From Clostridia bacterium (GTDB taxonomy: Bacteria > Bacillota > Clostridia > Christensenellales > UBA1242), in the NCBI GenBank assembly GCA_045534265.1, contig JAZSJH010000002.1, positions 24,473-88,472 of the forward strand: a stretch of DNA of 64,000 nucleotides, read 5' to 3'. A program made the position numbers and the translations under genes. Positions 1 through 64,000 of this stretch are shown here, piece after piece (position 1 is the first letter of the stretch; each line of letters starts with the position of its first letter). The notes beneath the pieces were generated by a model. That model was not told where the DNA came from, ran no database searches, and saw only the letters and a list, made by a program, of their open reading frames with translations.

Positions 1-1105
1 CAAGAGCGTTTGCGGTAGCAACTGCCGAAAATGCAATTGCATTACGAGTGTTGTATTTTGGAAGTTTCTTAGAAGAAAATTCTTTGCCATAGTCGATAAC
101 TTTTTCAGTAGCCTTTGCAATATTTGCCATAGCGGTTACTGCTTCTACTGGATATAGTCCGCTTGCAGTTTCGCCAGATAGCATAGTTGCTGATGTATTG
201 TCATAAATTGCGTTTGCAACGTCAGTTGTTTCGGCTCTGGTTGGACGGCGTTTTTCTATCATTGACTCTAGCATCTCTGTCGCAACGATAATGTATTTAG
301 AACGGCTAACAGTTTTGCTTATCATCATTTTTTGGATAGAAGGGATTTGTTCCATAGGAACTTCAGATCCCATATCGCCACGGGCAACCATAATGCCGTC
401 TGACACTTCAATAATGCTATCTAAGTTTTTGATTCCTTCTAAGCTTTCGATTTTTGAAACGATATCAATTTTGTCAGCACCTAGTTTATGCAAATATTTT
501 CTAACAGCCAATATATCATCTGCCTTGTTAACAAAAGAACAAGCAATAATCTCAAGATTGTTTTTTGCTGCAAATGCAATATGTGTTTTGTCAATATCAC
601 TAAGGTATGGAACATCAAGTGGAACGTGTGGTAGGGCGATACTCTTGTTATTAGACAATACTCCGCCAGTTACAATTTTGCAAACAATATCAGTAGCAGT
701 TACTTGCATAACCTTAAGGTCCAAAAGACCGTTGTTAGCTAAGATATGCATGCCTTTTTTGGCAAGCTTAACAAGCTTTGGAAATCTTAAAGATACAGCT
801 GTTTCATCACCTTTGATTTTGCGTGATGTAAAGATAAAAGTCTTACCTTTTTTCAAAGTAACTTTTCCGTCTTTGAATTGACCAATTCTAACTTCAGGAC
901 CTCTTGTGTCTAGCATAATAGCGCAAGGCATATTAAGGTCGGCTCTTACTTGTTTTACAAGGTCAACAATTTCTTGATGGCTTGCTTCATCACCATGGCT
1001 CATGTTTAGTCTTGCTACATTCATACCTGCTTTTAGCATTTGGCACAAAGTTTTGTAATTGTTGCAAGATGGTCCAATGGTACAAACTATTTTTGTTTTT
1101 TGCAT
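1..1105 (-). CDS. pyk: Pyruvate kinase (3' end runs off the window edge; absent from the ORF track)
   Basis: Manual translation of the minus strand from ATG at 1105 gives MQKTKIVCTIGP, MNVARLNMSHG, IMLDTRGPE and IMVARGDM, all hallmark pyruvate kinase motifs. Confidence 0.96.
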   Translation of the reverse strand, partial: MQKTKIVCTIGPSCNNYKTLCQMLKAGMNVARLNMSHGDEASHQEIVDLVKQVRADLNMPCAIMLDTRGPEVRIGQFKDGKVTLKKGKTFIFTSRKIKGDETAVSLRFPKLVKLAKKGMHILANNGLLDLKVMQVTATDIVCKIVTGGVLSNNKSIALPHVPLDVPYLSDIDKTHIAFAAKNNLEIIACSFVNKADDILAVRKYLHKLGADKIDIVSKIESLEGIKNLDSIIEVSDGIMVARGDMGSEVPMEQIPSIQKMMISKTVSRSKYIIVATEMLESMIEKRRPTRAETTDVANAIYDNTSATMLSGETASGLYPVEAVTAMANIAKATEKVIDYGKEFSSKKLPKYNTRNAIAFSAVATANAL

Positions 1106-1229
1106 AAAATAAATTTCCTTTTAGCAGGCAATACCCTGCCCAAATATTTTTTACAAAGATATTATACATTTATTTTTACATTTTATCTACTAAATAAACC
1201 AACTTGCTCAAGAAATCTTACGATTTTAA

Positions 1230-1320
1230 TTTACAAAAGACCAAAAGGTCGGTATAATAAATAATGTAAAGTTTGGTTGGGGAAACCATTTTTTTATAAT
1301 ATTTACCAACCAATTGGTCG
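1230..1320 (+). promoter_or_regulatory. sigma-A promoter and two candidate TetR operators
   Basis: TTTACA(1230-1235)-17 bp-TATAAT(1253-1258). Quasi-palindromes ACCAAAAGGTCG (1240-1251, in the spacer) and ACCAATTGGTCG (1309-1320). Confidence 0.6.
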
Positions 1321-1343
1321 ACAATATATTTTAGGAGAATAAA

Positions 1344-2342
1344 ATGAAAAAACAACTTATATTCAAAGAAGTTTTGGCTATGCTAAATGCTGGAACCGAA
1401 TACAAAGCCATTACCCTTGCAGAAGTTGCCAAAAGATGCAAAATGGGTAAAAGTACTATTTACGAATATTTTACAAGCAAAGACGAGATGATTTATAACG
1501 CAATCATTTTCTATATTAACAAGATGCTAAAATTCTTCTCATCAAGCTTTAAGATTTCTACATTTGAACCATCACTAAAAATCTGGATCAAAGCTATGAT
1601 GGTTTGTATGAAATCAAACAAATGGATGTTGCTTCCTTGGACATTTAATTCTTATGCATCATATCTAAATGCAGAAGATAGCGCAAGAGCAAGTGACCTA
1701 CTTGGTAAGAGCCAAACAATTATCATCAAACTTCTTACAGCAATTTGTAAAAAAGGTGTTGCCGAAGAATATATCGTTGATGATAGCGAACAATCTATCG
1801 AATATGTTTATTACGGTGCAATTGGAACTTTAGCAAAATATGTAGGCGAAGATTTTGATTACACAAGCCCACAAGGCGCTTGGCTTATCGACTTAATTAC
1901 TACTCAACTTATTAAACACTTGTCAACAGAAGCAAACGAAGTAGCTCCTGCAGAACAAGAAGAAGAGTATGTAGAAGAAACTGAAGAAACAGAAGGCGAA
2001 GAAGAAACAACTGACGGCGAAGAAGAGTACGCCGAAGAAGAAACAGAAGAATACGCAGAAGACGGCGAGTATGCCGAAGATAGTGAGTATGCTGAAGATG
2101 GAGAATACGCCGAAGAAGAATATGCTGATGGCGAGTATGCAGAAGAAGAATACTCTGACGAAAATTACGAAACTGACGAATACGCCGGAGAATATGAAGA
2201 CGGAGAGTACGAAAATGATGAATACGCTGGTGAGTACGAAGACAACGGCGAGTATGCAGAAGGCGATTATTCAACAGATGGCTATCAATATGAATATGCT
2301 GATGGCGAAGAAGAAGCTGGTCCTGAAGATATAGACTATTAA
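1344..2342 (+). CDS. TetR/AcrR-family regulator with a long acidic Tyr-repeat C-terminal tail
   Basis: N-terminal HTH ITLAEVAKRCKMGKSTIYEYFTSKDEM. The last ~135 aa are E/D/Y/G/A repeats. RBS AGGAG. Confidence 0.85.
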   Translation: MKKQLIFKEVLAMLNAGTEYKAITLAEVAKRCKMGKSTIYEYFTSKDEMIYNAIIFYINKMLKFFSSSFKISTFEPSLKIWIKAMMVCMKSNKWMLLPWTFNSYASYLNAEDSARASDLLGKSQTIIIKLLTAICKKGVAEEYIVDDSEQSIEYVYYGAIGTLAKYVGEDFDYTSPQGAWLIDLITTQLIKHLSTEANEVAPAEQEEEYVEETEETEGEEETTDGEEEYAEEETEEYAEDGEYAEDSEYAEDGEYAEEEYADGEYAEEEYSDENYETDEYAGEYEDGEYENDEYAGEYEDNGEYAEGDYSTDGYQYEYADGEEEAGPEDIDY

Positions 2343-2383
2343 TAAATTATAAAAAAGTTAAAGTTTTAAGGGGGGAATAAAAT

Positions 2384-3076
2384 ATGTTAGTTTATTTTGC
2401 ACTAAGTTTTGCAATTTTGCTTGCAGTCAATTTTATTGTTTTCTTTAGTCTTGGCAATGGCATTTTGTCTTGTATCTTGAAATTATTTGCAAGTATTGCA
2501 TTTATTGTTTTGGGTTTGGTTGGTTTTGCGACAGCAGAAAGTATGACCTATGGTACATCTGTTATTGGAATACTATTTTTAGCGGGCGCAGGATTTGGTC
2601 TTGTAGGAGACGGAATCTTAGCTTTACTAGAAGTTGAACAAAACAAAAACTTTTTGATTATTTTGAGTGGAGAAATTGCATTTGCAATTGGACACATTTT
2701 CTATTTTGTAGCGCTTATACTTACAGCACCATTTACTTACTGGTCAGTAATTGCTGCCGCAGTACTTACTGCAGGAATATTTGTTGTTGCAATTAAGGCT
2801 ATGAAATTGAACTTTGGAAAACTTTTGATTCCAAGCATTGTATACGCATTTATGCTATGTACAACTATGGTTCAATCTATTGCAGGAGCGATTATGCTTG
2901 GTGGTAGTTTGTTTAGCATATTGCTTGCGGTTGGTTTTGCATTGTTCTTGCTATCAGACCTTGTACTTTCTATGATTTACTTTGGCGGACAAAAAAACAA
3001 AATTACAACATCAACAAACTACGCTTTGTATTATGCAGCACAAATACTAATTATGTTTGCAATATTCTTTATCTAA
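2384..3076 (+). CDS. YhhN/TMEM86-family membrane protein (lysoplasmalogenase-like)
   Basis: Multi-TM protein with family motifs GLVGDGIL, AFAIGHIFY, LFLLSDLVL and YYAAQ. Confidence 0.8.
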   Translation: MLVYFALSFAILLAVNFIVFFSLGNGILSCILKLFASIAFIVLGLVGFATAESMTYGTSVIGILFLAGAGFGLVGDGILALLEVEQNKNFLIILSGEIAFAIGHIFYFVALILTAPFTYWSVIAAAVLTAGIFVVAIKAMKLNFGKLLIPSIVYAFMLCTTMVQSIAGAIMLGGSLFSILLAVGFALFLLSDLVLSMIYFGGQKNKITTSTNYALYYAAQILIMFAIFFI

Positions 3077-3081
3077 AAAAC

Positions 3082-3116
3082 AAAAAGACCGAAAGTTAAT
3101 ATTCGGTCTTTTTTTT
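3082..3116 (+). terminator. Intrinsic terminator
   Basis: AAAAAGACCGAA-loop-TTCGGTCTTTTTTTT directly after the stop codon. Confidence 0.8.
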
Positions 3117-3208
3117 ATATACAATTGTATTGTTAAACTATGTTTTCTAACTATTATATAAAAACAAAAAGCATAAGATAAGTTATCCTATGCTTTTTTA
3201 TTTATGCT

Positions 3209-4570
3209 TTATTTTGTATCCATCTTAAAGAATGCCTTATAACATTTATAAGTTTCCCAAAGGTCAGCCTTGCTGATAACTTCCCAAGGCGAATGCATAT
3301 TAAGTACAGGTATTCCTGCGTCAATTACATTCATTCCGTATTTTGCCATTAGGTATGCGATAGTTCCACCGCCACCTTCGTCAACTTTTCCCATTTCGGT
3401 TGCTTGGTAAGTTACTTTTTCTTTGTCCAAAACAATTCTTAGTTTTGAGATAAATTCAGGGTTGGCGTCATTTGCCCCAGATTTTCCTCTAGCTCCGGTA
3501 AATTTATTAAAGCTAATGCCATGAGCAAAGTGAGCGTCTGTTGCTGTATTAAATGGAGCAGGGTAGTTAGGGTCAACAGCCGCAGTAACGTCTGCAGATA
3601 AACAATTTGAATTATTTAATGCTCTACGCAATGCAAGTTCGTCATATTGACCACATAGATTCATTATTTCAGCTAGACTATTTTCAAATGACTTACTGCT
3701 CATACCAGTAGCGCCTAAGCTGCCAATTTCTTCTTTGTCTACAAGAAGTACCATAGAAGAGTAGTCTGGCTCGCTTGTTTCAAACAAAGCTTCCAATGCT
3801 GCATAAGAACAAGATCTATCATCATGACCGTAGCCTAAAATCATAGAGCGGTCAAGACCACAATCTCTTGCCTTGCCTGCAGGCACAATTTCAAGCTCTG
3901 CAGAGAAAAAGTCGTCTTCTTCAACATTTTTTTGTTTGATAAGATTTAGAATAAAGTTTTTGAACTTGCTGTCTTTTGCTTTGGTGTCAGCTACATTTCC
4001 AGCGATTAAGTTTAGGTCTTCGCCCTTTATTTCTTTTGCTTTGTCTTTGTCAAGATGAGGAAGCAAATCACTGATTACAAAAGATGTTTCTTCGTTTTCG
4101 CCAAAAACAACTTCAAGTTTTGAACCATCTTTGCGGAAGATAACGCCGTGCATTGCAAGTGGAAGGCAAGTCCATTGATATTTTTTGATTCCACCATAGT
4201 AGTGAGTATCTATCATACAAAAACCATTGCTTTCATAAAGTGGCTTTGCCTTAAGGTCAAGTCTTGGCGAATCTACATGTGAGCCAACGATATTTATACC
4301 TTTTTCGATAGGTTGTTTTCCTACAACAAACAAAAGAAGTGATTTGTCCATGTTGACAGAATAAACTTTGTCGCCTGCTTTTAATTTTGCACCAGTTTCA
4401 ATCAAATGTTTTAATGACTTAAAGCCATTTTTTTCTGCTCTATGAATTGCATATTTTATACATTCTCTTTCGGTTTTGCAATTGCTCAAAAAGTCTTTAT
4501 AGTTGTTTGAAAAATCTCTTATATCATCTTTAGTAGATTGTTCGTATTTTTCCCATAAATTAGTGTCCAT
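3209..4570 (-). CDS. M18-family (aspartyl) aminopeptidase
   Basis: Motifs SHVDSPRLDLK, HYYGGIKKYQW, GHDDR, DKEEIGS and MHSPWE. Start set at 4570 on the basis of RBS AGGGG. Confidence 0.92.
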   Translation of the reverse strand: MDTNLWEKYEQSTKDDIRDFSNNYKDFLSNCKTERECIKYAIHRAEKNGFKSLKHLIETGAKLKAGDKVYSVNMDKSLLLFVVGKQPIEKGINIVGSHVDSPRLDLKAKPLYESNGFCMIDTHYYGGIKKYQWTCLPLAMHGVIFRKDGSKLEVVFGENEETSFVISDLLPHLDKDKAKEIKGEDLNLIAGNVADTKAKDSKFKNFILNLIKQKNVEEDDFFSAELEIVPAGKARDCGLDRSMILGYGHDDRSCSYAALEALFETSEPDYSSMVLLVDKEEIGSLGATGMSSKSFENSLAEIMNLCGQYDELALRRALNNSNCLSADVTAAVDPNYPAPFNTATDAHFAHGISFNKFTGARGKSGANDANPEFISKLRIVLDKEKVTYQATEMGKVDEGGGGTIAYLMAKYGMNVIDAGIPVLNMHSPWEVISKADLWETYKCYKAFFKMDTK

Positions 4571-4788
4571 AATTATCCCCCTTTGTTTTATATAGGTATT
4601 ATAATGCAAATATGATTTTTTCAAAAGTGTTTTTGTGTCGATTTTTCAAAATATTTTTTTATTCTAAGTTTCAAAAACAAAACAAAAAAAAGATGTAAAA
4701 ACAACACTTAATCAAGAACAGAAAAAGCCTTTTTAAGGGGTAAAAAATGTCGAAAAACGCCTAAAATAAGGCATTTTTTACAGATATA

Positions 4789-4817
4789 TTGACAATAGCC
4801 GTAATATATAGTAAAAT
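4789..4817 (+). promoter_or_regulatory. sigma-A promoter
   Basis: TTGACA(4789-4794)-17 bp-TAAAAT(4812-4817). Confidence 0.7.
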
Positions 4818-4852
4818 ACTTCTGAATATATAGTTTGTATATAGGAGGGAAT

Positions 4853-6268
4853 ATGAAAAAATTAACAAAAGGACTTTTAGCTGGTCTTATGGTTGTTCCT
4901 ATGGCGGGCATTTTGGCGGCTTGTGATGGCGGCGAAACTATTAACCTAAAAGATGCGACAATCAGCTTAAGTTATACAGAAACAGCTTATGATGGTACTG
5001 CAAAATGTCCAGAAGTGACAATCACTTACAAAGGTGAAACTATTGACAAAGATGAATACGTTGTTTTGTATGATCAAAACGTAAATGCAGGTACTGCATA
5101 TGCAATCGTTAGAGCTGCAAAAAATTCTGACGAACTTGTAGGTAACATAACACTTAACTTTACTATTACAAAATCAAATGCCTATGTTGATACTTACGCA
5201 GAACTTATAAACGCAATTACAAATAACAACTATAAATCAGTTATTTTAGAAGATGATGTTACAGTTCCATATGGAGCAACTTTATCTATTGCTGCAAATA
5301 AAGCTTTGGATTTTGGTGAATATACACTTGCTAATTACGGAACAATCCATAATAGCGGAACAATCCTAACAACAAAAGATTTTGAAGGCAACGGAAATGT
5401 TGTTAATGATGGAGATATTATAGCTAGCGTATCTACCGTAGATGGAATGCTAGATGCTTTTGAATATTCAAATTATGTAAAACTTGCTCAAGACATCACA
5501 AAAGAAGATGGCTACCTTGGAGATATAAGATTTGTTACAAGACATGATTATAGTTTTACACTAGACCTTAACGGACATATGCTAGAATCAGAACTTGATA
5601 TTTTCAAATATGAAAAATCAGGTGCTGGATATACACACTATCCACACAGCGTTGTTAATATTACAATTACAGACACAAGTATTGCAAGAACAGGTTCTTT
5701 AGGAAGCCCAGAATCAGATTATGGTCTATATGTTTGGGGAACAAACAATTACCACATAAATATAGTTAACGCAAAAGTTCAAGGAAATTGGGGCGGACTA
5801 TATACAAATGGTGGTTCTGAAAATGCAAACATTATGGCTATAAATTCAAGATTTGTAGGTAACGATACAGGTGTATATGCTGCAGGCAATAACAAATACA
5901 CTTACACTAATTGTGAATTTAGCGGTGCAGACGGCTATTATACAAAGAGCGGTACTCATGTGTTCAACAACTGTTCATTCTATGCTACTGGTGAATATGT
6001 AGATAGCTCATATTATGGCAATGGCTGCAATAGCACAGGCTGTGCTCTTAACGTAGACTCTTGCAAAGGCTATATCGAAGTGCTTTCTGTAGAAGTAAAT
6101 GGCGGATATATGCATTCTGCTAATGGCTATGGTATATACGAATTTTCAACAGCTGCTGCTGGCGAAAGTAAAATCACTTACGGCGCTGTAACTGTAAAAG
6201 GTGGCGTAATGTACACTACAGAACTTGCAAACATTCAATCAGATAACAACGCAGTTACTGTACAATAA
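4853..6268 (+). CDS. Lipoprotein with an Ig-like N-terminal region and a probable beta-helix (pectin-lyase-like) C-terminal region
   Basis: Signal peptide ending in the lipobox ILAAC. G/N/Y/T-rich repeats (LDLNGH, YTNCEFSG, FNNCSF). RBS GGAGG. Confidence 0.7.
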   Translation: MKKLTKGLLAGLMVVPMAGILAACDGGETINLKDATISLSYTETAYDGTAKCPEVTITYKGETIDKDEYVVLYDQNVNAGTAYAIVRAAKNSDELVGNITLNFTITKSNAYVDTYAELINAITNNNYKSVILEDDVTVPYGATLSIAANKALDFGEYTLANYGTIHNSGTILTTKDFEGNGNVVNDGDIIASVSTVDGMLDAFEYSNYVKLAQDITKEDGYLGDIRFVTRHDYSFTLDLNGHMLESELDIFKYEKSGAGYTHYPHSVVNITITDTSIARTGSLGSPESDYGLYVWGTNNYHINIVNAKVQGNWGGLYTNGGSENANIMAINSRFVGNDTGVYAAGNNKYTYTNCEFSGADGYYTKSGTHVFNNCSFYATGEYVDSSYYGNGCNSTGCALNVDSCKGYIEVLSVEVNGGYMHSANGYGIYEFSTAAAGESKITYGAVTVKGGVMYTTELANIQSDNNAVTVQ

Positions 6269-6274
6269 CAAACC

Positions 6275-6305
6275 AAAAAGATGCTAAATATTAGCATCTT
6301 TTTTT
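6275..6305 (+). terminator. Intrinsic terminator
   Basis: AAAAAGATGCTAA-ata-TTAGCATCTTTTTTT. Confidence 0.8.
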
Positions 6306-6439
6306 GTTTGCAAATAAAGCTTATTGTATCGCAAAAAAGCAGCATTGCAAATTAAAAAGATTTTTTAGAATAACAATACAAATTAATTTGAGCGTGTAAA
6401 AAATAATGATAAAATAATAAAAAAGAAGGGGGATAAATT

Positions 6440-7471
6440 ATGCAAAACGAAATAACAAAAAATCAAAAACTTTTGGACGAAAAGGGAAACCTTACTCAAA
6501 AAGGTTATGCAAAAAGTTTAATTTTGGATTATGACAGAAAAGATATCAAGGCGGGCAAACTTCGCATCAAAGAATGGGACTACTACCTTGTATATAATGA
6601 CAACTATGCTGTTGCCTTAACTATTGCAGATAATAGTTATATGGGGCTTATGAGCTTGTCGCTTATTGATTTTACAAAGCCTACAGAAACAACCAAGTCA
6701 ATTATGACATTTATGCCAAAAGGCAAAACAAATCTTCCTAAAACAAGCAAAATAGGTGATGTGAGATTTGAAAACAAACAAGGCTTTTTTGAATTTCTAA
6801 ATGACGGAAAAACAAGAAAGTTATCTGCCAATTTCAAAAAGTTCAAAGACGGCAAAGATTTGTCAGTTGAATTTGTTTTGACAGATGAACCACAAGATAG
6901 TATGGTTATCGCAACACCTTTTAACAAAGATAAATATTTTTATTACAACCAAAAGATTGTCGGTATGAAGGCAAATGGTTTTGCGAAACTTGGCGACACC
7001 GAAATCAAATTTAGTGACGAAGACACCCAAGCAATACTAGACTGGGGCAGAGGCGTTTGGACTTATAGCAACACTTGGTATTGGGGTGCAGGTTGCGGAA
7101 CTTGTAATGGACACAAAGTCGGTTTTAATATCGGCTATGGTTTCGGCGACACATCTGCCGCTAGCGAAAATATGATTTTCTATGATGGCAAAGCCAACAA
7201 AATCGAAAATGTAACATTTAATATTCCAAAGACTTCAGATGGCAAAGACGACTATATGTCTCCTTGGACATTTACATCAAGTGATGGCAGATTTGAGATG
7301 AACTTTACACCAGTTATCGACAGAAAATCTTTCACATCAGCCGTTGTTATTTATTCAAACCAACACCAAGTCTTTGGTAAATTTAATGGAACAATGATAC
7401 TTGATGACGGCACAAAAGTTGAGCTAAAAGACTTTATGGCGTTTGCCGAAAAAGTAATTAATAAATGGTAG
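6440..7471 (+). CDS. DUF2804-family protein
   Basis: KEWDYY, LDWGRGVWTY, TWYWG, GFNIGYGFGD..ASEN and HQVFGKF are typical of this family (recognised from memory). Confidence 0.75.
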   Translation: MQNEITKNQKLLDEKGNLTQKGYAKSLILDYDRKDIKAGKLRIKEWDYYLVYNDNYAVALTIADNSYMGLMSLSLIDFTKPTETTKSIMTFMPKGKTNLPKTSKIGDVRFENKQGFFEFLNDGKTRKLSANFKKFKDGKDLSVEFVLTDEPQDSMVIATPFNKDKYFYYNQKIVGMKANGFAKLGDTEIKFSDEDTQAILDWGRGVWTYSNTWYWGAGCGTCNGHKVGFNIGYGFGDTSAASENMIFYDGKANKIENVTFNIPKTSDGKDDYMSPWTFTSSDGRFEMNFTPVIDRKSFTSAVVIYSNQHQVFGKFNGTMILDDGTKVELKDFMAFAEKVINKW

Positions 7472-7486
7472 ACAAAAGGAAAACAA

Positions 7487-8071
7487 ATGAACTATTTATT
7501 TTTTGATATAGAATCTATAGATAGGGTGCATAAGACAATTTGTACTTTCGGTTATGTTTTGACCGATAGCAAATTTAATATCCTGCAAAAAGAAGATATT
7601 ATAATAAACCCCAACCTTCAAGACAGCGAACTAGACAAGTGGGCTCTTAACAAAATAGTCAAATACCCCCTAGAAAGGATCAGGACAAACCCGACTTTTG
7701 ATAAATATTATGATAAGATAAAAAACTTAATTCAAGATTCCCAAACCATAGTATTTGGTTATGGACTTATCAATGATATAGCTTACGTAAATAGCGAAAG
7801 CAAAAGATATAACAAAGAATTAATAATTGATGATAATGTAAAATTATTTGAAGTGCAAGATGTTTATAAGGAATACAGCGGGGACAAAAATCCAATGTCG
7901 CTTAAAAAACTTGCCCAAAACTTAGAAATAGATATCTCGCACCTTATCGCCCACAAAAGCAGTGATGACGCAGAGATAACAATGCTGGTTGCAAAAACAT
8001 TGCTTGCAAAACTTAATATAAAAAGCAAAGACATTAAAAAACACCTTGCAAATTTAGCGAAATACATATAA
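7487..8071 (+). CDS. DEDDh 3'-5' exonuclease (DnaQ-like)
   Basis: FFDIES (ExoI), NDIAY (ExoII) and AHKSSDDA (ExoIII). Confidence 0.82.
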   Translation: MNYLFFDIESIDRVHKTICTFGYVLTDSKFNILQKEDIIINPNLQDSELDKWALNKIVKYPLERIRTNPTFDKYYDKIKNLIQDSQTIVFGYGLINDIAYVNSESKRYNKELIIDDNVKLFEVQDVYKEYSGDKNPMSLKKLAQNLEIDISHLIAHKSSDDAEITMLVAKTLLAKLNIKSKDIKKHLANLAKYI

Positions 8072-8109
8072 AATATTTTTATAAAAAGATAAGTAATTTT
8101 AGACATAAC

Positions 8110-8148
8110 AAAAAAAACTACTAGACACTTTGCCTAGTAGTTTTTTTT
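8110..8148. terminator. Bidirectional intrinsic terminator
   Basis: A8-CTACTAG-loop-CTAGTAG-T8 between convergent genes. Confidence 0.8.
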
Positions 8149-8178
8149 GTGTGATAGAAATAGTTTTTGTTATATGTT

Positions 8179-8679
8179 TTATTCTTCGTCTGTAGTATGA
8201 AGAACGATATAACCTTTGTTTAGAGTTTGCTTTACATCAATTACTCTTTGGTTAGAGCTACCTTTCCATTTTAGTTTTGGAACTTTTAGCTTTCTTACAA
8301 ATTCGCCATCAACAAGTACATCTATTTTGTCAATATTTGGCAAGTTGTTTATTTCTTCCCAAGTAAAGCCAGTGTAAAGCCAGATTGTTTTGTTCGGATA
8401 CTTTTCTGCTATTTCGCCAATAAAGTTTGTTACTGTTTCTCTATTGTCGCAAAGGAAAGGATCTCCGCCGCTAAATGTAATACCAGCAACCCAGTCTTTG
8501 TCTAGTTCGTCAAAGATTTCTTTTTTGGCGCTATCATCAAATTTTAGGCCTGAGTTTTTGTCCCAAGTATATGAGTTGTGACAACCATCACAACAGTGGT
8601 CACAACCAGCAACCCAAAGAACAACTCTAAGTCCGTCTCCGTTTACCATATCGTTTTTTGTTATGCTGTAATAATTCAT
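8179..8679 (-). CDS. nrdG: Anaerobic ribonucleotide reductase activase (radical SAM)
   Basis: NGDGLRVVLWVAGCDHCCDGCHN, FSGGDP and GSSNQR. Immediately downstream of nrdD. Confidence 0.95.
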   Translation of the reverse strand: MNYYSITKNDMVNGDGLRVVLWVAGCDHCCDGCHNSYTWDKNSGLKFDDSAKKEIFDELDKDWVAGITFSGGDPFLCDNRETVTNFIGEIAEKYPNKTIWLYTGFTWEEINNLPNIDKIDVLVDGEFVRKLKVPKLKWKGSSNQRVIDVKQTLNKGYIVLHTTDEE

Positions 8680-8689
8680 AATACTTCTC

Positions 8690-10840
8690 CTACATAGAAA
8701 CCCTATCTTTGATTTCGGCAAGTTTGCCGTCATTCATAAAGCTTCTGCCTTTTACTTTTGAATAACCAAGGTATCCACAAACTCTGTTTACCTCTGTTAT
8801 GTTTTCGCTACCGCATTTTGGACACTTTGTCATATCTAGTTGTTCGTATCCGCAATCTTCGCAATAGCATTTGTCCATATTAACGCCTTGGTAGAAGCCC
8901 ATAGCCATACCTCTACGGATAACAGCTTTCAACGCTTCAACGTTGTAGTCAATAGGATATTTTGTATATGTGATTTTTCCACCATTTGATAGTTCCCAGA
9001 ATCTCTTTTCTGCATCTTGTTTTTGGATAGCAGTGATTTTTTCGCCTACGTGGCAGTGGAAACTATTTGTGAAATAATCTTTATCAGAAACGCCTTCGAT
9101 AATGCCATATACCGCTCTAAATTGTTTTACTTGTAGTGGTATCAAGCTTTCGCCTGGTGTTCCGTAGATAGCATAAAGAATTTTGTCTTCTTCTTTGATT
9201 TTGTTTACATATTCGTTAAGATATCTCATTACTTCTAGTGCAAATTCACCATCTTCAACGATTGATTTTCCGTTATAAAGCTTTTGTACTTCGTTAAGGG
9301 CTGTATAGCCAAAGCTAAATGTTACATAATCAAGTAGTGGAGCAATAGAATCGTTAGCTTTTAGCTTGCCTTTGTAAAGTCCACCTTCCATAAACGCAAG
9401 TGGGCTCTTTGATGCTTTTAGTTTACCTAGGAAGTCTTTAGTTCTTTTGTGAAGATGTCTAATCATCTCTAGGTATTCGTGGTAAACTTCAAAGAAATCT
9501 CTTCCTTCAGTTTTTGCTTTCATAAATATCATAGGAAGGTTAAGAGTTATAGCGCCACCATTAAATCTTCCTACAAATACTGGTTTGTCATCATCACCAC
9601 ATTTCTTTTGTCCACCTTTTTCCCAGTATGGAGAAAGGAATGCTCTACAGCCCATAGGAGAGATAACCCTACCATATGTTTTGTACATATCAGCGATATA
9701 GCCTTCGCCGCTAAGTGATAGATAGTCTGGGTATTGTGCGTGTCTAGAGCACTCAACAGCTGCATCAAATAGGTCTTCCAACTCTTTTCCTTTGCCGTGA
9801 ACATTTTCGTCATAAAGGAAAATAAGTTTTGGGAATAATACAGCTTTCTTAAATCCAGGAGCGCCTTGACCGCCAGCTCTTACTTTTAGCATAGCTTTTG
9901 TTGCCATCTTTTCAAAATCGCTACCACCTAGACCAAATGTAAATGCAACAAATGGATAGTCTCCACGAGATGAACCAACAGTGTTTAGTTTGTATTCTAG
10001 AGCTTGGAAACCTTGCTCAAAATCTCTTTTTACTTTGTTGTATGCGTATTCTTTAGTTTTTTCTTCTAGTTCTTTCTTTGATAGAGTAGTTCCAAAATCA
10101 GCAACTATTTTAGAATATTCATCACAATATTTTTTGTAGCTCTTTTCTGCGTATTTGTTCAAAGTCTTGTCGATTTCTGGTAGAGTAAATCCGCCATATT
10201 GTTGGCTTGCTGCCGCCATAATAACGTCACCAATTACGTTAAAGCAAATAGCAAGAGTAGTTGGCTCTGTATATTTGATATTACCAAGCTCAAAACCACC
10301 ATCAAGAACAGTAGCTAGGTCAAACAAACAGCAGTTGTAAGTATCAAGTCTTGCACTTCTGTCGTGGATATAAATATATCCTTCTTTCATAGCTTGTCTT
10401 TCTTCTGGCATCAAGAAGAACTTTTTGTAAAATTCACCATTAAGTTCGTTCCAGCCAAGGCATCTTTTTGTAGATACAAGTGTGCTGTCGGTGTTTGCGT
10501 TGCTTCTGTCACCTATAAAGTCAATGCTTTGTACCTTTTGATATACGTTATCTAGCATTTTTACAAAGTCTTGACGATAGTTACGATAGTCTTTGTAAGA
10601 CTTTGCAACTCTATCATCAACGCTTTCCAAAGCTTTTTCTACAATGTTGTGCATTGTAGGAATAGGTATTTCTTTAATTCCTAGTTTTTTTACTTCGGTA
10701 TTAACAAAATCTCTAATCTTATCAAGTTCTGCGTCATTAAATGTAATTAATGCTCTTGATGCGCTCTTTGAAATCGCTGCGATAACCTTTTCTACATTAT
10801 AGTCTTCGCGTGTTCCGTCTTTTTTGATTACTTTTATCAT
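8690..10840 (-). CDS. nrdD: Class III anaerobic ribonucleoside-triphosphate reductase
   Basis: N-terminal ATP cone (VIKKDG), YNCC, MGCR, C-terminal CxxC-CxxC and the glycyl-radical motif RVCGY. Confidence 0.97.
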   Translation of the reverse strand: MIKVIKKDGTREDYNVEKVIAAISKSASRALITFNDAELDKIRDFVNTEVKKLGIKEIPIPTMHNIVEKALESVDDRVAKSYKDYRNYRQDFVKMLDNVYQKVQSIDFIGDRSNANTDSTLVSTKRCLGWNELNGEFYKKFFLMPEERQAMKEGYIYIHDRSARLDTYNCCLFDLATVLDGGFELGNIKYTEPTTLAICFNVIGDVIMAAASQQYGGFTLPEIDKTLNKYAEKSYKKYCDEYSKIVADFGTTLSKKELEEKTKEYAYNKVKRDFEQGFQALEYKLNTVGSSRGDYPFVAFTFGLGGSDFEKMATKAMLKVRAGGQGAPGFKKAVLFPKLIFLYDENVHGKGKELEDLFDAAVECSRHAQYPDYLSLSGEGYIADMYKTYGRVISPMGCRAFLSPYWEKGGQKKCGDDDKPVFVGRFNGGAITLNLPMIFMKAKTEGRDFFEVYHEYLEMIRHLHKRTKDFLGKLKASKSPLAFMEGGLYKGKLKANDSIAPLLDYVTFSFGYTALNEVQKLYNGKSIVEDGEFALEVMRYLNEYVNKIKEEDKILYAIYGTPGESLIPLQVKQFRAVYGIIEGVSDKDYFTNSFHCHVGEKITAIQKQDAEKRFWELSNGGKITYTKYPIDYNVEALKAVIRRGMAMGFYQGVNMDKCYCEDCGYEQLDMTKCPKCGSENITEVNRVCGYLGYSKVKGRSFMNDGKLAEIKDRVSM

Positions 10841-10861
10841 AGTTTCCTCCATTAGCCTTAT

Positions 10862-10877
10862 ACACAATATATAGTGG
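10862..10877. promoter_or_regulatory. NrdR box upstream of nrdD
   Basis: ACACAATATATAGTGG matches the acaCwAtATaTwGtg consensus. A weaker copy ATACTATATGTTCTAT lies at 10895-10910. Confidence 0.8.
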
Positions 10878-11056
10878 TATGTTTTTTGCTACAAATACTA
10901 TATGTTCTATTTATAACACAAGGCAATAATATAGGCAATATAAAAATTAAAAATCTTTTTTGAAAAATCTTATGAAAAACACTTGCTTTTTTTTTACTAG
11001 CATAAAGGGGGTCAAAAACACTCAAAAAAGGGGTGTTTTTAATCAAAAATAACAAT

Positions 11057-11065
11057 TGTGGATAA
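11057..11065 (-). promoter_or_regulatory. DnaA box
   Basis: TGTGGATAA is the reverse complement of the perfect box TTATCCACA. A second box TTATACACA is at 10858-10866. Confidence 0.55.
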
Positions 11066-11345
11066 CTTTTTTGGTAAAAAATATTTTGAAAATTATTTTT
11101 TTTGGTCCCGATATTGTTATAAAAACATAACACATCAGGCTTTTTTAGAGATTTTTGAAGGGTGAATTTATGTCACAATATACTGTGACGGGACTATATT
11201 TTGTGGTTGTAGGTTGTTTTTTTTACAACACAATATGTAGGGGTAATATATTGTTTTTGAAAAATATTTTTACCCTATACATATTAGTTGCGTTTTTTGT
11301 TTGTGGGGGGTATACTTTTTATATAAATCAAAAGGAGATAAGAGT

Positions 11346-12044
11346 ATGAAAAAGAGAATTTTTAGCTTTTTGCTTATGCTTTGTTTATTTATTCCTTGCA
11401 CATTTTCTTTTACAGGGTGCGACAAAGGTGCAAGTTATGTAAATCTTGATGGCAAAACAATAATTTTTGATAGGGCAGAAACTTTGGAACAAGAAGCTCA
11501 GAGCATTTATTGTCCATTTATAGATCCAGGCACAGATATTAGCTATATAGCACAATATACAAGCGAAGAGTTTGTAGAAGAGTTTTACGATCAAGGCGTT
11601 ATTTCTACAATAACCCAAAACCCTAACATTTCAACATTAGAGCAAGCAAAGTCAGCGTTTTTTGATGCATCTATAGAACTTGTAAGACCACAATTTTTGA
11701 TTTATAAGTTTGCAGAAGATGGCAGTAGCGTTACAACTTATGCTTATAATGATACAAGCCTTACAACTCCGCTAAATACTTATTCTGTAAGAAAGAGCAG
11801 AACAGCAACAGGCATTATGTATGATTTTATGGAAGAAGGAGATGGCTTGATTGTTTCAGAGCCTGGATACATAAAATGGTCTGGAGAACTTGAAGGCACT
11901 TATTTTGATGTTTCTCAGTTTACAACTATAATGATGACTTGCAAAGCCGAAGAAAATCCATCACAAACAATAGAAAGACCACTTTCTATGGTAGAAAGAG
12001 TAGGAGCGGGCGTTCCAAAAGGCATACATTACAAAGTTGTATAA
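11346..12044 (+). CDS. Hypothetical lipoprotein
   Basis: MKKRIFSFLLMLCLFIPCTFSFTGC signal peptide with lipobox. RBS AGGAG. Confidence 0.7.
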   Translation: MKKRIFSFLLMLCLFIPCTFSFTGCDKGASYVNLDGKTIIFDRAETLEQEAQSIYCPFIDPGTDISYIAQYTSEEFVEEFYDQGVISTITQNPNISTLEQAKSAFFDASIELVRPQFLIYKFAEDGSSVTTYAYNDTSLTTPLNTYSVRKSRTATGIMYDFMEEGDGLIVSEPGYIKWSGELEGTYFDVSQFTTIMMTCKAEENPSQTIERPLSMVERVGAGVPKGIHYKVV

Positions 12045-12216
12045 TTAATACTTAGTATAAAAAACCTACTAATTTTTAGTAGGTTTTTTGTTTTGATATA
12101 TAAGTTATACCCATTATTCTAAAAAGGTATAGCAAATTGTTGATTTTTGGGGAGATTTTGAGTGAAATCTTTAGTTTTTTGTGCTAAACTATAGGTATTA
12201 AAAGGAAAAATATGAA

Positions 12217-12753
12217 ATGAAACTAATTGTAGCATCAGATATTCACGGATCACTATATTATACAAACAAACTTCTTGATAGATTTGTCGGTGAAAAAGGG
12301 GATAAGCTTATTATCTTGGGGGACTTTTATTATCACGGACCAAGAAATCCGTTGACTGAAGATTATAATCCTGCAGATGTAGCAAAAGCACTTAATGGTT
12401 ATAAACATTGTCTTATCGCAATAAAAGGCAACTGTGATGCAGATGTTGACCAAATGATTTCGGAGTTTGAGATGCAAGAAAGGGTGGACCTTGAGTATGA
12501 AGGCAAAGTTATTACACTAACTCACGGGCATAGATACAACCTTGACAATGTTCCTTACGATTGTGGTGATGTGATGTTGTATGGGCATTTTCATGTGCCT
12601 TTTATCAAAGAAGAAAATGGCGTAGTGTTTGCAAGTCCAGGCTCTGTATCGCTTCCAAAACTTAACAGCAAGCATAGTTATATGGTGATAGAAAACAGAG
12701 AAATAACAATAAAAAGTTTAGATGGCGAAATTTTGCAAAAAATGTCATTTTAA
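12217..12753 (+). CDS. YfcE-like metallophosphoesterase/phosphodiesterase
   Basis: SDIHG, LGDFYYHGPRN, GNCD, THGH, GHFH and SPGS. Confidence 0.9.
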   Translation: MKLIVASDIHGSLYYTNKLLDRFVGEKGDKLIILGDFYYHGPRNPLTEDYNPADVAKALNGYKHCLIAIKGNCDADVDQMISEFEMQERVDLEYEGKVITLTHGHRYNLDNVPYDCGDVMLYGHFHVPFIKEENGVVFASPGSVSLPKLNSKHSYMVIENREITIKSLDGEILQKMSF

Positions 12754-12838
12754 TTGCAAGTTTACTATTGACATAAAACTTGCATTGTAATAAGATTAGT
12801 ATACTAAAATTATAAATATATATAATAGGGATAAAATT

Positions 12839-14722
12839 ATGGGAAAGAAAACACAAGAAATTGTAGTTAAAGAAAAAACTACAAAGAAAAAAACAAAAGT
12901 AAAAGTTGAAGCCCCAAAAACAGAAACACCTATCATAACAGACAAAAAAGCTAAAAAACCTGTAAACAAACTAAAAGGTTATAAAGGGCTAAAGAAACTT
13001 GTTCCTTTTTACCGCAAGTATTTAGGGCTATTTATAGCGACCATTTTGTCACTTGTTATCAGTGGTGTAGTTGGACTTTTTGGGCCTATCTTTAGTGCAC
13101 AAGCTTTGGCTAATCTTTCAGAGCTAAACTACGACAGCGCTTTAACATTTGCTCTTTTATTTGTTGGAATAAGAGTTGTGGTAGAAATATTCAACCACAT
13201 ACACGGTGTATGTTATGTTAAGATGGACAGTAAGGTTGTGTTTGATATAAAACAAGCATTGATTCGTAGCATTACATCTGTAACAATGACCAAAAGCGAC
13301 CAAACAAACAGCGGTGTTTATATCGAAAGAATGAACGAAGACGCTGGCAAATGCTCAGACGTTCTTATGGATATAATGAGTGTAATTTTGGATGTTATTT
13401 CAAACTTTGCATTCCTTATCTATATCGCATTTCTAAATATTTGGTTCTTTATTGCGCTTGTTGTGTATGTACTAGTTCTTTGGGCTTTTGATAGCAAAAA
13501 AGAAAGAATGTGGTTTTTACAAAGAAAGAAGTTTAGAGAAAAAAGAGAAATTGCAACAGGTTCATACAACGAACAAGTTCGTGGACTTAGAGATGTTAAG
13601 AGCCTTAACATAAGAAACAACACAATCAAAGACTCTGGCGAAAAGTTTGAACACGCACTTGATATCCACAGACTATCAAGATTTACAAGACGTAAATGGG
13701 TGCTTATTCGTAACATAGTTGGGGCTTTCTTTGAAGTAGGTTTCTTTGTTATGGGTATATTGTTTATTAAGTTTGGATATATCTCACTTGCGGGATTTTT
13801 GGTAATCTATATGTACCATGGCAACGTAAAAGGTCTTACAAATTACTTTGCTATGATTAAACAATACTCAATCGAAGGTGAACTTGCCGCTCAAAGAGTA
13901 TTTGAAATTATGGATGATTTCCCTAAAGAAAAATTTGGCGACAAAACAATCGAAAAAGTAGAAGGCAAAATTGAATTCAAAGACGTTACTTTTGGTTATG
14001 TCGAAGGCGAAAATGTCCTAGAAAAACTTAACCTTACTTTTGAGCCTAACAAAACAACAGCAGTCGTAGGAAAGAGTGGTAGCGGTAAGAGTACAATACT
14101 TGCACTTTTGAATAAGCTATATGATATAAAAGATGGTCAACTTCTTATAGATGGATATGACATTAATGAACTTTCAGAAGATGCGATAAGAGATAATATC
14201 GGTATCGTAACTCAAGCGCCATATATTTTTAACCGAACTATTAGAGAAAACTTGTTGTTTATAAACCCAAATGCTACTGAAGAGCAAATGATATCTGCCC
14301 TTAAAAGAGCTCAAATCTACAACTTTATCAAAAAACTTGATAAAGGTCTTGATAGCTTGGTTGGTGAAAACGGCGTTATGCTATCTGGTGGACAAAAGCA
14401 AAGAATCGCTATTGCAAGAATACTACTTAAAAACAGTAAAATCATTGTCTTTGACGAAGCAACATCAGCCTTAGATAACGAAAGCCAAGGACTTATCGTT
14501 AAAGCAATCGATAGCCTTAAAAAAGACCACACAATTATTATAGTAGCTCACAGATTGTCAACTATTGTTGGCGCAGATAATATAGTAGTTCTAGAAAGTG
14601 GAAAAATTCTTGACCAAGGTACACACAATCAACTATTTAGAAGATGCAAAATGTATAAAGAACTATACAAGAGCGAAGAAACAAGACAAGAGCTTGAAAA
14701 TATGCTTAGCGAAAACCAATAA
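12839..14722 (+). CDS. ABC exporter, fused TMD + ATPase
   Basis: N-terminal TM helices, GKSGSGKST, LSGGQKQR, FDEATSALD and AHRLST. Confidence 0.93.
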   Translation: MGKKTQEIVVKEKTTKKKTKVKVEAPKTETPIITDKKAKKPVNKLKGYKGLKKLVPFYRKYLGLFIATILSLVISGVVGLFGPIFSAQALANLSELNYDSALTFALLFVGIRVVVEIFNHIHGVCYVKMDSKVVFDIKQALIRSITSVTMTKSDQTNSGVYIERMNEDAGKCSDVLMDIMSVILDVISNFAFLIYIAFLNIWFFIALVVYVLVLWAFDSKKERMWFLQRKKFREKREIATGSYNEQVRGLRDVKSLNIRNNTIKDSGEKFEHALDIHRLSRFTRRKWVLIRNIVGAFFEVGFFVMGILFIKFGYISLAGFLVIYMYHGNVKGLTNYFAMIKQYSIEGELAAQRVFEIMDDFPKEKFGDKTIEKVEGKIEFKDVTFGYVEGENVLEKLNLTFEPNKTTAVVGKSGSGKSTILALLNKLYDIKDGQLLIDGYDINELSEDAIRDNIGIVTQAPYIFNRTIRENLLFINPNATEEQMISALKRAQIYNFIKKLDKGLDSLVGENGVMLSGGQKQRIAIARILLKNSKIIVFDEATSALDNESQGLIVKAIDSLKKDHTIIIVAHRLSTIVGADNIVVLESGKILDQGTHNQLFRRCKMYKELYKSEETRQELENMLSENQ

Positions 14723-14808
14723 TAAAAAGAAAAAAAGACTTGATAATATTCAAGTCTTTTTTTGTGTCTTTGATTAAGACATATAAACAAAGCCTTTCAA
14801 AAAAAGTA

Positions 14809-15267
14809 TTATATCTTTTTACGAAGGATTGTTTTGATAGGGGTATAGCCTAGTTTTTTGTAGCATCTTTCGGCAGGGGTGTTTGCGTTTATATATGTTA
14901 TTTCAATATGGGCGGTAGAGTAGTTTTTCTTTGCCCAGTTTTCTACTGCGTTAATTAGCGCAGAACCTATACCATTTGAGCGGCTATCTTCTTTGATAAA
15001 AAGCCCGTCTATTTCAATAATATTGTCTAAAAAAGAAGTCCCTTTTTCTATTTTTCTATAAGCATAAATAAAGCCAAGTGGTTGATTGTTTTCAAAAGCC
15101 AAAGCAAGATATTTGTTTTCATTATCTAAAGCTCTGCGATAAAAATCTTGTACAAAAAATTTATCATTAATCACCTTATCAAGATTTGATTCGTACTTTA
15201 TAAGTTCTGTCAAAAATCTATCACAAGTATCAGCATCATCTATTGTTGTTACTCTTTTTATTTCCAT
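14809..15267 (-). CDS. GNAT acetyltransferase
   Basis: LFIKEDSRSNGIGSALI and N..AERCYKKLGY. Confidence 0.85.
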   Translation of the reverse strand: MEIKRVTTIDDADTCDRFLTELIKYESNLDKVINDKFFVQDFYRRALDNENKYLALAFENNQPLGFIYAYRKIEKGTSFLDNIIEIDGLFIKEDSRSNGIGSALINAVENWAKKNYSTAHIEITYINANTPAERCYKKLGYTPIKTILRKKI

Positions 15268-15278
15268 AATTTTACCTT

Positions 15279-15590
15279 TTAATTTTCGCTACCCATAGAG
15301 CCTTTCTTTTCTATGCGGGCTTTGTATTTTGCTAATATTTTATCAAGGGCTTTTTCGCTATCAACACCGGTTTCATTTGCTAAAGATAGCAAAGAGTACA
15401 AAACATCTCCAAGTTCCATTTCAAAATCTTCTGTTACAGAAAAATCAGTTGTTCCGTAGTTTGATGCTTTTAGAACTTCTTTTGCAAGTTCGCCTATTTC
15501 ACTAGATATATCAAGTAGTCTTGCAGATGCCGGCATTGGCTTTTTGTGGCAAGGCATAGAGTCGTTAAAATCTTTTACTTTTTGTTGCAT
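15279..15590 (-). CDS. MazG-like NTP pyrophosphohydrolase
   Basis: SEIGELAKEV...ELGDVLY. Confidence 0.82.
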   Translation of the reverse strand: MQQKVKDFNDSMPCHKKPMPASARLLDISSEIGELAKEVLKASNYGTTDFSVTEDFEMELGDVLYSLLSLANETGVDSEKALDKILAKYKARIEKKGSMGSEN

Positions 15591-15686
15591 ATAAAAATTC
15601 CCCCAATATCTTTATTTGTCTATAATATAGCATACTTTTGTTTATCTTCAAACAAAAAAGCCACTAATCAATTAGTGGCTTTTAAT

Positions 15687-16718
15687 TTATTTTTTGGTTG
15701 TTTTTGTAGCTTTTTTTGAACTTGTTGCAGCTTGCTTTGCGTTTTTTGTTGATTTTTTTGCAATTGCTTTATTTGCCTTGGTCTTAAATTTTGGATAAAG
15801 CTTGCAATGTTCGTTATCAAGTGGTTTTTGAATAAAGTTTAGAATATCTTGATAAACCATTTCTTTGATTGGTTCGTTCAAAATTTCGTGTCTTGCGTCA
15901 TCATAAAGTTTCATTGTAACATCAATGTCGTCTTCGTGATATAGCTTAAATAGTTTTATAACATCTTTGCCCATACCACCAACAGGGTCATCTTTTCCTG
16001 AGATTAGAAGTATTGGCTTATGATGGTTGATTTCTTGAAGTTTGTGCTTGTTGTAAGAGTTAAGAAGGCCAGTGAAAAAGTCATTATAAAATTTGGCAGA
16101 AAATGGGGTTCCGCAATAAGGGTCTTGTTCGTATTTTTTTACTTCGTCTTCGTCAGTATTTAGCCAAGAACCATTTTTGACAGCTTTGTTATAAGAGCCT
16201 TTCATAATGTTTTCTACCATAGTAGCAACTTTGTCTGGACCTTTTCTGTTCATTATTCTGCTGGCGATAAATTTACCAAGTTTGATTGCAACACTGCCTT
16301 TCATACAAGCAGAGCCGCAAAGAATTGCCTTGCTGTATAGGTCGCAGTTTTGAATATAGTTTTGGGTTATAAATGAGCCGTAACTATGACCAAACATATA
16401 TAGTGGCAAATCATCATATTGTTCTTTTAGCATAGCAGAGAAGAACATTTGGTCTTTCATTGTGTCATAGAACAAATTTCCGCCTTCATACTTTCCTAGA
16501 TTTTCCACAGAGCCTGCTGTTTTGCCGTGGGCTCTATGGTCGTCAGCAAATACAATATATCCGTGTTTGTTTAGGAATTTTGCAAAGTCATCATATCTTG
16601 CTGCGTGTTCTTGCATTCCGTGGGCTATTTGAACAATACCAACAGGTTTTTCTACTTTGTCCCAGATATAACAGTAAATATCTGTTTTATCAAAAGATTT
16701 TATAAACTTTCCTTTCAT
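15687..16718 (-). CDS. Alpha/beta hydrolase (lysophospholipase/monoacylglycerol-lipase-like)
   Basis: HGMQEH, DHRAHG, GHSYG nucleophile elbow, DPVG and RHEILNE. Directly downstream of glpK. Confidence 0.87.
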   Translation of the reverse strand: MKGKFIKSFDKTDIYCYIWDKVEKPVGIVQIAHGMQEHAARYDDFAKFLNKHGYIVFADDHRAHGKTAGSVENLGKYEGGNLFYDTMKDQMFFSAMLKEQYDDLPLYMFGHSYGSFITQNYIQNCDLYSKAILCGSACMKGSVAIKLGKFIASRIMNRKGPDKVATMVENIMKGSYNKAVKNGSWLNTDEDEVKKYEQDPYCGTPFSAKFYNDFFTGLLNSYNKHKLQEINHHKPILLISGKDDPVGGMGKDVIKLFKLYHEDDIDVTMKLYDDARHEILNEPIKEMVYQDILNFIQKPLDNEHCKLYPKFKTKANKAIAKKSTKNAKQAATSSKKATKTTKK

Positions 16719-16727
16719 ATTTGCCTC

Positions 16728-18200
16728 CTATTTTTTTAGACATTGTCTAACGGCTTTTTCCCAGCCTTTTATGTTGTTGTTTACAGCTTCACGGTTTTTA
16801 GTAGGACTAAACTCTCCGTAAGTTGTAATTATTTTTTTGATTTCATCAAGGTTTTTATAAACGCCTGTCGCAAGTCCGCATAGATAAATTACACCAAGAC
16901 AAGTGCTTTCTTTGTTGCTTCTTACAACTTTTGCGTTAAGTAGGTCAGACTGGAACTGCAGCATATAATCGTTTGATGATACTCCGCCGTCTACCTTTAG
17001 GGTTTTTATGTTAAGGTCACTTTCTTTTGAGATAAGTTTCATAACATCATATGTCGAGAAAGCCATACTTTCGTATACTGCTCTGCAGATGTGTGATAGG
17101 TTAGAGCCACGGCTAAGGCCAGTTATCATTGCTCTTGCGTCCATATCCCAATAAGGAGCTCCAATACCGGTAAACGCAGGAACTAGATAAACCCCGCCGT
17201 TGTCGTTTACTTTTTCTATATGTTTATTGATAATTGCGTGATTTCTAACAACTCTAAATTCTTTCAAAAACCAGTCAAGCGTACTGCCTGCGTTAAATAC
17301 GCTACCTTCTATTGCGTATACCTTTTCGCCAGTAGGAGAGCAAGCAACCGTTGTAAGAAGACCGTTTTTGCTGATAATAGGTGTATTGCCGACATTAAGA
17401 AGTATAAAGCAGCCTGTGCCGTAGGTGTTTTTTATATCTCCCTTTTCAAAACAACCTTGACCAAATAGAGATGCTTGTTGGTCGCCGGCAACGCCTGTTA
17501 TTTTGATAGGCGAGCCCAAAATATCTGTTGTTCCAAAATCATCACAGCAGTTAAGAACTTTTGGTAAAATTTCTCTTGGTATTCCAAACAGGTCAAGAAG
17601 TTCTTGATCCCACTCAAAGGTGTTTATATTAAACAACATTGTACGAGATGCGTTGGTTACATCTGTTGCGTGTACCTTGCCGCCGGTTAGCCTATATACA
17701 AGATAGCTATCAATTGTTCCAACCAGCAAGTTGCCTTCTTTAAGAAGTTTTTTTGCAGCTTTTACATTGTCAAGTATCCACTTAATTTTTGTTCCGCTAA
17801 AATACGCATCAGGCAAAAGCCCTGTTTTTTGTTTTATCTTTTTGCAAAGAGCCACGTCTTTGTTTAGCTTTTTACACATATTTGCTGTTCTTCTGCATTG
17901 CCAAACAATTGCGTTGCAAATAGGTTTTCCGGTACGCTTATCCCAAGCAACTACAGTTTCTCTTTGGTTTGTTATACATATGCCATAGATATCTTTTGGG
18001 TCAATGTCTGCAGTCAATTTTTTTAGTGAGCCGATTTGTTTGTTCCAGATGACATTTGCATCATGTTCGACAAGACCAGACGCCGGAAAAATTTGCTTAA
18101 ATCTTTGCTTTTCTATTTTTTCGATAGAGTGGCTTTCGGTATTATAAAGAACCGCCCTTACTGACGTTGTTCCTTCATCAAGTGCAACAATGTATTTCAT
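16728..18200 (-). CDS. glpK: Glycerol kinase
   Basis: DEGTTS, TNQRET, AIVWQCRRT, YFSGTK, GDQQA, KNTYGTG and PYWD. Confidence 0.96.
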   Translation of the reverse strand: MKYIVALDEGTTSVRAVLYNTESHSIEKIEKQRFKQIFPASGLVEHDANVIWNKQIGSLKKLTADIDPKDIYGICITNQRETVVAWDKRTGKPICNAIVWQCRRTANMCKKLNKDVALCKKIKQKTGLLPDAYFSGTKIKWILDNVKAAKKLLKEGNLLVGTIDSYLVYRLTGGKVHATDVTNASRTMLFNINTFEWDQELLDLFGIPREILPKVLNCCDDFGTTDILGSPIKITGVAGDQQASLFGQGCFEKGDIKNTYGTGCFILLNVGNTPIISKNGLLTTVACSPTGEKVYAIEGSVFNAGSTLDWFLKEFRVVRNHAIINKHIEKVNDNGGVYLVPAFTGIGAPYWDMDARAMITGLSRGSNLSHICRAVYESMAFSTYDVMKLISKESDLNIKTLKVDGGVSSNDYMLQFQSDLLNAKVVRSNKESTCLGVIYLCGLATGVYKNLDEIKKIITTYGEFSPTKNREAVNNNIKGWEKAVRQCLKK

Positions 18201-18347
18201 AGCCACCTCCACAATTTATTTATACAAAAATGAAATATTTTAACCCTTTGCGGGTTGTTAATATTTGACTTATTTCTATCTAAAGTATATTATTAAATTG
18301 AAAATAAATAAAGTGTTTTTGACCAAAAAATTATAAAAGGAGCAAAT

Positions 18348-19781
18348 ATGGATTATTCTTGTGCTATAGTAGGTGGCGGTATTGTAGGAACTTCTATTTT
18401 TTCATTGCTTGCAAGAAGCGGTGTAAAAGTTGCTTTGATAGAAAAAGGTGAAGATGTAGCTCTTGGTGCAACCAAAGCAAATAGTGGTATAATTCACGCA
18501 GGTTATGATTGTGCTGAAAATACTTTGAAGGCAAAACTAAACGTCCAAGGCAACAAAATGTACAATAGCGAAGCAAAGCGTCTTGGTGAAAAAATTATCA
18601 ACTGCGGCTCTGTTGTAGTTGCAGGAAGTGACGGGCTTGAAAAGTTAACAGACCTTTTTAGTCGTGGCAAAGCAAATGGCGTAACAGGTATGAAGATTTT
18701 GAAAAAATCAGCCGTACAAAAACTTATCCCAAATATTAGCGATAGCATAGAGTATGCACTATATGCAAAAACTGCCAAGATAATATCTCCATACAACTTT
18801 TGTATTGCATATTGCGAAGAAGGAATTATCAACGGCGGAAAGCTTTATCTAAATACTGAGATAAAAAGTTGCAAGAAAAAAGAAGGTTTTGAACTAGCCC
18901 TTACCAATGGCGAAAAAATCAAGTGTGATTTTGTTATTAACTGCGCAGGTGCAGGTGTTAACGAAGTGAGCAAAATTATCGGAGCAGAAGACTTGCCTGT
19001 TGTTTTGACCAAGGGTGAATATATGCTTCTTGACAAGGGCGAAAACTTAGCTCCAATGCCAATTTTCCCACTTCCAAGCAATAAAGGTAAAGGCATACTT
19101 GTAGTTCCTACTGTTTCTGGCAACACCGGACTTGGCCCAACAGCTATTGATATAGAAGAGTTTGAAACGGCAGTTACAAACGCAGGTATTCAAGAGATAA
19201 AAACAAAAACTACTCAAACACTAAACAATATTAATTTCCGCAAAGTAATCAAAATGTATGCGGGCGTGAGAGTAAAGGTCGGTGATGATTTTTATATCAA
19301 GTTTAGTGATAGCGTAGACAATTATTTATTTGTTGCGGGTATATGTTCTCCAGGACTTAGTGCAGCCCCTGCTATTGCCGAATACGTAAAAGATATGCTA
19401 GCTCAAAAAGGTCTTGTTTTTGTAAATAAAAAGACATTAAAGAGAAAACCATATACAAATACAAAAACTATGTGCAAGTTTGCTCTTAATAGATTAATCA
19501 AAAAAGATAGCAACTACGGCAGAGTAGTTTGTAGATGTGAAAACATAACTCAAGGCGAGATAAACGAAGTTTTATCAGGACCTATTCACCCACTTACAAC
19601 AGACGGAATAAAACGAAGACTTCGCACAACCATGGGTAGATGCCAAGGGTCTTTCTGTTATCCTGCGCTTCTTGACATTGTTGCGAAAAAATACAATATA
19701 GATAAAAAGAAAGTTAAATTCAAAGGCGAAACTTCTGTTGTAACTGGCGATATAAAGGAGGGCGGCATTTATGAACTATAA
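18348..19781 (+). CDS. FAD-dependent glycerol-3-phosphate dehydrogenase/oxidase-like subunit with a C-terminal BFD-like 2Fe-2S domain
   Basis: GGGIVG, ATKANSGIIHAG, SPGLSAAP and VCRCE...MGRCQGSFC. Divergent from glpK. Confidence 0.85.
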   Translation: MDYSCAIVGGGIVGTSIFSLLARSGVKVALIEKGEDVALGATKANSGIIHAGYDCAENTLKAKLNVQGNKMYNSEAKRLGEKIINCGSVVVAGSDGLEKLTDLFSRGKANGVTGMKILKKSAVQKLIPNISDSIEYALYAKTAKIISPYNFCIAYCEEGIINGGKLYLNTEIKSCKKKEGFELALTNGEKIKCDFVINCAGAGVNEVSKIIGAEDLPVVLTKGEYMLLDKGENLAPMPIFPLPSNKGKGILVVPTVSGNTGLGPTAIDIEEFETAVTNAGIQEIKTKTTQTLNNINFRKVIKMYAGVRVKVGDDFYIKFSDSVDNYLFVAGICSPGLSAAPAIAEYVKDMLAQKGLVFVNKKTLKRKPYTNTKTMCKFALNRLIKKDSNYGRVVCRCENITQGEINEVLSGPIHPLTTDGIKRRLRTTMGRCQGSFCYPALLDIVAKKYNIDKKKVKFKGETSVVTGDIKEGGIYEL

Positions 19782-21054
19782 TTATGACGTTGTAGTAGTC
19801 GGCGGCGGCTCTGCAGGTATGGCTGCAGCCCTTAAAGCAAGAGAGCAAACAACAAGTGTATTGCTTTTGGAGCGAAACGCAAGCCTTGGCGGAATATTAA
19901 ATCAATGCGTTCACAATGGTTTTGGTCTTACTTATTTCAAAAGCGAAATGACCGGACCGGAATATGCAAACGCCTTTGTTCAAAAAATCAAAGATAGCGA
20001 TATCTCTGTAATGCTAGAAACAACTGTTACTAAAATTAGAGATAGACATTTTCCAATCAACGTAATAAATAAACTCACAGACAAAAAACAATACTTACTA
20101 GAAGTAGTAAGCCCAATGGGCGCTTTCAAAATATCCGCAAAAGCAATAGTTCTTGCAATGGGTTGTAGAGAAAGACCAGCTGGAGCCATCAATCTATGTG
20201 GTACAAGACCAGCTGGAGTTTTGTCAGCGGGTTGCGCGCAAAAGATAGTTAATATCTATGGCAAAAAAGTCGGCGAGAGAGCTGTCATTATTGGCTCTGG
20301 AGATATTGGTCTTATTATGGCAAGACGTCTTACTTTTGAAGGAACAAAAGTCCTTGGCGTATATGAAGTTCAACCTTATCCATCTGGATTAAAAAGAAAT
20401 ATTGTTCAATGCCTAGATGATTACAATATCCCACTTCACCTTAGCAAAACCATTGTAGAAGTTGTGGGTAAAGACAGAGTAGAAGGAATATACGTAGCTC
20501 CTGTAAACCCTGACTTTAGTATGGATTTATCAAAGAAAGAATTTATACCTTGTGACACTGTTATATTGTCAGTAGGGCTTGTTCCAGAAAACACAATTGC
20601 AAGTGACTTTGGAATAGAACTTGATAATATCACAGGCGGAGCTATTGTTGATGAATATTTGCAAACAAACAAAGAAGGCATTTTTGCTTGTGGCAATGTA
20701 TTGCACGTTCACGATATCGTAGATAACGTAACTGTCGAAGCGGAAACTTGCGGAAGCAATGCTGGCAAATTTGTAAAAAATAGCTTAGAGAGAACGGAAA
20801 GCGTTGCCATCAAATGCGGCAACGGAATTAGATATACCGTACCTAAAACATTGTTTACCGGAAAAGGTGTTTGTTATATTAGATTTAGAGTAAGCAAAGT
20901 TTTTGAAAATACAAAACTTGTTGTAAAATGTGGCGAAGAGATAATTGTAACAAAAGACAAACCAATTATGCTCCCAGCCGAAATGGAAACTTTGGTTTTG
21001 GACAAATCAAAAGTAACTGGCGACATAACAATCGAAGTAAAGGAGGATAAATAA
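19771..21054 (+). CDS. FAD/NAD(P) pyridine nucleotide-disulfide oxidoreductase (partner of the G3P dehydrogenase)
   Basis: GGGSAGMAAA, GGILNQCVHNGFG, GSGDIG and GNVLHVHD. Overlaps the upstream gene. Confidence 0.85.
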   Translation: MNYNYDVVVVGGGSAGMAAALKAREQTTSVLLLERNASLGGILNQCVHNGFGLTYFKSEMTGPEYANAFVQKIKDSDISVMLETTVTKIRDRHFPINVINKLTDKKQYLLEVVSPMGAFKISAKAIVLAMGCRERPAGAINLCGTRPAGVLSAGCAQKIVNIYGKKVGERAVIIGSGDIGLIMARRLTFEGTKVLGVYEVQPYPSGLKRNIVQCLDDYNIPLHLSKTIVEVVGKDRVEGIYVAPVNPDFSMDLSKKEFIPCDTVILSVGLVPENTIASDFGIELDNITGGAIVDEYLQTNKEGIFACGNVLHVHDIVDNVTVEAETCGSNAGKFVKNSLERTESVAIKCGNGIRYTVPKTLFTGKGVCYIRFRVSKVFENTKLVVKCGEEIIVTKDKPIMLPAEMETLVLDKSKVTGDITIEVKEDK

Positions 21055-21055
21055 T

Positions 21056-21397
21056 ATGAAAGTAATATGTATTATGTGTCCCCGTGGTTGTGAGCTAGAT
21101 GTAACCAAAGGCAGAAAAATTACTGTTACAGGTAATGCTTGCCCAAGAGGTGTTATCTATGGCGAGAGAGAAGTAACAAAACCAGAACGTATGGTAACCA
21201 CAATCAAAAAGTTTGAAGACAAAACTATTTCTCTTAAATCATCAAAACCCGTACCAAAAGAAAAAGTCTTTGCTGTTTTGCAAGAGATAAAAACCGCCCG
21301 CCTACCTAAAAATGTGGAAATAGGTGGCACCCTTATCAAAAACGTATGTGATACAGATGTAGATATAGTAATCACTAATATAAACAAAAAAGTATAG
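21056..21397 (+). CDS. DUF1667-family CxxC protein (third gene of the clostridial G3P dehydrogenase trio)
   Basis: ICIMCPRGC...GNACPRG. Confidence 0.82.
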   Translation: MKVICIMCPRGCELDVTKGRKITVTGNACPRGVIYGEREVTKPERMVTTIKKFEDKTISLKSSKPVPKEKVFAVLQEIKTARLPKNVEIGGTLIKNVCDTDVDIVITNINKKV

Positions 21398-21469
21398 AAT
21401 TTAGTTTAATACAAAACAAAAAAACCTTATCATACAAGATAAGGTTTTTTATATTTTTTGTTAACAATA

Positions 21470-23017
21470 TCATTTTATTTCTATAGTAGCACTAGAAGTT
21501 CCTTGATTAAATTTATATGGAGTTCTGTCTTGTCCGTCTATTGAATTATCACAAGATTCAATTACTGTATTTATAGGAGAAACTATAGTTACAAATTCTG
21601 TAGCATATCGTAACTCTATATGGTTGTTCTTGATAAAGAATTTTGCGTTTGTTGTAGTTTCTGTGAAATTATAATAAACACCTTCGCCATTATTAACAAT
21701 ATAAATATCACCACTTATGCTCTTAAATGAAGGAGATACCAAATCAGTAAAATTATTTTTTATAACAAGATTGTTAACATTTTCAAAAACAATATTTGTT
21801 GCATTATATATGTTATTATTTTCATAAACAAGGTTGTTGATGTCGCTTACTGTGTAAGCGGTAGAATCCATTGGGTCACCATAAGAACCTAAGGCGCAAT
21901 TTTTTATAAGTAGGTTGTCGATTATTGTATCAAACGCTGTGAATTGGAATATATTATATGCGATTGAACAGTTTATAAATTTAATGTTTGACATTAAAGT
22001 AAAGTCCGCTATAGATCCTTCGAAAGAAGCGTGGGGGGTAACATTAATAGTATTGTTGGCAAAGTTTAATCCTACAAAAGTTAAATTGTTAAATATAGAG
22101 CTCCTATCGTTACTTAATACTTCCAATGTAAGACTATCGATAAGTGTGGTTGAGTTGTTTGGTTGACACAATACAACATTTTCTAGTTCGCAAGAAAAGG
22201 TTATATTATATTGATTTTCTCCTTCAAGAAAAATTACTTTATTTGAAACTTTTTCTGAAGAGCCGGAATAAGTATTCCCATCAGCTACTATATACTCACT
22301 TTCATCCATTGTTTCTGTTGTGTAAGAGTGAGCACAAAGGTCGCAAGTTGGACAAATTTGAGTTTTTGTTGCGGTTAATGTTGTTTCGTCATATTCATAG
22401 TCATATTCGTATGCAAAGTCTGTTGGTGGATCCATTTCTGAATACATGTCTATAGATACGCTATCTTCAAAGCTTACATTACCAAACAAATTTTGGGTTG
22501 CTAGCATTCTAAGTTCTACATATAAAGTATTTCCTTTGTGAGCAACTAGATATTCTTCTGCATAAGCAAAATAGGTGACATCATCTGTAGAATAATACCA
22601 AGAGATGATTACGTCATCTATATCTTCAGTTGTGATGCTTGGTTTTATGATAAGGTCATTGTGATTTGAGTAAGGTGAGTTGTTTGTGATTTCAAAACGC
22701 AGTTTTGAGACTTGTTCGTCATTTTGCATTGTTATTGGATTTTTGAATGCAAGAGTGCTTGTCTCATTTTCAGTTTCGCCATTGAAAGTAGCTGTATCCA
22801 AAGTTTCATAAGAAGTCCCGCTACCAGCAACGTAAGAAGCACCTGTAATACTTGCATTAACATATCTTCCGCCGGTGATATTTACTTCAAAATCAGCATT
22901 ATATCTAAAGTAGTTGCGAGCGATAGCCCATACTGTAAAACCAGTGCTTGTCATAGCAACGATTATCGCCATACAAAAGATTATTACTTTCCATTTTGTT
23001 GATAATGATTTTTTCAT
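21470..23017 (-). CDS. N-terminally anchored surface protein with a probable beta-helix C-terminal domain
   Basis: N-terminal hydrophobic helix. Asn/Ile-rich repeats (FINCSI, IKNCAL, YENNNI, IKNNF, IKNNH). Confidence 0.6.
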   Translation of the reverse strand: MKKSLSTKWKVIIFCMAIIVAMTSTGFTVWAIARNYFRYNADFEVNITGGRYVNASITGASYVAGSGTSYETLDTATFNGETENETSTLAFKNPITMQNDEQVSKLRFEITNNSPYSNHNDLIIKPSITTEDIDDVIISWYYSTDDVTYFAYAEEYLVAHKGNTLYVELRMLATQNLFGNVSFEDSVSIDMYSEMDPPTDFAYEYDYEYDETTLTATKTQICPTCDLCAHSYTTETMDESEYIVADGNTYSGSSEKVSNKVIFLEGENQYNITFSCELENVVLCQPNNSTTLIDSLTLEVLSNDRSSIFNNLTFVGLNFANNTINVTPHASFEGSIADFTLMSNIKFINCSIAYNIFQFTAFDTIIDNLLIKNCALGSYGDPMDSTAYTVSDINNLVYENNNIYNATNIVFENVNNLVIKNNFTDLVSPSFKSISGDIYIVNNGEGVYYNFTETTTNAKFFIKNNHIELRYATEFVTIVSPINTVIESCDNSIDGQDRTPYKFNQGTSSATIEIK

Positions 23018-23172
23018 AACATAATTTTTCCTTTTGTAACTTATATTTTAATATTAGCAATTTATATCTACTTTTAGCAAATGATTTGTGTAAACAAAAA
23101 GCAAAATATAAAAAATGCTTTATATTTTTACAACAAAAAACTATACATTAAAGTATAGTTTCTTGATTTTTA

Positions 23173-24006
23173 TTATGATTCAGATCCGCCTGGGGCAGGC
23201 TCTGGCTCAGGAGTTGCATTTGGGTCTGTATATTCACTAAAATCAGGGGTTTCGCCGATATACATATCTGCACCATATGGCGGGATAAGTTTGATTGTTG
23301 ATGTAAATGTAGCAACAGTTGTACGTGTGCTATCTTCTAAGTTGTATTCTAGTACAAAATAAGAAATATATCCACCCTTATTTACACCAAACTCATAAGC
23401 GTAATATGTGATAAAAGTATTTTCTGGTCTTGTGATGATAGGGTTTGTAAATTCGTCATTAACGCTATCTTTTGTAAGAGTCATTTTGTAATAATGCTCT
23501 TCGTCATATTCTTTATGACCAGTTTGTTCAATGCTTTCTTCATATAGTGCTGGGAAAATAGTTAACAAAAGGTCTCTGTTTATGTTGTCTGTACGGAAAT
23601 ATTCTTTTATCTTTGTAGAAGTTCCAGTTACTGTAGATGTTGTAGCTGTTGCCTTTGTATCTTTATAGTAGATAGTAGAGATTGTTTGATAAGGCATACC
23701 ATTTACAGTGATGTTTTGGTCAACTTTGCAATAGTTGTCGTTACCTATTTTGCCAATGATATATGTGTAATCGGTTTTGGTTGTAGTTGCGCCAGATACG
23801 TGAGTAGAGCTACCTTCATATTTTGCCTTAAGCTGCAAGTTTCCTGCATAAGACGAGTTGTAAAAAGTTATAATCTCGGCTGTTGTTTTGTCACTCTCTC
23901 CGTAAGGTGTGTCTTCAAATGATTTTTCACCACAAGCCGCCGCCGCAAATGATATAAACATTACAATCGATAATGCTGCTAGTTTTTTTAGGATATTTTT
24001 TAACAT
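23173..24006 (-). CDS. Hypothetical lipoprotein
   Basis: Lipobox FAAAAC. Thr/Tyr-rich, with a PEPEP tail. Confidence 0.7.
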   Translation of the reverse strand: MLKNILKKLAALSIVMFISFAAAACGEKSFEDTPYGESDKTTAEIITFYNSSYAGNLQLKAKYEGSSTHVSGATTTKTDYTYIIGKIGNDNYCKVDQNITVNGMPYQTISTIYYKDTKATATTSTVTGTSTKIKEYFRTDNINRDLLLTIFPALYEESIEQTGHKEYDEEHYYKMTLTKDSVNDEFTNPIITRPENTFITYYAYEFGVNKGGYISYFVLEYNLEDSTRTTVATFTSTIKLIPPYGADMYIGETPDFSEYTDPNATPEPEPAPGGSES

Positions 24007-24072
24007 ATTTGCTCCTATTTATTATTTTATGTTTTTATTATAATGTTGATTTAGGATTAAAGTCAATCAAAA

Positions 24073-24396
24073 CTAAATACTTCTGCCGCTACTAAGTCTA
24101 AGTATTTTGTCGTAACTATCATCTTCTGCTATGATATTTTTCTTAGTTTGTCCACATTTTGTGCAAGTATATACAATTTGATAGCCTTTTTTGTTCTTTT
24201 CAAGACCGGTAGGTTTAAGCAAGCCCTTACATGTGCATTCTCTATCTCCAGGGTTTATGTCTACGTGTAGAGAGTATAAACAATGCGGGCAATGGTCTCG
24301 GGAAGTGTATTTTAGCGGAGTAACCATTTTTCCACAATTTTTACACTCAAAACCTTCGTCTAATTTTGTAAATTGTCGTGTGTTTTTATCTTCCAT
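24073..24396 (-). CDS. RNHCP-domain zinc-binding protein
   Basis: FECKNCG, SRDHCPHCLYSLHVD.NPGDR and CTKCG. Confidence 0.85.
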   Translation of the reverse strand: MEDKNTRQFTKLDEGFECKNCGKMVTPLKYTSRDHCPHCLYSLHVDINPGDRECTCKGLLKPTGLEKNKKGYQIVYTCTKCGQTKKNIIAEDDSYDKILRLSSGRSI

Positions 24397-24499
24397 AAAT
24401 ACATAATACCAAATTTGTCAAATAGTTGCAAAACAATTAAATAAAATTGACAAAAAAAAGCATAAATGATATATCTATAATATATAAAGGAAGTAGTGT

Positions 24500-27400
24500 A
24501 TGAAAAGATTTTTTATATCATTGATACTTTGTTTATCAATTGTTTTTAACTATAACTTCATATCTGCTATGGCATATACTTCATATGCAGCAGGAACTGT
24601 AACCGCACAGGGTTATGAAACGACATATAATATTTATAATGACTTTAAATATTTAGGGCATGTTCCTACAAGCAGCGATAGTGTGACTTTGGATATTGCT
24701 CTTTCTGACATGTCAAATCCATCATTGTCAGAAGTTCCATATTCAAGATTGTTTGCAAATGCAGGTGCTGGAGATATTACATTGCATTTTTGTGATAGTG
24801 CGGGTAACCCATACACAACAACAGAAAGTGATGGAACTTATACCGTTACAAGCGGAATAAGCGTTATTAGATCTTTTACTTATACAAATACTCGACTTAC
24901 TTTAGAAGTTGCGGGGAATGCCTCAGGTATTGTCAACCTATATTATTATGGTATGGTGACAGAAGGTGGAGAGACATATAAAACAAATGTTTCATCATAT
25001 GCTATTACATTTATCAACGAGGGTTTATATTATAAAAACGATTATGAAGGACAAGTAAAAATTCAATATTCTAGTCTTGCAGGATATACTTTTGATGAAA
25101 ATTTTGCAAAAAATTATATCTTAGGGTATTATCAAGGTGGAACTTTATATGATGCAGATAGTCTAAGCTATGGAGAACTTGTTGCCGAAGAAGGGTCTTT
25201 TGATATTAGTTTTGATGTGTCAACATGTATAGATAGAACACTATTTAATGAGCCACAAGAAATCCCTGTTTATTTGTTGATTGGACAAAGTCCAGAACAT
25301 ATGGGGGAAATAGTAGTTTTTATCGAAAAAGAGATTATAGTTCCAGACAATTTGCATGTATATATTGAAGATCAAACCGTTCCTTCTACAACTGAAAGTT
25401 CTAGATATGAAATTCTAATCAACGCTGGGCAAAATATAGAAGGGCATGTTATAACAACGCAATCTTATAGTAATATTGAGGTGGAGATTGCTGGAGATGA
25501 TAATTTTTCTGTTGTAGGAATAATAACTCCTGGAGCATCTGCTTCAGAGCCAGCGACAGCCTTTGATTTTATTATTAGGCAATCACGAATTAAAGTTGGA
25601 ACGTTTTATCTTACGCTAACATTTTATGACATTGGAACTGAATACCAGGAAACTGTGTATTTGAAAGTTGTTGCCACAACAACGCAAAGTCCGGTTATCT
25701 CGCTATATGAAACCGTTATTTCCTATAATAAAGGCGAGCTAAATGATATAGATGATATTTTTAGAAATAATATAAGAAGTATTACTTTATATGATGGAAC
25801 AGAAGCTAGCTCAGATGTTATTTTGGATGAAACAAAACTACAAATAGTTTATGACGATATTAATTTTAATGAAGCTGGAATATATGTTATTACTTATAAA
25901 TTTGTTGACGAAGCAACTTCTTTGACCGGAACTGCAGTTGCTACTTTAGAAATTGTTGACAGAGCTCCGGTTATACTAAGTGTAAGAGCAAGAGAAGTTG
26001 GGTCAGATCGTAATATTTCAAAAAATGCAGAAGTTCCAATGGGAACTCAAATTTATTTTACTGTTACAGCAGAAGATCCAGACGGAGATGCGGTGATATA
26101 CTCTGCAAGGTCTTCAAAAGGAAGTCTTATTCAAGACGAATTAAATGTAAATGTGTATACATTTACTCCAGATGTGAGATTATCTGGTCAAGTTGTATTT
26201 ATATTCAATGCAAGTGACGCGGTTTCTATTAGTGAAGATGAAACATACCCAATTATTTTCAAAGATGAAACTCCACCAACAATTACACTTGCAGACAAAG
26301 ATGATGACGATACAATAAACCTTTTGTATAACGAAGGAACAGGTAAATATACACTTCAAGTAAGAAGAGGAAAAACTGTTTGGTTTAGAAACCACTACTT
26401 AGAAGACGTATCTGATAACTCATCTACTTTGAGCTTAAATGATGTAACAATAACACCAGTTGGATTTGCTTTTAGTGGAGCAGAAAGATATTCTTTCAAC
26501 GGCGAAGGAAACTATTCTGTTATCTATGCTGTTAGCGACGAGTCAGGAAACGAAACTCAAGTTATTATGGAAATTTCGCTTCAAAACCAAGCACCAACAG
26601 CACAAAACAAATCATATGAGTTTACTTATACAGACGATATAGAAATCAACCTAGCAGGTCTTGCAACAGATGATGCTAGCGGCGTTGAATTTATCTTTGT
26701 AGGCAGCCTAACCGATAGCGAAGGGTTTCCGGTTATAATAAACAATCCATCATTTAATACAAATGGTCAAGTGTCATTCAACATTTTACCTGTATACAAC
26801 GAAACTCAAGAAAGAGATATTCCATTTATCGGTGTTTGTTATCTTAAATATAAAGCAATAGACAGTGATGGTGAGCTTAGCCCAGAATATACAATTACAA
26901 TTAATATTTCAGATAAGACAGCTCCTACAGCAACACTAGTTAATGAAAAAACTACAACATTTATTAGAGGCAGAGAGTATCCAGACTTTACAACTAGCGG
27001 ATATTTTACAGGTTTTGACGAAATAGATGGTGAACTAAACCCAATCTCTATCAAAATAACTCAAAATGGAGTAGAAAAACAAACAATTGATTTTACAACT
27101 CTTGGTGAATATCAAATAGCATATCTATTCAAAGACAGCTCAAATAACGAAACTTCAAGATCAGTTACTGTAAGCGTTGTATCTGGTGGAAATCCTGTTA
27201 TTGAAATGCTTGCTACAAGTGCAAAAATCCCAGTTGCAGGAACATTTAACATCTATGACTTTTTGTACAGAATACAAGATGACGAAGATGGAACAATCTT
27301 TAGTGGTTGGGCAGAACTTCGTGAACAAGGATTTTTGAATATTGATGATAGCTCAGTTGATACAAATACAGCCGGAACATATACAATCAAACTATACTTT

Positions 27401-27568
27401 GTAGATAGCGATGGCAACTCTTCTTCAGTTATTGAATTTACATTAACTGTTGAAGGAGAAAAGGAATTTCCAATGGAAATTATCTATTACGGAGCAGGAG
27501 CTCTAGGTTTGATTTTAGTGATAGTTATCATTAGAGTAATCGTAGTAAAACGCAGAATGAGAATATAA
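24500..27568 (+). CDS. Large cell-surface protein with tandem Ig-like domains and a C-terminal membrane anchor
   Basis: Signal peptide. Repeated D..P.I / GxYxIxY...D..GN modules. C-terminal TM followed by KRRMRI. Confidence 0.75.
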   Translation: MKRFFISLILCLSIVFNYNFISAMAYTSYAAGTVTAQGYETTYNIYNDFKYLGHVPTSSDSVTLDIALSDMSNPSLSEVPYSRLFANAGAGDITLHFCDSAGNPYTTTESDGTYTVTSGISVIRSFTYTNTRLTLEVAGNASGIVNLYYYGMVTEGGETYKTNVSSYAITFINEGLYYKNDYEGQVKIQYSSLAGYTFDENFAKNYILGYYQGGTLYDADSLSYGELVAEEGSFDISFDVSTCIDRTLFNEPQEIPVYLLIGQSPEHMGEIVVFIEKEIIVPDNLHVYIEDQTVPSTTESSRYEILINAGQNIEGHVITTQSYSNIEVEIAGDDNFSVVGIITPGASASEPATAFDFIIRQSRIKVGTFYLTLTFYDIGTEYQETVYLKVVATTTQSPVISLYETVISYNKGELNDIDDIFRNNIRSITLYDGTEASSDVILDETKLQIVYDDINFNEAGIYVITYKFVDEATSLTGTAVATLEIVDRAPVILSVRAREVGSDRNISKNAEVPMGTQIYFTVTAEDPDGDAVIYSARSSKGSLIQDELNVNVYTFTPDVRLSGQVVFIFNASDAVSISEDETYPIIFKDETPPTITLADKDDDDTINLLYNEGTGKYTLQVRRGKTVWFRNHYLEDVSDNSSTLSLNDVTITPVGFAFSGAERYSFNGEGNYSVIYAVSDESGNETQVIMEISLQNQAPTAQNKSYEFTYTDDIEINLAGLATDDASGVEFIFVGSLTDSEGFPVIINNPSFNTNGQVSFNILPVYNETQERDIPFIGVCYLKYKAIDSDGELSPEYTITINISDKTAPTATLVNEKTTTFIRGREYPDFTTSGYFTGFDEIDGELNPISIKITQNGVEKQTIDFTTLGEYQIAYLFKDSSNNETSRSVTVSVVSGGNPVIEMLATSAKIPVAGTFNIYDFLYRIQDDEDGTIFSGWAELREQGFLNIDDSSVDTNTAGTYTIKLYFVDSDGNSSSVIEFTLTVEGEKEFPMEIIYYGAGALGLILVIVIIRVIVVKRRMRI

Positions 27569-27586
27569 TAAGGAGAAAATAAAATT

Positions 27587-28009
27587 ATGATTTTAGACGA
27601 TATTAAAAAAGCAAACGTAACTGCTCTTAAAGAAAAAGACACAGTTGCAAGAAGTATATATAGCATAGTTATGACAAAAGCAATGCAACAAACAATCATA
27701 AAAAGAGAAAAAGGTGAAGAACTTGTAGACGCTGATATGGTTGCTATTTTGCAAAAAACAATCAAAGAATTAGGTGACGAAGCCGAAAACTACAAAAAAG
27801 CTGGTAACAGCGAAAAAGCAAGCGAAATCGAAAGACAAGCAAAAATTCTAGAAGGTTACCTTCCTCAAATGATGAGCGCAGAAGAAATTTATAATGTAAT
27901 CGCAGCACTTGATGACAAGAGTATCCCTTCTGTTATGAAACATTTCAAAGCAAATTATGCTGGAAAATGCGAAATGAAACTTGTTCAAGAAACACTTAAA
28001 AAATTCTAA
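27587..28009 (+). CDS. GatB/YqeY domain protein
   Basis: ALKEKD...ILQKTIKE...ILEGYLPQMMSAEEI. Confidence 0.88.
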   Translation: MILDDIKKANVTALKEKDTVARSIYSIVMTKAMQQTIIKREKGEELVDADMVAILQKTIKELGDEAENYKKAGNSEKASEIERQAKILEGYLPQMMSAEEIYNVIAALDDKSIPSVMKHFKANYAGKCEMKLVQETLKKF

Positions 28010-28011
28010 TA

Positions 28012-28042
28012 AAAAAGGCAGCAAAAATTTTGCTGTCTTTTT
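28012..28042 (+). terminator. Intrinsic terminator
   Basis: AAAAAGGCAGCAAAA-ATTTTGCTGTCTTTTT. Confidence 0.7.
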
Positions 28043-28136
28043 TATCTTTACGGTATTATAAAGATTTTTTATTTGTTATTTTTTTATTAGATGCTATAAT
28101 GTATATATATAATTTAGTAATAATATAGGTGTAATT

Positions 28137-31100
28137 ATGAAAAAGTTTTTTATAGTTTTATTAATACTAATAATGCTAGGCGGAGCAGGTTTTGCTGGTT
28201 GGTATTTTTTGCTTAGAGAAAGGCCGCTTACAATAGAATTTTATGGCGATTTTGAAACTTTAAGTTATTTGTCGGGAGATGGCAGCTACAAAGAAAACGA
28301 AATAGTCACATTAACCGCTGATGAGAGAGAAGGCTACGATTTTGAGAGCTGGATAAAAGATGGAAATCCTATCAGTAGTAGTAGAATTTATTCTTTTGTT
28401 ATGTCAAAAAACACTAGCGGAAAGTATACAGCAACCTACAAGGCAAAAGAGTTTACAATCTCTACCCAAAACAACGGCGTGTATAATATTTCCAACAAAG
28501 CCGCAACTGATGAAATGGTAGATATCAATATCAATCCCCCAAAGGGTTATGATGTAGAAGAAATATACTATGTCATAGATGGCAGTGATGAAAAAGTTGT
28601 TATTCATAACAATCGTTTCAAAATGCCACCCCACCATATATCAATATTTATCAATCTAAAAGAGATTAAATATGAAATCAAATATGATTTATGTGGCGGA
28701 AGTTTTGAGACAACTACAATTTCATATTACACAATTAATACACCTACATTTACACTTCCACACCCAACTCAAAAGGGATATAACTTTATAGGTTATATGG
28801 ACAAGCAATCAACAGCACCTATCCTAAATTATCAAATTGAACAGGGTTCAACAAAAGAGATTTCGGTTTGGGCAGAGTGGGAACTTGCATTTTTTGATAT
28901 TAATACAGTTGTTGAAGGACAAGGCTCAATAACTATTAGTGGAAATGCTCAATATCAATCTAATGAACATTGTGGGGCTGTTGCAGAAGAAGGTTGGCAG
29001 CTTGTCGAACTATATTATATTGCTAGCGAAACTGGCGATAGAGTTGATCTAGTAGAGGGCTATTTTACAATGCCTTACTGTGATATTACTGTATATGCAA
29101 TTTTTGAAAAAATAGCTTACAATATAACTGTTTCACCTTCTGTAATAAATGGTTATATTGAGCCAACACAAACAACTTCTTACGTTGGAGATACAGTAAC
29201 TATAGTTGCTCATCCAGATACTGGTTGTGAAGTTTTGTTATATAAGTATAGCATTGACAACGAAGAAAACTGGATAGATATTGAAGGCAATACATTTATT
29301 ATGCCAGCAAGTGATGTTGTTATTTATGCATCTTTTGATGCTATAGACTATCAAATCACATACAATTTAGATGGCGGAACATTGCCACAAGATACTTTAA
29401 CAACTTACAGAATATGGGACTCTGAAGTAACTTTACCAACCCCTACAAAAGAAGGCTTTTACTTTGTCGGTTGGTACGACAATCAAGACTTTAATGGCGA
29501 AAACATTACAAGCTTTTCTGGTTATGACTTAGAAAATAAAACGTTCTATGCATACTTTCAGCCAAACCAATATAGTGTAGCTTTTTACAATTACGACGGA
29601 ACATTATTGAATACAATCTCTGGGCCTTGGTATTACGGAGATATTCCTTATAACTGGGGAGATGCGCCAACAAAACCATCAACCTTAGAGTATGACTTTG
29701 TTTTTGCGGGTTGGACACCAGAGATTGTTCCTGTTGTAGAAGACGCTTCATATACAGCAGTATTTACTGCTCTGCCAAGAGTATATACCATCACAAAAGC
29801 AGACAATATAACTAAAGGTAACATTGAGTGTGTAACACAATCTGTACATAGCGAAACAGTAATAGTAACAGCAACTCCTGATTCAGGCGCTGAGCTTATC
29901 AAAACTTATTATATCAAGGCTGGAGATAGTGTAGAAAATAAAGTAGAGTTTACAAATTCTTTTGTTATGCCAAAAAGCAATGTAACAATCTATGCAGAAT
30001 TCGATTTAATTGATTATGATATTACATACAATTTAGACGGCGGAACATTGCCAAACGGATCTGCAACATCTTACACAATCGAAGATATAGTAACATTGCT
30101 AATTCCAACTAAAGTTGGCTATGACTTTGTTGGTTGGATAATAAATGACGGTGATACTCCAAACAAAAACATAACAATTACAAAAGGCTCTACAGGAGCA
30201 AAAGAATTTACTGCCGTATGGCAAATACAAACATTCATAATTGTTTGGATAAATGATGATGGAACAACAATCGAAACAGATGCAAATGTATCTTATGGCA
30301 CAACACCTTCTTTTGATGGAGAAACTCCATCAAAATCCCCAACTGCAGAATATGAATATATATTCGCTGGTTGGACTCCAACGGTAGCAGTTGCAACTCA
30401 ACATCAAACATATACCGCAACTTATACAAGCAAAGCAAGAACTTATACAATAACAAAGGCTACAATTGCTAACGGAACTATCTCTTGTGTTTCCAGTGCA
30501 GAAACTGGAGATACAGTAACAGTATCTGTAAATATAAATGAAGGTTATCGTTTGTCAAAACTATATTACATTGCCGCTGGTTCTACTACCGAAAATTTAA
30601 TTCCTGGCAATCAATTTATAATGCCGGCTAGCGATGTAACTGTGTATGCAGAATTCAGTGCAATTTCTTATTCTATTAATTACACCCTAAACGGCGGAAC
30701 ATTGCCAGCAAATGCCCCTGTTTCTTATACAATTGAAGACGAAGTAACATTGGTATCTCCAACAAAAACAGGTTATGATTTTGTTGGTTGGATTGAAAAA
30801 GAGGGCGCATCACCTGTTATAAATGTAAAAATTGAAAAAGGTTCTGCAGGGGCGAAAAATTTTGAAGCCCTATGGGAGCTTGCTACATTTAACATATTAT
30901 TTTCTACTAATACTGGTGGAACACTTGTTTGTGAGTCTGAAGCTATGTATACAGAGTCTGTTGATGTTACAATAATACCAAGCGAAGGGTATTTTGTATC
31001 AAGATCATATTATATAGTAGATGGTACAACTACCGAAGTAGATTTTGAAGGCTCATTTACAATGCCGGCTGGTAATGTAACTGTATATGCCGAGTTTGAG

Positions 31101-32585
31101 TTGGCTGCCGTTCAATATTCAATCACAACGGAAGAAAGAGAGAATGGAACTATTAGCTGTGTAGCTCAAGCATATTCTGGAGATGTTGTTCGCATATTAA
31201 TAACACCAGATGATGGTTATGAAGCAGCATATGTATATATTGAAGATTTGCTTGGTAACGCAATAGATTGTGATATTATAGGATGGACAGACGATAGTTT
31301 TTCATTTGTTATGCCTTCAATCAACATAGTTGTTTATGTTGAATTTGAAGAAAAAGTATATTATCCAATAAGTGTAGCAACAGTGACCGGTGGTAAAGTT
31401 ATTTGTCAAGACAAGGCGGAAGAACTAGAAGTTGTTTATTTTACAGTTGTACCAGACCCAGAATATAGATTAAAAAGTTTAACTTGTGAAAATAGATTAA
31501 CTGGTCAAGCAATTTCTGTTGATCTTGAAACTTGTAGTTTTACAATGCCAGTTGACGGCGGAATGTATGGTGTCAGCATAAGACTAACACCTGTATTTGA
31601 AAAAATAGAATATACAATAACAAAAGCTAATGCTACAAATGGAACAATTAGTTGTGTATCTTCGGCTGAGGTTGGGAACGCTATAACAATTACTGCAACA
31701 CCAAATAACGGCTATCAATTATCAAGAACATATTATATCGTTGAAGGAACAACTACCGAAGTAGATTTTGAAGGCTCATTTACAATGCCAGCTGGCAATG
31801 TAACTGTATATGTTGTTTTTGTAACAGCTCCATATTCTATTAATATAGCCCAAACAGGCTCTGCAACTGTAGAATGTGTAGAAACAGCTGAGGCGGGAAC
31901 TGTTGTTACCCCTACTATAACGTTGCGCAGCGGATATGAAATAGATAAAATGTACTATACCCTAGGTGATGACGAAACCACAAAAACAGCTTTTAGAGAA
32001 AGTTTCACTATGCCAAATTGCGACATAAATCTTTACGTAGAGACAAATCTAGAAGACGTCCCAGCTCCAACATACAGCTTAGATGTTGTAGTAAATAATG
32101 AAAATTTAGGCATCGCAGAGATTATCACTGCAATTCCAAGAGAAGGTTTATATACCGTTGAGGCAATACCATATGAAGGGGCGGAGTTTGTTGGATGGAG
32201 ACAAGAGACTATTGATGGAACACTTTTGAGCACAGATAGAGTATATGTAGCAAGCAATTTGGACATGGAAACTATATATGCGATATTTGAGTCAACCGAA
32301 GAAGTAAAATATACAATTATGATAGCGGATAATGATTATGTTAATGCTTCTTGTCAAAGCACGGCTGTGGCAGGAGAAGAAGTTCAATTGATAGTTAATG
32401 ATTATTCAATGCCTGATAATTATATGGCTATGGAAATTTATTATATAACAGAAACAGGGACTTATGGAATTATAGAAGAGGCAGCTAATCCATATCATTT
32501 TATAAATGACATTTCTTTTATTATGCCGGATGAAAATATTATAATATATTTTGAATTTTATCATGGTGGGACAGATCCAGCATAA
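28137..32585 (+). CDS. Surface protein with InlB B-repeat (Listeria-Bacteroides repeat) modules
   Basis: N-terminal TM. Repeats YNLDGG...PTKxGYxFxGW and F(T/I/V)MP(A)xxVT(V/I)YA.F. Confidence 0.85.
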   Translation: MKKFFIVLLILIMLGGAGFAGWYFLLRERPLTIEFYGDFETLSYLSGDGSYKENEIVTLTADEREGYDFESWIKDGNPISSSRIYSFVMSKNTSGKYTATYKAKEFTISTQNNGVYNISNKAATDEMVDININPPKGYDVEEIYYVIDGSDEKVVIHNNRFKMPPHHISIFINLKEIKYEIKYDLCGGSFETTTISYYTINTPTFTLPHPTQKGYNFIGYMDKQSTAPILNYQIEQGSTKEISVWAEWELAFFDINTVVEGQGSITISGNAQYQSNEHCGAVAEEGWQLVELYYIASETGDRVDLVEGYFTMPYCDITVYAIFEKIAYNITVSPSVINGYIEPTQTTSYVGDTVTIVAHPDTGCEVLLYKYSIDNEENWIDIEGNTFIMPASDVVIYASFDAIDYQITYNLDGGTLPQDTLTTYRIWDSEVTLPTPTKEGFYFVGWYDNQDFNGENITSFSGYDLENKTFYAYFQPNQYSVAFYNYDGTLLNTISGPWYYGDIPYNWGDAPTKPSTLEYDFVFAGWTPEIVPVVEDASYTAVFTALPRVYTITKADNITKGNIECVTQSVHSETVIVTATPDSGAELIKTYYIKAGDSVENKVEFTNSFVMPKSNVTIYAEFDLIDYDITYNLDGGTLPNGSATSYTIEDIVTLLIPTKVGYDFVGWIINDGDTPNKNITITKGSTGAKEFTAVWQIQTFIIVWINDDGTTIETDANVSYGTTPSFDGETPSKSPTAEYEYIFAGWTPTVAVATQHQTYTATYTSKARTYTITKATIANGTISCVSSAETGDTVTVSVNINEGYRLSKLYYIAAGSTTENLIPGNQFIMPASDVTVYAEFSAISYSINYTLNGGTLPANAPVSYTIEDEVTLVSPTKTGYDFVGWIEKEGASPVINVKIEKGSAGAKNFEALWELATFNILFSTNTGGTLVCESEAMYTESVDVTIIPSEGYFVSRSYYIVDGTTTEVDFEGSFTMPAGNVTVYAEFELAAVQYSITTEERENGTISCVAQAYSGDVVRILITPDDGYEAAYVYIEDLLGNAIDCDIIGWTDDSFSFVMPSINIVVYVEFEEKVYYPISVATVTGGKVICQDKAEELEVVYFTVVPDPEYRLKSLTCENRLTGQAISVDLETCSFTMPVDGGMYGVSIRLTPVFEKIEYTITKANATNGTISCVSSAEVGNAITITATPNNGYQLSRTYYIVEGTTTEVDFEGSFTMPAGNVTVYVVFVTAPYSINIAQTGSATVECVETAEAGTVVTPTITLRSGYEIDKMYYTLGDDETTKTAFRESFTMPNCDINLYVETNLEDVPAPTYSLDVVVNNENLGIAEIITAIPREGLYTVEAIPYEGAEFVGWRQETIDGTLLSTDRVYVASNLDMETIYAIFESTEEVKYTIMIADNDYVNASCQSTAVAGEEVQLIVNDYSMPDNYMAMEIYYITETGTYGIIEEAANPYHFINDISFIMPDENIIIYFEFYHGGTDPA

Positions 32586-32625
32586 TAAGGCTTTGTAACA
32601 AATCTACAAAAAAAAGGAGCTATTT

Positions 32626-32826
32626 ATGTCAATACATGTAACCCCGCACAAAAATGGTTGGCAAGTTGTTAGCGGCAATGCAGATAAAGCTTTTCGTGTG
32701 GTTAGCACACAAAACGAAGCAATAGAGATTGCAAAACAAGTTGCTAAAAATCAAAAAACCGATATCAAAATTCACGGCAAAAACGGCCGTGTAAGAGATG
32801 GATTTAATTATTCAAAAAAGTTTTAG
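32626..32826 (+). CDS. DUF2188-family small protein
   Basis: HVTPHKNGWQV, TQNEAIEIAKQVAKNQ and IHGKNGRVR. Confidence 0.8.
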   Translation: MSIHVTPHKNGWQVVSGNADKAFRVVSTQNEAIEIAKQVAKNQKTDIKIHGKNGRVRDGFNYSKKF

Positions 32827-32844
32827 TATAAAGGACTTAAACTT

Positions 32845-33360
32845 ATGGTAGAACTAAAAATTCAAGATTATAACAAAAACAAAGAATTATTTTTTGAAAC
32901 AGAAAAGAAATTGAGAGCTGTTTTGGGCGAAGATGCTTCAATAGACCACGTTGGGTCTACTGCAATAAAAAATATTGTAGGCAAAAATATCATTGATGTT
33001 TTGATAGGGGCAGTGGATAATGATGAGTTTGTTGATTTTAGAGATAAATTAACACAGCTTGGATTTTTCCCTTCACAAAACAGCAGAACAGATATTTATC
33101 AATTTTTTGCATCACGTCAAGGGGAAACGGGCGAAGGAGACGTTCACCTGCACCTTGTTGTGATAGATACCGAAAGGTATAGAGAGTTTATCATATTGAG
33201 AAATTATTTGATAGAAAACCCTAGCGAAGCGATAGCTTATTCTAATCATAAACAAGAATTATTATCTCAAGGAATAACTGACCGAAAGTTATATAGAGCA
33301 ACAAAAAGCAAATATGTAACAGAACTTATAAAAAGAGCAAAAGAAAATACAAAAATATAG
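32845..33360 (+). CDS. GrpB-family (nucleotidyltransferase-fold) protein
   Basis: IDHVGSTAI, KNIIDVLIG, HLH, RNYL and Y...K. Confidence 0.85.
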   Translation: MVELKIQDYNKNKELFFETEKKLRAVLGEDASIDHVGSTAIKNIVGKNIIDVLIGAVDNDEFVDFRDKLTQLGFFPSQNSRTDIYQFFASRQGETGEGDVHLHLVVIDTERYREFIILRNYLIENPSEAIAYSNHKQELLSQGITDRKLYRATKSKYVTELIKRAKENTKI

Positions 33361-33371
33361 GAGAAATTATT

Positions 33372-34061
33372 ATGGAACTAATGCTTGATACTGCAAATTT
33401 AGAAATAATTAAGGAGTTTGCTGAGATCTACCCATATGTAGGTGTAACTAGCAATCCAACTATCATCAAAAAAGAAGGCAAAATTGACTTTTTTGCACAC
33501 TTTAGAAAAATAAGAGAAATAATAGGTAAAGAAAGATCTTTACACATACAAGTTGTATCTCAAACGGCTCAAGAAATGATTATGGAAGCTGAAAAAATTG
33601 TAGACAAAATAGACAAAGATGTTTATATCAAAATTCCAGTAACTGAAGAAGGCCTTAAGGCTATCAAAAATCTAAAAGCAAGGGGCTTCAAAATAACTGC
33701 AACAGCTATATATACAAAAATGCAAGGGCTTGTTGCAATTGCAGCGGGAGCAGATTATATTGCACCATATTATAATCGTATTCAAAGCCGTGGTTCTGAT
33801 GCTCAAACAACTGTTGCTTGCTTTAGACAAAACATTGACAACTTCGGCAAAAAGACAAAAATTTTGGCTGCAAGTTTCCACCATGGCGGACAAGTAACCA
33901 ACGCACTTGGGGCTGGTGCTCACGCAGTGACTATTCAACCAGATCTTTTGAGAGAAATGGTTTGTGCAAATTATACAAACTATATCGACAATGCAATCAC
34001 AACATTTGCTGCCGATTGGGAATCTTCTCAAGGAACAAAGAGTATTATCGATTGTGAATAA
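33372..34061 (+). CDS. fsa: Fructose-6-phosphate aldolase (transaldolase family)
   Basis: LDTAN, GVTSNPT and IKIP (Schiff-base Lys). APYYNR (Tyr) favours FSA over transaldolase. Confidence 0.8.
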   Translation: MELMLDTANLEIIKEFAEIYPYVGVTSNPTIIKKEGKIDFFAHFRKIREIIGKERSLHIQVVSQTAQEMIMEAEKIVDKIDKDVYIKIPVTEEGLKAIKNLKARGFKITATAIYTKMQGLVAIAAGADYIAPYYNRIQSRGSDAQTTVACFRQNIDNFGKKTKILAASFHHGGQVTNALGAGAHAVTIQPDLLREMVCANYTNYIDNAITTFAADWESSQGTKSIIDCE

Positions 34062-34132
34062 TTAGGTTAAAACATATAGGTCGAACAAAAAACAGCGAAA
34101 TGAAAGTTCGCTGTTTTTTTATTTGTAGTGTG

Positions 34133-35140
34133 CTACTTGCTAGTTGATTTTTTTGTCTTAGAAGTTGTTTCTTTTACGTTTTTGGCAGGTTGTTTTTTTG
34201 CAGTGGCATTTGTAGATGAAGATTTTTTTGTAGATGTTCTTTTCTTTGTTTGGGTTTCAGTTTTTTCTACGGCATCTTCAGTTTTTTCGTTTTCTGTGGC
34301 TAGAGCTGTTTTTGTTTCTTGAGAGGCTTGTTGTGTAGATTTTCTCTTGTTTATAAGGTCCTTTATTTCAAAAGGTAGGTAACATAATGCAATCCACGCT
34401 GCAAAGATAAGAGCTAGTATCCAGTAGTAAGTATATAGTGGTTTGTTGCTCCAGCTAGGAATAACTTCTATGCCGTCATTCATATACATAAAACTACTGT
34501 CAGTTAGCTTGCTCATAATTCTTGCAATTATACTAAAGCCAAAAATTGTAACCATTGGCTTCCAACCATTTTTTATTTTTGGAACAAGTCTTTTTGTTAC
34601 AATCAAAAGAATTGGCAAAGCAATTAATAATCCATGAGTAATTAATGTTTGAACATTCATTATATGATAGATAGGGTAATAAGTGTTTAGCATATCTGGA
34701 TATATAAGTGCTGCACTGCCACTAAAAATAGCTATAGGAAAAATTGCATCATATGCAAATTTATTCCATTTTTCTTTATTAATAAGAAGGGTAACGATAG
34801 AGAAAAATGTGACCATTGTACAAAGAGCAAAAGAAATTATTTCTGCCCAATTGTATATGTTTCCTTTCTCCGGAAAATATGTTTCATAACAACAATATGT
34901 TATTGTGCGATAGGTCATTCTTAAAATTTCAAGTGCCAAAAAGACCAAAGCTATTACAAAAAACATTTTGTCTTGCCATTTTTTATCTTTTCTTTTTGCA
35001 ACCAATGCAAGAGTTATTATAGCCCCAATTATAATAGCAAGAACAACAAAGTGCCAAATGCTAAATATGTGCGGATAGTTGCTATATACACCTTCGTTGC
35101 TGTCTAATTTCCAGCCAAAAGCTTTTTCCCAAAAACTCAT
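34133..35140 (-). CDS. YwaF/TMEM164-like integral membrane protein with a Lys/Thr-rich tail
   Basis: FSIWH, FALC, YPD, THG and FMYM pattern in a multi-TM protein. Confidence 0.65.
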   Translation of the reverse strand: MSFWEKAFGWKLDSNEGVYSNYPHIFSIWHFVVLAIIIGAIITLALVAKRKDKKWQDKMFFVIALVFLALEILRMTYRTITYCCYETYFPEKGNIYNWAEIISFALCTMVTFFSIVTLLINKEKWNKFAYDAIFPIAIFSGSAALIYPDMLNTYYPIYHIMNVQTLITHGLLIALPILLIVTKRLVPKIKNGWKPMVTIFGFSIIARIMSKLTDSSFMYMNDGIEVIPSWSNKPLYTYYWILALIFAAWIALCYLPFEIKDLINKRKSTQQASQETKTALATENEKTEDAVEKTETQTKKRTSTKKSSSTNATAKKQPAKNVKETTSKTKKSTSK

Positions 35141-35439
35141 AAAAAATACTTCCTTTTGTTTGATGATTTTATTATAGCATTTTATATTTTTTTGTAAAAT
35201 AATAAACCTAAATTTATTGCAAAAGGGACATAAAAATTTTTTTGGCTATTGTATAAAAAGTACCCACAACAAACAAAAAAACATATAAAGCTTAATTTTG
35301 TTTTTTAAGAAAAGATATGTTGCAGGGGACATAAAATAAACTAAATAATAATATCTAATATAATTTTTTAACTTATTTGTTTGTCACCAAAAAGTTTTTT
35401 TTGTATAATATATATATCAATATAAAAGGAGATTTTTTT

Positions 35440-36264
35440 ATGCCACCAGTACTTATGGCACTTTTGATTATTGCAGGTGTACTATTATTTATTTTGCTTA
35501 TTTCTATTCGCCAAGTGGACGAATACGAAAGAGGTGTTAGATTTTTGTTTGGTAAATACCAAAAAGTTTTAGAGCCAGGCTGGCACATTGTTTTGCCTAT
35601 TTTTCACAAGTATCAAAAAATTGATATAAGAGTAAAAGTTGTTGACGTTCCAGAGCAAGACGCCATTACAAAAGACAATGTAACAATCAAAATTAACGCA
35701 GTTATTTATTTTAATATTTTTGACGCAAAGAAAGCAATGCTTTCTGTTCAAAACTGCTACTACGCAGTAACTCAACTTGCTCAAACAACAATGAGAAATC
35801 TTGTTGGTAGTGTAACTTTGGACGAACTTCTTACCGATAGAGAAAGAATTTCTAACGAAATTTGTACTATTGTCGATAAAGCAACAGACGATTGGGGAGT
35901 AAAAATCCAAAACGTAGAACTTAAAGATATTGCACTTCCTACCGAAATGCAAAGGGTAATTGCAAAAGTTGCGGAAGCCGAAAGAGAAAAAGCAGCTGTT
36001 ATCACAAAAGCAAGCGGCGAACTAGAAGCTTCAAAAAACCTATCTCTTGCCGCTCAACAACTAGCTAATTCTCCAGGGGCTTTGCATCTTAGAACTCTAT
36101 CTACAATCAATGATGTGTCTTCTGACCAATCAAACACAATTATTTTTGCAATACCGATTGAAGTATTAAGTGCCTTTGGCGGAAATAATGCTTTGGGAAA
36201 CAATGCAGTAGAAGCTTTAACAAAAGCTGTTAAAAAGTCTAAAACAACAAAGAAAACAAAATAA
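35440..36264 (+). CDS. SPFH/band-7 (stomatin-like) protein
   Basis: EYERGVRF, DAITKDNV, LAQTTMR, AEAERE and ALHLRTL. Confidence 0.93.
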   Translation: MPPVLMALLIIAGVLLFILLISIRQVDEYERGVRFLFGKYQKVLEPGWHIVLPIFHKYQKIDIRVKVVDVPEQDAITKDNVTIKINAVIYFNIFDAKKAMLSVQNCYYAVTQLAQTTMRNLVGSVTLDELLTDRERISNEICTIVDKATDDWGVKIQNVELKDIALPTEMQRVIAKVAEAEREKAAVITKASGELEASKNLSLAAQQLANSPGALHLRTLSTINDVSSDQSNTIIFAIPIEVLSAFGGNNALGNNAVEALTKAVKKSKTTKKTK

Positions 36265-36319
36265 TAAAAAAGCTCTCTTATATAAGGGGGGCTTTTTTGA
36301 AAAAAAGGAGATTTTGCAT

Positions 36320-37306
36320 ATGGCAATCAAGTCTATAAAAGCAAAAATAATAATTTCTATTATTGTGGTTTTGATTGTTTGTTTAGCGTCATTTATTCTT
36401 TATATTTGCCTGCCGCTTATGGTGTGGAAAAAGGGCAGTTCTAACGCAACTTTTAACAAACAAAACAACAGCATAACTACAAGCGAAAACTCATTGAAAG
36501 TTTTGCAAATGACTGACCTGCATCTAAATGATGATTTGGACAACCCTTTGGTTTATTCTTTTGTCAAAAAACTTGTTTATAAGGCAGACCCAGATATTCT
36601 TGTTTTTACAGGAGATGTATTTGTTGCTGGATTGACCAAATTGCCTGTAAAAAGATTTGTTAGATTTGTAGAAAGATTTAGAATTCCTTGGGCAATTACC
36701 TTTGGCAACCACGATAGAGAAGCAAAGTATTCGATGGACAAATTAAGTGAAATTTTTGAAGACACAAAGTATTGTCTATTCAAAAAGGGCAATGTACAAA
36801 ATCGCTATGGAAACTATTATTACAATGTAGAATTTGAAGATGGCGGAAAATTCCAATTAATTTTTATGGATTCTGGCGAAGACAATTTTTCTGCAGAAAG
36901 TGTTTCTTTTTACGAAAATTGCGTGCAGTCTTCAAAAGCCTTAAACAACGGTCAAGCATTAAATAATTTTGTGTTTTTTCATATCCCAACTATAGAGACA
37001 AGGCTTGCCGCACAAGAATATAATCTTAACCCAGAAATGGGAATGGGAGTGCTTTTGGAGTCTGTATGTATTCAAGAAAATGACGTTGGCTTTTTTGATA
37101 AAGCAGTTGAGCTTGGCGCAACGAAAGCTTTAGTATACGGACACGACCACATTAACAACGCAAAAATAAAATATCAAGGAATAGATTTGTGTTATGGGCT
37201 AAAGACAGGGGCAAGGCCATATTGCAATAAAGATATGCTAGGTGGAACTTTGTATACAATAAACTCTGATTCAACCTACCAATTTGAAGATATTTATATG
37301 AAATAA
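36320..37306 (+). CDS. Membrane-anchored calcineurin-like metallophosphoesterase
   Basis: N-terminal TM. TDLH, TGD, FGNHD, FFHIP and GHDH.N. Confidence 0.85.
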   Translation: MAIKSIKAKIIISIIVVLIVCLASFILYICLPLMVWKKGSSNATFNKQNNSITTSENSLKVLQMTDLHLNDDLDNPLVYSFVKKLVYKADPDILVFTGDVFVAGLTKLPVKRFVRFVERFRIPWAITFGNHDREAKYSMDKLSEIFEDTKYCLFKKGNVQNRYGNYYYNVEFEDGGKFQLIFMDSGEDNFSAESVSFYENCVQSSKALNNGQALNNFVFFHIPTIETRLAAQEYNLNPEMGMGVLLESVCIQENDVGFFDKAVELGATKALVYGHDHINNAKIKYQGIDLCYGLKTGARPYCNKDMLGGTLYTINSDSTYQFEDIYMK

Positions 37307-37396
37307 CAATTTGTTTATATAGACTATAAAAAAAAGTTGAGCTTAACTGCTCAACTTTTTTAATGCAAAAAAATAACATATATAAATCAATTGTTT

Positions 37397-37948
37397 TTAT
37401 ATCTTTATTGGCTTTCTGTCACCATATTCGTCTATCAAAAGTTTTGCCATTTCTTCTGGGCTTTCTGCGCAATCTCTCTCTAGCCACAACCTGCACATTT
37501 CTTTAATTCCCGCCCCAAAAAAACTAGCACGATAATAAAGCCCAATGGTATTTGTTTTGTCAATATTTAATTTTGGACCTACATTTTTAAGAATCTCAAT
37601 CTTTGTGTTATGTTCTGCTAAGGTAACATAGGGTATGTTCAAAAATGCTTTATAAAAACTTTTGTTGGCTTTAACAAAAGCAAACATTTCGACCATAGCT
37701 TCGTGTGTTTGTCTTTCGCCAAAGTTAAATATGCTTGCAGTGCTTTTTGCAAACTTTGATTCTATCTTTATTGTTAAGTCATTGATGTCGTCGTAATGGC
37801 AATAAAAAGTACTGCGATTGATGCCGGCTTGCTGACAAATTTGGCTTATAGAGATATCTTCATATTTATGTTTTGTAAGAAGCGCAAGAAAAGCTGTTTC
37901 TATTTTTTCATTACTTATTTTGTATCTAGAGTTGTTTTTTGTGTTCAT
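37397..37948 (-). CDS. TetR/AcrR-family regulator
   Basis: ISISQICQQAGINRSTFYCHY. Divergent from the ABC operon. Confidence 0.9.
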   Translation of the reverse strand: MNTKNNSRYKISNEKIETAFLALLTKHKYEDISISQICQQAGINRSTFYCHYDDINDLTIKIESKFAKSTASIFNFGERQTHEAMVEMFAFVKANKSFYKAFLNIPYVTLAEHNTKIEILKNVGPKLNIDKTNTIGLYYRASFFGAGIKEMCRLWLERDCAESPEEMAKLLIDEYGDRKPIKI

Positions 37949-37965
37949 ATTTTCACCTTTAATTA

Positions 37966-38116
37966 CATTATTCCAACAAACAAAAAAGGTTTGTTTTATT
38001 AATAATATTAATCCAACACTTTGTCTTTTTTTGTTGCGGGGAGATATTTTTGATTTGTTGTAAATCCACCTGCAGTTTACTAAAATATAATTAATAAGTC
38101 AAGTGTTGGAATAATG
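37966..38116. promoter_or_regulatory. Divergent promoter region with repeated TCCAACA motifs (candidate TetR operators)
   Basis: CATTATTCCAACA (37966-37978) and TGTTGGAATAATG (38104-38116) form a perfect 13-bp inverted repeat. TCCAACACTT (38012-38021) is the reverse complement of 38101-38110. Confidence 0.55.
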
Positions 38117-38151
38117 ATTTGGCTAGATTATAAATTTAGGAGAATAAAATA

Positions 38152-38529
38152 ATGGCAAAAAAAGCTACAAATAATGAAGAAAAAGTAGAAAAAAAAGAAA
38201 ATATTTTAACAAAAACAGGTAAATTTTTCAAACAAGCATTTAAGGATATGGGCGAAAATGCAAAGGCGCAAGCACAGGTGGATAAAGCAAATCTTGCCGC
38301 AGCAAAAGCAGAAGCTAGAGCAAACTTTGAAGAAAACCGTGGAACAAACACGCTTGCTAGAGCAAAGGCTATGAGCAAACAATCTTGGGATGATGCTCAT
38401 ATGACACCTGCAGAAAGAACTGCAAAATTAAGAGAAGAGCAAGCTATGCAAATTGTAGAGGCAAATGCAAGAATCGAAGAAGCAAATGCAAGATATAACG
38501 AAGCAAAAGTAGAAAAAAAGAAAAAATAA
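38152..38529 (+). CDS. Hypothetical Ala/Lys/Glu-rich helical protein, first gene of the ABC operon
   Basis: Good RBS (AGGAG). Coiled-coil-like composition. 14 bp upstream of the ATPase gene. Confidence 0.65.
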   Translation: MAKKATNNEEKVEKKENILTKTGKFFKQAFKDMGENAKAQAQVDKANLAAAKAEARANFEENRGTNTLARAKAMSKQSWDDAHMTPAERTAKLREEQAMQIVEANARIEEANARYNEAKVEKKKK

Positions 38530-38543
38530 TTCTGGGAGCAAAA

Positions 38544-39446
38544 ATGAACGCAATAGAAATAAAAGGATTAAAAAAATCATTTAGGGGTATGTATGCCCTA
38601 AACGGACTTAATATGACAGTTCCTGTTGGGTCTATTTATGGTTTTATTGGCGAAAATGGTAGTGGTAAATCTACAACCGAAAAATTGATTTGCGGACACC
38701 TTGTTAAAGACAGCGGCAAAATTAAACTTTTTGGAAGAGATTATACTGATGCTGGAGTTAGGGCAAGAGTAGGCGCTCTTATCGAAAACGCGGGCTGTTT
38801 TTCGGGCTCTAGTATTTATATGAATCTTAAAATGCAGTGTCTAAACTTAGGTATTAAAAACGCCGAAGAAGAGATTGCAAGAGTTCTTAAAATCGTAAGA
38901 ATGGAAGAACATAAGGAATTAAAATTCAAAAAATGTTCGCTTGGTATGAAACAAAGAGTAGGTATTGCTATGGCGCTACTAGGCAGTCCTGCTTTGCTTA
39001 TTTTGGACGAACCAATCAATGGGCTTGACACTGATGGTATGCGCATTATGAGAGAGATTCTTGTAGATATAACCAAGAACTATAATTGTACCGTTTTGAT
39101 ATCTTCTCATATTTTGGGCGAACTTGAAAAAATTGCCACCCATTACGGAATTATTCGTGGTGGCAAAATGATACAAGAACTTTCCGCTCAAGAAATGGAA
39201 GCAAGAGCAAGGGTTTTTGTTTCATTTAAGCTTAGCGATACAAAAAAAGCAATCACGCTTCTTAGCAAAAAATATTCTAATGTAAGACAAGAACAAGATT
39301 GCGTTAGAGTGTATGATGAAGAAGATGTTGATGGTATTGTAAAATATCTTATGGACAACAATATTGTTCCTAGTGAAATCAAAAAGAATAAAGTTGGTCT
39401 AGAAGAATATTATATCGAACTTATGAGTAGCAAGGAGGCAATTTAA
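38544..39446 (+). CDS. ABC transporter ATP-binding protein (BcrA/lantibiotic-immunity-like), copy 1
   Basis: GENGSGKST, SLGMKQR, LDEPINGLD and SSHIL. Confidence 0.92.
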   Translation: MNAIEIKGLKKSFRGMYALNGLNMTVPVGSIYGFIGENGSGKSTTEKLICGHLVKDSGKIKLFGRDYTDAGVRARVGALIENAGCFSGSSIYMNLKMQCLNLGIKNAEEEIARVLKIVRMEEHKELKFKKCSLGMKQRVGIAMALLGSPALLILDEPINGLDTDGMRIMREILVDITKNYNCTVLISSHILGELEKIATHYGIIRGGKMIQELSAQEMEARARVFVSFKLSDTKKAITLLSKKYSNVRQEQDCVRVYDEEDVDGIVKYLMDNNIVPSEIKKNKVGLEEYYIELMSSKEAI

Positions 39447-39447
39447 T

Positions 39448-40269
39448 ATGGAAAACACAAACAACTTAAAATTCGACGCTCCTAGCTTTTTTACAAGACT
39501 AAAGGGTATGTTGTCTGTTGACTTTTATAGATTATTTCATACTCCACTATTTTATATTTTCTTAGGGATAGCGGCTGTTATTCCTGCAATGATTATTGGA
39601 ACAACAGGAATGGACGATTCTCAAACAGCAGCACTATTTACTAATGTTTGGCAAGCAATAGCTGTCGAAAGCCCATTGTATATTGTTCAAAATATTGGGC
39701 AATACGCCAATATGAATATGGTATTTATCTTTGGCGGAATAATGGTTTCAATATTTATTGGCCACGACTACAAAAGTGGTTATGTAAAACAACTATTTAC
39801 AACCCACGCAAAAAAACAAGACTATATGATGAGCAAAACAATAACTTGCGCATTTGCTATGGCGGGTATGTGTATTACATATCTTCTTGGTACAATTATG
39901 GCGGGATTATTTGTTGGGCTATCTTTTGCAGTAAACTTTGGCTCACTTGTTTGCGCTTTGCTAGGAAAATTGATTATGAGTTTGGGTTGGGCTAGCTTAT
40001 ATGTATTTTTGAACATAATTTTTAGAAAGCATTTTTGGATTTCAATAGTATCATCATTCTTCTTTGGAACTGGTATATTGATTATAGGGGCTGCAGCCGT
40101 GCTTGGAAACTCTGCCGTGCTTAATATTTTCTTGTATGGCTCATCTGTTTATGCTTGTCTATCTAGCAACTTTTTGTCAGTACTTATATGTCTTTTGTGT
40201 TCAGTGACTTGGGCAGTTATATATAATGTACTTGGCACATATATTCTAAACAAAAGTGATGTATATTAA
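39448..40269 (+). CDS. ABC-2-type permease, copy 1
   Basis: About 6 TM. FIGHDYKSGYVKQ motif. Confidence 0.85.
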   Translation: MENTNNLKFDAPSFFTRLKGMLSVDFYRLFHTPLFYIFLGIAAVIPAMIIGTTGMDDSQTAALFTNVWQAIAVESPLYIVQNIGQYANMNMVFIFGGIMVSIFIGHDYKSGYVKQLFTTHAKKQDYMMSKTITCAFAMAGMCITYLLGTIMAGLFVGLSFAVNFGSLVCALLGKLIMSLGWASLYVFLNIIFRKHFWISIVSSFFFGTGILIIGAAAVLGNSAVLNIFLYGSSVYACLSSNFLSVLICLLCSVTWAVIYNVLGTYILNKSDVY

Positions 40270-40280
40270 GGAGGCAAAGA

Positions 40281-41186
40281 ATGAACGCAATAGAAATTAG
40301 AAATTTATGTAAAGACTTTGGCGAAAAAAGGGCTTTGGCTGGACTTAATATGACAGTGCCTATGGGTTCAATTTATGGATTTATCGGCGAAAACGGAAGC
40401 GGAAAATCAACAACTGAAAAAATAATTTGTGGACTTATCCACCCAACAAGTGGCGAAGTAAAATTATATGATAGAGATTACAAAGACCCAGATGTAAGGG
40501 CAGCTATGGGAGTTTTGATAGAAGCTCCAGGTTGCTTTCCTGATTTGTCGGTTTGGAACAACCTTATGATTCAAGCGACAAACCTTTCTATAGAAAACAA
40601 AGCTGATGCAGTAAGAAAGGTCTTGACTTTGGTTAGAATGGAAGGCGCAGCCGGCAACAAATACAAAAACTGTTCTCTTGGTATGAAACAAAGAATAGGT
40701 ATCGCTATGGCGCTACTTGGCAGCCCTAAATTACTTGTTTTGGACGAGCCGATTAATGGACTTGACGCTGATGGTATGCGTATTATGAGAGAAGTTTTGA
40801 CTGATATTGCAAAAACTGGAGCAACAGTTTTGATATCTTCTCACATTTTGGGAGAGCTTGAAAAAATAGCTACTCACTACGGCATTATCCGTGGGGGCAA
40901 AATGATTGTTGAGATGACAGCTGAAGAGCTTGAAAAGACTTGCCCTACATTTGTAGCTTTGCAATGTAAAGATATGCAAAAAGCAAAAGCTGTTTTGAGT
41001 AAAAAATACGCAAAAGTATTAGAAGACGAACAAAAGGAAAATTTGCGTGTTTATGATGCAACTTCTCCAGAAGAAGTTGTTCAATATTTGTATGATAACA
41101 ACATTATTGTTAACGAACTAAAAACTGACAAAATTGGTCTAGAGGAATATTATATCAACCTTATGGCAAATAAGGAGGTAAGATAA
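40281..41186 (+). CDS. ABC transporter ATP-binding protein, copy 2
   Basis: Same motifs as copy 1, with long identical stretches. Confidence 0.92.
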   Translation: MNAIEIRNLCKDFGEKRALAGLNMTVPMGSIYGFIGENGSGKSTTEKIICGLIHPTSGEVKLYDRDYKDPDVRAAMGVLIEAPGCFPDLSVWNNLMIQATNLSIENKADAVRKVLTLVRMEGAAGNKYKNCSLGMKQRIGIAMALLGSPKLLVLDEPINGLDADGMRIMREVLTDIAKTGATVLISSHILGELEKIATHYGIIRGGKMIVEMTAEELEKTCPTFVALQCKDMQKAKAVLSKKYAKVLEDEQKENLRVYDATSPEEVVQYLYDNNIIVNELKTDKIGLEEYYINLMANKEVR

Positions 41187-41187
41187 T

Positions 41188-41991
41188 ATGGTAGTAAATT
41201 TTGAAAAGAACACTTTCAAAAAACGTCTTAAAAGTATGCTTGGTGTAGACTTAAGACGTATGTTTACATCACCGCTTTTCTATATTATGGTGGGGGCATC
41301 ACTTGTTATGCCAATACTAATACTTGTTATGACAACAATGATGGACGGAACGGTTTCTGTCGATCCACAAACAGGCAAAGAAACTGTGATGGAAGGTTTC
41401 AAAAATGTTTGGCAAATAATAGGCGCTGTTTCTGGCGGAGAGCAAACAATGAGTATGGATATTACTAGTATGTGTAATATCAATATGATGTTCTTTTTAA
41501 TATCTATATTTGTTTGTTTATTTGTTGGTGATGACTTTAGAAGCGGTTATGCAAAAAACTTGTTTACTGTAAGAAGCAAAAAAGACGACTATGTAATATC
41601 AAAAACTATCACTTGTTTTATAGCTGGCGGCAGTATGATTATTGCTTTCTTTATTGGGGCAATGATAGGCGGGGCAATTGCAAATCTTCCATTTACATTA
41701 GAGGGAGCAAACGCATTTAACGTTGTTATGTGTATGTTGTCAAAAGTATTGCTTGTAGGGATTTTCTCTTCAATTTATCTTTTGGCAAGCGTGTTTGCAA
41801 AACAAAGACTATGGCTATCACTTATTATGGCTTTTGGTATAGGTATGCTTATGTTTATGATGATACCTATTATCACACCACTTAACAGCACATTTATTAA
41901 TGTTTTGCTATGTCTTGTAGGCTCTGCTTTATTTAGTTTTGGCATTGGCTTTGGTAGCAAAGCAATACTCGACAAATCAAGTTTAGTATAA
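41188..41991 (+). CDS. ABC-2-type permease, copy 2
   Basis: About 6 TM. FVGDDFRSGYAKN. Confidence 0.85.
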   Translation: MVVNFEKNTFKKRLKSMLGVDLRRMFTSPLFYIMVGASLVMPILILVMTTMMDGTVSVDPQTGKETVMEGFKNVWQIIGAVSGGEQTMSMDITSMCNINMMFFLISIFVCLFVGDDFRSGYAKNLFTVRSKKDDYVISKTITCFIAGGSMIIAFFIGAMIGGAIANLPFTLEGANAFNVVMCMLSKVLLVGIFSSIYLLASVFAKQRLWLSLIMAFGIGMLMFMMIPIITPLNSTFINVLLCLVGSALFSFGIGFGSKAILDKSSLV

Positions 41992-42072
41992 AAAATTAGT
42001 TTATTTTGGAATGCTTGTGTTATAATATAAAGGGATTTTATTTTACTAATTTGCTTTAGATGGAGAAACTTT

Positions 42073-43638
42073 ATGAAAAGAAAGATAAAACTAGACCTTG
42101 GTAATGGTAAAATCAAAGAACAAGTAGTCAACTATATACCAGTAAGATATATATTCGCTTTTTTGATTACTATATTAGAAGTATTGGCAATTATTGGAGT
42201 AGTTGTTGCTCTATGTATTTATGTTCCATATTTTTATATTGCAGTTGGCGTGACAACGGCTCTTGTGGAGCTACATATTATAGCTTCTGCCGATAATCCC
42301 GATTACAAAATTCCTTGGATGCTGGTTGTTTTGCTTTTGCCGGTTGTAGGACTTATGTTGTATTTTATCTTTGGTTCACGAAAACTTAAGAAAAAATATA
42401 TCAAAAGACTAAACGATATAAAAAATTTATCTTACAAAAGAAATGATACAGCTCTTGTCGAAAAATTAGAGCAAGAAAACCCTATCGCTGCAACACAAGC
42501 GAAAACACTTATTAATCTTGCAGATACACATTTGTTTACCAATACAAAACAAACATATTATCCTAGCGGAGAAGAATATCACAAGGCTTTGCTAGAAGAT
42601 TTGAAATCTGCAAAACACTTTATATATCTAGAATATTTTATTATCGAAGAAGGAAAATTTTGGAATTCGATTTTGGATATCCTAAAAGAAAAAGCAAAAC
42701 AGGGGCTTGATGTAAAACTTGTTTTTGATGATATAGGTTGTATGTCAACACTTCCTGGCAATTATTCAAAACAACTTGCAAAATACGGAATTAAAGCAAC
42801 GCCTTTTTCAAGACTTAAAGGTCAAGCTGACAACGAATTTAACAACCGAAATCACAGAAAAATTGCGGTTATAGACGGGCTTGTTGGTTATACCGGTGGT
42901 ATAAATATCGCTGATGAATATATAAACGAAATCGAAAGATTTGGACACTGGAAAGATGTAGGTATTAGACTAGAAGGCGAAGCTGTTTGGGAGCTTACAC
43001 AACTATTTCTTATCGATTATGGTATTAATGTAAAAGAAGCCTTGACTGTTCCGGACGGGCTTTATCAAATATCTGACATCAAAGAAAAAGGATATGTAAT
43101 TCCTTTTGGAGATGGACCAAAACCATCATATGATAGACAAGTGGGCAAGACAATTATCCAAAATATGCTCGCCACTGCAACAAAATATGTGTATATTACA
43201 ACGCCATATCTTATTATAGATAACGAGCTATGTGTATCTATAGAAAACGCTGCCCTAAGGGGCGTTGATGTTAGAATAATCGTTCCACATATTCCGGACA
43301 AAAAAATAATATTCAATATGACAAAAAGTTTTTACAAACGATTTATTGATTGCGGCGTAAAGATTTATGAATATGAGCCAGGTTTTATTCATGCAAAAAC
43401 ATATCTTGCAGATGACAAATTTGCTATAGTTGGAACAATCAATCTTGACTATAGAAGTTTGGTTCATCACTTTGAAAATGGTGTGTGGCTGTATGATTGC
43501 GAAAGTATCAAAGACATAAGAAAAGATATTGATGGTACTTTGAGTAAATCTATCGAAATAAAACCAGAACAACTCAAAACAAATATTTTGAACAGATTGT
43601 TTAGGGCACTTGTAAGGATTTTTGCGCCAATGCTATAA
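42073..43638 (+). CDS. cls: Cardiolipin synthase
   Basis: N-terminal TMs and two HKD motifs (RNHRKIAVID, IHAKTYLAD), plus NLDYRS. Confidence 0.93.
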   Translation: MKRKIKLDLGNGKIKEQVVNYIPVRYIFAFLITILEVLAIIGVVVALCIYVPYFYIAVGVTTALVELHIIASADNPDYKIPWMLVVLLLPVVGLMLYFIFGSRKLKKKYIKRLNDIKNLSYKRNDTALVEKLEQENPIAATQAKTLINLADTHLFTNTKQTYYPSGEEYHKALLEDLKSAKHFIYLEYFIIEEGKFWNSILDILKEKAKQGLDVKLVFDDIGCMSTLPGNYSKQLAKYGIKATPFSRLKGQADNEFNNRNHRKIAVIDGLVGYTGGINIADEYINEIERFGHWKDVGIRLEGEAVWELTQLFLIDYGINVKEALTVPDGLYQISDIKEKGYVIPFGDGPKPSYDRQVGKTIIQNMLATATKYVYITTPYLIIDNELCVSIENAALRGVDVRIIVPHIPDKKIIFNMTKSFYKRFIDCGVKIYEYEPGFIHAKTYLADDKFAIVGTINLDYRSLVHHFENGVWLYDCESIKDIRKDIDGTLSKSIEIKPEQLKTNILNRLFRALVRIFAPML

Positions 43639-43648
43639 TGGGGATACT

Positions 43649-44557
43649 ATGGAAGAAAAAAAGGAAATCAATTTTAAGAAAATAGGCTTAAGCTTATTAT
43701 ACCCACACCTTGCAGTTATTATTTGTTTAGCTCCAATAGCAATAGCTTTTTTGGTTTTGTCGCTTGTATTTTTAAGCCCAGAATCTATTATCGCTATAAT
43801 ATCATATTTATTATCATTTTATGTTTTGCTTGTTGTTTGTTTGAGAATCCCAAGAATGATTGAGTTTTTCAAAACTGTCAAAAAAGAAAACAAGTATGTA
43901 AAAAAATGGTTTGATGATGTTCACCTGCGTATTAATGTTTCACTGTATCTTTCTCTTATCTGGAACATAGCGTTTGCGATTTTTCAACTTTGCCTTGGCT
44001 TTTATCACAAATCATTTTGGTTTTATGCAATGTTTGCTTACTATGCAATTCTTGGCGTTATGAGATTTTTCTTGGTAAAACACACGAGAAAATATAAAGC
44101 CCGTGAAAGGGAAGAGATAGAACTAAAAAAATACATAACTAGCGGCTGGTTACTACTTGCTATGAATTTGGCACTTGCAGTTATTGTCTTTTTTATGGTG
44201 TACTTAAACAAAACTTTCTATCACCATATGATTACTACAATATCAATGGCGGCATATACATTCTTTACTTTTACCTTTGCTATAATAAGTTTTGTAAAAT
44301 ATAAAAAATACAAAAGCCCGGTTTATTCTGCCGCAAAAACAATTACACTTATCGCAGGTTGTGTGTCTATGCTAACGCTAGAAACCACAATGCTTACAAC
44401 ATTTGGTACAAATGAAAGCCCATTATTTAGTCAAATAATGCTTAGCCTAACGGGTGTCGTAGTTATTGGCTTTGCGATAACAATGGCTATTATTATGATT
44501 ATAAAAGGCAGCAAACAATTGAAAAACAAAAAAATAAAAAACTCTACAACTGCGTAG
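43649..44557 (+). CDS. Hypothetical multi-pass membrane protein
   Basis: About 8 hydrophobic segments. Follows cls in the same orientation. Confidence 0.7.
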   Translation: MEEKKEINFKKIGLSLLYPHLAVIICLAPIAIAFLVLSLVFLSPESIIAIISYLLSFYVLLVVCLRIPRMIEFFKTVKKENKYVKKWFDDVHLRINVSLYLSLIWNIAFAIFQLCLGFYHKSFWFYAMFAYYAILGVMRFFLVKHTRKYKAREREEIELKKYITSGWLLLAMNLALAVIVFFMVYLNKTFYHHMITTISMAAYTFFTFTFAIISFVKYKKYKSPVYSAAKTITLIAGCVSMLTLETTMLTTFGTNESPLFSQIMLSLTGVVVIGFAITMAIIMIIKGSKQLKNKKIKNSTTA

Positions 44558-44697
44558 GGTTTTTTGTTTATTAAATCTTGGAAATTGTGAGCTATTTTAT
44601 TAAATTTTTATAAAATAACACAGAAAATAGTCAAATATATTTAGGGTATTCCAATTTTTTATTATTTGTGGTATAATAAAATCATAGGAGAAAAACT

Positions 44698-45465
44698 ATG
44701 ACAAAAGATAAATATTTATGGATTGTAAACAAACAAAACCATTTTGATAAAAAAGACCTAGAAAAGTTTGATTTGTTGCCAACAAGAGACACCGATGGCA
44801 AGACATATGTTGAGAGCGAAACAAAGAACGCTTTTGATAATTTGAGAAAACTAATGGAAACAAAACACGGCATTGCTTTGTTTTTGACATCTGCTGGAAG
44901 AACAGTAGAAACTCAAGAAAGAGTAATGAAAGAGCTTAGCAAAGAAATGAGCGAAGAAGAACTTCTAAACACTGTTGCCCTTCCAGGAACAAGCGAACAC
45001 CACACAGGACTTGCTCTAGATGTAAAACCAGAGATTGCCCACTCTAAGCTAGTTCAAAGATTTGTTAACACTCTACCTATTCCAGAGAGAATAGCATATC
45101 TTAAACAACCAGATAGAGAAACAAAAAAACAAATGTATGCAACTTTGCATCAAGAATTAGAGCAATTTGGTTTTATCGTAAGATATACCGCTGACAAAAG
45201 AGAAATTACTGGTGTAAGACCAGAGCCTTGGCATATAAGATATGTTGGTGTAGAAAACGCAAAAGCAATCAACGCAAGCGGATTGTGTCTTGAAGAATAT
45301 GTTGCACAACTTCCTACAGAAGGCGAAGAACAAGAAGAGCTTGATGAAGCTAAGGCAAAAGCTGAGTTTGATAATAATGTACAACAAGTAATAGTTGTTC
45401 ACCCTGTTGTCAGCAAAGTTTTTGAAGAAGCAAAACAATCAAAAGAAGACAGAGTTCAAGAATAA
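44698..45465 (+). CDS. M15B (VanY/LdcB-like) carboxypeptidase
   Basis: SAGRT, PGTSEHHTGLALD and EPWHIRYVG. Confidence 0.88.
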   Translation: MTKDKYLWIVNKQNHFDKKDLEKFDLLPTRDTDGKTYVESETKNAFDNLRKLMETKHGIALFLTSAGRTVETQERVMKELSKEMSEEELLNTVALPGTSEHHTGLALDVKPEIAHSKLVQRFVNTLPIPERIAYLKQPDRETKKQMYATLHQELEQFGFIVRYTADKREITGVRPEPWHIRYVGVENAKAINASGLCLEEYVAQLPTEGEEQEELDEAKAKAEFDNNVQQVIVVHPVVSKVFEEAKQSKEDRVQE

Positions 45466-45475
45466 AACATATAAT

Positions 45476-45508
45476 AAAAAAAGACTTCCTAAACGGAAGT
45501 CCTTTTTT
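45476..45508. terminator. Bidirectional intrinsic terminator
   Basis: A7-GACTTCC-taaac-GGAAGTC-CT6 between convergent genes. Confidence 0.75.
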
Positions 45509-45517
45509 ATGTGCATC

Positions 45518-45877
45518 TTATAATGATTGTCCTTGTTCTTGTTTTGGTGTTTCTTTGGTAGTGGTTTGTGAGATGTTTTTAGCAAATTCTTCAGGGTATT
45601 TGTCTATAAGGCTTGTTTTTGTTCCGTGTTCCCAAAGGTCGGCTGTGTTTACATAGCCATTGCAGAAACTTTCTACTTCTTCGTATTCACTGCCAACAGC
45701 TTCAAGAGTTGTCTTTGCTGAATAAACGCTCTTGTGCCACTCTTCGTTGTCGTTATCAAACCAAAACACATTTCCAGACAACATATTAACAACGTCCAAA
45801 GTCCCCGCCGTGTCTGCAGGCAATCCATACATTGCAGGGTGATAACTAACTAAATATTTTATTCCTTCAGGTTTCAT
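45518..45877 (-). CDS. Hypothetical protein
   Basis: Start at MKPEG, preceded by AAGGAG. No recognisable motif. Confidence 0.55.
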   Translation of the reverse strand: MKPEGIKYLVSYHPAMYGLPADTAGTLDVVNMLSGNVFWFDNDNEEWHKSVYSAKTTLEAVGSEYEEVESFCNGYVNTADLWEHGTKTSLIDKYPEEFAKNISQTTTKETPKQEQGQSL

Positions 45878-45979
45878 AACAAACTCCTTATACCATATAT
45901 TATAACACAAAAAACAAATTTCCGCAAAAAAATAAAAATTTAACAAAAAACTCAAACATAATTTGTTTGAGTTTTTGTA

Positions 45980-46711
45980 TTATTGTATCGGTTGTTGAAA
46001 AGCATTGTTATCGTTATTAATAGTATAGGCTTCGCAACCTTTAGATTCGATAATTTTTTTGCTTCTATCCACCACGTTATTTATCTTGCAATATCTATCC
46101 TTAAATGCTTTTTCGTCCTGTAATAAAGCACGCATATCAGTCAAAAATTTTGCATAAATATCATCTTCAAAAAACATGTTTTCAGAATCTTCTTCGCTAT
46201 ATCTATTTCTAAGGCGATTAAGAGTAAAGTCTAAAAACTCGTCCATGGTAAGGTCTGGTGTTCTATCTTGCCCCACAAAAAAGCTTCTAATAAAAACTAT
46301 GTCAATAGTGCTATTTCTGTCTGCAGAAGAAATTAGTTTCCCATAATCACTTCGCGGAGTATCTTCAAAAGAAGACCTGTGGTCTTCAATTGCTTCTTTT
46401 ATTGTTTGCCTTTGCTCGTCAGAAAAAAACTTTTGGAAATCAGGATTTTCAAAAAATCTTTGTGCTGCAATTTTTTCATGAGTTTTATGGTCTATGTATT
46501 TCCCATTGTCGTGGCACGCTGCGATAGCAAAAATCATGTCGTCATCTAAATCTTCCAATTTTAGAGATTCCTTTAACTCAAAAGAACGTCTAATAACTTC
46601 TAGTATGTGTAGGATTCCATGACCTTTATCGTTTTTATCATATTCAGGAAAAATATTTTCTTGAATATATTTTATTAAATCTTCACTAACATTTTTGTAT
46701 GTGTTTTTCAT
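45980..46711 (-). CDS. HD-domain phosphohydrolase
   Basis: DKGHGILH, AACHDNG, HEK, EDHRSS and SADR. Confidence 0.85.
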   Translation of the reverse strand: MKNTYKNVSEDLIKYIQENIFPEYDKNDKGHGILHILEVIRRSFELKESLKLEDLDDDMIFAIAACHDNGKYIDHKTHEKIAAQRFFENPDFQKFFSDEQRQTIKEAIEDHRSSFEDTPRSDYGKLISSADRNSTIDIVFIRSFFVGQDRTPDLTMDEFLDFTLNRLRNRYSEEDSENMFFEDDIYAKFLTDMRALLQDEKAFKDRYCKINNVVDRSKKIIESKGCEAYTINNDNNAFQQPIQ

Positions 46712-46847
46712 AATTATTTACCTACAATACATTTTATCATAAATAGTCTCAAATGGCTAGTGTTTTATTTTTTTATTATCACAACGGCAGTAGTTTTTTC
46801 ATAAAATATATAGAGTCTATTAAATACAAAAAATTAAAGGAGAAATA

Positions 46848-48170
46848 ATGAACCCATTTTTAGAAAAACCTATAAATCTAGTATCTAGCTTTAGAAACTG
46901 GAAAAAGCTTTATCCTAGACCTTATAATAAAAATACAATTGACCCATACACCAAGGCAAGAATTATTTTAATGAACGGTACAGAATTTGAGGCGAATTGG
47001 TTTTCGCACAATTTTGCAAGACACACAACAAATAACGACTTAAGAAGAGAACTTGCTCTTACTAGAGCAATAGAAAAACAGCAGCAAATTAATTTGTCTT
47101 TGCTAAAACCTGCAGACGAAAGTATTCTAGAACATACTATAGGCTACGAACAATTGGCTGTAGATTTGACCGCAGAACTTGCTAGACGCGAATGCGATTG
47201 TTATGTAAAAAAAGCGCTGGATTTTGCTTTGCTAGAAGACTTTGACCATTTGTATAGATTTTCTAATTTGTTAGAAACGGAACAAGGTATAAAAGCCGAA
47301 AAATTAGTTGGAAGATATACTGAGATAATGCCCGCAAGACCTACAATATCTCATCATAGATGTAATGTAGATAATGTAAAAAGAGCTATTGATTCAAAAA
47401 ACGCAGATAAGCAATCGGTCCTTAATACAATGATTATTACCGCAGCAGAACAACAAACAATGAACTACTATATGAATGTAACAAATTTAGTAAAAACCGA
47501 CCTTTCTCGCAAACTATACATGGAAATCGCCCAAGTAGAAGAAGAGCACGTAACCCAATATGAATCATTAATGGACGCAGGTGCTACTTGGCTTGAAATG
47601 CTTTTGTGGCACGAATATACGGAGTGTTATTTGTATTGGTCTTGCTATGAAACAGAAACAAATGCATATATAAAAGATATTTGGGAAGAAAATCTAAAAA
47701 TAGAAATAGCTCACTTGCATAAAGCGGCAGAGCTTTTAGAAAAATACGAAAATAAAACTTGGCAACAAGTAATAGGTGATGGCGAATTCCCAAAACCAAT
47801 TTCTTTGCATGAAAATATAGAATACGTAAGAAATATTTTAGACAATACCGTTCAGTTTACTGGAAATTTTGAAGAGTATATCAATGTAGATAAATTGCCA
47901 TCAGATGCAAACTTTTTCAAATATCAAAACATAGTAAACCCAAGTGTAGATATTGTGCCTTCTCATATTGTTATAGAAAATCATATTGCAAATTTTGGTC
48001 AAGACTATAGATTTGAAATTGCCCCAAACCCAATAGAAGAGTTACGCAGCAGAAGACGTGATAATACCAAAGTGGGTAGAGTTCCTGGGGCTGCAAACAG
48101 CACTGACTTTTTCTGCAACCCATTAAGTCTAAATATTTGTGATGATAAAGGCTTAGGAGATTTAGACTGA
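46848..48170 (+). CDS. Conserved hypothetical protein, probably tandem ferritin-like (di-metal) domains
   Basis: Helical protein with paired carboxylate/His motifs: YEQLAVD, LEDFDHLY, AEQQT, EEEHVTQY and EIAHL. Confidence 0.6.
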   Translation: MNPFLEKPINLVSSFRNWKKLYPRPYNKNTIDPYTKARIILMNGTEFEANWFSHNFARHTTNNDLRRELALTRAIEKQQQINLSLLKPADESILEHTIGYEQLAVDLTAELARRECDCYVKKALDFALLEDFDHLYRFSNLLETEQGIKAEKLVGRYTEIMPARPTISHHRCNVDNVKRAIDSKNADKQSVLNTMIITAAEQQTMNYYMNVTNLVKTDLSRKLYMEIAQVEEEHVTQYESLMDAGATWLEMLLWHEYTECYLYWSCYETETNAYIKDIWEENLKIEIAHLHKAAELLEKYENKTWQQVIGDGEFPKPISLHENIEYVRNILDNTVQFTGNFEEYINVDKLPSDANFFKYQNIVNPSVDIVPSHIVIENHIANFGQDYRFEIAPNPIEELRSRRRDNTKVGRVPGAANSTDFFCNPLSLNICDDKGLGDLD

Positions 48171-48354
48171 TTTTATAGATAAATTATTAAAAAAACTAGA
48201 TCGATATCGGTCTAGTTTTTACTATTGTTTTTTTACTTTAATTAATCCTTATTTGTAAATTTCAAAAAAATGAGAGTAACACAGCAGAAATATATTAATA
48301 ACTCTTTAACGCCAGCATAATCAATTATAAATTGCTTTTCGTACAAAAAATAAT

Positions 48355-49218
48355 TTAACTTAGGAACTTGTTTGCAAAAGTACAAGTCTTACAAAATTCT
48401 TCTGTAATGTTTCTGTCTGAAAATCCATTGTAAATATTTTGAGCTCTTGGGGTGTTGAGAATGTCTGCTATTTTACTTTTGAAAATATTGCCAAGAGCAA
48501 GCTTTCCTTCGCTGTCTAGACAGCAAGCAACAACAGTCCCGTCACACAAAATCCCAAAATGAGAATGCAATCCGTAGCAAAACTTTTTACAATTCTTTTC
48601 TTTATTTTCTGTGTCAATAGGCCATTCAAATATGTCTGCAAAACTTATATAAATTTTATCCGTAATACTTATGTGTTGTTGCAAATTTCCGGTGGTTAGA
48701 CTTGTATTAAAGATAGTATTTATTTTTTCAATTATATTTTTGTTTAGTGTATTTTTTGCATTTTTGTCATTGCTTTCATTCCATAGCCTAAATTCAATAC
48801 AGGTTTTGCTGTTGCCCGAAATTTCTTTGCAAGAGAAAAGCACATCTTCTAAATAGTTGTCCAAAGAACTAAAATTATCATTTGCTTCAAAACTATGTAA
48901 GCTAACTGAAATTCTCTTTACATAGCCCGATTTTAATAAATCCAAATTTTGCTTAATCAGCGTTCCGTTGGTTGTCAAATACACATTAAGATTTTTTTTG
49001 TTGCAAATTTCAAATACCTCTTTTATATTTGGGTGTAACAACGGCTCTCCCATAAGATGCAAACAAACAGTATCGGTCAAAGGTGATATTTCATCTGTAA
49101 TTATATCAAACTCACCTATGGTCATAAATCTTTTTGGTCGGCTATTTTTTGGGCAAAACGAGCAATTAAGATTGCATATGTTGGTTGTTTCTACATAAAC
49201 TTGCTTAAACTTTCTCAT
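48355..49218 (-). CDS. Radical SAM/SPASM-domain protein
   Basis: CNLNCSFC, GEPLLHP, TTNG, and C-terminal CYG...DGTVVACC...CKTC. Confidence 0.9.
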   Translation of the reverse strand: MRKFKQVYVETTNICNLNCSFCPKNSRPKRFMTIGEFDIITDEISPLTDTVCLHLMGEPLLHPNIKEVFEICNKKNLNVYLTTNGTLIKQNLDLLKSGYVKRISVSLHSFEANDNFSSLDNYLEDVLFSCKEISGNSKTCIEFRLWNESNDKNAKNTLNKNIIEKINTIFNTSLTTGNLQQHISITDKIYISFADIFEWPIDTENKEKNCKKFCYGLHSHFGILCDGTVVACCLDSEGKLALGNIFKSKIADILNTPRAQNIYNGFSDRNITEEFCKTCTFANKFLS

Positions 49219-49319
49219 AACTATATCATAACAAATTCTACAAAATTAAAAAACTAAAAATCCTGTAAAATTTATTATAATTCAAAATAGAAGGAGTTTC
49301 CCTACGAATCCGGACTCTT

Positions 49320-49352
49320 AAAAAACGAGCTCAAACACATAGTTTGAACTCG
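49320..49352 (-). terminator. Intrinsic terminator (minus strand)
   Basis: A6-CGAGCTCAAAC-acata-GTTTGAACTCG on the plus strand. Confidence 0.6.
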
Positions 49353-49361
49353 CAAGGTTCA

Positions 49362-49442
49362 TGGCGTTTCGTTTGAGACTTGACCCCGCACCTCTATAAC
49401 CTGCATAAATAGGCACTTTTGTTCAGCTGAGTCCCAAACGGC
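49362..49442 (-). pseudogene. Degenerate tRNA-like or otherwise structured element
   Basis: Minus strand reads GCCGTTTGGGACTCAGCTG...AGGTGCGGGGTCAAGTCTC...CGCCA, with D-arm-like and T-loop-like motifs and a CCA end. The cloverleaf is not intact. Confidence 0.35.
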
Positions 49443-49731
49443 GAGATGGAGGCCTCTGCTGACTTCAATGTATGGCAATACTGCGACAGAGGTGGGTTCC
49501 AACAGGGTATCGATAAAGGAGAGTTAGGGACTCGAACCGAACCGCATATTTATGTATTATTTGTATTTTTTAATTTTAGAGGAGTATAACTTATTTGAAC
49601 TAAATTGTGGTTTGCATAAGAATTAAATAGAAAAATATATTCCAAAAATACATATATTTATCAAACAATAAAGTTAATGGTTTAATTAACAAATTGCCTA
49701 ATAACAAAAAACATCTTTAGATGCTTTTTGA

Positions 49732-50538
49732 TTATATAGATTGTAAAATATTATAATTATTTGTTTCTTGATATTTCTTTATGTTTTGAAACAAATTGGT
49801 TTGCGAAAATATTGTTTGGTTAAAACATCCATGCAAACATTTTACAATTTGATCAATACTACACTCATTGCAGATTTTACTAAACAACATTATGAAGTCG
49901 TGACCATTTGTTATATATAACAATTCATTTTCAACAGTTAATACGGGTAACTTATGAAGAAGATTTAATCTGCTTTTATCTAAGATATTACTTGGGTTAT
50001 GTTTATTTATTTCATCAACAATGCCTGTATTCATAATATCTATATCTTTATTGTATAATCTATTTACTTTTATTCCGTCAAACTTAATATTCCAATTATT
50101 TTGTTCATTCAACATTCGTAATTTACTTATGAATTCTAATTGCTTTAATGTTGTTAATTTCAGATTTTGAGGAAGATCTTTGCCATTATAAAAATCGCAA
50201 TATAGTCTTTCAAAACAATCCTTAAACGATATAATCATCATTTCAGCACAACAAAAATCACAATAAAATATCCTTTTTAGTTTAGGCTTTTTAGAGTAAT
50301 CTTTATCTCTAATACCAATTATTCTGTTATTTTTAATAACTGAAACAATATTATCAACACTTGTTTTACTGCCAGAGTTAATTAAATGAACTTTCTCAGA
50401 AAATAAGGGTCTAAATAATTTTACATCATCAAGTCCTTCAACAAGCAAAAATAATTCATCTTTATTTGCTGTCATTAATAATTTAATTTCAGATATTATA
50501 TCAGATGGGGTTAAGTTATCTAAAATGGAGTTAACCAT
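49732..50538 (-). CDS. DUF4435/TOPRIM nuclease, PARIS AriB-like
   Basis: LLVEGLDD (TOPRIM Glu), GIRDKDY (DxD) and NGHD. Overlaps the upstream ATPase by 8 bp. Confidence 0.78.
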   Translation of the reverse strand: MVNSILDNLTPSDIISEIKLLMTANKDELFLLVEGLDDVKLFRPLFSEKVHLINSGSKTSVDNIVSVIKNNRIIGIRDKDYSKKPKLKRIFYCDFCCAEMMIISFKDCFERLYCDFYNGKDLPQNLKLTTLKQLEFISKLRMLNEQNNWNIKFDGIKVNRLYNKDIDIMNTGIVDEINKHNPSNILDKSRLNLLHKLPVLTVENELLYITNGHDFIMLFSKICNECSIDQIVKCLHGCFNQTIFSQTNLFQNIKKYQETNNYNILQSI

Positions 50539-51868
50539 TATATTGACCGCCTAAATCAATTTGTAAATCCCAATTATCTGATATAATTTGTGGCGAATGT
50601 GTTGCTATTATAATATTTAGTTTGTTATTTAATTTAACTATTTCCTTTAAGTCTTTTAAAATATTTTTTTGCCAAGCAATGTGAAGAGAAATCTCTGGTT
50701 CATCAATCATCAACAAATCAACATCTGACTCAAATATCAATTTATAGTATAGTACCAATATTTCTTGTTCTCCAGAAGATAATTTTGATAATTCCAAATC
50801 TTTATTATCATCAGAAACAACCTGAATACCATTGCTTCTTGAAATTTTTAATTTCTTAAACGTTAATTTGTTATTTATTATTTGTTCATATAAAGTTATT
50901 TTTTGAATTAAAGGTTCGAAAATATCATATTTCTTTTGATTATCATCAAAGAATATATATAAATCTTTTTCAAATTCATTTACATATTTTAGATTTGATG
51001 TGTTTCTAATAATACTTGCCAATTCATATTTATTTAAAAGAGCCTGCCTCTCTTTTAAACTTGTCAAATTTTTGTCAAAATCTTCACTAGACATTTTGCC
51101 ATTAGTTTCAAAAAGTCGTTTGATATACGTACTATCTAATTCGTTTGACAGTATAGAGTGTTTTGACATTACTCTTTCCATTTCTTGTTTTAAGCTGTTT
51201 GAACTTAATTTTAAAACTTTTATAAACTCTTTTTTAGATTCATCGTAACTTCGTCTATCTTCGGATATTTGTCTTTCTTCGAGAAGTCTCTGCTCTTTTA
51301 TGAAATTAACTTTTCCAATTTGTTTTTTTGCTTTTTTGATATCATTTAAAGCCTTCTCAAACGCTTCTAAAAGTTTTTTGTTTTTTTCATAGTATTTAAG
51401 ATTAATTAATATGTCAAATAAAAAAGGATCTGATATTTCTTCATCCCCATGTATTATATTATAACGTTTTAAGAAATCTTCGTCCACCAAGATTCTTTCA
51501 TTATTTCTTACATCGATTAACTCATGAGAACTTATAGGTCTTATATAAGGAGGAAGACCGTAGTGACGTCTTCGTTGCACCCTTAACGATTCTTCAACAT
51601 ATTTCAACTCAACATCATTAATTTTGAAAGTGTTTTGCAATTTTTTAATAATCAAATTGGAATTGTCAGAAAAACATAGTTTTAAACTATAAAAATTATA
51701 GTTTAAAAGTTTACTAAAATTGTTATTGCTGAATTCATTAATCATATTTAATATTGTTGACTTGCCATATCCATTTGGACCAGTAATAATTGTTATTCCA
51801 GAATTATTTAATGTTATGTCATAATTAAATCTTCCAAACAATTTTTTGATTTCTAACCTTTTTAACAT
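50531..51868 (-). CDS. AAA_15/AAA_21 ABC-type ATPase, PARIS AriA-like
   Basis: GPNGYGKST, LSSGEQE, MIDEPEISLH and ATHSP, with a long helical insert. Confidence 0.82.
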   Translation of the reverse strand: MLKRLEIKKLFGRFNYDITLNNSGITIITGPNGYGKSTILNMINEFSNNNFSKLLNYNFYSLKLCFSDNSNLIIKKLQNTFKINDVELKYVEESLRVQRRRHYGLPPYIRPISSHELIDVRNNERILVDEDFLKRYNIIHGDEEISDPFLFDILINLKYYEKNKKLLEAFEKALNDIKKAKKQIGKVNFIKEQRLLEERQISEDRRSYDESKKEFIKVLKLSSNSLKQEMERVMSKHSILSNELDSTYIKRLFETNGKMSSEDFDKNLTSLKERQALLNKYELASIIRNTSNLKYVNEFEKDLYIFFDDNQKKYDIFEPLIQKITLYEQIINNKLTFKKLKISRSNGIQVVSDDNKDLELSKLSSGEQEILVLYYKLIFESDVDLLMIDEPEISLHIAWQKNILKDLKEIVKLNNKLNIIIATHSPQIISDNWDLQIDLGGQYNG

Positions 51869-52124
51869 AATTCACCTCTTTTAGTCTATATTAATTATAG
51901 CATATAAATGTAAAAAATATATAAAATTTTAAAAAATATCAAGTATATCAAAAAAATCATTAATTTATGAGTGCTTGTTAAAATAATGCTTACATTTAGC
52001 AAACAAAAATCCACCCATACCATATTGGTACGAATGGACAAGATTGTGGCGGGACGAAGATCCCCAATTGCGTCATAAGTAGATATAATCAGAGTATTAT
52101 ATTAATAAAACCACTTGATTTAAC

Positions 52125-53447
52125 TTACTCTATATATTGAGAATTGATTCTAACAGGTAATCTGTTACGAGCTACACAAATTCCATTTTTGACAATGTAA
52201 CATTCAACATAGTGATCTCCATTAAAACTTGTTCGTTCGATTCTAGTTGAACTTCCTTTTATAATTTCCCCTCTAAGCATATTCTTTTTATAAGCTTCTA
52301 TCCCTGTGTTTTTTATTTTCCAATAAATATTATAAGGTTCTGGAACATTGCATTCTTGAATAAAAAATTCAAGTTTTCTTTTTATAGGGAGCCATAAACA
52401 TAAACTTAATAATTTTGGTCTGAAGCCATCTGCTGTTACAGTGCAATCGATTTTCAAATTATATTTTACATTTACAGGGAAAAGATTTTCTATAAACTGT
52501 TCATTATTAACAAAATTATATTGTCGCTGTGCATCTTGTAATACCAAATTCCTATATCCATTTGTTAAACTTGTAGCAAAATAGTTGCCAAACATGGCTT
52601 GATAAACAGTCTCGATTTTTAATTCATCATTATTAGCTTCTGCGAAAGATTTTAAATAACTAGCAGACTCTTTAATAAAGGCTCCCTTGCCTTTATCTGT
52701 AATTTCTTGAAAACTTCCAAGTGCATAAATTTTTGAATCAGTATCTTTTTTAGATAAAAATTCAAGAAAGGCGACTATTATTTCGTGAAAATCTGCAAAG
52801 CCATATGAATAAAATTGAGGATTGCTTTTAAAAAATGAATGAACTAATGTATCTATAAGCAAGCCACCAAAAACAAAGCCTGTATTATCTTTCCAAAGCC
52901 TTGTAAAATTACACAAAATAACAAAATTATTATTTGTTTCAATGTTTATATTTTTAGACTCATTTTGTTCAGGTGTTGGATTTGTGTTTTTCCAAGAACC
53001 ACCATTATTAGAATCTGCATATTTAAAACTGCCATCAAATTCAGAAAACACTGGCACTAAGTCAATTGAAAATCTATCAAAAGAGATAACGACAGCTTGA
53101 CCATCTCCTTTAATTTCGGTTCTTGGATATCTTTCAATTAAATATGATTTAACATCCTGTAATAGGGCGGATTGGCCATTGTTAGCATATTGGTCAAACC
53201 TTTCAAAAATCTCTTTAGGCAAAACAAAAAGCATATCAACGTCGCTTACTTGTTTTATTGCTGTTCCTCGACCTATAGATCCTACAACATGACAATGTTC
53301 TATTTCTTTGTCAAAATCCTCAATGGTATCGGCATAATAAGACTCATTTAGTTTCTTTGTTATATTCTTTATTGCAGAATCATAATCAGCGGTATTATCA
53401 AGATGAATTGCTGTGTATAAGTTGGAAAAAGTTTTTTCTCTATTCAT
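52125..53447 (-). CDS. SMODS/cGAS-DncV-like nucleotidyltransferase (CD-NTase) with a C-terminal AGS-C domain
   Basis: GSIGRGTAI..SDVD, IDLVP and WKNTNP. C-terminal YWKIKNTG..RGEI..ERTSFNGDHYVECY. Alternative start at 53468. Confidence 0.85.
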   Translation of the reverse strand: MNREKTFSNLYTAIHLDNTADYDSAIKNITKKLNESYYADTIEDFDKEIEHCHVVGSIGRGTAIKQVSDVDMLFVLPKEIFERFDQYANNGQSALLQDVKSYLIERYPRTEIKGDGQAVVISFDRFSIDLVPVFSEFDGSFKYADSNNGGSWKNTNPTPEQNESKNINIETNNNFVILCNFTRLWKDNTGFVFGGLLIDTLVHSFFKSNPQFYSYGFADFHEIIVAFLEFLSKKDTDSKIYALGSFQEITDKGKGAFIKESASYLKSFAEANNDELKIETVYQAMFGNYFATSLTNGYRNLVLQDAQRQYNFVNNEQFIENLFPVNVKYNLKIDCTVTADGFRPKLLSLCLWLPIKRKLEFFIQECNVPEPYNIYWKIKNTGIEAYKKNMLRGEIIKGSSTRIERTSFNGDHYVECYIVKNGICVARNRLPVRINSQYIE

Positions 53448-53937
53448 CTTGGAGTAGTTCTCCTTCAATATCTTTCTTAGCTAAAGAAACTGCTTTGTTA
53501 GAGGCGGATAATGAATTTTTACACAATGCATTATATTCATTATAAAAATTATCTCTTTTTAATAAAATTTCTTCATTGGTATATCTTTTTATTTTTATAT
53601 CTGTTAGAAAAACTTTCAAGTTGTTTCTTAAACATAAAAAGTCTAATGCGGAAGCCTTATGTTGTGATGCTAAAACATCATAATTTGTTGAAAGCGTAAT
53701 AATTGAAATAGTTAATGAAATAAATGAAATAACGGCACTTATAATTTTTAGTACAATTTCATTTATAAATATAGTGCTTAAAATTCCAGAAGATGTTAAT
53801 GATAATAAAATAATTGATAATACATTGAAAACAATTTGTTTTTTATGCAAGATATCACTTTCTTTTTCTTGAATTTTATGAGTCCAAACGACATTATTAT
53901 ATAATTCTCTTATGTTGCTTAAAGTTGTTTTATCCAT
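53440..53937 (-). CDS. SLATT-family 2-TM effector (CBASS type I effector-like)
   Basis: IRELYNNVVWTHKIQEK, two hydrophobic helices, then H...A..F..LR. Overlaps the CD-NTase start. Alternative start at 53952. Confidence 0.8.
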   Translation of the reverse strand: MDKTTLSNIRELYNNVVWTHKIQEKESDILHKKQIVFNVLSIILLSLTSSGILSTIFINEIVLKIISAVISFISLTISIITLSTNYDVLASQHKASALDFLCLRNNLKVFLTDIKIKRYTNEEILLKRDNFYNEYNALCKNSLSASNKAVSLAKKDIEGELLQDE

Positions 53938-54003
53938 AGTATATTTCTCCATACAAAGGATTATATCACAAATAGCAATTTATTACAATGTTTGAAGCAA
54001 AAA

Positions 54004-54603
54004 CTATATTAAATTTAGTGTTAAGTTTAAATTCTTATAAAAAGTGCTTCGGTTCATATTGAGAGATTGCAAGGCTTCGGCTAATGTAATCTCTTTTTTC
54101 TTGTATTGGTTTGCTATTTGTGAAAAGTTCGGTGGTATTTTAAGTTTTGGGCGACCCAAATGTTTGCCTTTTTCTTTTGCTATTCGTATTCCTTCAGCTT
54201 GTCGCTTCTTAATATTTTCTCTTTCGTTTTCAGCCACAAAAGAAAGGATTTGGAGAACTATATCACTAATAAATTTTCCAACCAAATTTTTACCTTCAGT
54301 TCGTGTGTCAAGCAGAGGCATATCAATAACATAAATATCAACATTCAAGCTATTAACCAAATCTCGCCACTCATCAATAATCATGTCGTAGTTTCTTCCA
54401 AGTCTATCAATACTTTTGATAATAAGCAAATCTCCGTCTTGCAAGATGGATTTTAGTTTTTGATAATTAGTTCTATCAAAATCTTTACCACTTTGTTTAT
54501 CAATAAATATATTTGAATTAGTTAGCCCTAAATTATACATATCAGCAAGTTGCCGATCTATATTTTGTTCTTTGGTGCTAACTCTTACATAACCATATTT
54601 CAT
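54004..54603 (-). CDS. Small serine recombinase (resolvase/invertase family)
   Basis: YGYVRVST (catalytic Ser), DRLGR, ERENI..RQ.EGI..AK..G.HLGRP and a C-terminal HTH (NRSTFYK). Confidence 0.93.
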   Translation of the reverse strand: MKYGYVRVSTKEQNIDRQLADMYNLGLTNSNIFIDKQSGKDFDRTNYQKLKSILQDGDLLIIKSIDRLGRNYDMIIDEWRDLVNSLNVDIYVIDMPLLDTRTEGKNLVGKFISDIVLQILSFVAENERENIKKRQAEGIRIAKEKGKHLGRPKLKIPPNFSQIANQYKKKEITLAEALQSLNMNRSTFYKNLNLTLNLI

Positions 54604-54634
54604 AATTTTGCACCCCCTTAATAATTATACCAAG

Positions 54635-54670
54635 AAAAAAAGACTTCACTTGCTTTAAGTGGAGTCTTTT
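54635..54670 (-). terminator. Intrinsic terminator facing left (possibly bidirectional) between the recombinase gene and the left recombination-like site
   Basis: A7-GACTTCACTT-gcttt-AAGTGGAGTC-T4. On the minus strand the stem is followed by U7. Confidence 0.75.
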
Positions 54671-54674
54671 CTAG

Positions 54675-54855
54675 TCCAAAAAGGTGTACCTTTGTGGATT
54701 TTTGAAAAAATATAAAGAAATATGAAAAATAGTTTTAAAATACACACAAAAATAAAATAAATGTGTTATAATGACTTTACAAGGTATTAAAAACAAGTTA
54801 AATACACAACAACTTTATGAATAAGTTGGAATGTATAAAGGTACACCTTTTAAGA
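54675..54855. repeat. Pair of inverted hix-like sites flanking a promoter (candidate invertible switch)
   Basis: Site L is TCCAAAAAGGT-GT-ACCTTTGTGGA (54675-54698). Site R is TGTATAAAGGT-AC-ACCTTTTAAGA (54832-54855). AAAAGGTGTACCTTT (54679-54693) is the exact reverse complement of 54837-54851. Confidence 0.8.
54762..54772 (+). promoter_or_regulatory. Extended -10 promoter inside the candidate invertible segment, pointing at the methyltransferase
   Basis: TGTGTTATAAT fits TRTGnTATAAT. No good -35 was found. Confidence 0.7.
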
Positions 54856-54871
54856 CAAATTAGGAGAAAAT

Positions 54872-56044
54872 ATGGCAACACAATCTTTTGATAATGCTAA
54901 AAAAAATAAAGCTGATGAATTTTATACTCAGCTTGTAGATATAGAAAAAGAATTAAAACATTATAAAGATCATTTTAAAGATAAAATAGTTTTTTGTAAT
55001 TGCGATGACCCATACGAGAGTAACTTCTTTAAATATTTTGCTATGAACTTTAACCATTTGGGATTAAAAAAATTAATAGCAACCTGTTATGATAGTTCGC
55101 CAATTGCTTATACACAATTAAATTTATTTGGTGAAGACAAATCTGTTCCCAATAATAATCGTCATCCATACAAAATTGAAATTAATGAAGTTAAAGATTA
55201 TAATGAAGATGGAGCGACAGATTTAGCCGATGTTGAATTTCTTTTAAAAAACAAGAAGAATACATTGAAATTGCTAAAAGAAAATGGAGATTTTCGTTCT
55301 AATGAGTGCATTGAACTTCTAAAACAATCTGATATTATTGTTACAAATCCACCATTTTCATTGTTTAGAGAATATGTTGCACAGTTAGAGTATTATAATA
55401 AAAAATATTTAATTATTGGAAATGTTAATGCTATAACATACAAGGAAATCTTTAAATTGTTTAAAGAAAACAGGATTTGGTTAGGACAAAGTATTCATAG
55501 CGGAGATAGAGAATTTAGAGTTCCAGATTATTATCCTTTACAGTCTGCTGGATTCAGGGTGGACGAAAATGGTACTAAATATATAAGAGTAAAAGGCGTA
55601 AGGTGGTTTACAAATTTAGATTATAAAGAAAGACACGAAGATATTATTTTATATAAAAACTATAATGAACTAGAATTTCCTTCATATCACAACTATGATG
55701 CCATCAATGTAGATAAAACAACTGATATACCATGTGATTTTAATGGCAGTATTGGAGTTCCAATAACCTTTTTAGACAAATACAATCCACAACAATTTGA
55801 AATAATAGCTTTAGGCATCACTGGAAGTATAGATTTTACAAGTGAAAGAAAAATGGAAATATTAGATAAAAACGGTAACTCTACTGGTAAATATACAATA
55901 AATGCTAAGGGAACTTTGTATAGAAAATATAACCCTGAGCATGACACAAAGCCACCTGCATTTAAAGATGTTGAGACAGGAGAACTTTATTCAAGTATTT
56001 ATGCAAGAATTATTATAAAAAGGAGAACTCAAAGTGGAAATTAA
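54872..56044 (+). CDS. EcoRI-family adenine-specific DNA methyltransferase
   Basis: AKKNKADEFYT, VFCNCDDP, GDFRS.EC, IVTNPPFSLFREY (NPPF catalytic motif) and GVPITFLDKYNP. Confidence 0.88.
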   Translation: MATQSFDNAKKNKADEFYTQLVDIEKELKHYKDHFKDKIVFCNCDDPYESNFFKYFAMNFNHLGLKKLIATCYDSSPIAYTQLNLFGEDKSVPNNNRHPYKIEINEVKDYNEDGATDLADVEFLLKNKKNTLKLLKENGDFRSNECIELLKQSDIIVTNPPFSLFREYVAQLEYYNKKYLIIGNVNAITYKEIFKLFKENRIWLGQSIHSGDREFRVPDYYPLQSAGFRVDENGTKYIRVKGVRWFTNLDYKERHEDIILYKNYNELEFPSYHNYDAINVDKTTDIPCDFNGSIGVPITFLDKYNPQQFEIIALGITGSIDFTSERKMEILDKNGNSTGKYTINAKGTLYRKYNPEHDTKPPAFKDVETGELYSSIYARIIIKRRTQSGN

Positions 56045-57143
56045 GCTATTTGATATAAAAATTAAAGATGTTTTTAATGGGTATGTAGACAGCCAAGAAA
56101 ATGGAGTTGTTGGTTTTGGTGGCAAATTAAATATTCGTCCTGCATTTCAAAGAGAGTTTGTTTATAAAGAAAAACAAAGAGATGCTGTTATAGAAACTGT
56201 AAACAAAGGATTTCCTTTAAATGTAATGTATTGGGCAGAAACTAAAGATGGAAACTATGAACTTTTAGACGGACAACAAAGAACCATAAGTATTTGCCAA
56301 TACTTAAATGGAGACTTTTCACTAAATAGCAGAGCATTCCATAACCTTACAAGAGATGAACAAGAAAAAATTGAAAATTATGAATTGAAAGTTTATATCT
56401 GCAAAGGAACTGAAAGTGAAAAATTAGACTGGTTTAAAATTATAAATATAGCAGGTGTTCAATTAAAGGAACAGGAATTAAGAAATGCTATTTATACTGG
56501 TCCTTGGTTATCTGATGCAAAAAGATATTTTAGTAAAAATGGATGCGTTGCATATAGAATTGGTAATAAATATCTAAATGGTGAAGTTAATAGACAAGAT
56601 TATTTAGAATCTGCTATTGAGTGGCTAGCAAGTATAGATAATAAAAAGATTGAAGATTATATGTCTGAACATCAACACGATTCTCATGCAACTCCACTTT
56701 GGCAATATTTTCAAAATGTAATAAATTGGGTTGAAACAATATTCCCTCATTATAGAAAAGAAATGAAAGGTTTACAATGGGGTTTGATGTACAATAAGTA
56801 TCATGCAAGTAATTACAATCCTCAGGAACTAGAATCAAAAATAGCTGAATTAATGCAGGATGATGATATTACAAAAAGATCTGGCGTCTACGAATATTTG
56901 CTTAGCGGAAATGAAAAGTTTTTAAATATTAGAGCTTTTACTGATAATGAAAAAAGAAAAGTATATGAAAGACAAAAAGGTATTTGCCCTCATTGTGTAA
57001 AAGAAAAAAGAGCAAAAACAACCTATCTTTTAGAAGAAATGGAAGCAGACCACATTACCCCATGGTGTGAGGGTGGCAAAACAAACATTGATAATTGTCA
57101 AATGCTTTGCAAGGAACACAATAGAAGAAAATCTAGTCTTTAA
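56034..57143 (+). CDS. DUF262 (ParB/GmrS-like) + C-terminal HNH endonuclease
   Basis: IRPAFQREFVY, LLDGQQRT and FKIIN..G. C-terminal CPHC...EADHITPW..GG.T...NCQMLC..HN. GTG start with RBS, overlapping the MTase stop. Confidence 0.87.
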   Translation: MEIKLFDIKIKDVFNGYVDSQENGVVGFGGKLNIRPAFQREFVYKEKQRDAVIETVNKGFPLNVMYWAETKDGNYELLDGQQRTISICQYLNGDFSLNSRAFHNLTRDEQEKIENYELKVYICKGTESEKLDWFKIINIAGVQLKEQELRNAIYTGPWLSDAKRYFSKNGCVAYRIGNKYLNGEVNRQDYLESAIEWLASIDNKKIEDYMSEHQHDSHATPLWQYFQNVINWVETIFPHYRKEMKGLQWGLMYNKYHASNYNPQELESKIAELMQDDDITKRSGVYEYLLSGNEKFLNIRAFTDNEKRKVYERQKGICPHCVKEKRAKTTYLLEEMEADHITPWCEGGKTNIDNCQMLCKEHNRRKSSL

Positions 57144-57369
57144 TTAAAAACTTAATAACAAATTTGATAATTTGGTCAACTTCTAATGAATGGAGTTGAC
57201 CTTTTTCTTGCTCTAAATAAAAGTATTCTTTCCATTTATCTTTGGAAAATTCTTTCACAAAGTTGTCTTCCACATCTACAACTTTAATTAGTTGTAATTT
57301 ATATTCCGCAGACATCTTTTCTTCATAGTATTTTTCTTTTATCATATCGGCTAAAACTTTATTATCCAT
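57133..57369 (-). CDS. Small hypothetical protein
   Basis: 78 aa with RBS GAGGTG. Its 3' end overlaps the HNH gene stop convergently. Confidence 0.55.
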   Translation of the reverse strand: MDNKVLADMIKEKYYEEKMSAEYKLQLIKVVDVEDNFVKEFSKDKWKEYFYLEQEKGQLHSLEVDQIIKFVIKFLIKD

Positions 57370-57546
57370 AAACACCTCTCATTAAGTCGGTTTGTGTTTT
57401 AACTCTGTTTGAAAAGAAAAGCAAGTCATTTCAAAAAATAATTCAAAAATACTCATTGCCTCTCTTTTTGAGATAAAAGAAAATCTTATGGTATGCAAAA
57501 ACAAAAAATAAAAACACCACTTATTATAAGTAGTGTTTTATAGAAG

Positions 57547-58281
57547 TTAAAACTCTATATCTGAATCTTCAATTTCTTGTTTGTGCACAATATAGTTTCT
57601 AAATCTTTTATCATTCATTAAATCGTTGATCATATTTTCTTGGTTGTGCATTTTTTCTTTAATTATAGTATTTTCTTGCATCATATTTTCTTTCATTCTT
57701 TCAAGTCTAAATAATTGTCTTTTTAACATTTCTGTCTCTCGGGTTTTTTCTCTTAAATCTTTCAAGAGCGCAGTTCTTTGTTCTTCCGACTTTTCTTTTG
57801 CAATTTTTGATTCTAAATCCTCTTGTTCTTTTTCTCCTTTTTCAATTTTTTCTTTGACTTCTTTTTTATTATGGTCAAACTTTTCTAAGTTGGAGTTAAT
57901 GTTAGCAAGTTTTTCACCAAAACTTGCTTCAATTTTACCTAGGGTTACAGATACTTCTTTCATAATTTCATAAGAACGCATATAATAAGCGGAGCTTGAT
58001 TTTTCAGATTGAATATAGAACATTATAGATAATGCAATAGAGAAAAACGATAATAACACTGCTAGTAGAGTTTCCATTGTAAAACTCTGTTTATACATCA
58101 TATAGCAACAAAAAGCTAAAAAACCGACAGATGCCAATCCAACAAAAATATAAGTGATTACTTTCCAAGCAGGTGTCTTTTTCTGTTTTATTTTTTCTAA
58201 CTCTAATTGCTTGTCAAACAATTCTTTTAAAATTTCTATTTTGTCTTTTTGCTCTTTTGATTCAGTTTTCTTGTCGTCCAT
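57547..58281 (-). CDS. Hypothetical 2-TM + coiled-coil protein
   Basis: Two N-proximal hydrophobic helices followed by a long E/K-rich heptad region. RBS AAGGAG. Confidence 0.7.
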   Translation of the reverse strand: MDDKKTESKEQKDKIEILKELFDKQLELEKIKQKKTPAWKVITYIFVGLASVGFLAFCCYMMYKQSFTMETLLAVLLSFFSIALSIMFYIQSEKSSSAYYMRSYEIMKEVSVTLGKIEASFGEKLANINSNLEKFDHNKKEVKEKIEKGEKEQEDLESKIAKEKSEEQRTALLKDLREKTRETEMLKRQLFRLERMKENMMQENTIIKEKMHNQENMINDLMNDKRFRNYIVHKQEIEDSDIEF

Positions 58282-58381
58282 ATTTTCTCCTTGGTAAATT
58301 TATAAGTAAAAAGCCACGATTAACTCGTGACTTTTTAGACAGTCCAATTAAATATTTAACTATTTTTAATGACTGCTCATG

Positions 58382-58469
58382 TGGCGGAGGCTTAGGGATT
58401 CGAACCCCAGGATGCTCTCACATCAACGGTTTTCAAGACCGCCGCTTTCGACCGCTCAGCCAAACCTCC
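58382..58469 (-). tRNA. tRNA-Ser(UGA)
   Basis: GGAGGTT acceptor pairing with AGCCTCC-G-CCA, anticodon arm GCGGT-CTTGAAA-ACCGT, long variable arm and GGTTCGAATCC T-loop. Upstream TTGCAT-16 bp-TATAAT and a downstream terminator. Confidence 0.96.
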
Positions 58470-58786
58470 ATACGCCATATTTAGTTATTTTGCTTTTTCA
58501 AGCATAACTAATTATACATATTTTTTGAGATAATGCAAGTGTTTTTTAGAAAAAATATAAAAAATTTAGTTGTATATATAAAAAGCTTTGTTTGTTTATA
58601 GCTTTTTTGCATGCTTAAGTGATTTTAGTTTGTTTTTTTGTATAAGTTTTTTATTGTTGGGAGAGGGGTGTTTGTCAAATTTGCAACACTCTTACGTTTT
58701 TTGTTGTAAATATGATGATTAATATCTTAAAATGTTTTTGAGAAGAGCATAAAATGTGTTAAAATACTTACACTGAGGAGTTGTTG

Positions 58787-59527
58787 ATGGCAAAAAGAAA
58801 AACTAAAGGTAGAAAGGCGTGGTTTAGGGGCTTAAAAGCGTTTTTAAGGCTTTTTATTCGAAAACCTGAGTATTTATTGCTCGGTGATGAATTTGTTGAT
58901 AGAAGCGTGATTTTGAGCAATCACGTGGGGTCTTTGGGCCCACTAACTCACGAGCTTTATTTTCCAAAACGTTTTAGGTTTTGGGGTACTTATGAAATGA
59001 ACTCTGGGCTTAAGTCTGTGTACATATATTTATCTCAAATATATTTTTATCAAAAGAAACACAAAAGCAAATCAATGTCTAAATTTTTGGGGTTTATTGT
59101 TGCTCCGTTTGCGAATATGTTTTATAAGGGGCTAGAGTTGATTTCAACATATAGAGATCATAGATTGAGAAAGACTTTAGATGAAAGCATAAAAACTTTG
59201 CAAGATAATCAGAGCTTAATAATTTTTCCAGAAAATAGTTCTGATGGATATCATGACAAATTAAAAGAGTGTTTTGCTGGATTTGTTGTTTTGGGTAAAG
59301 TATGTCTAAAGCAAGGAATTGATTTGCCGGTATATACAAGCTATTTTCGTAAAAAAGAGAAGGTTGTTGTTGTAGACAAGCCAATAATGATGTCAAAGCT
59401 TTTGGGCTCGGGACTAGATAAGAAACAAATTGCAGAAAATATACGCACCAGAATGAACGAACTAGGCAATATGGATATAACTGGTCTTGTGAAAAAGGGA
59501 AATAAGAAAAATAAAAAAACATTATGA
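58787..59527 (+). CDS. PlsC-like acyltransferase-fold protein
   Basis: ILSNH block I, IIFPE block III, GF..L and LPVY. The Asp of HX4D is replaced by Gly. Confidence 0.6.
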   Translation: MAKRKTKGRKAWFRGLKAFLRLFIRKPEYLLLGDEFVDRSVILSNHVGSLGPLTHELYFPKRFRFWGTYEMNSGLKSVYIYLSQIYFYQKKHKSKSMSKFLGFIVAPFANMFYKGLELISTYRDHRLRKTLDESIKTLQDNQSLIIFPENSSDGYHDKLKECFAGFVVLGKVCLKQGIDLPVYTSYFRKKEKVVVVDKPIMMSKLLGSGLDKKQIAENIRTRMNELGNMDITGLVKKGNKKNKKTL

Positions 59528-59548
59528 AAAGTCATAATGTTTTTTTTG

Positions 59549-60163
59549 TTATTTGATTATTTTTTTGTTCCAAGATATTTTTTTGCAATGTGGACATTTC
59601 ATAAATCGTGTTCTGTTAATATGCATAGCCAGATAAACTTGGGTATATGTTGGAATATATTTGTGATTGCATTTTGGGCAAAGGTAATAACCGGCTTTTT
59701 GCTCAATAAACAAGCCAAAGGACATTGCTGTTATGTACATAATAACATCTAAAATGATTGCGATAATAGGGAGAGTGTAGATGTGTAGTGTTTCAATTGC
59801 ATAAACAGCACCCAAAAGAATTATGATAAACGAAATTGTTGATATTATTGCCAAAATGATTTCTGTTACAAGAAGGCGTCTGTCGCTATCTTGTTTTTCT
59901 TGTCTAAGTTTTAACAACTGCTGTTCGGCTTTTTCCGAATAACTATCTGTCGTTATTCTTTCGCCATTTAGGAGTTCGTTAATGCTTATGTCAAAAATCT
60001 CGCTTAATTTTTGTAAAGAATTAGCGTCGGGAATTCCTTTGCCCGTTTCCCATTTGGAAATAGTTTTTTCGCTAACAAAAAGTTTTTCGGAAAGTTTTGC
60101 TTGGGTGAGCTTTTTTGCCTTGCGCTCGCTTATAATTAATTCCCCAATTTTGTTATAATCCAT
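59549..60163 (-). CDS. XRE-family HTH regulator with 2 TM helices and a C-terminal zinc ribbon
   Basis: LTQAKLSEKLFVSEKTISKWETGKGIPD and CPKC...CPHC. Confidence 0.85.
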   Translation of the reverse strand: MDYNKIGELIISERKAKKLTQAKLSEKLFVSEKTISKWETGKGIPDANSLQKLSEIFDISINELLNGERITTDSYSEKAEQQLLKLRQEKQDSDRRLLVTEIILAIISTISFIIILLGAVYAIETLHIYTLPIIAIILDVIMYITAMSFGLFIEQKAGYYLCPKCNHKYIPTYTQVYLAMHINRTRFMKCPHCKKISWNKKIIK

Positions 60164-60358
60164 AAAGGCTCCTTTTTATTTATGTATTAAGTATATCATA
60201 AAAAGTTTGTAAAAAAATTAAAAAGATATAAATAAACTCTACAAAAGTTCGGTTTTTTGGAGTGGGTTATATTTTGCTTGTAGAATAATTGATTATAACC
60301 TTTGCTATTTTCAAATTATTTGTGTTATAATCTAATATCTAATTAAAAGGAAATACAA

Positions 60359-61588
60359 ATGAGTAAAGCGGCACTTAGTTTTTTAGAAAAGCAAAGTTCT
60401 CTTGCGGACAAAAACAAAATAGAAAAAAGATATTTACAAGTAATTAGCATGCTGGTACAAATTATATTTGTATTCTTTAGCGTGTTTTTTAGTGTTTATG
60501 TGTACGAAATGTCAAAAGAAATTAACTTTGTTTTGATATACACAGTATTTAGTGTTGTAATGAGCATGTTAATTGAGCTTGTTGTGTACAGATTTGCTAA
60601 CGATAAAGTGCTTAGAATATTGTTTAAGCTTAGTTTTTTATTGAGTTTGATTTCTATATTACTTACTTTTACTATAAGTCCAAATACACTTTATATGGTA
60701 TTTGTAACGCAGTTTTTTTATGCTATGGCTACAAACTTTTATTATATGCCAAACGAAATAGCAACCTTAGATAAGAATTCAAAAAGCCAGATGCGCAAGT
60801 TTATCGGGGTAAACTCAATATTGTCTTTATTTGCAAAGGTTTTGAGTCCTTTCCTTTCTGGGTTTATTATTGACTATGTGTCTTACTATGTATTGTTTGG
60901 CATTATATCTGTTGTGGCGGCGGCTTGCTTTGTTTTATCATTTAAGGTAAAACGCCTTTGCGAAGTGGATTCAAAGATTAACTATAAGGTGTTTTTCAAA
61001 GATGTTCATAGCTACAAAGGTATAAGGCTGGGATATCTAGGGTATGGTATATACAAATTTTCTCAAGATGGGGTAATAGATGTATTATTGCCTGTACTCA
61101 TCTTTATGCGTACGGGTGGGAATTTTTCTGTAGGTATATATGCAGCTCTTGCGACATTGATTGCTGGAATTATACTTATTATTTACTTGTACCTATGTAA
61201 AAATAAAGCAGTCGCATTGTATATAGCTACGGGATTTTTGGTGGTTGCGTCTATTTTGATTATTGCGGTTAACTCTTTGGTGGTATTCTTTATATATTAT
61301 TTTGTTAAGAAGATTTCATTTGAGATTTTGCGTAATGGTATATTTGAAAACTTGTTTAATCTTCCAAAAGGTACCGCAATGGAAAAATATAAAATTGAAC
61401 AACACCTTACATTTTCTTTTTACAATAGAGGTTTTGTAGCTCTTGCGTATGTTGTGTCTTTGATTATTTATAATTTTATAAAAAGCGACATAGCTATATC
61501 CCTTATCTTAGCGATACTATCTATTAGCCAAATTGCATCAACAATACTTATTGTCAAAAGCGATAAGTTGCGTGACCAAAATATGTAA
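60359..61588 (+). CDS. MFS transporter
   Basis: About 12 TM segments in two halves. SPFLSGFII. Confidence 0.78.
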   Translation: MSKAALSFLEKQSSLADKNKIEKRYLQVISMLVQIIFVFFSVFFSVYVYEMSKEINFVLIYTVFSVVMSMLIELVVYRFANDKVLRILFKLSFLLSLISILLTFTISPNTLYMVFVTQFFYAMATNFYYMPNEIATLDKNSKSQMRKFIGVNSILSLFAKVLSPFLSGFIIDYVSYYVLFGIISVVAAACFVLSFKVKRLCEVDSKINYKVFFKDVHSYKGIRLGYLGYGIYKFSQDGVIDVLLPVLIFMRTGGNFSVGIYAALATLIAGIILIIYLYLCKNKAVALYIATGFLVVASILIIAVNSLVVFFIYYFVKKISFEILRNGIFENLFNLPKGTAMEKYKIEQHLTFSFYNRGFVALAYVVSLIIYNFIKSDIAISLILAILSISQIASTILIVKSDKLRDQNM

Positions 61589-61711
61589 AAACAATATTGA
61601 ATTTTTAACGAAATATTTTGACTTTATTAGAGTAACAAAAAAAGAAGTAGTTAGATAATTACTTCTTTTTTTTATTTTTGAAAAAAAATATTTATTTTTC
61701 AAAAAAAGGGG

Positions 61712-61740
61712 TTGACTTATGGCTTTTTTGGCTTTATATT
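61712..61740 (+). promoter_or_regulatory. sigma-A promoter of mgtE
   Basis: TTGACT-17 bp-TATATT. Confidence 0.6.
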
Positions 61741-61804
61741 GAATTTAGATAGAAATGACTAAAAAGCATTTCTTATTTTATTTTTATCAAAGGGGGTATA
61801 GATT

Positions 61805-63169
61805 ATGTATAAAGAACTACTAGAAAAAATTGAAGAAAACAAAATCAAACTTGTAAAAGAAGAATTAGTAGAAATGCTTGTTCCTGACATTGCAAATCTA
61901 CTAGAGCAAATCGAATCCCCGAAAAATCTTGTTAAGGTATTTAAGATACTTCCAAAGGATATGGGAGCAGAAGTATTTACCTATATCGATAGCGATATAC
62001 AAGAAAAGCTAGTTCTTGCACTTAGCGACAAAGAACTAGGATATATTATGGAAGAAATGCCAATTGATGATGCGGTTGACTTCGTTGAAGAGATGCCTGC
62101 AAACATTGTAGAAAGAGCGCTTAAAATATCAACCAAAGAAACAAGAAAACAAATCAATCAATATTTGGGCTATAAAGAAGACACTGCAGGGTCTATTATG
62201 ACTCCTGAGTTTATTGACCTTCAAGAAGGCAAAAAGGTAGACAGTTGCCTAAAAAGAATAAGAAGACTAGGCAAAGACGTAGAAACAATCAACGTGCTAT
62301 ATGTTACAGATTCTGCAAGAGTTTTGAAAGGCGTTTTGTCTATTAGAGATTTGTTGCTTGCAGATGGCGAAACTACCGTTGGCGAGATTATGAACGAAAA
62401 TGTTGTATTTGCCGAAACTACAACCGACCAAGAAGAGATTTCAAGACTATTTAGAGAATATGACTTTTTGGCAATGCCAATAGTTGACAAAGAAAAACGC
62501 CTTGTAGGTATTGTAACAATTGACGATATTATTGACGTTATCGAAGAAGAGTCAACCGAAGATATCTCTATCATGGCGGCAACAACACCAAATGAAAAAC
62601 CATATCTTAAAACTAGCTTTTTTAGATTGTGGCTAAACAGAGCACCTTGGCTTATGCTACTTATGATATCTGCAACATTTACAGGTCTTATCATTAGCAA
62701 AAACGAAGCACTTTTGAGCGGTGGCTTTTATGGAATACTTCTTACTGCGTGTATTCCTATGATTATGGGGACTGGCGGTAATGCCGGCGGTCAATCGTCT
62801 GCTACTATCATTAGAGGTATTGCCCTTAATGAAATAGAGTTTAAGGATTTATTTAAGGTAATGCTAAAAGAAATGCTTGTTGGCATTCTTCTAGGGCTTA
62901 CAATATCTATTGCTTGTTTTGGAAAAATCATTTTGATTGATGGAATGTTGTTCAAAACACCAGGCGTTGATGTTTCATCTGCACTTATCATATCTCTTGC
63001 TATGTTTGTAACAATTGTTATGGCAAAGATAATTGGTTGCACACTTCCTATCATTGCAAAAAAATGTAAACTAGACCCAGCCGTTATGGCAAGTCCATTT
63101 ATCACAACTATACTAGATACATTGTCACTTCTTGTATATTGTGGACTATCAATTGCATTTTTACTATAA
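61805..63169 (+). CDS. mgtE: Magnesium transporter MgtE
   Basis: MgtE N domain, CBS pair (TAGSIMTPEF), GTGGNAGGQ and DPAVMASPFITTILD. Confidence 0.96.
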   Translation: MYKELLEKIEENKIKLVKEELVEMLVPDIANLLEQIESPKNLVKVFKILPKDMGAEVFTYIDSDIQEKLVLALSDKELGYIMEEMPIDDAVDFVEEMPANIVERALKISTKETRKQINQYLGYKEDTAGSIMTPEFIDLQEGKKVDSCLKRIRRLGKDVETINVLYVTDSARVLKGVLSIRDLLLADGETTVGEIMNENVVFAETTTDQEEISRLFREYDFLAMPIVDKEKRLVGIVTIDDIIDVIEEESTEDISIMAATTPNEKPYLKTSFFRLWLNRAPWLMLLMISATFTGLIISKNEALLSGGFYGILLTACIPMIMGTGGNAGGQSSATIIRGIALNEIEFKDLFKVMLKEMLVGILLGLTISIACFGKIILIDGMLFKTPGVDVSSALIISLAMFVTIVMAKIIGCTLPIIAKKCKLDPAVMASPFITTILDTLSLLVYCGLSIAFLL

Positions 63170-63284
63170 ATAAAACAAGGTACTACTATGTAGTATCTTT
63201 TTTTTATAAAATATTTTTGACAAAATGCGTTAAAAGTTTTCTTTTATTTTTTTACTATGCTATACTATCGCCGAGGTGTAAATT

Positions 63285-64000
63285 ATGAAAGATGCACAAG
63301 AGAAAAAATCCATTAAGGGTTATAAAAACACTTTACATTATTTAAGTTATTTCAAAAAATACAAATGGCTTTGCATAGGCTTTTGGTTTTTGCTAGCTTG
63401 CACTGGTGTAGTTAGCTTTTTCTCACCACTTGCCCTTGGTAAAGTTATTTCGCATATGACAGTAACGCAAAACTTTAAGGCTGCGATTGATTATGCTTTA
63501 ATTTTTGCAGGGCTGGAATTTTTAGCTTTGGGTATAGCGCTACTTAGAGTTCCATTTTTCAAAAAACTAGAAAACTATGTAAAAAGAGATGTTAAGCTAA
63601 CTATTATAAGAGATAGTTTTAACATCAATATTGGCGAGTTTGAAAAGTTGGGTAACGGTACGTTTATCACAAGACTTACAACAGATCTTGATTCACTAGC
63701 ACTATCGTTCAAAAACATAAGTGAAACAATAGTTAACTTTGTATCAAAGATTGGCTTTATTGCTTTTGTATTTGTGGTTAATGTTTGGCTTGGTCTTTTC
63801 CTTGTAGGATTTATAGTTCTTAGATATTTGATTTATCAAATAAGAATGTTCTATTTTACTCGTATGAAACCGGGAGTTCTAAAAAGGGTAGAAGATATCA
63901 ATTCTATGGTAGGCGAAAGCATCAGGGGTATCAAAGATATCAAAACTTTGGGGCTTAGTGATAATATCCTAGATAGAATACATGTACTTCAAACAGGATA
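63285..64000 (+). CDS. ABC exporter, N-terminal TMD (partial; paralogue of 12839..14722)
   Basis: Manual translation MKDAQEKKSIKGYK...GTFITRLTTD...GESIRGIKDIKTL, open to the window edge. RBS GAGGTG. Confidence 0.85.
   Translation, partial: MKDAQEKKSIKGYKNTLHYLSYFKKYKWLCIGFWFLLACTGVVSFFSPLALGKVISHMTVTQNFKAAIDYALIFAGLEFLALGIALLRVPFFKKLENYVKRDVKLTIIRDSFNINIGEFEKLGNGTFITRLTTDLDSLALSFKNISETIVNFVSKIGFIAFVFVVNVWLGLFLVGFIVLRYLIYQIRMFYFTRMKPGVLKRVEDINSMVGESIRGIKDIKTLGLSDNILDRIHVLQTG

Follow-up and report, generated by a model that had tools for sequence, protein, structure and literature searches.

The Mpi protein of Bacteroides fragilis is a serine recombinase that flips short promoter segments of capsule loci, acting in trans at many loci. 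The invertases Hin, Gin, Cin and Pin work at hix/gix sites on segments of 1-4 kb, which contain the recombinase gene together with an enhancer, and they need Fis. Resolvases of the Sin, Tn552 Bin3 and beta types act on res sites that are direct repeats and include an accessory sub-site; resolution yields a deletion. With regard to restriction-modification (R-M), phase variation is known mainly as type I specificity shuffling or type III repeat slippage. Switching a complete Type II system is generally considered too dangerous; a Type II system that is turned on attacks an unmethylated genome, and one that is turned off causes post-segregational killing.

The promoter inversions driven by Mpi in Bacteroides fragilis are cited in a passage of a review (PMC11868660), which also mentions tyrosine-recombinase promoter switches of Clostridioides difficile. 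For R-M systems, excerpts of Milman et al. (2023; PMC9881135) and Huang et al. (2020; PMC7672463) cover type I hsdS shufflons and type III mod repeat tracts (phasevarions), as well as coding-sequence inversions in type IIG/BREX/DISARM methylase genes. The R-M switches in these excerpts alter specificity or break a reading frame, mostly by means of tyrosine recombinases, whereas at the locus described here a two-gene Type II system is left intact and a putative promoter is flipped. Common to both would be a stochastic, heritable and reversible change, which in the systems of these excerpts comes about by site-specific recombination or slippage.

The locus was found in the genome of a Clostridia bacterium, within a window of 64,000 nucleotides (the whole stretch of DNA that was analysed), and has the following features:

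54004-54603, minus strand: small serine recombinase of 199 aa (PF00239 Resolvase, E-value 1.7e-27)
54624-54632, minus strand: candidate extended -10 of the recombinase's own promoter, TGGTATAAT, read from the sequence
54633-54670, minus strand: predicted terminator hairpin; the tail is U7 on the minus strand and, in the plus direction, T4
54675-54698: site L, TCCAAAAAGGT-GT-ACCTTTGTGGA, an 11-bp arm, the GT core (54686-54687) and an 11-bp arm
54688-54842: invertible segment, 155 bp from core to core, assembled with the putative promoter toward the methylase (ON)
54764-54772, plus strand: candidate extended -10, TGTTATAAT, within the segment and without a -35 match
54832-54855: site R, TGTATAAAGGT-AC-ACCTTTTAAGA, an 11-bp arm, the AC core (54843-54844) and an 11-bp arm
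54862-54866, plus strand: ribosome-binding site of the methylase, AGGAG, with the methylase ATG at 54872
54872-56044, plus strand: Type II adenine DNA methyltransferase of the EcoRI-methylase family, 390 aa, first gene of the operon
56034-57143, plus strand: DUF262 (GmrSD_N) and HNH nuclease of 369 aa (PF03235 and PF01844), a putative Type II restriction enzyme

Literature searches found no description of this arrangement. Like the Mpi system, the locus has a serine recombinase of about 200 aa, a promoter segment of less than 250 bp, short inverted repeats and a downstream operon that would be ON or OFF. Unlike Mpi, which serves many loci in trans, there is one recombinase and one site pair in the genome, lying side by side; the cargo is an R-M system instead of surface polysaccharide, and the host belongs to a small-genome Firmicute lineage. 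Imperfectly palindromic arms, an asymmetric 2-bp core and inverted cores, a layout that leads to inversion, are shared with Hin, Gin, Cin and Pin, and the Hin segment likewise carries a promoter. However, the segment here measures 155 bp and the recombinase gene lies outside it, 72 nt from site L. The fimS switch (FimB/FimE) and the Clostridioides difficile switches, the latter as given in the review passage, also have an invertible promoter between inverted repeats with the recombinase adjoining, but differ in recombinase class and chemistry.

The recombinase is the only copy in the genome, and 12 relatives all share its residues Ser9, Arg7, Asp66, Arg67 and Arg70. Among solved structures the Sin/Bin3 resolvase comes closest (2r0q, E-value 2.5e-31, residues 3-160); the values for gamma-delta and Gin are 1.7e-19 and about 1e-12, respectively. 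A Hin/Gin lineage was rejected on the E-values of Sin and Gin, and the Mpi equivalog (NCBIfam NF009949) was rejected with 48 bits against a cut-off of 272. The preliminary description had likened the system to Hin/Gin and Mpi; the arm-core-arm layout and the inverted cores of that comparison hold, but the Hin/Gin lineage does not, Sin being nearest.

That the recombinase is by sequence nearest to a resolvase and not to a known invertase is a point against a switch. Together with the position of the sites between divergent genes, which resembles that of res sites and operators, it speaks for another explanation, in which the inversion is a rare evolutionary accident, the sites are autoregulatory operators or res remnants of a mobile element, and the operon is not phase-variable. 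The catalytic residues are indeed common to this protein and the Sin, Bin3 and beta enzymes. However, the locus has two simple inverted sites and no direct repeats of res type with an accessory sub-site, and inversion products are observed (see below). No transposase or third sub-site was seen at the locus either, which also counts against an accident.

The sites themselves had been described earlier as two 24-bp arm-core-arm palindromes, inverted relative to each other and with cores 157 bp apart, and this was borne out when they were re-read from the sequence. The repeat search returns the pair as an inverted repeat of 27 nt with 81% complementarity and the same core spacing, and by hand count the reverse complement of R is identical to L at 19 of 24 positions, with a perfect run of 15 bp. 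With GT in L and AC in R, the cores are complementary only in the inverted alignment. In the genome of 1,204,167 bases the exact core motif occurs at two places only, these being L and R, and a reversed control pattern occurs once. When up to one mismatch is allowed, the core pattern is found twice in the window against 0.34 expected; shuffling the window gives two matches in 5 of 100 cases. These shuffles, the AT-rich region and the fact that short inverted repeats can confuse assemblers are the points in favour of a chance palindrome pair with flipped forms that are assembly artefacts. Such a chance origin is scarcely credible, given that the perfect repeat of 15 bp is below assembly word sizes, that the motif is confined to two genome places and that the same two junction forms, identical to the base, come from independent assemblies of several studies and collections.

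Between the sites lies the candidate extended -10. The methylase start codon comes just 16 nt after site R, too short a distance for a fixed promoter of the methylase operon. The arms of the terminator hairpin (54638-54651 and 54657-54670) are 93% complementary and are followed on the minus strand by seven T; folded as RNA, the hairpin gives -15.6 kcal/mol (z -2.29). A generic promoter and terminator scan listed neither the switch promoter, which has no -35 match, nor the hairpin. Both elements are predicted from their conservation across relatives and not from the generic scan. The stretch was found in no RNA run. On the segment's minus strand the generic scan gave a weak promoter-like site (54738-54709, 9/12), which could provide some OFF-state expression. 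The preliminary description had proposed an extended -10 between the sites pointing at the methylase, a minus-strand terminator with U7 outside site L, a promoter of the recombinase's own and a methylase ribosome-binding site just outside site R. All of these were found again, and the -10, the hairpin and the recombinase promoter are conserved in relatives.

In the OFF orientation the segment's promoter would face the recombinase gene, and the terminator, the strength of which is a prediction, may leak. These points would fit a programmed inversion with a different main output, namely tuning of the recombinase by read-through or a small RNA from the flipped promoter. We consider this quite improbable: the operon would be left without another promoter in the 16 nt behind site R, the separate recombinase promoter and the terminator conserved in relatives argue for insulation rather than coupling, an Rfam search of 53000-58000 found no RNA family, and very different cargos occupy the same position behind site R.

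The flipped form of this locus was looked for in Logan contigs from four runs of animal-gut metagenomes, that is in assembled contigs, and joints aligned at less than 95% likeness call for caution. Metagenome contigs with the same methylase flank carry the segment inverted exactly at the sites, with flipped junctions in X1, X4 and X6. In X6, a contig of 455 nt (record 28, depth 3.6) has 54845 to 54679 of the minus strand joined to 54852 to 55139 of the plus strand; on the methylase side one letter in 288 differs, and 15 letters fit both sides of the joint. In X1, a contig of 503 nt (record 5) joins 54352-54693 to the reversed segment. A second X1 contig (record 7, 2440 nt, differing at 12 letters of 1064) and a contig of X4 have, before 54837, the same 15 letters; these are the inner flank of L (54694-54708) in reverse complement. 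Of eight letters that X4 has behind 54693, seven agree with the reverse-complemented inner flank of R. The contigs of X5 break at the sites.

The opposite orientation, for which metagenomic data had been suggested as a check, is thus present at this locus. As none of the contig pieces listed bridges the junction of the ON arrangement, that arrangement is known here from the assembly of the window only. No sample showed both ON and OFF among its assembled contigs, a point in favour of a rare accident, and the contig breaks at the sites are suggestive of mixed orientations in one population.

Homologous cassettes were compared in 30 loci from 201 family genomes, four metagenome loci and 13 further regions. 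The records of relatives bear the titles of uncultured Clostridia, Christensenellales or Bacilli MAGs. Both sites are present in 17 rows, 16 of which are distinct (L113 is the same as L117). The order of recombinase, terminator, site, promoter segment, site and cargo recurs, and a recombinase homologue adjoins all eight of the site pairs listed but is absent beside 10 of the 13 single-motif places fetched. In 15 of 16 relatives the corresponding position holds a hairpin with a T-run, whose stem differs in sequence, and in 11 of 16 cassettes the terminator is followed by TTGGTATAAT. The segment has one TGnTATAAT (with at most one mismatch), on one strand only, in 16 of the 17 rows. Judged by this extended -10, the segment points toward the cargo in seven rows and away from it in nine, while L010 has no recognisable -10; the orientation of L019 was read from a -10 with one mismatch.

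The opposite orientations can be compared directly between close loci. L004 (ON) and L006 (OFF), aligned over 600 nt each, are 95.3% identical in the left flank and 92.7% in the right flank, whereas the segment between the sites is 74% identical in the forward direction and 90.7% (161 nt) when reverse-complemented; for L004 and L116 the values are 93.7 / 90.5 / 94.4%. In OFF loci the inner arm of L is that of R in ON loci, reverse-complemented, and vice versa. Homologous loci, named earlier as a check, thus occur in both orientations with an exact exchange of half-sites, and the exchange appears to place the crossover at the centre of the site, on the asymmetric 2-bp core between the palindromic arms. 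In all 17 rows the two central dinucleotides are complements of each other (GT/AC, AC/GT or TT/AA), always in the inverted and never in the direct alignment. In L007 both sites have changed together to TT/AA, a compensatory change that also tells against a chance pair. In four genomes (G105, G021, G100 and G088) the assembly is broken precisely at the sites.

Both at this locus and in homologous cassettes, the segment occurs naturally in either orientation, and the exchange falls exactly on the cores. It is conceivable that species representatives differ in orientation through rare events that became fixed. However, a 7 to 9 split that differs between loci with flanks 91-95% identical, the breaks in four genomes, cores that are never direct, and sites that in 16 of 17 rows bracket a single -10 followed by a cargo gene without a promoter of its own make a rare accident unlikely.

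A promoter segment between inverted sites, beside a recombinase and found flipped, most likely means random on/off switching of the defence operon. We therefore favour, with a probability of roughly 0.8, a programmed invertible-promoter switch of the R-M operon run by the adjacent serine recombinase. This had been the main reading of the preliminary description, and it gains support from the flipped contigs, the cassettes in both orientations and the conserved promoter and terminator. In such a switch a recombinase dimer would bind each 24-bp site and the two sites would synapse; both would be cut at the central dinucleotide and the strands exchanged, flipping the 155-bp segment. In the ON state, as assembled, the extended -10 of the segment, which is probably the operon promoter, would transcribe through site R into the methylase/DUF262-HNH operon. 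In the OFF state the promoter would fire toward the recombinase gene and meet the hairpin terminator, with the R-M operon silent or nearly so. The recombinase would be expressed from its own promoter, independently of the switch state, and is presumably the enzyme that performs the inversion. Switching may be frequent within a population, and its benefit would be a form of bet-hedging, in which defence is weighed against the cost of the R-M system or its barrier to uptake.

The cargo, taken earlier to be a methyltransferase and DUF262-HNH operon, can be defined more sharply. The methylase matches PF13651 (E-value 1.2e-146, profile positions 2-344 of 345) and the PADLOC model MTase_II (E-value 8.8e-122). 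The nuclease gene has a GTG start and overlaps the methylase gene by 11 nt, and its product matches the PADLOC Type II restriction-enzyme model REase_II over its full length (E-value 5.6e-146, residues 1-367 on profile positions 1-370 of 372). By these matches the cargo is a complete Type II R-M pair, with both genes intact and adjacent. Toggling such a pair should be dangerous both ways, which is a further point against a switch.

In relatives the position behind site R is mostly taken by other DNA methylase or restriction genes, including EcoRI-type Type II R-M, Eco57I/MmeI-type enzymes, D12 (Dam-class) methylases and SNF2 helicase genes, and occasionally by a surface protein. There is also a second arrangement: in other (sister) genera the same cargo operon lies behind a different invertible promoter with a tyrosine recombinase, which lends the switch reading independent support. 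It is an evenly balanced question whether all this amounts to a portable phase-variation cassette, made up of a Sin-like invertase, the promoter of that invertase, a bidirectional terminator and an invertible extended -10, which has been grafted repeatedly before methylase and restriction genes in small-genome gut Firmicutes and their neighbours, the same Type II operon having come independently under a tyrosine switch. If it does, one operon under two independent switches would mean strong selection for stochastic ON/OFF of a complete Type II R-M system, and would imply some way of surviving re-activation on an unmethylated chromosome, to which the methylase-first order and the GTG start and overlap of the nuclease gene may contribute.

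The locus offers a concrete, clonable system for studying how cells survive R-M toggling, and a compact 155-bp inversion module of a serine recombinase from a resolvase-like lineage. Its design is shared by many uncultured gut bacteria, among which the methylase cargo varies, and the switch may explain why assemblies break at such loci. Defence repertoires and methylomes read from a MAG consensus may accordingly be silent or heterogeneous in the population.

The 155-bp segment between crossover sites L and R (54688-54842) was put forward in the preliminary description as an ON/OFF promoter switch for a methylase operon, run by a serine recombinase. Its statements on the sites, promoter, ribosome-binding site, terminator and recombinase -10 were all borne out on re-reading of the sequence and by a repeat search.

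Features of the switch locus in the window
54004-54603, minus strand: serine recombinase, 199 aa (PF00239)
54624-54632, minus strand: -10 of the recombinase gene, TGGTATAAT
54638-54651 and 54657-54670: arms of a hairpin with a run of seven T after it on the minus strand; predicted terminator
54675-54698: site L, two 11-bp arms around the 2-bp core GT at 54686-54687
54764-54772, plus strand: extended -10 TGTTATAAT, inside the segment, without a -35
54832-54855: site R, two 11-bp arms around the 2-bp core AC at 54843-54844
54862-54866, plus strand: methylase ribosome-binding site, with ATG at 54872
54872-56044, plus strand: EcoRI-family adenine methylase (PADLOC Type II methylase, 8.8e-122)
56034-57143, plus strand: DUF262 (GmrSD_N) and HNH protein (PADLOC Type II restriction enzyme, 5.6e-146, full length)

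Sites L and R form an inverted repeat of 27 nt that is 81% complementary, with their cores spaced 157 bp apart, and the gene for the DUF262-HNH protein overlaps that of the methylase by 11 nt. The RNA fold of the hairpin has an energy of -15.6 kcal/mol (z -2.29). A generic promoter and terminator scan of the window listed neither the switch promoter, which has no -35, nor the hairpin, and an Rfam scan of 53000-58000 and of the loci of three relatives gave no RNA family in the switch. The core motif occurs in the window twice (0.34 expected) and in the whole genome of 1,204,167 bases at these two places only, with one place for a reversed control pattern; the recombinase gene is also the sole gene of its kind in this genome.

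In serine recombinases, the polarity of a site is set by the asymmetry of its core, and cores in inverted alignment lead only to inversion. Here, recombinase dimers bound to L and R would come together in a synapse, cleave at the central dinucleotide and rotate. Given the near-palindromic arms, polarity would depend on the asymmetric core alone, and the inverted cores would permit inversion only. In the ON state, with the extended -10 facing the methylase operon, transcription would run from the promoter across site R into the methylase gene, with the nuclease gene next; the overlapping GTG start of the latter may postpone or reduce production of the nuclease. In the OFF state the promoter would run into the terminator, and conservation suggests that the recombinase would retain its own promoter. 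The promoter, the terminator and the identity of the acting recombinase are what we infer from sequence.

The locus is present in flipped form in the sampled gut metagenomes, as seen from junctions in three runs (X1, X4 and X6) among assembled Logan contigs of animal-gut origin, of which four runs from four studies were aligned, those with small word shares being left aside, also as evidence on habitat. A 455-nt contig of X6 follows the minus strand from 54845 to 54679 and then the plus strand from 54852 to 55139, where 1 letter of 288 differs on the side of the methylase and 15 are compatible with both sides. In X1, the recombinase side (54352-54693) continues into the reversed segment in a contig of 503 nt, and another contig, of 2440 nt, covers the methylase gene with 12 letters of 1064 differing; its first 15 letters read as 54694-54708 in reverse complement. 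The same 15 letters are found in one contig of X4, and in another contig of this run the 8 letters behind 54693 match the reverse complement of the inner flank of R at 7/8. The contigs of X5 end at both sites; such ends, like contig depth and uncovered parts, are not informative on mixed populations. The ON-arrangement junction was bridged by none of the contig pieces listed, with 184 further pieces lying outside these, and the ON state at this locus is that of one assembly, the window.

Both orientations were also found among homologous loci, where the preliminary description had advised looking for the opposite one. A DNA search over 201 genomes of the same family gave some match in 80, mostly short and AT-rich, and 30 loci were taken, with a recombinase homologue at 19 (protein identity 57-85%). 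The order of the cassette is invariant: recombinase gene, its -10, hairpin and T-run, site, inner segment (112-202 bp in relatives), site, ribosome-binding site and cargo, that is, the gene or genes behind site R. Both sites were present in 17 rows (16 distinct loci, L113 and L117 being identical), drawn from the family loci, further regions and four loci from a metagenome pattern scan, these four being without the methylase cargo of the window. A single TGnTATAAT (up to 1 mismatch), on one strand only, was found in 16 of the 17 rows, facing the cargo in 7 and away from it in 9, counts that come from related genomes and are non-independent samples; L010 has no -10 and the call for L019 depends on a match bearing a mismatch. 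Judged by eye, three more cassettes, whose sites have diverged, are ON in one case (L026) and OFF in two (L024, L120), and L005 gives one further OFF junction.

L004 (ON) and L006 (OFF) have flanks of 600 nt each that are 95.3% and 92.7% identical, and inner segments that are 74% identical forward versus 90.7% when reverse-complemented; for L004 and L116 the two flanks and the reverse-complemented segment give 93.7, 90.5 and 94.4%. The inner arms of both sites in OFF loci are the swapped reverse complements of the arms in ON loci, the outcome expected if strands are exchanged at the central dinucleotide. The L and R cores are complementary in 17/17 rows, in the versions GT/AC, AC/GT and TT/AA, and in L007, with TT/AA, both sites have changed together. 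Contigs start or stop exactly at a site in four genomes (G105, G021, G100, G088), which suggests, short of proof, the behaviour of an assembler meeting mixed orientations. No regularity of helical phasing was seen by eye in the site spacing (126-216 bp).

Other features were observed at single loci or groups of them. In L008, L009, L010, L113, L115 and L117 the recombinase -10 and start codon are separated by roughly 140 additional nt, which would be a long recombinase leader; Rfam gave no family for it. A SAM riboswitch upstream of the recombinase locus in L009 (877-965), which at 47.7 bits exceeds the gathering score, has no connection with the switch. Contig C4 of G088 (L118) begins exactly at the site-R core, and its partner contig L005 ends within the flipped segment. 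The junction L118:1-120 is chimeric, with a window-type site R, a remnant half-site of the diverged type and an SNF2-helicase cargo, and looks as if one cassette had been grafted onto another.

The catalytic Ser9 and the family arginines are invariant in the family alignment of the window recombinase. Its nearest solved proteins are Sin/Bin3 (2.5e-31), followed by the gamma-delta and Tn3 resolvases, whereas the invertase Gin is a far weaker match (about 1e-12), and against the family model of the invertase Mpi it scores 48 bits, far below the cut-off of 272. The protein would thus work like an invertase yet stand outside both known invertase families. In the family-wide motif count, single matches were about as frequent as those of the reversed control, so only site pairs were used, and all eight pairs listed adjoin a recombinase homologue; at 10 of the 13 additional motif places retrieved, a lone motif was present without a recombinase, and these were discounted as chance matches. 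A recombinase-profile search of genome contigs gave at least 599 relatives, and among the 80 listed most are 53-59% identical and have no site motif upstream, so that they say nothing on this switch.

Behind eight other cassettes of the family, all 10 proteins tested match DNA-methylase, restriction-modification (R-M) or helicase families, eight of them above Pfam cut-offs (Eco57I, N6_Mtase, SNF2/ResIII) and two with sub-threshold MmeI-methylase matches only. The idea that a cargo methylase acts on the crossover site by methylation was dropped, because the same site is common to very different cargos. Six genes tested beside more distant recombinases (62-66% identity) of other lineages comprise two D12 methylases, an Eco57I/N6 enzyme, an SNF2 helicase, a BspA-type leucine-rich-repeat protein and one gene without a family; only L036, L038, L040 and L062 of these six loci have an inverted-repeat pair. 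The recombinases of L036, L040, L062, L066 and L049, also 62-66% identical, come from records titled as Bacilli, Acholeplasmataceae or Anaeroplasma MAGs, and their neighbours are D12 (Dam-class) methylases, an Eco57I-type enzyme, a BspA-type leucine-rich-repeat protein and a lipoprotein-like gene. The first three have their own repeat pairs, and none was found in L049 and L066.

The switch locus is within a predicted defence island, given the nucleotide cyclase/SLATT pair and the AriA/PtuA-like ATPase on its left. This left part spans 49732-53952 and includes the CBASS-like pair of a nucleotide cyclase (SMODS and AGS_C, 52125-53468) and an overlapping 2TM SLATT effector (53440-53952), and the ATPase (50531-51868) with an overlapping partner of 268 aa without a family match (49732-50538). 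Directly right of the R-M operon are ORFs of 244 and 248 aa (57547-58281, minus strand, and 58781-59527, plus strand), for which Pfam gives no family above threshold; PADLOC gives one of them a faint LmuB match (E 3e-4).

Invertible promoters, promoter flipping by a serine recombinase (Mpi) and phase-variable R-M are already known. Full-text searches of the literature, as far as its text was accessible, gave no account of a Type II R-M operon controlled by promoter inversion through a dedicated serine recombinase, and the supplementary tables of inverton surveys may list such loci. One discussion goes no further than proposing that methylases might be under the control of invertible promoters (PMC10333322); a preprint counts invertons within 2 kb of R-M genes of types I-III, and a legend in it describes rearranged methylase gene fragments (PMC11741434).

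Orthologues of the window operon in four other genera have no serine cassette. Two further methylase orthologues (L021:1100-1513 and L022:1060-1458) have a divergent gene for a small HTH-like regulator, judged by eye, and a fixed promoter, TTGACA...TATAAT, adjoined by palindromes. In these two the cargo seems to be regulated by a controller protein in the conventional way. Five loci (L012, L013, L016, L130, L131) have a divergent tyrosine recombinase (PF00589) of 311-312 aa and a segment with its own inverted repeats.

Tyrosine-type switch segments (also in L013, L130 and L131)
L012, 1152-1510
L016, 1141-1501
L015, 1-145

The extended -10 faces away from the methylase in those five loci, and in L015, whose contig starts inside the segment, the same sequence is reverse-complemented with the -10 toward the methylase. 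As read from these loci, the orthologous operon in other genera is placed behind a different, putatively invertible promoter, with a tyrosine recombinase.
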